Shown in pieces: positions 1-27,841 of a stretch of DNA of 27,841 bases; the stretch's first letter is position 1; each line of letters starts with the position of its first letter. Where the stretch lies: NCBI GenBank assembly GCA_964600245.1, contig CAZRIU010000001.1, positions 6,119 through 33,959 of the forward strand, read 5' to 3'. The notes under the pieces are model-generated. The model worked only from the letters and a program-made list of their open reading frames with translations. It was not told the origin of the DNA and ran no database searches. The position numbers and the translations under genes were made by a program. The stretch comes from an uncultured Dehalococcoidales bacterium. Its GTDB lineage: Bacteria > Chloroflexota > Dehalococcoidia > Dehalococcoidales > BS750m-G39.

Positions 1-585
1 CTTCTTTTCTTTTGTCGCCTTGGTCTCTTTCTTCTTGGTCGTCTTCGCTTTCTTCGCTTTAGTTTCTTTCTCGGCCTTCTTTTCTGCCTTGGGGGCTTTT
101 GGAGCCGCCTTCTTTGCCTTCTTAGGCGGCTTCTCCTCTTCCTTGGCGGTCTCTTCTTCAATAACGCTAACCATTATTTTGGGTGTAATGTCTTTCCCCA
201 GCTTGATGGTTATCTCATAGCTGCCGAGCTGATGAATAGGCTTATCCAGCTCTATTTTTCTCTTGTCGACGACCAGCCCGGTGGCGCTCTCCAGTTCGGC
301 GGCAATATCGGCACTGGTGATTGAGCCGTAGAGCCGTTCTTTGGCGCCAGCGTGCGCCTTGAGGCTGACCTCTTTGCCGTCGAGCTGACCGGCCAGATCG
401 ACCAGTTCTTCGTTGGTACTGGCCTGGGCTTTGCTAGTGGTCACCACCTGGCTCATCGCTTGGGGGCTGGCTAGGGCGGCCAGTTTTCGGGGAATAAGAA
501 AGTTCCGGCCGTAGCCGTCAGCTACCTCTTTTACCTCGCCCGCTTGAGCTACATTGGGTACATCCTGGAGGAAGACGACCTTCAT
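1..585 (-). CDS. rplI: 50S ribosomal protein L9, partial (runs off the left edge), with Lys/Ala/Glu-rich C-terminal extension
   Basis: Translated by hand (not in ORF track, no stop in window). ATG at 585 gives MKVVFLQDVPNVAQAGEVKEVADGYGRNFLIPRKLA, the L9 N-terminal signature. The frame stays open through ...KIMVSVIEEETAKEEEKPPKKAKKAAPK... to position 1. Confidence 0.97.
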   Translation of the reverse strand, partial: MKVVFLQDVPNVAQAGEVKEVADGYGRNFLIPRKLAALASPQAMSQVVTTSKAQASTNEELVDLAGQLDGKEVSLKAHAGAKERLYGSITSADIAAELESATGLVVDKRKIELDKPIHQLGSYEITIKLGKDITPKIMVSVIEEETAKEEEKPPKKAKKAAPKAPKAEKKAEKETKAKKAKTTKKKETKATKEKK

Positions 586-602
586 AATTTTTCCCTTATA
601 TA

Positions 603-631
603 ATTATACTTCACTTATCGGCGCAGTGGAA
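603..631 (-). promoter_or_regulatory. Possible sigma70-type promoter for rplI
   Basis: Minus strand TTCCAC (626-631), 17 bp, TATAAT (603-608), just upstream of the rplI ATG. The -35 is weak. Confidence 0.45.
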
Positions 632-654
632 GATAAAAAGAGACTAATTTTTTG

Positions 655-981
655 TTAGTCCAGAACGGTTTCCAGGCTGCGCTTCAATTCTTCCTTGGGT
701 TTATAGCCTACTATTTGTGAGACCGGCTTGCCATCCCTGAAGATAATGAGGTTGGGTATAGCCATTATGCCATACTGGGCGGCGGTTTTGGCGTTCTGGT
801 CAACATCCAGTTTGGCGATGGTTAACTTGCCGGTATACTCTTTAGCCAGCTCTTCCAGCACCGGGGCAGCCATGAGACAGGGTCGGCACCAGGCCGCCCA
901 GAAGTCCACCAGTACCGGTGTCTTTGCCTTTAATACCTTTTGCTCAAAGTCGGCGTCAGTTACTGCTATCGGTTTGCTCAT
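655..981 (-). CDS. trxA: Thioredoxin
   Basis: 108 aa; [14 protein letters not shown] active-site motif; [14 protein letters not shown] cis-Pro region. Confidence 0.96.
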
Positions 982-1969
982 AGTTTCCCTCCCTAATTAT
1001 TCGGCAGATGTCCCGTTCTACTGTCTGTTTGGCCAGACCTATGGCATTGTTTATCGCTCTAGCCTGGCTGCGCCCGTGGGCGACGATGATATTGCCGTTT
1101 ATACCCGCCAGGTAAGCGCCGCCGTATTCTCTATAGTCTACCCTTTTAGCCAGGGAGCCCAAGCCCAGGTCGTGAAGCAGGTTTCGTCCCCGGAAGTGAT
1201 AGGCAGTGGATATGACTCTTCCCACCTGCCGAGTCATGTTTAAGAAAGTATCCCCCATGCCCTCTATCGTCTTAAGCACTATGTTTCCGGTGAAGCCATC
1301 GGTCACGATGACATCGGCGGTTCGGTTCGATATATCCTGCCCTTCTATACTGCCGACAAAGTTTAGCGAGCTCTTCTTGAGTAGATTATAGCTTTCCTGT
1401 GTCAGGCGATTACCCTTGGTCTCTTCTTCGCCGGTGCTGAGCAGGCGAACACGCGGCGCTTTGATATCCAGCAGGTGTTTGACGTAGGTCGAGCCCAGAT
1501 TAGCAAATTGGAGCAGGTGGCTGGGGCGGCATTCCGCGTTGGCACCAGCATCGATGAGGAGGGTGGGGGTGTCGGGGGTGATATCGAGGAAGCTGCCCAA
1601 GGCGGGGCGCTCGACGCCTTCTATCTTGCCCAGCTTGAGCAGGCCTGCACCTAACACCGCCCCGGTGTTGCCCGCCGAGACAAAGGCGGCGGCGACGCCG
1701 TCTTTTACCAGGTTGGTGCCGATTACTATCGAGGAGTTGGGTTTACTCTTCACAGCCCTTATCGGGTGCTCGTTAGGGGCAATGACCTCGGTGGCTTCAA
1801 AGATCTGGAAGTTCAGTTTTTTTATATCGCGCCCGGCCAGCACGTGTAACACGGCTTTATCGCCCACCAGGGCAATATCAACCCCGTATTCCTGGGCGGC
1901 CTTTATGGCTCCCTTCACTATCTCCCGCGGGGCGTTTTCGCCGCCGGCGGCATCAACAGCAATCAGCAT
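956..1969 (-). CDS. plsX: Phosphate acyltransferase PlsX
   Basis: [13 protein letters not shown]-terminus, [48 protein letters not shown] motifs. The 3' end overlaps the trxA start by 26 nt. Confidence 0.96.
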
Positions 1970-1988
1970 ATCTTCCTCACCAGCATTG

Positions 1989-2954
1989 TTAACTATTCGG
2001 GCTTTTCTGCCACAGGTCGCAGCGGCCTCCCCACTGGGCCAGGATCTTTCCCTCTACAGAAAGCTGGGATATCTCGCATAGAGTAGGGCAGGCCTGGCAT
2101 TCGAACGAGGAGGTGCGATAATCTATCTCGCTGACACCAAATCCCTTAAAGCTGCTTTCGTTCTGACCGCTTGTCATCTCTTCATGTACCAGCAGGGCAG
2201 CGCCTATGGCTCCCATCACCTCATGGTGAGGGGGAACGATAACCTCGGGGCCGAGCTCTTCTTGGAGCGCCTTCACTATACCCTGATTGAAGGCAACGCC
2301 ACCCTGAAATATTATCGGGGGTTGAATATCCTTGCCCAGGCCGACATTGTTGAGGTAATTACGCACCAGCGCCTGGCACAAACCGTAAACAATGTCCTCG
2401 GTGCGATGCCCGGTTTGCTGTTTGTGTACCATGTCCGATTCGGCGAAAACGGTGCACCGCCCCGAGATGTGCACTGGCGTCGCGCTCTCCAGCGCCTTTC
2501 GGCTGAACTGCTCGATGCCCATATTGAGACGCATTGCCTGGTGGTCGAGGAAGCTGCCGGTGCCCGCCGCGCAGACCGTGTTCATGCCGAAGTCGGTGAC
2601 TATACCCTCTCGAATAATGATTATCTTGCTGTCCTGCCCTCCGATTTCGATGACGGTCTGGCTCTGGGGGAAGTAGTGCAGGGCGCCTACGGCATGGCTG
2701 GTAATCTCGTTCTTGACTAGGTCGGCGCCGACGATAACCCCAGCCAGGTAGCGGGCACTGCCGGTGGTGGCTACGCCGCAGATATCCCTGCCCAGGGGGA
2801 GTTGCTCTTTGATCTGCTTTAAGCCCTGCTGCGTTGTCTCGATAGGCTTACCCTGGGTTGGTAGGTAGAGGTCGGCGACCAGCTCATCAGCCTCGTCTAT
2901 CACGGCTAACTTGGTGGTTACCGAGCCGACATCAATACCCAGATAGGCTTCCAT
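1989..2954 (-). CDS. Acyl-CoA dehydratase activase (BadF/BadG/BcrA/BcrD ASKHA ATPase, HgdC-like [4Fe-4S]) with extra C-terminal CxxCxxxC...C segment
   Basis: [10 protein letters not shown] and EIGGQDSK phosphate motifs; cluster ligands in [10 protein letters not shown] and [10 protein letters not shown]; FQGGVA; MGAIGAAL; tail [12 protein letters not shown]...WGGRCD. Confidence 0.92.
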
Positions 2955-2978
2955 TAATTCTCCTCAAAAGCTAATATA

Positions 2979-3007
2979 ATCTTAGACTAAGGGTCATGGT
3001 TTTACAA
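2979..3007 (-). promoter_or_regulatory. Possible promoter for activase-plsX-trxA
   Basis: Minus strand TTGTAA (3002-3007), 17 bp, TAAGAT (2979-2984); SD GAGGAG before the activase ATG. An 11-nt palindrome CTTAGACTAAG (2981-2991) overlaps the -10. Confidence 0.4.
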
Positions 3008-3012
3008 GGCTT

Positions 3013-4194
3013 TTAGCTGCCTGCCCGCTCAAACTCTTCTCTAACCTTGGTAACTGTTTCCGGGCGGGCCGTCAGGTCAACCACTGTCATCGCCAGTGCC
3101 TTGGCGGCATCAAGCATCCCTTTGATGCCGGCTTCAGAAGCCGCAACTGTAGCGAACTCTGGAGAATGTATTACTACTTCTTCAGGCGCTACGGCGATGG
3201 TAGGATGTATGCCCGGTACGAGCTGGCTGACGTTGCCCATATCGGTGCTGCCGACTCTACTGGCTCCGTAGAGAGGCATCTTGCGTCCCAGGGGCTTCAT
3301 ATTCTGCCTGAATAGCTCGGCCAGCGTCAGGTTGTTAATCAGTGGCGCATAGACAATATTTCCCCACTGGTATTCCAGGCGGGCGCCGGTGGCGGCGGCG
3401 GCGCCGACAAAGCAATTAAGAACTTTCTCTTTTAGCTCGTCCAGGTAGGCGTTATCCTCGGCGCGCACCAGAAAGCTGCCCGCGCTGTGGGCGGGGACGA
3501 CATTAGGCGCCTCTCCGCCGTCGGTAATAATGCCGTGGATGCGCGCTTTATCCATAATATGCTGCCTGAGGGCGTTAATGGCGGCGAAGGAGAGGAGCAT
3601 TGCCTCCAGGGCGTTAATGCCGGTTTCGGGCCTGGTGGCGGCGTGGGCTGCTTTGCCGAAGAACTCGACCTCCAGGGTGATACAGGACAGAGCCTGGGTG
3701 GTGGCGGTATCATGCGCTCCCGGGTGCACCATCATGGCTATATCTATCTTATCAAAGGCACCCCGCTCCGCCATGACCACCTTGCCCCCGTAGAACTCCT
3801 CGGCGGGCGTGCCGATAACCAGGACACTGCCCCCACACTTGTCTATGGCCGGCTTGGCAGCCACGGCGGCACCGACGGCAGCGCCGGCTATCAGATTATG
3901 CCCGCAGGCGTGCCCCAATTGGGGCAGTGCGTCGTACTCGGCCAGGATGGCGATGGCTGGTTTGCCCTTTCCGTAGCTTCCTTGGAAGGCGGTGGGCAGT
4001 TCGCAGATGCCCCGCTCTATAGCGAAGCCGTTTTTCTCAAGATATTGGGTAAGCAGGGCGGATGCCTTGACCTCTTTAAAGCCCAGCTCGGGGTTGGCGT
4101 GGATTTTAAGGCTGATATCACGGAGCTGGCGGCGGTGAGCCTCTACTTCTTTGATAACCGAATCTTTTAGCGCTTTAATATCCAAGCTTCTCAC
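3013..4194 (-). CDS. M20 family amidohydrolase/metallopeptidase (PM20D2/ACY1L2/AbgB-like)
   Basis: IHANPELGFKE, AEYDALP, HACGHN, GTPAEE, MVHP, GKAAHA, GSTDMGNVS motifs. The start may instead be TTG at 4185. Confidence 0.92.
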   Translation of the reverse strand: MRSLDIKALKDSVIKEVEAHRRQLRDISLKIHANPELGFKEVKASALLTQYLEKNGFAIERGICELPTAFQGSYGKGKPAIAILAEYDALPQLGHACGHNLIAGAAVGAAVAAKPAIDKCGGSVLVIGTPAEEFYGGKVVMAERGAFDKIDIAMMVHPGAHDTATTQALSCITLEVEFFGKAAHAATRPETGINALEAMLLSFAAINALRQHIMDKARIHGIITDGGEAPNVVPAHSAGSFLVRAEDNAYLDELKEKVLNCFVGAAAATGARLEYQWGNIVYAPLINNLTLAELFRQNMKPLGRKMPLYGASRVGSTDMGNVSQLVPGIHPTIAVAPEEVVIHSPEFATVAASEAGIKGMLDAAKALAMTVVDLTARPETVTKVREEFERAGS

Positions 4195-4321
4195 CTTGGG
4201 GCTGTTTTTTATTATAGCTTAGTGCCATTATAATTTCTAGGCGGGGCTATATGGATTTAGCCCACTTTTTGGCTCCGCTAGGGCATTATCTCAAATACGC
4301 TGAAAAAACGGGCACCAGCTA

Positions 4322-4350
4322 TTGCATCCTAGCGCCTGTTGTGGTATACT
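4322..4350 (+). promoter_or_regulatory. sigma70-type promoter of the nusA operon
   Basis: TTGCAT (4322-4327), 17 bp, TATACT (4345-4350), with TG extended -10. Confidence 0.7.
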
Positions 4351-4384
4351 TTACACGGTACACTAAATTAGATAAGTTCTTGTT

Positions 4385-4411
4385 AAGTGGGGCAGAGAAA
4401 CCCACTTTTTT
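4385..4411 (+). terminator. Intrinsic terminator/attenuator in the nusA 5' leader
   Basis: Stem AAGTGGG/CCCACTT (4385-4391/4401-4407), 9-nt loop, T-run to 4411. It lies between the promoter and the nusA SD (GGGGAGG). Confidence 0.7.
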
Positions 4412-4452
4412 GTTGTAGGGGATAAAATATTTGGGGAGGTAATTAAGCGGGG

Positions 4453-5862
4453 ATGAAGAGCGAATTTATGCTGGCCATAACCCAGCTCTCGGCAGAGAAA
4501 AACCTGCCCAAAGAGGTGGTGCTTTCTGCCGTGGAAACAGCGCTGGTATCGGCTTACCGGAAGGATAATTTTGCCCCTAACCAGGAGATTTCGGTCAAGA
4601 TCGACCCGACTACGGGCCGGGTTAAGGTGTGGGCGGAAAAAACCGTGGTCGAGCAGCCTTCGGATACGCGTCTTGAAATATCACTGACCGATGCTGTTAA
4701 GATAAACCCCGATGTCCAGCTTGAAGAGACGGTCATGGTGGAAGCCACCCCCCGCAATGCCGGGCGCATTGCCGCGCAAACGGCCAAGCAGGTTATCCTG
4801 CAGCGCCTCCATGAGGCGGAGCACAGCGCCATTTTCGAGGAGTATTCCGATAAAGAAGGCGATATCGTCACCGGGGTAGTGCAGCGCATGGAGCCCAGGC
4901 AGATCTTCGTTGACCTGGGTAGGGCCGAAGCGATACTCCCCGCCGCCGAGCAGGTGCGCAATGAGAGGTATCGTATAGGCCAGAGGCTTAGAGTCTATCT
5001 TTTAGAGGTGGTGCGGACGAGCCGGGGACCTCAGGTGGTTGTTTCACGCTCTCACCCCGATTTGCTACGCCGTCTCTTTGAGCTTGAGGTGCCTGAGGTT
5101 TTGAATGGGGTGGTAGAGATTAAGGCGGTCGCCCGCGAAGCTGGCTATCGTAGTAAGATAGCGGTGGCGGCACGCCAGGAGGGCATCGACCCCGTTGGTT
5201 GCTGTGTCGGGCTTCGCGGTATCAGAATACAGAATATTATGCGAGAGCTGAATGGCGAGAAGCTGGACGTGGTCTCGTGGAGCGAGGATGCCTCAGCTTT
5301 TATTGCCAATGCCCTGAGTCCAGCGCAGGTGCTGAGTGTGGAGCTGGATGAAGACGAAGGGATAGCTACGGTGGTTGTCCCTGACAAGCAGCTATCGTTA
5401 GCCATCGGTAAAGAAGGGCAGAACGCTAGATTGGCGGCTAAGCTCAGCGGCTGGCGGATTGACATAAAGAGTGCCTCAATCGCTGAGGAAGAGAAGCTGG
5501 TCAAGGCCGAGCCTGAAAAAGAAGCGGTGCTTGGTGAGGAACTCGTACCCGAAGAGCCGGTGGCTCCAGCAGAAGCCCTAGTCCCCGAAGAGGAGGCTGA
5601 AGCCGAGCCTGAGCCCGTTCTTGAGACTGAGCTGGCGCCCCCCGAAACTATTTTGAAGCCGCCCGTAGAGGTGGGGGCGGAGGCAGATTCCAAGCTTCGC
5701 TTTGCTGAAGACGTTCTGGGCCCGGGCCCAACTAAGGCAACGTCCAAGTCCAAGAAGAAGAAAAAGAAGGGAGCTGCTGAGCGAAGCGCCGAGGACGGCG
5801 TCAGAATCAGGAAGCAGCGCCGTGAACGAGAAGTCTTTGATGAGGAGGGTGAGGAATATTAA
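4453..5862 (+). CDS. nusA: Transcription termination/antitermination factor NusA with long acidic/Pro-rich tail
   Basis: GRIAAQTAKQV, S1 domain, AREAGYRSKIAV, DPVGCCVGLRGIRI, QLSLAIGKEGQNARLAAKLSGWRIDI. Confidence 0.98.
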   Translation: MKSEFMLAITQLSAEKNLPKEVVLSAVETALVSAYRKDNFAPNQEISVKIDPTTGRVKVWAEKTVVEQPSDTRLEISLTDAVKINPDVQLEETVMVEATPRNAGRIAAQTAKQVILQRLHEAEHSAIFEEYSDKEGDIVTGVVQRMEPRQIFVDLGRAEAILPAAEQVRNERYRIGQRLRVYLLEVVRTSRGPQVVVSRSHPDLLRRLFELEVPEVLNGVVEIKAVAREAGYRSKIAVAARQEGIDPVGCCVGLRGIRIQNIMRELNGEKLDVVSWSEDASAFIANALSPAQVLSVELDEDEGIATVVVPDKQLSLAIGKEGQNARLAAKLSGWRIDIKSASIAEEEKLVKAEPEKEAVLGEELVPEEPVAPAEALVPEEEAEAEPEPVLETELAPPETILKPPVEVGAEADSKLRFAEDVLGPGPTKATSKSKKKKKKGAAERSAEDGVRIRKQRREREVFDEEGEEY

Positions 5863-6136
5863 TTCACCTTCGGCTAAGCATATACCGCAGCGTACCTGCG
5901 TCGCTTGTGGCCAGATAAGACCCAAGCGGAAGCTAATCAGGCTGGTCCGGATTGCGGATGGCGGGGTGGAGGTTGATAATAGCGGTAGGAAGGCGGGGCG
6001 CGGTGCCTATTTATGCCCGGCAGGGGATTGCTGGGTGGTGGGGCTTAAAGAAGGACGGCTGGAGCATGCCCTGCGTACCGCTATTACTCCCGATAATCGG
6101 GAACAGCTTATTGAATACGGGCAGGGACTGGGATAA
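5840..6136 (+). CDS. ylxR: YlxR/DUF448 family RNA-binding protein
   Basis: [11 protein letters not shown]...LIRLVR...GRGAYLC signature. Likely start is ATG 5840 inside the nusA 3' end (the track's 5702 start is too far upstream). Canonical position between nusA and infB. Confidence 0.92.
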
Positions 6137-6147
6137 GGAGCGATTTA

Positions 6148-7914
6148 TTGGCCCAGAAGAGCAAATCGGGTGAACCAGAGGCAAAGCTGATCGAGATTCC
6201 TCACTCAATAGCCGTGAGGCATTTGGCTGAGCTGTTGCGGGTCAGTGCCGTTGATGTCATCAAACAGCTGATGCGCAACGGCGTTTTTGCCAATATTAAC
6301 CAGGTCATTGACTATGAGACGGCGGCGGCGGTGGCGGTCAACCTTGGCTATGAAGCCCACCCCGAGTCTCGGAGCGCCCGTGCTGTAGAGAGCAAGCGCT
6401 ATCAGCCCCAGGAAGAAGAGTCTGGTGGGCTGAAACTACGTCCGCCGGTCGTGACCATTATGGGGCATGTCAATCACGGCAAGACCCGACTCCTGGATGC
6501 CATCCGGCAGACCAATGTCATGGATACCGAGGCCGGGGGCATTACGCAGCATATCGGTGCCTATCAGGTAGAGGTTAACGGGCAGAAGATTACCTTTCTC
6601 GATACTCCGGGTCACGAAGCCTTTACCGTGATGCGGGCTCGGGGCGCTCAGGTGACCGATATTACTATTCTGGTGGTGGCGGCTGACGATGGGGTAATGC
6701 CGCAGACTCTAGAAGCTATCGACCATGCCCGGGCGGCGGGAGTGCCCATCGTGGTGGCGATTAACAAGATTGATAAGCCGGAGGCTGACGCTGAGGCGGT
6801 TAAGCAGCAGTTAACCGATGCCGGCCTGGTTATTGAGGAGTGGGGGGGCGATGTGGTTTGCGTTTCCATTTCGGCCAAGGAGAAAGAAGGCATCAGTGAG
6901 CTACTGGAGAATCTCTTAGTGGTAGCCGAGATGGAGGAGCTCAAGGCAGACCCTTCGCGCCCCGCAGTAGGGGTTGTTATTGAAGCCGAGATGGATAAGA
7001 GCCGGGGGCCAATGGCTACGATGCTGATTCAGACCGGAACGCTTAAGGTTGGTGATACCGTAGTCGTCGGCAGCACCTGGGGCCGGGTCAGGGCGATGTT
7101 TAACGATGTGGGTAAGCGGGTGAGGAAAGCCGAGCCTTCCCTGCCGGTGGCCATCTTGGGCCTGGATAGCCTACCTCAAGTGGGCGAAACCCTGAACGCC
7201 GTGGCTAGCGAGCACCAGGCACGGGCTTTGATACAAAAAAACCAGCAGGAGATGGCGCCTAGGGCAGTAAGCCTGGACAACCTCTTTGACCAGATAAGCG
7301 CGGGAGAGGTAAAGGAGCTTAACGTTATTCTTAAAGCCGATGTCCAGGGCACTATCGAGCCGATAAGGAGCTCTCTGGAACGGCTGGGCACGGATAAGGT
7401 ACAGGTCAGGATTATTCATAGTAGCAGCGGCAATATCACCGAGAGCGATGTCATGCTGGCTATCGCCTCTAAAGGGCTCATTATTGGTTTTGGCACTGGT
7501 ATTGAAGCCGGGGCACAGCGCCTGGCTGATGTGGAGGGGGTTGATATCCGCTCCTACGACGTGATTTATAACCTGGTGGACGATGTAGAGAAGGCGCTAA
7601 AAGGGATGTTAGAGCCCACCTATGTCGAGGTTATCGAAGGCAGGGCTGAAGTGAAGGCAATTTTCCCCAGCGGCAAGAAGACGAAGGTAGCTGGTGTCGC
7701 TGTTAGCGAGGGTAAGGTGAGCCGGGGTGCTTCGGTAAGGGTAAGGCGCGGAGAGCAGGTGGTGGTTGAATCTGAGGTCGCCAGCCTGAGGCGTTTTAAG
7801 GATGACGTCAAGGAGGTGGCTTCTGGCTACGAGTGTGGGGTGGGGATCAAGGACTTTGAAGACTTTGAGATTGGCGATATACTGGAATTTTTCCGCGAAG
7901 AGAGATCCAGCTAG
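6148..7914 (+). CDS. infB: Translation initiation factor IF-2 (short form)
   Basis: [52 protein letters not shown] start with SD AAGGAG. Confidence 0.98.
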
Positions 7915-7926
7915 AGGACACTGGTT

Positions 7927-8295
7927 ATGGCACATCGCATAGAACGGGTAAGCAGCCTCATGCGCCATGAGATTAGCGGGTTGCTTCAGCGCCGCGTCAA
8001 AGACCCCCGACTGAGCAAGTTTATTGCTGTGACCGAGGTTTCAACCTCCGCCGACCTGCGCTACGCCAAGGTATTTGTCAGTTGCATGGGCAGCGAAGAA
8101 GAAAAACAGGAGATGCTGAGCGGGCTCGAGGCTGCCGCCAACTTTTTGCGCAACCAGCTGGCCAAGCGCCTGCGCCTGCGCCGTATTCCTGAGCTGAGCT
8201 TTCACTGGGACGATTCTATCGAGCGGGGGACCCACCTTCTGCAACTGATTGATGAAGTCAGCTCCAATAATCCTCCCAACCAGCATAGTGACTAA
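7927..8295 (+). CDS. rbfA: Ribosome-binding factor A
   Basis: RIERV...VKDPRL...VTEVSTSADLRYAKVFVS...LRLRRIPELSFHWDDSIERG. Confidence 0.97.
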   Translation: MAHRIERVSSLMRHEISGLLQRRVKDPRLSKFIAVTEVSTSADLRYAKVFVSCMGSEEEKQEMLSGLEAAANFLRNQLAKRLRLRRIPELSFHWDDSIERGTHLLQLIDEVSSNNPPNQHSD

Positions 8296-9200
8296 TGGAC
8301 GGCATACTAAACATCAACAAGCCCTGGGGCAAGACCTCTTTCAGCATCGTCTCCCTGGTAAAGCGCCTGAGTGGAGAGAGGCGCGTGGGGCATGCTGGCA
8401 CCCTCGACCCAGCGGCTACCGGCGTTTTACCGGTCTGCCTGGGGCAGGGAACGCGCATTGTCGAATTTCTGGTGGAGGCGCCCAAGGCCTACAAAGCCGA
8501 GATTGAACTGGGGGTGGCTACCGATACCCACGATGCCACCGGCACCGTGGTCAGTCGGGAAGACCCCTCCGGCGTTAGTCGAGAAAAGCTGCTCTCGGCT
8601 TTAGAATCCTTTCGCGGCCTGATAGAGCAGACACCTCCCATGTACAGCGCGGTGAAGCACGGCGGCAAGCCGCTTTATGAGCTGGCGCGCTCCGGCATCA
8701 AGGTAGCCAGGGAGAGCCGGAAGAGGTGGGTTTATAGCCTGGAGCTTATTGACTGGCAGCCGCCGATAGCCACTGTAGAAGTGAAATGCGGCAAGGGCAC
8801 TTATATCCGCTCGCTGGCTGACGACCTGGGGCAGCTTTTAGGCTGCGGGGCTAATCTTAAAGGCCTGACCCGCTTAGAGTGCGGACTCTTTACTATCGAA
8901 GACGCCATTACCGTATCGCAGCTTGAGGATAGCTTCCGCCATGGCTACTGGGAGCAGTTTCTCTACCCTATAGATAGCGTGCTTTCGCAGTGGGGGGCGG
9001 TGGTGGTTGATGACGCCGCTGTAGAAGACATAAAAAACGGGCGTCCCCTGGCTTGGGAAGACGATAATCTACCCGAGCCTGTTGCGGGCAATCGTTGCCG
9101 TGTCTATACCCGTGACGGCGGTTTCCTGGCTGTGCTTGGCTTTGACTCGGAAAAGGGGCAGTGGCGGCCGGAGAAGGTCTTTACCGTCACTGATAGATAG
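8295..9200 (+). CDS. truB: tRNA pseudouridine(55) synthase
   Basis: GILNINKP, VGHAGTLDPAATGVL, PPMYSAVK, CGKGTYIRSLA. Confidence 0.97.
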   Translation: MDGILNINKPWGKTSFSIVSLVKRLSGERRVGHAGTLDPAATGVLPVCLGQGTRIVEFLVEAPKAYKAEIELGVATDTHDATGTVVSREDPSGVSREKLLSALESFRGLIEQTPPMYSAVKHGGKPLYELARSGIKVARESRKRWVYSLELIDWQPPIATVEVKCGKGTYIRSLADDLGQLLGCGANLKGLTRLECGLFTIEDAITVSQLEDSFRHGYWEQFLYPIDSVLSQWGAVVVDDAAVEDIKNGRPLAWEDDNLPEPVAGNRCRVYTRDGGFLAVLGFDSEKGQWRPEKVFTVTDR

Positions 9201-9212
9201 CATTGATAGGTC

Positions 9213-9241
9213 TTGACAGCCTGCCTCTAAAGGGGTATAGT
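9213..9241 (+). promoter_or_regulatory. Near-consensus sigma70 promoter for the small Cys4 ORF
   Basis: TTGACA (9213-9218), 17 bp, TATAGT (9236-9241), followed by a G-rich SD (AAGAAGGGGGTG). Confidence 0.8.
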
Positions 9242-9271
9242 TCAACCGATACCAAGAAGGGGGTGATCTAG

Positions 9272-9412
9272 GTGCAGGCGTATTGCTTCAAGTGTAGACG
9301 TAAGGTGGATATAAGGAATCCTGAGAAGGTTACCCTGAAGAACGGCCGGCCGGCGACGAGAGGGGTCTGCCCTTCCTGTGGGACGAAAGTATTCCGGATC
9401 GGTCAGGGCTAA
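9272..9412 (+). CDS. Small basic zinc-ribbon-like protein, DUF5679-like (46 aa)
   Basis: Hand translation from GTG 9272 to TAA 9412: MQAYCFKCRRKVDIRNPEKVTLKNGRPATRGVCPSCGTKVFRIGQG. Two CxxC motifs, own promoter and SD. Family name is from recalled similarity (AYCxKC...KNGRPA..GxCPxCG). Confidence 0.88.
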   Translation: MQAYCFKCRRKVDIRNPEKVTLKNGRPATRGVCPSCGTKVFRIGQG

Positions 9413-9621
9413 CCAGTCTGACCTAATTACGTCGTAGAGGTGGAATAAGCAATCCTCTTCTTTATAAGTATCAGAGTTTAGCAGGAGTGGAAGCTCCTGC
9501 TAGCTGTGCCAAAGAGTGGCTTTTTGCATAAATTCCGGTGAAATGCTAGTGAGATGTTATTGGGTGTGGTTGGGTGCCTTTCCCCCTAAGTTTTGCTGTT
9601 GAAAAGGAGGTTAATTAGACT

Positions 9622-10716
9622 TTGGGTAAAATAAATGTAGCCATAGTAGGCGTGGGTAACTGCGCTTCTTCCCTGGTTCAGGGAGTTCACTACTACGGTA
9701 AAGCTAAAGATGACGAATTTGTCCCTGGACTTATGCACGTCAACCTCGGCGGCTATCATATCAGCGATATTAATTTCGTGGCCGCCTTCGATATCGACAA
9801 GAACAAGGTGGGCAAGGACTTGGCCCGAGCCATCTATACCGAACCCAATAATACCTTCAAGTTTTGTGAGGTGCCCACTACCGGGGTCAAGGTTCACCGG
9901 GGCATGACTCACGACGGGTTGGGCCAGTACCTGTCCAAGATAATAGAGAAGGCGCCGGGTCCTACCGCTGATATTGTTAAAATCCTCAAAGAGACCCGCA
10001 CCGACGTCGTGATTAACTACCTGCCGGTGGGCAGCGAAGAAGCCACCAAGTGGTATATCGAGCAGGTACTGGCCGCTGGCTGTGGCTTTATCAACTGCAT
10101 TCCGGTATTCATTGCCCGCGAGAAGTACTGGCAGCAGCGCTTCGAGCAGAGCGGGCTGCCCGTTATCGGCGATGACATCAAATCCCAGGTGGGGGCTACC
10201 ATTGCTCACCGCGTCCTCACTCGACTCTTCGGCGACCGTGGGGTTAAGCTGGAGCGGACCTACCAGCTGAACTTCGGCGGCAATACCGATTTCTACAACA
10301 TGCTGGAGAGGGAACGCCTGGAGTCCAAGAAGATATCCAAGACCACTGCTGTCACCTCTCAGCTGGATTATGAGATGAAACCCGATGACATCCATGTCGG
10401 CCCCAGTGATTACGTCCCCTGGCTGCTCGACCGCAAGTTCTGCCATATCAGGATGGAGGGGCGGACCTTCGGCGACGTTCCCCTCAACCTGGAACTGAAG
10501 CTAGAGGTCTGGGACAGCCCCAACTCGGCGGGGGTGGTCATTGACGCTATAAGGTGCTGTAAGCTCGCCTTAGACCGTGGCCTTAAAGGAGCTCTGATAT
10601 CCCCATCGTCCTACTTTATGAAATCGCCACCCGTCCAGTATACCGATGACCAAGCTCGCCGAAATGTGGAAGAGTTTATCGCGGTTAATAAACCTGTGGA
10701 GAGCACGCCCGTTTGA
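9622..10716 (+). CDS. ino1: myo-inositol-1-phosphate synthase (bacterial/archaeal short type)
   Basis: [61 protein letters not shown] start with SD AAGGAGG. Confidence 0.97.
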
Positions 10717-10735
10717 TTGAGTTGCCACAGAGGTT

Positions 10736-11920
10736 TTGGTTAGGGCGGTGAAGATAGCGTTAGTTTCACCGTATGATTTCGCCTATCCTGGCGGCGTCTG
10801 TATTCATATTTCCTGTCTTGAACAGCAATTTACCCGGATGGGCCACGAGGTCAAGGTAATTGCTCCGGCCTCTAAGGCTGTTTCCGGTTTTGGCGACAGG
10901 TTCATTCCCATCGGCAGACCCCGCCCCGTCCCCACCAGCGGTTCTATTGCCCGGCTCACCCTGTCGCTGAGGTTGTCCTCTATGATAAAAGAGGTCCTCG
11001 AGCGGGAAAAATTCGATATCATCCACCTTCATGAGCCTTTAATGCCCATGCTCTGTACCAGTGTGCTGCGCCTTTCGAAAACAGCCACCGTGGGCACCTT
11101 TCACGCCACTAACGGCCGGCCCGGTTATAACCTCGGGCGACCCTTTAGCAAGTTTTTCCTGAAGAGATGGTTCCGTAAGCTCGATGGCAAGATTGCCGTG
11201 TCTCAGCCGGCCATGGAGTTCGCCCACAGGCACTTCCCCGGATACTATAATATTATCCCCAACGGTGTCGATTTAGAGCATTTTTCCCCTGATGTAGCTC
11301 CGATTGAGGAATTTAAGGACGGCAAGCTGAATATCCTCTTTGTTGGCCGCATGGAGAGGCGCAAGGGCTTGAACTATCTGCTTGACGCCTTCGGGCGGGT
11401 TAAACAGGAAGTGCCCAATTCACGGCTTATCGCCGTCGGTCCCGGCGCTAGGCTGCGGCGCAAATATGAGAAGAAGGTGGCCAAGAAAGGCTTAAAAGAC
11501 GTCGTCTTTGTCGGCTTTGCCAGTTACGAAGACCTGCCTCGCTACTACAAGACCGCCGATATTTTCTGTGCCCCGGCCACCGGTGCCGAGAGCTTCGGCA
11601 TTGTTTTGCTGGAGGCGATGGCGCTGGGCAAGCCGATCGTGGCTTCCAAAATAGAGGGTTATGCCGGCGTGATAAGCGATGGTGTTGATGGGCAGCTGGT
11701 GCCGCCGAAAGACAAAAAGAGCCTGGCCCAGACTTTAATCTCTCTTTTGAACGACGAGCCGCTGCGCCAGGAGATTGGGGCTCAGGGGAGGACTAAAGCC
11801 CTGAAGCATGGCTGGGACAGTATCGCCCGCACTATCCTGGATTATTACCACCGGGTGCTCAGTGAACCGCCGTGGAACAAGAAGTTCCCCCAGTCTGAAA
11901 CAGCGCCGATTTTAGTTTAA
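10736..11920 (+). CDS. GT4 glycosyltransferase, PimA-like (phosphatidyl-myo-inositol mannosyltransferase-like)
   Basis: KIALVSPYDFAYPGGV, FDIIHLHEP, GTFH, IIPNGVD, FVGRMERRKG, ESFGIVLLEAMA (EX7E). The N-terminus resembles PimA. Start may be GTG 10748. Confidence 0.88.
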   Translation: MVRAVKIALVSPYDFAYPGGVCIHISCLEQQFTRMGHEVKVIAPASKAVSGFGDRFIPIGRPRPVPTSGSIARLTLSLRLSSMIKEVLEREKFDIIHLHEPLMPMLCTSVLRLSKTATVGTFHATNGRPGYNLGRPFSKFFLKRWFRKLDGKIAVSQPAMEFAHRHFPGYYNIIPNGVDLEHFSPDVAPIEEFKDGKLNILFVGRMERRKGLNYLLDAFGRVKQEVPNSRLIAVGPGARLRRKYEKKVAKKGLKDVVFVGFASYEDLPRYYKTADIFCAPATGAESFGIVLLEAMALGKPIVASKIEGYAGVISDGVDGQLVPPKDKKSLAQTLISLLNDEPLRQEIGAQGRTKALKHGWDSIARTILDYYHRVLSEPPWNKKFPQSETAPILV

Positions 11921-11942
11921 GCCAAAAAGCGGGAGTAATACC

Positions 11943-12557
11943 ATTTCACAAAAATCGGACTCTAAAGCCGGTCTGTATCAGTTTCGCCGCACCATAGCCC
12001 ATAGTATTACCCAGCCAGCGGTGCAGGTTCTGGCCCGGACACCGTTGACCCCTGATGTTATAAGCTGGTTCGGCTTTGCCTTAATCCTGGGGGCGGCGGC
12101 GCTTATTATCACCGGACACCCCTTTGCCGCTGGCTTCGTCGTGCTGGCGGCGGGCTATTTCGATATCCTGGACGGAGCGCTGGCCCGGCATACCGGGAGG
12201 GTTACCCCCTTCGGCGGCGTTCTCGATTCCACCCTTGACCGCTTGTCCGATGCGGCGATTCTGATAGCTATTCTAGTTTTCTTCGAAAACACGCTTTGGC
12301 TGGTGCTGCTGGTCTTCCTTGCCTTTATTAGCTCTCTGCTGGTGAGCTATATCAGAGCCAGGGCACTTAACGCCGGACTGGAGCCGGGGAGGGGAATCTT
12401 TACCCGTTCCGAAAGGATAATCGTTCTGGCGCTGGGCCTCTTGCTGAGCAGTCTGACCAATGCCCTGGTTATCGCCCTGGCCGTCATCGCCGCCTTCAGC
12501 TTCTTCACCGCCGGCCAGCGATTATTTTATGCCTGGCGGAGTCAGAAAAAGAAGTAG
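11943..12557 (+). CDS. CDP-alcohol phosphatidyltransferase, phosphatidylinositol-phosphate synthase (PgsA1)-like
   Basis: DILDGALARHTGRVTPFGGVLDSTLDRLSD (DxxDGxxAR...GxxxDxxxD), LLVSYIRARA, GIFTRSERI. The frame is open from 11916. The start is uncertain: ATT 11943 or CTG 11973, versus the track's GTG 12021. Confidence 0.88.
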   Translation: MSQKSDSKAGLYQFRRTIAHSITQPAVQVLARTPLTPDVISWFGFALILGAAALIITGHPFAAGFVVLAAGYFDILDGALARHTGRVTPFGGVLDSTLDRLSDAAILIAILVFFENTLWLVLLVFLAFISSLLVSYIRARALNAGLEPGRGIFTRSERIIVLALGLLLSSLTNALVIALAVIAAFSFFTAGQRLFYAWRSQKKK

Positions 12558-13901
<1,344 letters not shown>

Positions 13902-13911
13902 GAGGATTGAG

Positions 13912-14349
13912 ATGGCAACGGTGAGGCTGGCTGTAGAGGAGGATGTGCCGCGAATCCTGGAGCTTTATGAGGAGCTGACCGGTGAGCGGCACGACCTTAC
14001 CCGCCATGAGACGGGGCCGGTTTTTGCCGAAATTAGTTCCATGCCCGGTCACGAACTGCTGGTGGCTGAGGAAGACGGCGTGGTGGTCGGCACCATGGTG
14101 CTCTTAATCGTACCCAACTTTTCCCACGGGGCTCTTCCCTGGGCAATTGTGGAGAACCTGGTCGTTGACCCCGCTTACCGCCGCCGGGGGATTGCTCGCC
14201 TGCTTACGGAGTACGCCATTGACCGCGCCCGCGAGGCGGGCTGCTACAAGGTCCAGCTCCTCAGCAACGTAAAGCGCGGGGAGTCTCACCGATTCTACAA
14301 GGCATTGGGCTTTAAGATGTCCGCCTACGGCTTCCGCCTCTATCTCTGA
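13912..14349 (+). CDS. GNAT family N-acetyltransferase
   Basis: VENLVVDPAYRRRGIARLL acetyl-CoA motif A; AGCYKVQL; FYKALGF. SD AGGAG directly after the purA stop. Confidence 0.9.
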   Translation: MATVRLAVEEDVPRILELYEELTGERHDLTRHETGPVFAEISSMPGHELLVAEEDGVVVGTMVLLIVPNFSHGALPWAIVENLVVDPAYRRRGIARLLTEYAIDRAREAGCYKVQLLSNVKRGESHRFYKALGFKMSAYGFRLYL

Positions 14350-14367
14350 CTGCCTGCTCCAATACTG

Positions 14368-14823
14368 CTAGCGGGGTAGCTCTGGTGATTCTGGCACAAG
14401 ACCGAGCCCCTGGTTGAGAGTCATGGTATCCCAGATCATGTATAATTCAACAATCTTACCGTTCTTTATATGAAGAAACATGGCGCCCTCGTGAAATATC
14501 TCTTTACCGGTGGGTGGAGGCAAACCCTCTATTTCCTTGTCGAAAGTAAGACGTTCGGTGTACCGGAAGGCAGCGACATCGCCGGTTCCGATTATATCAA
14601 AAAACTCATGCTGGGGATTAGAATACGCCTCCCGAGCGAAAGCGATAAACTTTTTGTGCTCCTCCCGCCCCACCATATCCGGCTGACCAAGCAAATGAAG
14701 GACTATATTGGGGTCTTCGACTTCATCTAGAGCATCCACGTTGCCCTTATCCCAGGCCTCATTCTCGGCGGCCACAAACTTTTCCGCGATTTCCTTGGCT
14801 GGATTACCTACACCCGATGTCAT
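14368..14823 (-). CDS. SnoaL-like / ester cyclase family (NTF2-like) protein
   Basis: AWDKGNVDALDE...PPTGKEI...GAMFLHIKNGKIVE pattern. Start placed at ATG 14823 (MTSGVGNP) because of the SD GGAGGAAAGG; the track's 14895 start overlaps dapA. Confidence 0.8.
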   Translation of the reverse strand: MTSGVGNPAKEIAEKFVAAENEAWDKGNVDALDEVEDPNIVLHLLGQPDMVGREEHKKFIAFAREAYSNPQHEFFDIIGTGDVAAFRYTERLTFDKEIEGLPPPTGKEIFHEGAMFLHIKNGKIVELYMIWDTMTLNQGLGLVPESPELPR

Positions 14824-14891
14824 GTCCTTTCCTCCTGTTTTTGAAGACTGCCTTAAGCCCCCTCGACCCGGGGCTTGGTTGTCACAGGAAT

Positions 14892-15785
14892 TCACTGGGG
14901 GTTCAGGTCAAGCTGGTATTTCTTTAAGGTCTCTTTGATGATAGTGGCTGACTTGGGGCTGACCTCGACCAGGGGCAAGCGCGGCTTGCCCACATCGAAG
15001 CCGACGTGGTTGAGGGCGTATTTCAGCGGTGCCGGGTTGGGCTCGACAAAAAGCGCGTCCACCAGCGGCAGCAGCTGGCGGTGAATGGCGGCGGCTTCGG
15101 TGATTTTACCGCCCATAATATTCTCCATCATCTTTTTAATCTGCTTACCTACCAGATGTGTGGCCACGCCGATGGTGCCGTAGCCGCCTAGGGCCATGAT
15201 GTGAAAGGTGTCGTTATCGTTGCCACTCCAGATGAGGAAGTCATCGCTGGCGTCGTTGAGCGTCTTAGCCACGTGGCCCATATCGCCACAGGCTTCCTTG
15301 ACGCCGACGATGTTCTTTACCCGGCTCAACCTGGCCATGGTCTCCACCGACATATTGATAACCACCCGTGAAGGTATGTTGTACATTATGATGGGCAGGC
15401 TGGTGTTTTCGGCGACGGTCTTGAAGTGCTGATAGATACCCTCCTGGGTGGGCTTGTTATAGTAGGGGACAACCAGCAAGCATCCGTCAACCCCGATTTT
15501 CTCCGCCTTTTCAGTGGCTTCCACGGCTTCGGCGGTGCTGTTAGAGCCGGTGTAGGCGATGATTGTTCCGCGATTGCCCACTGCCGATTTAACCTCGCTG
15601 AAGAGGCTCATTTCCTCTTCCCAGCTGAGCGTCGGCGACTCACCGGTAGTAGCCGCTACCACCACGCCGTCGCTTCCCGAATCGACTAAAGCCAGGGCCA
15701 GCTTCTTAGCCTGCTCATAATTAACCGCCCCCTTTTCGTCAAAGGGGGTTACCATGGCCGTCAGTAATCGTCCCAGTTGCTTCAT
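14892..15785 (-). CDS. dapA: 4-hydroxy-tetrahydrodipicolinate synthase
   Basis: TAMVTPF, ATTGESPTL, VVPYYNKPTQEG, YNIPSR, GVKEA, NPAPLK. Start at ATG 15785 (MKQLGR) after SD GGGAGG. Confidence 0.96.
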   Translation of the reverse strand: MKQLGRLLTAMVTPFDEKGAVNYEQAKKLALALVDSGSDGVVVAATTGESPTLSWEEEMSLFSEVKSAVGNRGTIIAYTGSNSTAEAVEATEKAEKIGVDGCLLVVPYYNKPTQEGIYQHFKTVAENTSLPIIMYNIPSRVVINMSVETMARLSRVKNIVGVKEACGDMGHVAKTLNDASDDFLIWSGNDNDTFHIMALGGYGTIGVATHLVGKQIKKMMENIMGGKITEAAAIHRQLLPLVDALFVEPNPAPLKYALNHVGFDVGKPRLPLVEVSPKSATIIKETLKKYQLDLNPQ

Positions 15786-15789
15786 TTCC

Positions 15790-16815
15790 CTACCTCCCGG
15801 CATGTAGCCAATCCCTTTTAATCATCTCCTCAGCAATCTGGACGGTGTTGAGCGCCGCTCCTTTACGCAGGTTATCGGCGACAACCCACATTACCAGACC
15901 GTTGGGGTGTGAGGCATCCCGGTGAATGCGCCCGACGAAGACCTCGTCGGTGCCCGCCGCTGACCAGGGTTGGGGATAGAGGCTGATAGCCGGGTCATCC
16001 AGTATCTTTATTCCCGGTGCCTGAGCCAGAATGCGCTTGGCTTCATCGGGGGACATTGGCTGAGAGAATTCTATATGTAGTGCTTCGCTGTGCCCGATGA
16101 ATACCGGCACGCGGACGCAGACCGCCGAAATAGCGATATCGGGGGCATGCATTATCTTCCTGGTCTCCTCCACCATCTTCCACTCTTCCTTGGTGTAGTC
16201 GTTATCTAAAAAGACATCTATCTCGGGCAGTATGTTAAAGGCTATCTGGTGGGGATAGACATGAGGGACGGTGGTCTGCCCGTCCAGTACCTGCTTGGAC
16301 TGCTCGGTTAGCTCCTCTACCGCGGCCGAGCCGGTGCCTGATACCGCCTGGTAGGTAGCCGCCACAAGGCGCTTGATGGGGTTAACCTTATGCAGGGGGT
16401 TTAGCGCCACCACCATCTGGATGGTAGAGCAGTTGGGATTGGCGATAATCCCCTTATGCCACTTGATGTCTTCGGGGTTTATCTCGGGCACCACCAGAGG
16501 TACCTTGGGGTCCATGCGCCAGGCCGAACTGTTGTCAACGACCACGGCCCCCGATTGGGCGGCTATGGGCGCAAAGTAGCGGCTGGTCTCACCACCCGCC
16601 GAGAAGAGGGCGATGTCTATCTTCTGGAAAGAATCGGGAGTTGTCTCCTTGACCACCACCTCGTCGTGGTTGACAAACATCTTCTTGCCCGCGGAGCGGT
16701 CCGAGGCCAAAAGCTCTATAGAGTCCATGGGGAAGTCGCGCTGCTCCAGGACCTTGATGAACTCCTGCCCCACCATTCCGGTGGCGCCGACTATAGCTAC
16801 TCTGTATCTCTTCAT
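15790..16815 (-). CDS. asd: Aspartate-semialdehyde dehydrogenase
   Basis: VAIVGATGMVG, DNSSAWRM, IIANPNCSTIQ, TYQAVSGTG, CVRVPVFIGHSE, DNLRKGAALN. Confidence 0.98.
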   Translation of the reverse strand: MKRYRVAIVGATGMVGQEFIKVLEQRDFPMDSIELLASDRSAGKKMFVNHDEVVVKETTPDSFQKIDIALFSAGGETSRYFAPIAAQSGAVVVDNSSAWRMDPKVPLVVPEINPEDIKWHKGIIANPNCSTIQMVVALNPLHKVNPIKRLVAATYQAVSGTGSAAVEELTEQSKQVLDGQTTVPHVYPHQIAFNILPEIDVFLDNDYTKEEWKMVEETRKIMHAPDIAISAVCVRVPVFIGHSEALHIEFSQPMSPDEAKRILAQAPGIKILDDPAISLYPQPWSAAGTDEVFVGRIHRDASHPNGLVMWVVADNLRKGAALNTVQIAEEMIKRDWLHAGR

Positions 16816-16816
16816 T

Positions 16817-17614
16817 TCATTTTTCCAAGCCTAATAAACTATCCAGGCCGTAGGTTAAACCCTTTTTCTTGATCACTTCTTTGATAGCCAGCATAACGCC
16901 GGGCATAAAGCTTTCGCGCCCGCTGGTATCGTGGCGGAGGCTCAACGTTTGCCCCGCCCCGCCCAGAATCACCTCCTGGTGGGCCAGAAGCCCCGGCAGG
17001 CGCACGCTGTGAATATTTATGCCCTCAACCTGTTTTCCTCGGCTGTCCGATTTCTTATCCGCCGGCGGTGTCGAGAACGGCTTACCCCTGGCTTGAGCCA
17101 TGGTTTTAGCCGTGGCCAGAGCCGTGCCCGAGGGCGCATCCAGCTTGCCCTCATGATGCAGCTCGATGATTTCGGCTTGATCAAGATATTTGCCGGCTAT
17201 CTTGGCCAGGTGCATCATCAGCACCGCGCCCAGCGCGAAATTGGGCGCTATGACTATGCCTATCCCCTTGGCTTTGGCCAAGCGGTCGCTTTCTTTGATA
17301 TCTTCGGCGCTAAGTCCGGTGGTGCCGATTACCAGGTTAATACCGTGTTCGGTGGCCAGGCGCACCATAGGCATAACGGCCTTGGCGGTGCTGAAGTCTA
17401 CCACTACCTGCGGCTGGCATCTGATGAGTATTTGCTCCAGCTCTGGGGAAAGGGGAACTCTGCCCGAGCCGTCAGGTAGAACTAGGTAGTCTTCAGTCGC
17501 CTTGATGTCGGTAGCGCCTACGATTTGCATCTCGGGTTCACGGCATAGGGCGTCGACCAGGGTCTGCCCCATCTTACCCAGAGCGCCGTGAACGGCTACC
17601 CTTATCGGCTTCAT
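16817..17614 (-). CDS. dapB: 4-hydroxy-tetrahydrodipicolinate reductase
   Basis: VAVHGALGKMG, VIGTTG, APNFALG, EIIELHHEGKLDAPSGTA, HSVRLPG. Confidence 0.97.
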   Translation of the reverse strand: MKPIRVAVHGALGKMGQTLVDALCREPEMQIVGATDIKATEDYLVLPDGSGRVPLSPELEQILIRCQPQVVVDFSTAKAVMPMVRLATEHGINLVIGTTGLSAEDIKESDRLAKAKGIGIVIAPNFALGAVLMMHLAKIAGKYLDQAEIIELHHEGKLDAPSGTALATAKTMAQARGKPFSTPPADKKSDSRGKQVEGINIHSVRLPGLLAHQEVILGGAGQTLSLRHDTSGRESFMPGVMLAIKEVIKKKGLTYGLDSLLGLEK

Positions 17615-19842
17615 CGCCGTCGTCCTCTGTCGGGCCCCCGGTTGTGGAAGCCACCTTTATTTCGGGGAGGGCGAGAATCACGCTGTTTCCGGAAGGGGTA
17701 GTCTTTAGAGGGCGCACCCTGCGGCCTGCCTCCGGGCGCCTGAGCTCTGGGCGCGGCCGCCCGCTTTTCGAAGACCGCCCGTCGTGACAGGTTTATCCGT
17801 CCCATATCGTCAATGTTGATAACCTTAACCGTTAGCTCGTCGCCGATTTTAACCACGTCCTCGACCTTGGCTACCCGGTAGTCCTCCAGCTCGCTGATAT
17901 GAACCAGCCCCTCTTTACCGGGAAGAATCTCCACCATAGCGCCGAAGTTCAATATCCGCGTTACCTTTCCCGTGTAGGTGGCGCCGACCTCTACCTCTTT
18001 AGTTAGACCTTCAATGATATCGATGGCCTTGCGGGCGGCTTCCTCGTTAGCCGAGCCGATAATCACCGTGCCGTCGTTATCAACATCAATGGTCGTCTTG
18101 GTTTCCTCGATAATCGACCTTATCGTTCTGCCGCCGGTGCCGATGACGGCGCCGATTTTATAGGGGTCGATAGTTATCTTATACATCCGGGGCGCATAGC
18201 GGCTGGTTTCAGGTCGACTGGAGTTAATGGTCTGGCCCATCTTTTCCAGTATAGACAACCGTGCCTGGCGACCTTGCTCCAGTGCCTTTTCTATAATTTC
18301 AATGCTTATGCCTTCGAGCTTGGTGTCCATCTGCAGGGCGGTGATGCCCTTGGTGGTGCCGGCTATCTTAAAGTCCATATCCCCGTAGGCATCTTCTATG
18401 CCCTCGATATCGGTCAGGACAACGTATTTCCCATCCTCACCGCTGACCAGCCCCATGGCGATACCGGCCACGGCGGTCTTGGTCGGTATGCCCGCATCCA
18501 TCAGCGAAAGGCTTGAAGCGCAGACGCTGGCCATAGAGGTGCTGCCGCTGGAGCTCAAGACCTCGGAGACGAGGCGGATGGTATAGGGGAAGTCCTCATC
18601 TTTGGGCAGCACCGGCTCGATGGCTCGCTCCACCAACGCGCCATGCCCGATTTCACGCCGCCCCGGTGAGCCGATGCGCCTGGTCTCGCCTGCGGAGAAG
18701 GGGGGGAAGTTATAGTGGTGGATAAACCTCTTGCTCTCCTCTATGCCCAGTCCGTCGAGAGGTTGCTCTTTGCCCACAGAGCCCAGCGTGGTAATAGTCA
18801 GGACCTGGGTCTGTCCTCTAGTAAATAGGGCCGAGCCGTGGGTGCGGGGCAGCAGCCCCACCTCACAGTTGATGGGCCTGACCTCGGTTAGACCTCGCCC
18901 GTCAATACGCTCCCCCTTATCGAGGAGGTGACCTCTTATTTCAGCCCTGATTCGGCTCTCCAGGGCGCCAGTTATATCCTCTTCGGCAAATGTCTCGCCG
19001 AAGCTCTCCACCAGCTCCTTCCTCAAGGCGGCGAGGGTGTCTTCTCGCTGCGACTTATCCGTATGCTTCAGGGCTGGGGCCAGCTTCTCGTCAACTAGGG
19101 GCGCAATTGCCGCCAGCGCCTCGGGGTTGACCTCGCTTAGAGGAGCTTCCAGCTTGGGTTTGCCGCAGGCCTGCTGGAGCTGCTCCTGGAGCTTGATGAT
19201 ACCCTGGTTGGTCTCGTGCCCGAGCTTTATCGCCTTGAGCACGATGTCCTCCGGAGCCTCTCTGGCGCCAGCTTCCACCATTACGATGGCTTCCTTGTTG
19301 CTGACGACGACCATATCGAGCTGGCTGTCTTCCAGCTGGGCCAGGGTTGGATTCAATATAAGCTCGTTGTTTATATAGCCTATATGGACTGCGCCTACTG
19401 GACCGTCGAAGGGCACCTCCGAAATTGATAGCGCTGCTGAGCCGCCGATGACGGCCAGTATATCGGGGTCGTTTTCCTGGTCGGCGGAAAGAACGGTAAC
19501 GATGAGCTGGATGTCGCGGCGCCATTCCTTGGGCAGCAGCGGGCGTATCGGGCGGTCGGTAAGACGGCTGGCCAGGGTTGCCTCCTGGCTAGGACGCCCC
19601 TCCCGGCGGATGAAGCCGCCGGGGATCTTGCCAGCGGCGTAGAGCCTCTCTTCATAGTCGATGGTCAGGGGCAGAAAGTTTACCCCTTCCCGGGGCTCGT
19701 CGCTTATGCAGGCAGTGACCAGGACTACGGTATCCCCGTAGCGGGCGGTTACCGCTCCGCTGGCCTGTCCGGCCAGCTTTCCGGTGTCGATAGTAAGCCT
19801 TCTACCACCGACCTCACACTCAAAAGAACTAGGTGATATCAA
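17611..19842 (-). CDS. pnp: Polyribonucleotide nucleotidyltransferase (PNPase)
   Basis: FLPLTIDYEE, IPGGFIRREGRPS, RTHGSALFTRGQTQ, RREIGHG, GDMDFKIAGT, KH and S1 domains. TTG start. Confidence 0.98.
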   Translation of the reverse strand: MISPSSFECEVGGRRLTIDTGKLAGQASGAVTARYGDTVVLVTACISDEPREGVNFLPLTIDYEERLYAAGKIPGGFIRREGRPSQEATLASRLTDRPIRPLLPKEWRRDIQLIVTVLSADQENDPDILAVIGGSAALSISEVPFDGPVGAVHIGYINNELILNPTLAQLEDSQLDMVVVSNKEAIVMVEAGAREAPEDIVLKAIKLGHETNQGIIKLQEQLQQACGKPKLEAPLSEVNPEALAAIAPLVDEKLAPALKHTDKSQREDTLAALRKELVESFGETFAEEDITGALESRIRAEIRGHLLDKGERIDGRGLTEVRPINCEVGLLPRTHGSALFTRGQTQVLTITTLGSVGKEQPLDGLGIEESKRFIHHYNFPPFSAGETRRIGSPGRREIGHGALVERAIEPVLPKDEDFPYTIRLVSEVLSSSGSTSMASVCASSLSLMDAGIPTKTAVAGIAMGLVSGEDGKYVVLTDIEGIEDAYGDMDFKIAGTTKGITALQMDTKLEGISIEIIEKALEQGRQARLSILEKMGQTINSSRPETSRYAPRMYKITIDPYKIGAVIGTGGRTIRSIIEETKTTIDVDNDGTVIIGSANEEAARKAIDIIEGLTKEVEVGATYTGKVTRILNFGAMVEILPGKEGLVHISELEDYRVAKVEDVVKIGDELTVKVINIDDMGRINLSRRAVFEKRAAAPRAQAPGGRPQGAPSKDYPFRKQRDSRPPRNKGGFHNRGPDRGRRR

Positions 19843-19858
19843 TAGCCTCTCCCCAAAT

Positions 19859-20122
19859 TTACTTACGTAGACCGAGCTGGGAAATCAGGCTGCGGTATCG
19901 GCCGACATCCTCTCGACTCAAGTAGGCGAGTAGCCTTCTTCTCTGTCCGACCAGCTTCAGCAGCCCCCGTTGCGTGTGGTAATCATGCCGATTTGCCATC
20001 ATATGCCCGGTCAACTGATTTATCCTTTCGGTGAGCAAGGCTATCTGAACTTCAGTAGAGCCCGTATCTCCTTCACGGAGCCCGAATTTGCCTATGATTT
20101 CGGTCTTCTTCTCTTTGTCCAA
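19859..20122 (-). CDS. rpsO: 30S ribosomal protein S15
   Basis: [22 protein letters not shown]...[26 protein letters not shown] start. Confidence 0.98.
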
Positions 20123-20184
20123 GATTTCAATCCCTCTGTTGCCTCTTTATTTTATCAAATATAGATTATACTCTGAATCAACCG

Positions 20185-20213
20185 ATTATAACACAACCAG
20201 TGACGACTGTAAA
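20185..20213 (-). promoter_or_regulatory. sigma70-type promoter of rpsO-pnp
   Basis: Minus strand TTTACA (20208-20213), 17 bp, TATAAT (20185-20190), with TG extension. Confidence 0.7.
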
Positions 20214-20238
20214 TTTGAAGGGCATAAATTAAGCCTGC

Positions 20239-20267
20239 TTGACTTTGCCCAAAATAGTGGTTATAGT
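20239..20267 (+). promoter_or_regulatory. sigma70-type promoter of zinc-ribbon gene 1
   Basis: TTGACT (20239-20244), 17 bp, TATAGT (20262-20267), with TG extension. Divergent from the rpsO promoter. Confidence 0.75.
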
Positions 20268-20270
20268 TAG

Positions 20271-20436
20271 GGCTGAGTCGAAACCTTGGTTACGAGTTGC
20301 TTCCCAGCTTACCCCCTGAGAAGCAGGGGACCCTCGGGGTAAATAGTATTACAAGCTATAGGTCCGACGAAGGGTTTTAGAGCCAGGAGACTGCAACCAC
20401 GACAAGGGACTAACAAAATATGAGGAGGAGCAGTAA
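20271..20436 (+). promoter_or_regulatory. Long, probably structured 5' leader (unassigned RNA element)
   Basis: About 165 nt between promoter and ATG, with several complementary segments: GGCT/AGCC, AAACCTT/AAGGGTTT, CCCCTG/CAGGGG, TTACCCC/GGGGTAA, AGCTT/AAGCT. Confidence 0.4.
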
Positions 20437-20730
20437 ATGGCTCTAGCAGACAAGACCCTCGTATGCCGTGACTGCGGGCAGGAGTTCGTTTTCAGCACCG
20501 GTGAGCAGGAGTTTTACCAGTCTCACGGTTTGCAGAACGAGCCTTCTCGTTGTCCGGAGTGCCGGGCGGCCAGGCGCAAAGAGCGCTGGGGTGACTACAA
20601 GCAACCGCGGCAGATGTTTACTGTAATCTGTGCCGAGTGCGGCGCCGAGACCACCGTGCCATTTGAGCCCAGAGAAGGACGCCCGGTCTATTGCAAAGAG
20701 TGCTACGTTAAGCAAAGAGAAGGCAGTTAG
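20437..20730 (+). CDS. Double zinc-ribbon protein (zf-trcl-like N domain + CxxC-x17-CxxC domain), paralog 1
   Basis: DKTLVCRDCGQEFVFSTGEQEFY...NEPSRCPECR and CAECGAETTVPFEPREGRPVYCKEC. Strong SD GAGGAGGAG. Confidence 0.9.
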   Translation: MALADKTLVCRDCGQEFVFSTGEQEFYQSHGLQNEPSRCPECRAARRKERWGDYKQPRQMFTVICAECGAETTVPFEPREGRPVYCKECYVKQREGS

Positions 20731-20763
20731 GCCTTCGCTTCATATATACAAACCATATAAACC

Positions 20764-21057
20764 ATGAATGTTGGTGCCTGTCGGGTTAGGCTCCGTTTCC
20801 CGGAGAATCTATCGCTTAAGGGTAAGCGACAGATACTGAAGTCTATTACCACTCGCCTCAAAAGCAAGTTTAATGTCTCCGTGGCGGAAGTGGATGACAA
20901 CGACCTCTGGCAGGTAGCGACTCTGGGCATTTCCTGCGTCAGCAATAATAAGCGCTACACCAATGAAGTCCTGTCTAAGGCGGTGGACTTTATTGTTAAC
21001 GGTCGCTTTGATGTAGAGATGCTGGACTATGAGATTGAGATTCTGCCCGTTTTCTGA
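20764..21057 (+). CDS. DUF503 (YlxP-like) protein
   Basis: SLKGKRQILKSITTRLKSKFNVSVAEVDDNDLWQVATLGISCVSN signature. Confidence 0.88.
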   Translation: MNVGACRVRLRFPENLSLKGKRQILKSITTRLKSKFNVSVAEVDDNDLWQVATLGISCVSNNKRYTNEVLSKAVDFIVNGRFDVEMLDYEIEILPVF

Positions 21058-21068
21058 CCGGGGTTTTA

Positions 21069-23366
21069 ATGGATACCGCTGCCTTTCTTCATCATCTTAC
21101 CGTGCAACCCGCTTATAGCGGGCAGATAGCTCACCAGGAGCACATCCCCCGCCGTGACGCCAGGTGCGCCGAATTGGACAAGCCCCTGGAAACCGCCCTT
21201 GAGGAGAACCTCACCAAACACGGATTGCTGCCCCTTTATACCCATCAGGCCCAGGCCATCAACCATGCCCGCGGGGGCAAAAACGTGATGGTGGCTACTT
21301 CCTCAGCCAGCGGCAAGACGCTCTGCTATAACGTACCGGTGGTGGAGACGCTCATGACTCAGCGGGGCAGCTGTGCCCTCTACCTCTTTCCGACCAAAGC
21401 CCTGGCCCAGGACCAGCTGCGCACCCTTTGGGAGCTTTTCCACCCCCGAATTCTATCCACGGGGGATTTTGCTACCTTCGACGGCGACACGCCAAAGGCG
21501 GAGCGGGGGGACATAAGAAGGCGGGCGCGGCTGATACTGACCAACCCCGATATGCTCCATGTGGGCATACTGCCCAACCACCAGCAGTGGTCGAGGCTGC
21601 TGCGGCGCCTGAAGTACGTGGTGGTGGACGAAGCCCATATCTATCGCGGCGTCTTCGGCTCCCACGTGGCTTGTGTGCTCCGCCGCCTGCGGCGGCTCTG
21701 CCGTTTCTACGGTTCTAACCCCCAGTTTATCTGCTGCTCGGCGACCATCGCCAACCCCGGTGAGCACGCCGAAAAGCTGGCGGGCTTGCCCTTTAGCGTG
21801 GTCGATGACGACGGCTCCCCCCACGGCGGTAAGGAGTTTGTCTTCTGGAATCCGCCGCTCATAGATATGGCTAAGAGCGTGCGCCGCAGCGCCAACGGCG
21901 AGGCGTCCAACCTCTTCGCCGAGCTGGTAAGCCAGAGTATCCGCACCCTGACCTTCGTCCGCACCCGCCAGCTCACCGAGGTTATCTATAACTATACGCG
22001 ACACAGACTGGCTGAAATCGACTCCGAGCTATCTAAGAGAATAAAGCCCTATCGAGCGGGCTATCTCCCCGAGGAGAGACGCCAGATAGAAAAGGAACTC
22101 TTTAGCGGCCAGCTTACCGGTGTGGTGGCGACCACGGCTTTAGAATTGGGCATAGACATCGGCGACCTGGATGCCACCGTGCTCACCGGCTACCCGGGGA
22201 GCATCGCCAGCACCTGGCAGCAAGCGGGCCGAAGCGGGCGGAGCCGGGAAAAATCACTGAGTTTTCTCATCGGGCTGGATAATCCCCTCGACCAGTATTT
22301 TATGCGCCACCCCGAATCGTTTTTCGGCAAGAGCTTCGAGAATGCCTTGGTCAACCCCGATAACCCCTATATCCTGCGCGCCCATCTTCTCTGCGCCGCC
22401 TGGGAGTTGCCCTTAACCGACCTGGACGAGGAGTTCTTCGGCTCTAGCTTGGTGCCAGAGAGAAAAGAATTAGCGGAACATGGGCTGCTGCGGGAGCTTA
22501 AGGGCCGGTGGTATGTTTCGCCGTCCATAGCCTACCCCGCCGAAGGGATAAATATCCGCTCGACGTCGGGGGAAAACTTTGCCATTATCGACACCTCCAG
22601 CGGCTCGCTTATGGAGACCATCGATTCCAGCACGGCTCTGTTTTTTATCTTTCCCGGTGCCATCTACCTGCACCAGGGGGAATCTTATCTGGTCGAGGAG
22701 CTCGACCTTTCGGCACGCACCGCCTACGCCAAGCCGACCGAGGTCAACTACTATACCCAGGATAAAGAACTCACCGACCTCCATATCACTAAAGTAATCA
22801 AGGACAGGAGTTGCCGCGGAATAAAAGTCTATCTCGGCGAGGTCGAGGTCACCACCCGCGTGGTCGGTTTCAAGAAGAAGGCGCAGTTTACCGAGGAGGT
22901 CATCGGCGAAGAGCCCCTCGACCTCCCCCCGCAGCATTTTCCCACCATCGCCCTCTGGTTCGACCTGCCCCCGGAGACGGTGAAGCGGGTGGACGAGGAT
23001 GAGGTGGGGCTCGACTTCGCCGGTGGGCTGCACGCCGTGGAACACGCCGCTATCGCCATTTTGCCCATGTTTGCCCTCTGCGACCGCAACGATATCGGTG
23101 GTGTTTCCACCCCCCTCCACCCCGACACGGGCAAGCCCCAGATATTTATCTACGACGCCTATCCCGGCGGCATCGGCATCAGCGAGAAGGGTTTTGACCT
23201 GGTGGAGGAATTGTGGCAAACTACACTGAAGGCGATTGAGGAATGCCCCTGCGAGGACGGCTGTCCCAGTTGTGTTCAGTCGCCCAAGTGTGGCAATAAT
23301 AATAAGCCCCTGGATAAAAAGGCAGCCCAGATACTATTGGAGGGGCTGCTAGCCAAGAAGGAGTAA
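21069..23366 (+). CDS. SF2 DEAD/DEAH-box helicase with C-terminal DUF1998 (MrfA/YprA/SftH/Hrq1-like)
   Basis: TSSASGKT, YLFPTKALAQDQ, TNPDML, VVDEAH, SATIAN, YRAGY, TTALELGIDIG, QQAGRSGR, LHAVEHA, IYDAYPGGIG, CPCEDGCPSC. Confidence 0.93.
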   Translation: MDTAAFLHHLTVQPAYSGQIAHQEHIPRRDARCAELDKPLETALEENLTKHGLLPLYTHQAQAINHARGGKNVMVATSSASGKTLCYNVPVVETLMTQRGSCALYLFPTKALAQDQLRTLWELFHPRILSTGDFATFDGDTPKAERGDIRRRARLILTNPDMLHVGILPNHQQWSRLLRRLKYVVVDEAHIYRGVFGSHVACVLRRLRRLCRFYGSNPQFICCSATIANPGEHAEKLAGLPFSVVDDDGSPHGGKEFVFWNPPLIDMAKSVRRSANGEASNLFAELVSQSIRTLTFVRTRQLTEVIYNYTRHRLAEIDSELSKRIKPYRAGYLPEERRQIEKELFSGQLTGVVATTALELGIDIGDLDATVLTGYPGSIASTWQQAGRSGRSREKSLSFLIGLDNPLDQYFMRHPESFFGKSFENALVNPDNPYILRAHLLCAAWELPLTDLDEEFFGSSLVPERKELAEHGLLRELKGRWYVSPSIAYPAEGINIRSTSGENFAIIDTSSGSLMETIDSSTALFFIFPGAIYLHQGESYLVEELDLSARTAYAKPTEVNYYTQDKELTDLHITKVIKDRSCRGIKVYLGEVEVTTRVVGFKKKAQFTEEVIGEEPLDLPPQHFPTIALWFDLPPETVKRVDEDEVGLDFAGGLHAVEHAAIAILPMFALCDRNDIGGVSTPLHPDTGKPQIFIYDAYPGGIGISEKGFDLVEELWQTTLKAIEECPCEDGCPSCVQSPKCGNNNKPLDKKAAQILLEGLLAKKE

Positions 23367-23368
23367 AA

Positions 23369-24262
23369 TTGGCCGATATCGAAAAAGCCTTAAAGCCGAG
23401 CCGTGATAGCTGGTTTAAGCGGGCGATGAGCCTCTTTGACCGCGCTACTGTGGACGAGGCGGTGTGGACGGAACTTGAAGAATTGCTCATCTCGGCTGAT
23501 GTCGGCGTAGCTACCACCGAAAAGTTGCTGGAGAGGGTGAAGCAGCGAGCCAAAGAGGAGAAGTTCAGCGAAGGCTCGGCGGTGCGAGAGGCTTTGCAGC
23601 AGGAGATGGTCAAAATCCTTAATATCGAAGTTCCGCTGCCCGTTACTCAATTGCCCAAAGTCGTGATGGCGGTGGGCGTTAACGGTAGCGGCAAGACCAC
23701 CTCTATCGCCAAGCTGGCCTATAAAGCCAAAAAAGAGAAAAAAAAGGTTTTACTGGTGGCGGCGGATACCTTCCGGGTGGCGGCTATCGACCAGCTCAAA
23801 AAGCTGGCCGGGGAGGTCGGTGTCGATGTCGTCGCCCACCAGCCGGGTGGGGATGCTGGGGCAGTGGTCTTCGACGCCTTGGAGGCGGCGCGCAGCCGCA
23901 ACGCCGACGAGGTGATTATCGACACTGCGGGCCGGCTGCACACCAAGTTCAACCTGATGGAGGAGCTGAAAAAGATTAGACGGGTGGCGGCCAAGGTTGA
24001 CGACACCGCTCCCCACGAAGTAATCCTGGTGCTCGACGCCACCACCGGCCAGAACGGCTTAACCCAGGCTAGGTATTTCACCGAGGCGGTGGGGGTAACC
24101 GGCATCTTTCTGGCTAAGCTGGACGGTACGGCTAAGGGAGGCATAGTTCTGGCTATCTGTGACGATCTCCAGATACCCATCTTGTTCGTCGGCGTTGGCG
24201 ATGGGCTGGAGGATGTGACTCCTTTCGACGCCGAGAGCTTTGTGCGGGCATTATGCTCCTGA
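23369..24262 (+). CDS. ftsY: SRP docking protein FtsY (NG domain only)
   Basis: [60 protein letters not shown] start. Confidence 0.97.
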
Positions 24263-24278
24263 CCATTGGAGGTAGAGT

Positions 24279-25064
24279 TTGATTGAGATAGGTATGAGTC
24301 CGATAGCCTTTGCCATAGGGTCGTTTGCTGTCCGCTGGTACGGTATTATGATTGCCCTCGGGGTGCTGGTGATGGTTTTGTGGATGCTGCGGCAGGTGAA
24401 AAAGGGGACCAGGCTCTCCTACGATACGCTATTTACCGCCGCCCTCATCGCCATCCCCTCGGGGATAATCTTCTCCAGGCTGATACACGTTATCGACCAA
24501 TGGGTTCATTTCGGCAGCCCGGGGCAGATTTGGGCTTTCGAGGGGCTGACCATCTGGGGCGCCGTCCTGGGCGCTACCCTGGGCATCTGGGTTTACAGCC
24601 GCTTCAGCCGTTTCCCCTTCGGTCACTTCATGGACTTGGTGGCCTTACCCACCCTACTGGCGCAGGCGCTGGGCCGGGTGGGCTGTTTTATAAACGGCTG
24701 TTGCTATGGCTCCGAAGCGCCGTCCTGGCTACCCTGGTCCGTGGTCTATACTCACCCCGAAAGCTATGCCCCGCTTGGGGTGTCTCTTCACCCCACCCAA
24801 GTTTATGAGATTGTCTTCCTGCTCATAACCTTCGGCGTGTTGTTCATGTTGAGGAAGCGCTTCCAGCCCGATGGCTCTCTGTTTCTCATCTACCTGGGCG
24901 CATATTCCGCCTGGCGGGTGGGCATCGATTTCATACGGGATGGGACGTCCTTCCTCTTCGGCTTACATCAGGCTCAGGTGATAGGCATAATCGTCCTGAT
25001 TATCGCTATCACGATACTGATTTGGCGCACGCGCTGGGTGAAAACGCTAAGTGAGGCTGAGTGA
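24279..25064 (+). CDS. lgt: Prolipoprotein diacylglyceryl transferase
   Basis: [46 protein letters not shown]; multiple TM segments. TTG start with SD GGAGG. Confidence 0.94.
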
Positions 25065-25116
25065 TGGCGGGTATCACGGCTACAGGACTTAAGCATATGG
25101 GTGCTGACTGGGCGCT

Positions 25117-25437
25117 CTAGTATCTTCTCTGTCCTCCACCACCAAAGCCGCCGCCTTTTCTGCCGCCGTATGACGAACGGCCGCCTCTGCTGTCGGGGCG
25201 AGGGCGAGCCTCATTAACATCAAGCGTTCGTTCTTTTAGTGTCTTTCCTTTAAGGCCGGTGATTGCCGCTTCGGCTTCAGACTTTGAAGACATTTCAACA
25301 AACCCAAATCCCTTAGATTGCCCACTATGCTTGTCTTTGATAATGTTTACCGATGTCACTTCTCCAAAAGCGGCGAATTCCTGCCGCAATTCCTCTTCGG
25401 TTACCTCGCGGGATAAGTTACCCACATAGATATTCAT
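25117..25437 (-). CDS. Single-RRM RNA-binding protein with Gly-rich tail (Rbp-type)
   Basis: RNP2 IYVGNLS, RNP1 KGFGFVEM, VNEARPR, tail GGRSSYGGRKGGGFGGGGQRRY. SD AGGAGG. Confidence 0.95.
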   Translation of the reverse strand: MNIYVGNLSREVTEEELRQEFAAFGEVTSVNIIKDKHSGQSKGFGFVEMSSKSEAEAAITGLKGKTLKERTLDVNEARPRPDSRGGRSSYGGRKGGGFGGGGQRRY

Positions 25438-25484
25438 ATTGCCCCTCCTTTTCGTTGATAAGTACTTTCAAACCTACCCCGCTC

Positions 25485-25670
25485 TTACCTGCCGATTCGC
25501 CTGCGCCGGGCGTTCTTTTTTGCTTTCAGGCGTGCCGCTTCCCTCTTGGATACGAAGTGACGACGTGCTTTCGCCTCCCTCAAGACGCCGTCCATTTGCA
25601 CCATCCTCTGGAAGCGCTTCAACAGGGAGTCTTCGGTTTCGCCTTCTCGTCTGGATACTTTCAATGGCAT
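25485..25670 (-). CDS. rpsU: 30S ribosomal protein S21
   Basis: 61 aa basic protein; VSRREGETEDSLLKRFQR...GVLREAKARRHFVSKRE...K. Confidence 0.9.
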   Translation of the reverse strand: MPLKVSRREGETEDSLLKRFQRMVQMDGVLREAKARRHFVSKREAARLKAKKNARRRRIGR

Positions 25671-25691
25671 AATAAATCAACTCATTCTTGT

Positions 25692-25730
25692 AACATACAT
25701 AGGCCAGGTATTCCCCGGCCTATGCATGTT
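25692..25730 (-). other. 17-bp RNA hairpin between zinc-ribbon gene 2 and rpsU
   Basis: Minus-strand AACAUGCAUAGGCCGGG-GAAUA-CCUGGCCUAUGUAUGUU pairs at all 17 positions, two of them G-U. Confidence 0.75.
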
Positions 25731-25748
25731 TTTTAAATCAGACTGAAT

Positions 25749-26051
25749 CTATTGATTCGTTCTAATCTTGCTGTAGCACTCGCTACAGTATACCGGTCTG
25801 CCTTCTCTGGGCTCGAACGGGACTTCGGTTTCCTTACCGCACTCGGCGCATACTGCCGGGAACATCTGGCGTCGGGACCTGTAGCCATAATCACTACCGT
25901 AACGTTGTGCTTTCCTGGCTTCGCGGCAGGCGGGACAGCGCTTGGGCTCATTGGTGTAGCCCTTGGATTGGAAGAACTCTTGTTCCTCGGCGCTGAAGGT
26001 AAACTCGGCTCCACAGTCGGAGCACTGGAGTTGCTTGTCCTCAAAACTCAT
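25749..26051 (-). CDS. Double zinc-ribbon protein, paralog 2
   Basis: DKQLQCSDCGAEFTFSAEEQEFF...NEPKRCPACR and CAECGKETEVPFEPREGRPVYCSEC. SD GAGGAGG. Confidence 0.9.
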   Translation of the reverse strand: MSFEDKQLQCSDCGAEFTFSAEEQEFFQSKGYTNEPKRCPACREARKAQRYGSDYGYRSRRQMFPAVCAECGKETEVPFEPREGRPVYCSECYSKIRTNQ

Positions 26052-26166
26052 TGAATGACCTCCTCTCTTGTAAATAGTTGGCTAGAGTTGCGGTCATCCA
26101 ACTTGGATAAATCTAAACTAGTTTAACTAAGTATGTGATAACCTGAACCTTAAACCACTAACGACT

Positions 26167-26195
26167 ATTGTACACTACGCCTGGGCAATAGTCAA
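26167..26195 (-). promoter_or_regulatory. sigma70-type promoter of zinc-ribbon 2/rpsU/RRM
   Basis: Minus strand TTGACT (26190-26195, overlapping the recJ stop), 17 bp, TACAAT (26167-26172). Confidence 0.72.
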
Positions 26196-27841
26196 GTTTT
26201 CGCTGGCTGGTCGCACGGGGCGAAGTCAACTATGTTAAGCCTGAGCCTCTCCTTACCCCCCCAACTATCTATCTCCAGGTTATAGACGATATCGAGTTGA
26301 GGGGATATCTCCGCTAGGTAACTACCCAGCCGGAAGCCCACCCCATCCCAGACGGTGCCACCCTGCTTCAGTTTTAGTCTCAGGTGCTCAGCGCCGTTGC
26401 CCATAGTGCGGCGGTCGACTACATCTGTGCGGTGGCTGAGGAAGGTGGGTGAAGGGTTACCCCGGCCGAAGGGGGCTAGCTGTTGAATGTTATTGAAGGT
26501 GTCACCGCTCAAGTCGGGCAGTTTTACCTCGGCATCAATATCCAGCTGGGGACGGAGGTCAACGTCGGCAAGCTGTTCGGCGGCCAGTCGGGCGAGGTAT
26601 TCCTGGAGTTGGGGCAGGTTCTTGGTGGGCAGGGTGAAACCAGCCGCCTGGGAATGACCGCCGAAATGGGAGAAAAGCTCGCGGCACCCGGTCAGCGCCT
26701 TTATGATGTTGAACTCAGGGATGCTGCGTCCGCTGCCGCTGCTTACTGTCTCACCAGTGCGAACGACGATAGCCGGGCGGTAGAACTCCTCAGCCAGCCT
26801 GCCGGCTATCAGCCCGGCGATGCCGAGGGGGTAGTCCTTATCGGCGGCGACCAGCAGGGGGGTAATACCCTGGGCCACTACTTGCTCTCTGGCTATGGCC
26901 AAGACCTTGGTGGTTAGCTTCTGACGCTCGGTATTTTTCTCCTCCAGCCAGATGGCCAGGTCGCGCGCCTCCTGGGGCGATTCCGTCATCAGTAATTTAT
27001 AGCTGGTCATGGCGTGCGCCAGCCTGCCGGCAGCATTCAGGCGTGGGGCGATAGCCCAGGATATGCTCTCGGCGCTGATGCTGCCCGGGGTCAGGCCTGC
27101 CTGGGATATAATCTCCCTGAGCCCGAGGCGGGGGGTGGTGTTTATCAGCTTCAGCCCCTCTTTAACCAGGTAGCGGTTCTCTCCAGATAGAGGCGCCATA
27201 TCGGCCACCGTGCCCAGCGCGGCCAGGTCCATCAGTTCTTCCAGCTGCCCTTCTTTGCCCAGATTCAGGAAGAGGGCCTGAAGCAGCTTGAGGGCAACGC
27301 CAGCACCCGTCAGCTCGGAGAAGGCGTAGCTGGAATCAGCCCGCTTGGGATTGATGGTGGCCACGGCGGGCGGCATTTCGGGCAGGGGGGAGTGGTGGTC
27401 GGTGATGACTATATCCAGCCCCAGCTGGTTGGCCCGCTTGACCTCGGGCAGGGCGGTAATGCCGCAGTCAACGGTGATGACCAGGCTTATTCCCTGCTTG
27501 TGGAGGTTCTCCAAGGCGGTTATATTGAGCCCGTAGCCCTCGGTGAGGCGGTGGGGGATGTAGGGGACAGCTTTGCCCCCCAGCCCGGTCAGCCCGTGAA
27601 CGAGTATGGCCGTGCCAGTGATACCGTCGGCGTCAAAGTCGCCGTAGATGGCGATACTCTCCCCCGAAAGTAGTGCCCGGTAAATTCTAGCTACCGCTGG
27701 CTCGATGTCGGGGAGCTGGGAGGGGTCACCGGCCAGGCGCTTGTCGCCGCTTAAGAAAGGCTCTTGCTGGCTAGCTTCGCTGATACCGCGATTGTAGAGC
27801 AGTTGGGCGATTAAAGGGGAGAGGCCGCTGGTAGCCGCCAG
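26192..27841 (-). CDS. recJ: Single-stranded-DNA exonuclease RecJ, 5'-partial
   Basis: Read by hand, the frame continues upstream of the track's 27514 to the window edge (SPLIAQLLYNRG...IYGDFDADGITGT...PHRLTEGYGL). Also ITVDCG, ITDHH, LGTVADM, APRLNAAGR, GSGRS, FGGHSQAAG. Confidence 0.97.
   Translation of the reverse strand: MAATSGLSPLIAQLLYNRGISEASQQEPFLSGDKRLAGDPSQLPDIEPAVARIYRALLSGESIAIYGDFDADGITGTAILVHGLTGLGGKAVPYIPHRLTEGYGLNITALENLHKQGISLVITVDCGITALPEVKRANQLGLDIVITDHHSPLPEMPPAVATINPKRADSSYAFSELTGAGVALKLLQALFLNLGKEGQLEELMDLAALGTVADMAPLSGENRYLVKEGLKLINTTPRLGLREIISQAGLTPGSISAESISWAIAPRLNAAGRLAHAMTSYKLLMTESPQEARDLAIWLEEKNTERQKLTTKVLAIAREQVVAQGITPLLVAADKDYPLGIAGLIAGRLAEEFYRPAIVVRTGETVSSGSGRSIPEFNIIKALTGCRELFSHFGGHSQAAGFTLPTKNLPQLQEYLARLAAEQLADVDLRPQLDIDAEVKLPDLSGDTFNNIQQLAPFGRGNPSPTFLSHRTDVVDRRTMGNGAEHLRLKLKQGGTVWDGVGFRLGSYLAEISPQLDIVYNLEIDSWGGKERLRLNIVDFAPCDQPAKT

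Follow-up and report, generated by a model that had tools for sequence, protein, structure and literature searches.

The presence of a stand-alone activase gene directly upstream of plsX, with no gene for a dehydratase subunit at its side, raises the question of which protein this activase serves. The window, that is, the whole 27,841-nt stretch that was analyzed (positions 6119–33959 of contig C1 of the uncultured Dehalococcoidales genome G000), contains the complete gene of an HgdC-type activase (P0001) 19 nt upstream of plsX on the same strand, as the sequence-only reading had described; both open reading frames and their family assignments were confirmed. That reading had also seen no dehydratase subunit in the window, and the profile search gave indeed no match to PF06050 or PF09989 within it, the closest DUF2229 match being placed at C1:39154–39795, inside the fused protein P0006. 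On these grounds a split lipid-ester reductase had been proposed, in which the activase would deliver ATP-driven electrons and PlsX would supply acyl-phosphate.

Features of the activase–plsX locus and of the related proteins encoded elsewhere in the genome (positions in the window unless a contig is given)
Feature	Position	Strand	Size	Description
rplI	1–585	−		Open reading frame in the window
Thioredoxin gene	655–981	−		PF00085, 108.9 bits; 26-nt overlap with the 3' end of plsX
plsX (phosphate acyltransferase)	956–1969	−	337 aa	PF02504; TIGR00182, 328 bits (cut-off 243)
plsX–activase spacer	1970–1988	−	19 nt	Shine-Dalgarno-like GGTGAGGAAG ahead of the plsX ATG
Stand-alone activase P0001	1989–2954	−	321 aa	PF01869, TIGR00241; ASKHA ATPase core (aa 1–262) and Cys4 tail
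C-terminal tail of P0001	1989–2168	−	aa 263–321 and stop	Cys4 motif encoded at 2019–2099
M20D-type amidohydrolase gene	3013–4194	−		TIGR01891, 226.8 bits; conserved upstream neighbor
Promoter-like candidate TAGAAA-17-TATAAT	4211–4239	−		Upstream of the M20 gene; top candidate of a consensus scan only, 10/12 matches
Fused protein P0006	C1:37636–41745		1369 aa	Two PF01869 domains, PF09989 and a long C-terminal half
HGD-D protein P0007 (H)	C25:8665–9681		338 aa	Encoded without its own activase, between enolase/TcmP and GAPDH

The activase gene is part of a compact row in which plsX is present as a single copy (one PF02504 match in the assembly). Co-transcription of the activase and plsX is likely because only 19 nt separate both genes, and no terminator-like site was seen between them on the minus strand. 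The highest scoring promoter-like site is a candidate promoter for the row formed by the M20, activase, plsX and thioredoxin (trx) genes.

P0001 exceeds the curated cut-offs of PF01869 BcrAD_BadFG (165.1 bits, cut-off 31.5) and of TIGR00241, acyl-CoA dehydratase activase (202.7 bits, cut-off 125.4), and shows the fold and the two cysteines of the archerase family. Cys128 (NTVCAAGTG) and Cys167 (GRCTVF) are invariant in an alignment of 41 stand-alone and fused sequences, and we take them to be the counterparts of the cysteines that bridge the cluster in HgdC (structure 1HUX). The AF2 model of the monomer (pLDDT 90.8) was matched by Foldseek to the solved activases MbdQ, HgdC, HadI and DCCP-R (TMt 0.83–0.94), which cover the ATPase core alone; the individual values are 0.94 for MbdQ (9gai_D), 0.90 for HgdC (1hux_A), 0.87–0.89 for 4eht and 0.83 for 7yyl_E. 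The dN/dS ratio with respect to a congener is 0.08. Judged from its sequence, P0001 is a real and well-conserved BcrAD_BadFG/HgdC-type activase, kin of the activase domains of PlsA and Ger, and it is under purifying selection, with neither the gene nor its tail decaying.

The additional C-terminal segment, described earlier as CxxCxxxC-x18-RC, could be traced as FEC286-QA-C289-PTL-C293-x18-R311-C312. Its four cysteines (Cys286, Cys289, Cys293 and Cys312), together with Phe269, Gly271 and Gly309, are invariant in the 41-sequence alignment. According to the sequence-only reading, proteins with DUF2229 have a similar segment behind their second activase domain, and two comparisons agree with this. 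Residues 4–318 of P0001 align with residues 304–620 of P0006 at 38% identity, the Cys motif included, and in a HMMER search that ran exhaustively over 1.84 billion representative proteins, where identities reached 49%, the stretch that matched best was in almost every case the linker of proteins of about 1400 aa together with the second activase domain before it. P0001 thus carries the Cys4 linker of the PlsA/Ger proteins but not their architecture of two successive PF01869 domains and PF09989 on a single chain (it has one PF01869 and no PF09989), which is found in P0006. The tail is modeled as a short helix followed by three β-strands (pLDDT 85–90), and none of the solved activases matched by Foldseek covers it. 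Common to PlsA and Ger, the invariant Cys4 element occurs in no solved activase and is of structural interest.

The assembly (1.10 Mb in 137 contigs, 85.8% complete) encodes five activase domains. Two of them belong to a cluster on contig C58 whose other products are a pair of HGD-D subunits, an FAD oxidase and a family III CoA-transferase; two are placed inside P0006, and the fifth is P0001. P0006, whose gene lies 3.7 kb past the end of the window, at a distance of 28.6 kb from that of P0001, is the only DUF2229 protein of the genome, and it looks self-sufficient since both of its activase domains keep both cluster cysteines. The search of the genome for DUF2229 and dehydratase-like partners of P0001 yielded the fused P0006, the HGD-D pair of C58 and the orphan HGD-D protein H, but no split DUF2229 partner of the kind seen in relatives.

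Orthologues of P0001 with 81–97% identity are abundant in metagenome-assembled genomes of Dehalococcoidales and Dehalococcoidia. The loci L014 and L015, whose activase is 83% identical to P0001, show the row M20, B12-radical SAM, D1, D2, activase, plsX, trx, trxB, L9 and dnaB, where D1 is a DUF2229 protein of 335 aa and D2 has 364 aa. A third locus (L016) shows the order M20, activase, plsX, trx and L9, the same as in the window. D1 and D2 each have a homologous counterpart in P0006, one directly following the other (about 25% identity), and thus D1-D2-activase is related to the fused enzymes but is split and has a single activase. The activases of these modules share 67–83% identity with P0001, which is nested among them on the tree. 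In relatives D1-D2, at times accompanied by the B12-radical SAM gene, is inserted between the M20 and activase genes; the equivalent site in G000 is an intact spacer of 58 nt. In this 86% complete assembly, both a PF09989 scan and tblastn with D1 and D2 of L014 matched solely the interior of P0006. P0001 is hence an activase orthologous to that of the split module in an assembly where its D1 and D2 genes are not found.

Among 301 Dehalococcoidia genomes, the tailed stand-alone orthologue was found in 62 and a tail-less one of 275–290 aa in twelve Dehalococcoidales genomes, including complete single-contig ones of 1.4–2.1 Mb. D1, at times fused to D2, is present in 36 of the 301 and H in 62. 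Selection maintains the Cys4 tail in genomes without D1/D2, whereas the Dehalococcoides-like clade has lost it. The 74 activase-bearing genomes are spread over some 30 families; 39 encode H only, 17 D1 and H, 17 D1 only, and a single one (G263, 94% complete) neither, where independence expects 9.7, these counts describing a phyletic pattern among kin and not a statistical test. The D1-only and H-only states appear in about ten families each.

Near-complete genomes of relatives narrow the choice of client. Four of them (G055, G133, G079 and G254, 99–100% complete) contain one PF01869 gene each, the plsX-adjacent orthologue, and one PF06050 gene each, which is H; no PF09989 protein was found by profile search in G055, G133 and G254. 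G014 (100% complete) has one extra activase, placed beside its own HGD-D pair, so that the plsX-adjacent activase and H are left over. All characterized members of the HGD-D superfamily depend on such an activase (PMC7317905), and where one activase and one HGD-D protein are all that a genome has, it is simplest to take H as the client of the activase beside plsX. In G000 the same elimination points to H as the likeliest client, since the other four activase domains are bound to partners of their own and H is the protein without one.

H matches the activase in its degree of conservation (across families, the mean column identity is 76%), and five of its cysteines are invariant (Cys51, Cys52, Cys72, Cys78 and Cys282). 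Its AF2 model (pLDDT 84) finds its best match in DCCP (6eno, TMq 0.76), followed by HadC and the BCR subunits MbdN and BzdO, and H is thus predicted to have the fold of activase-dependent enzymes. A genuine double-cubane protein was ruled out, because H does not contain the 7-Cys motif and its score with the NCBIfam model NF040772 (54.8 bits) is far below the cut-off of 350. In 80 species the locus always reads eno-(TcmP)-H-gap-(CetZ-like). The TcmP-like protein P0008, whose gene overlaps the start of H, was considered as a second subunit and rejected, as it is absent from the eno-H-gap loci of most families. Across the same 80 species H and an activase gene are never less than 6 kb apart, save in G215; both are on different contigs in G000 and 44 kb apart in G055. 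In G215 a D1D2-activase module is placed about 3 kb from H, with unrelated genes between them. In the literature library that was searched, nothing was found on a Dehalococcoides hydroxyglutaryl-CoA dehydratase, a benzoyl-CoA reductase activase of Dehalococcoidia or a DUF2229 activase.

By analogy with HgdC, HadI and DCCP-R, P0001 would form a homodimeric archerase-type activase in which Cys128 and Cys167 of each subunit bridge a [4Fe-4S] cluster, and ATP hydrolysis would drive a low-potential electron into the Fe-S cluster of a partner from the HGD-D/DUF2229 superfamily. P0001 is the orthologue of the split-module (PlsA/Ger-like) activase in a lineage that appears to have lost D1/D2 and kept the tailed activase, and its likeliest client would be the unlinked H. 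This pairing, which we infer together with the electron transfer, is the reading that we lean towards, by a modest degree. Several observations speak against it. No gene neighborhood links H to any activase, and six genomes encode H without a stand-alone activase. Common descent confounds the phyletic pattern: in the same subclade, both genes appear to be core genes passed on by vertical inheritance. Besides, the tail leads into DUF2229 in the fused proteins and is lost in the Dehalococcoides-like lineages that have H only, so that its role does not map cleanly onto H, and the assembly is 86% complete.

The alternative that survives best, although we hold it to be unlikely, is that the activase feeds ATP-driven electrons to the reduction of lipid esters, in a route to ether or vinyl-ether lipids coupled to PlsX, either as an accessory to P0006 or with H acting on a lipid or acyl-phosphate. 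The ATPase core and Cys4 tail shared with PlsA/Ger-type proteins argue for it, as do the D1-D2-activase-plsX rows of relatives, the short spacing to plsX and the lipid genes of the contig (plsX, an ino1/GT4 cluster, and P0006 adjoining a GT4). Of the 30 best loci, 21 have the activase followed by plsX and eleven have D1-D2 directly upstream of the activase, with one more (L037) having it downstream; in five genomes D1D2 is encoded elsewhere while plsX still has the activase as its neighbor. The tail, conserved with or without D1 in the genome, shows dN/dS values of 0.05–0.13 between D1-less genomes (0.08 for the whole gene), and nearly all of these encode the fused protein. On the other hand, P0006 already contains a pair of activase domains with their cluster cysteines in place, a tailed activase persists in G014 although this genome encodes neither D1 nor a fused protein, and Dehalococcoides-like genomes keep the activase-plsX pair without any DUF2229 protein. 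The adjacency to plsX proved to be conserved across Dehalococcoidia (also in G014, G055, G293, G150 and G128, which include Dehalococcoides- and Dehalogenimonas-like genomes), but D1-D2-activase is away from plsX in at least six genomes. Outside the class, tailed stand-alone activases occur in D1-D2-activase triads of spore-forming Bacillota, and no plsX was found beside them in three Bacillota-type contexts. Since M20, activase, plsX, trx, L9 and dnaB are conserved as one block that includes unrelated housekeeping genes, the adjacency is weak evidence for a coupling to acyl-phosphate and may be class-specific gene order and nothing more; H, for its part, is encoded between glycolytic genes.

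A further alternative, that the activase has no HGD-D-type client and is an evolutionary leftover or reduces an unrelated metalloprotein, would agree with the lack of an adjacent partner and of a solved counterpart for the tail. The history of the gene makes it improbable. A tree of the ATPase cores, rooted on two long-branched activases of the same genome and hence of uncertain branching order, places the Dehalococcoidia stand-alone activases in one group with four other stand-alone clusters and with the first and second domains of the fused proteins, apart from the BCR-type activases of the genome. The first domains (SH-aLRT 99) and the second domains (100) are each monophyletic and sisters to one another (88), and the stand-alone activases fall outside both clades in this weakly rooted tree. 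The grouping with PlsA/Ger-type rather than BCR-type activases, which the phylogeny had been expected to decide, is thus seen, although not within either fused-domain clade and in a tree that leaves out the characterized PlsA, Ger, HgdC, HadI and DCCP-R. The D1 state requires five changes on this tree, and D1/D2 therefore appear to have been lost at least about four to five times with the activase retained each time. Such retention, the strong purifying selection on P0001 and the finding that, of the 74 genomes with an activase, all but one encode H, D1 or both are hard to reconcile with an activase without a client. Finally, it is very improbable that the ~14% of the genome missing from the assembly hides D1 and D2, which would make P0001 the activase of an ordinary split PlsA-like module encoded at two loci, a situation that the fragmented assembly and the five relatives with D1D2 away from the activase would allow, because D1/D2 were also looked for and not found in the same-genus genome G241 (97% complete), and 27 further genomes with a tailed activase, many of them 95–100% complete, lack D1.

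The proposal of a split lipid-ester reductase coupled to PlsX is thus partly supported: the activase is of the PlsA/Ger type and the split module is real in relatives, which the idea appears to fit, but in this genome D1/D2 were not found, the fused P0006 is separate and the adjacency to plsX is bound to the class. Returning to the pairing of P0001 with H, the plsX-linked activase and the eno/gap-linked H could be, and this is put forward tentatively, a previously unrecognized, class-wide two-component radical or low-potential reductase of Dehalococcoidia with unlinked genes. As the activase is persistently beside the sole plsX and likely co-transcribed with it, the substrate might even be an acyl-phosphate or a lipid carbonyl; if so, this would represent an ester-reducing chemistry distinct from that of PlsA and Ger.

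The distinction matters for the annotation of such loci. Screens for ether-lipid genes use the fused architecture of two activase domains plus DUF2229, and an activase by plsX could be misread as a split lipid-ester reductase; for G000 that reading would mislead, with the split partners gone and a complete fused enzyme elsewhere. The pairing proposed here is testable. In minimal Dehalococcoides-like genomes each of the two families has a single member, the strongly conserved activase and an orphan HGD-D protein that is conserved to the same degree. The HGD-D superfamily carries out difficult reductions and dehydrations, and H would be an uncharacterized core member of it in organohalide-respiring Dehalococcoidales and their sediment relatives.

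The anaerobic plasmalogen synthase PlsA/PlsR of Clostridium perfringens (CPE1194–1195), with its single-gene forms in Enterococcus, Lactococcus and Bifidobacterium, and the glycerol ester reductase Ger of Thermotoga maritima (Tmari_0479) are among the known systems closest to this locus. PlsA/PlsR and Ger have the same type of activase and the invariant Cys4 linker after the second activase domain, whereas P0001 is a single activase domain without a DUF2229 or HGD-D part. Homologues of Ger and PlsA are defined by the architecture of two PF01869 domains plus PF09989 (PMC13159169), and the single-gene PlsA-type proteins have 1415–1640 aa (PMC12838417). The split D1-D2-activase modules of Dehalococcoidia and Bacillota come nearer, with an orthologous activase, the same tail and the same setting from M20 to plsX; in contrast to them, G000 lacks D1, D2 and the B12-radical SAM gene of L014 and L015, leaving the short M20-activase gap. 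HgdC, HadI and MbdQ, which represent the activases of 2-hydroxyacyl-CoA dehydratases and of class I benzoyl-CoA reductases (BCR), share with P0001 the fold (TMt 0.88–0.94), the ATPase motifs and the two cluster-bridging cysteines, and differ from it in that P0001 has an extra Cys4 tail of about 60 residues and is not encoded next to a dehydratase or reductase. The BCR/HAD-like cluster of G000 on C58 has two activases of its own.

The remaining comparison is with the pair of double-cubane cluster protein DCCP and its reductase DCCP-R, represented by CHY_0487/0488 of Carboxydothermus hydrogenoformans and YjiM/YjiL of Escherichia coli. Here one activase homodimer serves a single-subunit acceptor of the HGD-D family whose physiological substrate is unknown (PMC7317905, PMC9351452). 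The 7-Cys motif of DCCP, C-x19-C-x18-19-C-x29-C-x166-170-C-x32-34-C-x32-C (PMC7317905), is not that of H, where only Cys52-x19-Cys72 of the five invariant cysteines fits. The DCCP and DCCP-R genes are adjacent while those of P0001 and H are unlinked, and DCCP-R has no Cys4 tail. DCCP is nevertheless the best structural and NCBIfam match of H, and in the proposed pairing P0001 and H would likewise form a two-component system.

The single plsX of the source genome (G000, 1.1 Mb) faces six PlsY paralogues (PF02660), encoded separately on contigs C6, C56, C8, C111, C55 and C24; so many acyl-phosphate-dependent acyltransferases are unusual. The thioredoxin gene and plsX, at its 3' end, share 26 nt; in relatives, trxB is added after the thioredoxin gene.

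Coordinates of the features described (G000, source genome; C, contig; L, locus)
Feature	Coordinates	Remark
plsX	window 956-1969	
Thioredoxin gene	window 655-981	
B12-binding radical SAM gene	L014:4620-5906, L015:4620-5906	directly upstream of D1-D2-activase-plsX, close relative
spoVA genes, GerA-family gene, then directly D1-D2-activase	L152:620-6338, L153:1-6984	spore-forming Bacillota
Enolase - (TcmP-like) - orphan HGD-D - GAPDH - CetZ-like tubulin - dnaX	G000:C25:6389-11377 (L011); L065, L066, L070-L149	conserved row
TcmP family gene	G000:C25:9678-10526 (L011)	TIGR04474, 115 bits
Family III CoA-transferase, two HGD-D subunits, two activases, FAD-linked oxidase	G000:C58:1-7053 (L012)	cluster
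1369-aa protein and GT4 glycosyltransferase	G000:C1:37636-42919 (= L010:3737-9020)	3.7 kb past window end

In the split D1-D2-activase module, D1 is the DUF2229 protein. The best partial matches of the radical SAM protein encoded beside it in a close relative are HpnJ, BchE and lipid/ladderane-type radical SAM proteins, all below the cut-off. In spore-forming Bacillota, the spoVA and GerA-family genes placed directly before the triad hint at a sporulation-linked role there.

At the enolase locus, the tubulin (PF00091 and PF21011) is of the CetZ type, and a gene of this type holds the same position of the row in more than half of 80 Dehalococcoidia species loci. The TcmP family gene is an insertion between eno and the orphan HGD-D gene, whose start it overlaps by 4 nt; it was found in the window's genus, in the Dehalococcoidia genome G014 and in some other species, and is missing from this locus in most families. 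The C58 cluster is a putative self-contained 2-hydroxyacyl-CoA dehydratase or BCR-like system.

The 1369-aa protein, complete and with the GT4 glycosyltransferase gene directly upstream, combines two activase domains with DUF2229 in a PlsA/Ger-like architecture; with such a protein encoded, the source organism may synthesise ether lipids through the fused pathway already known.
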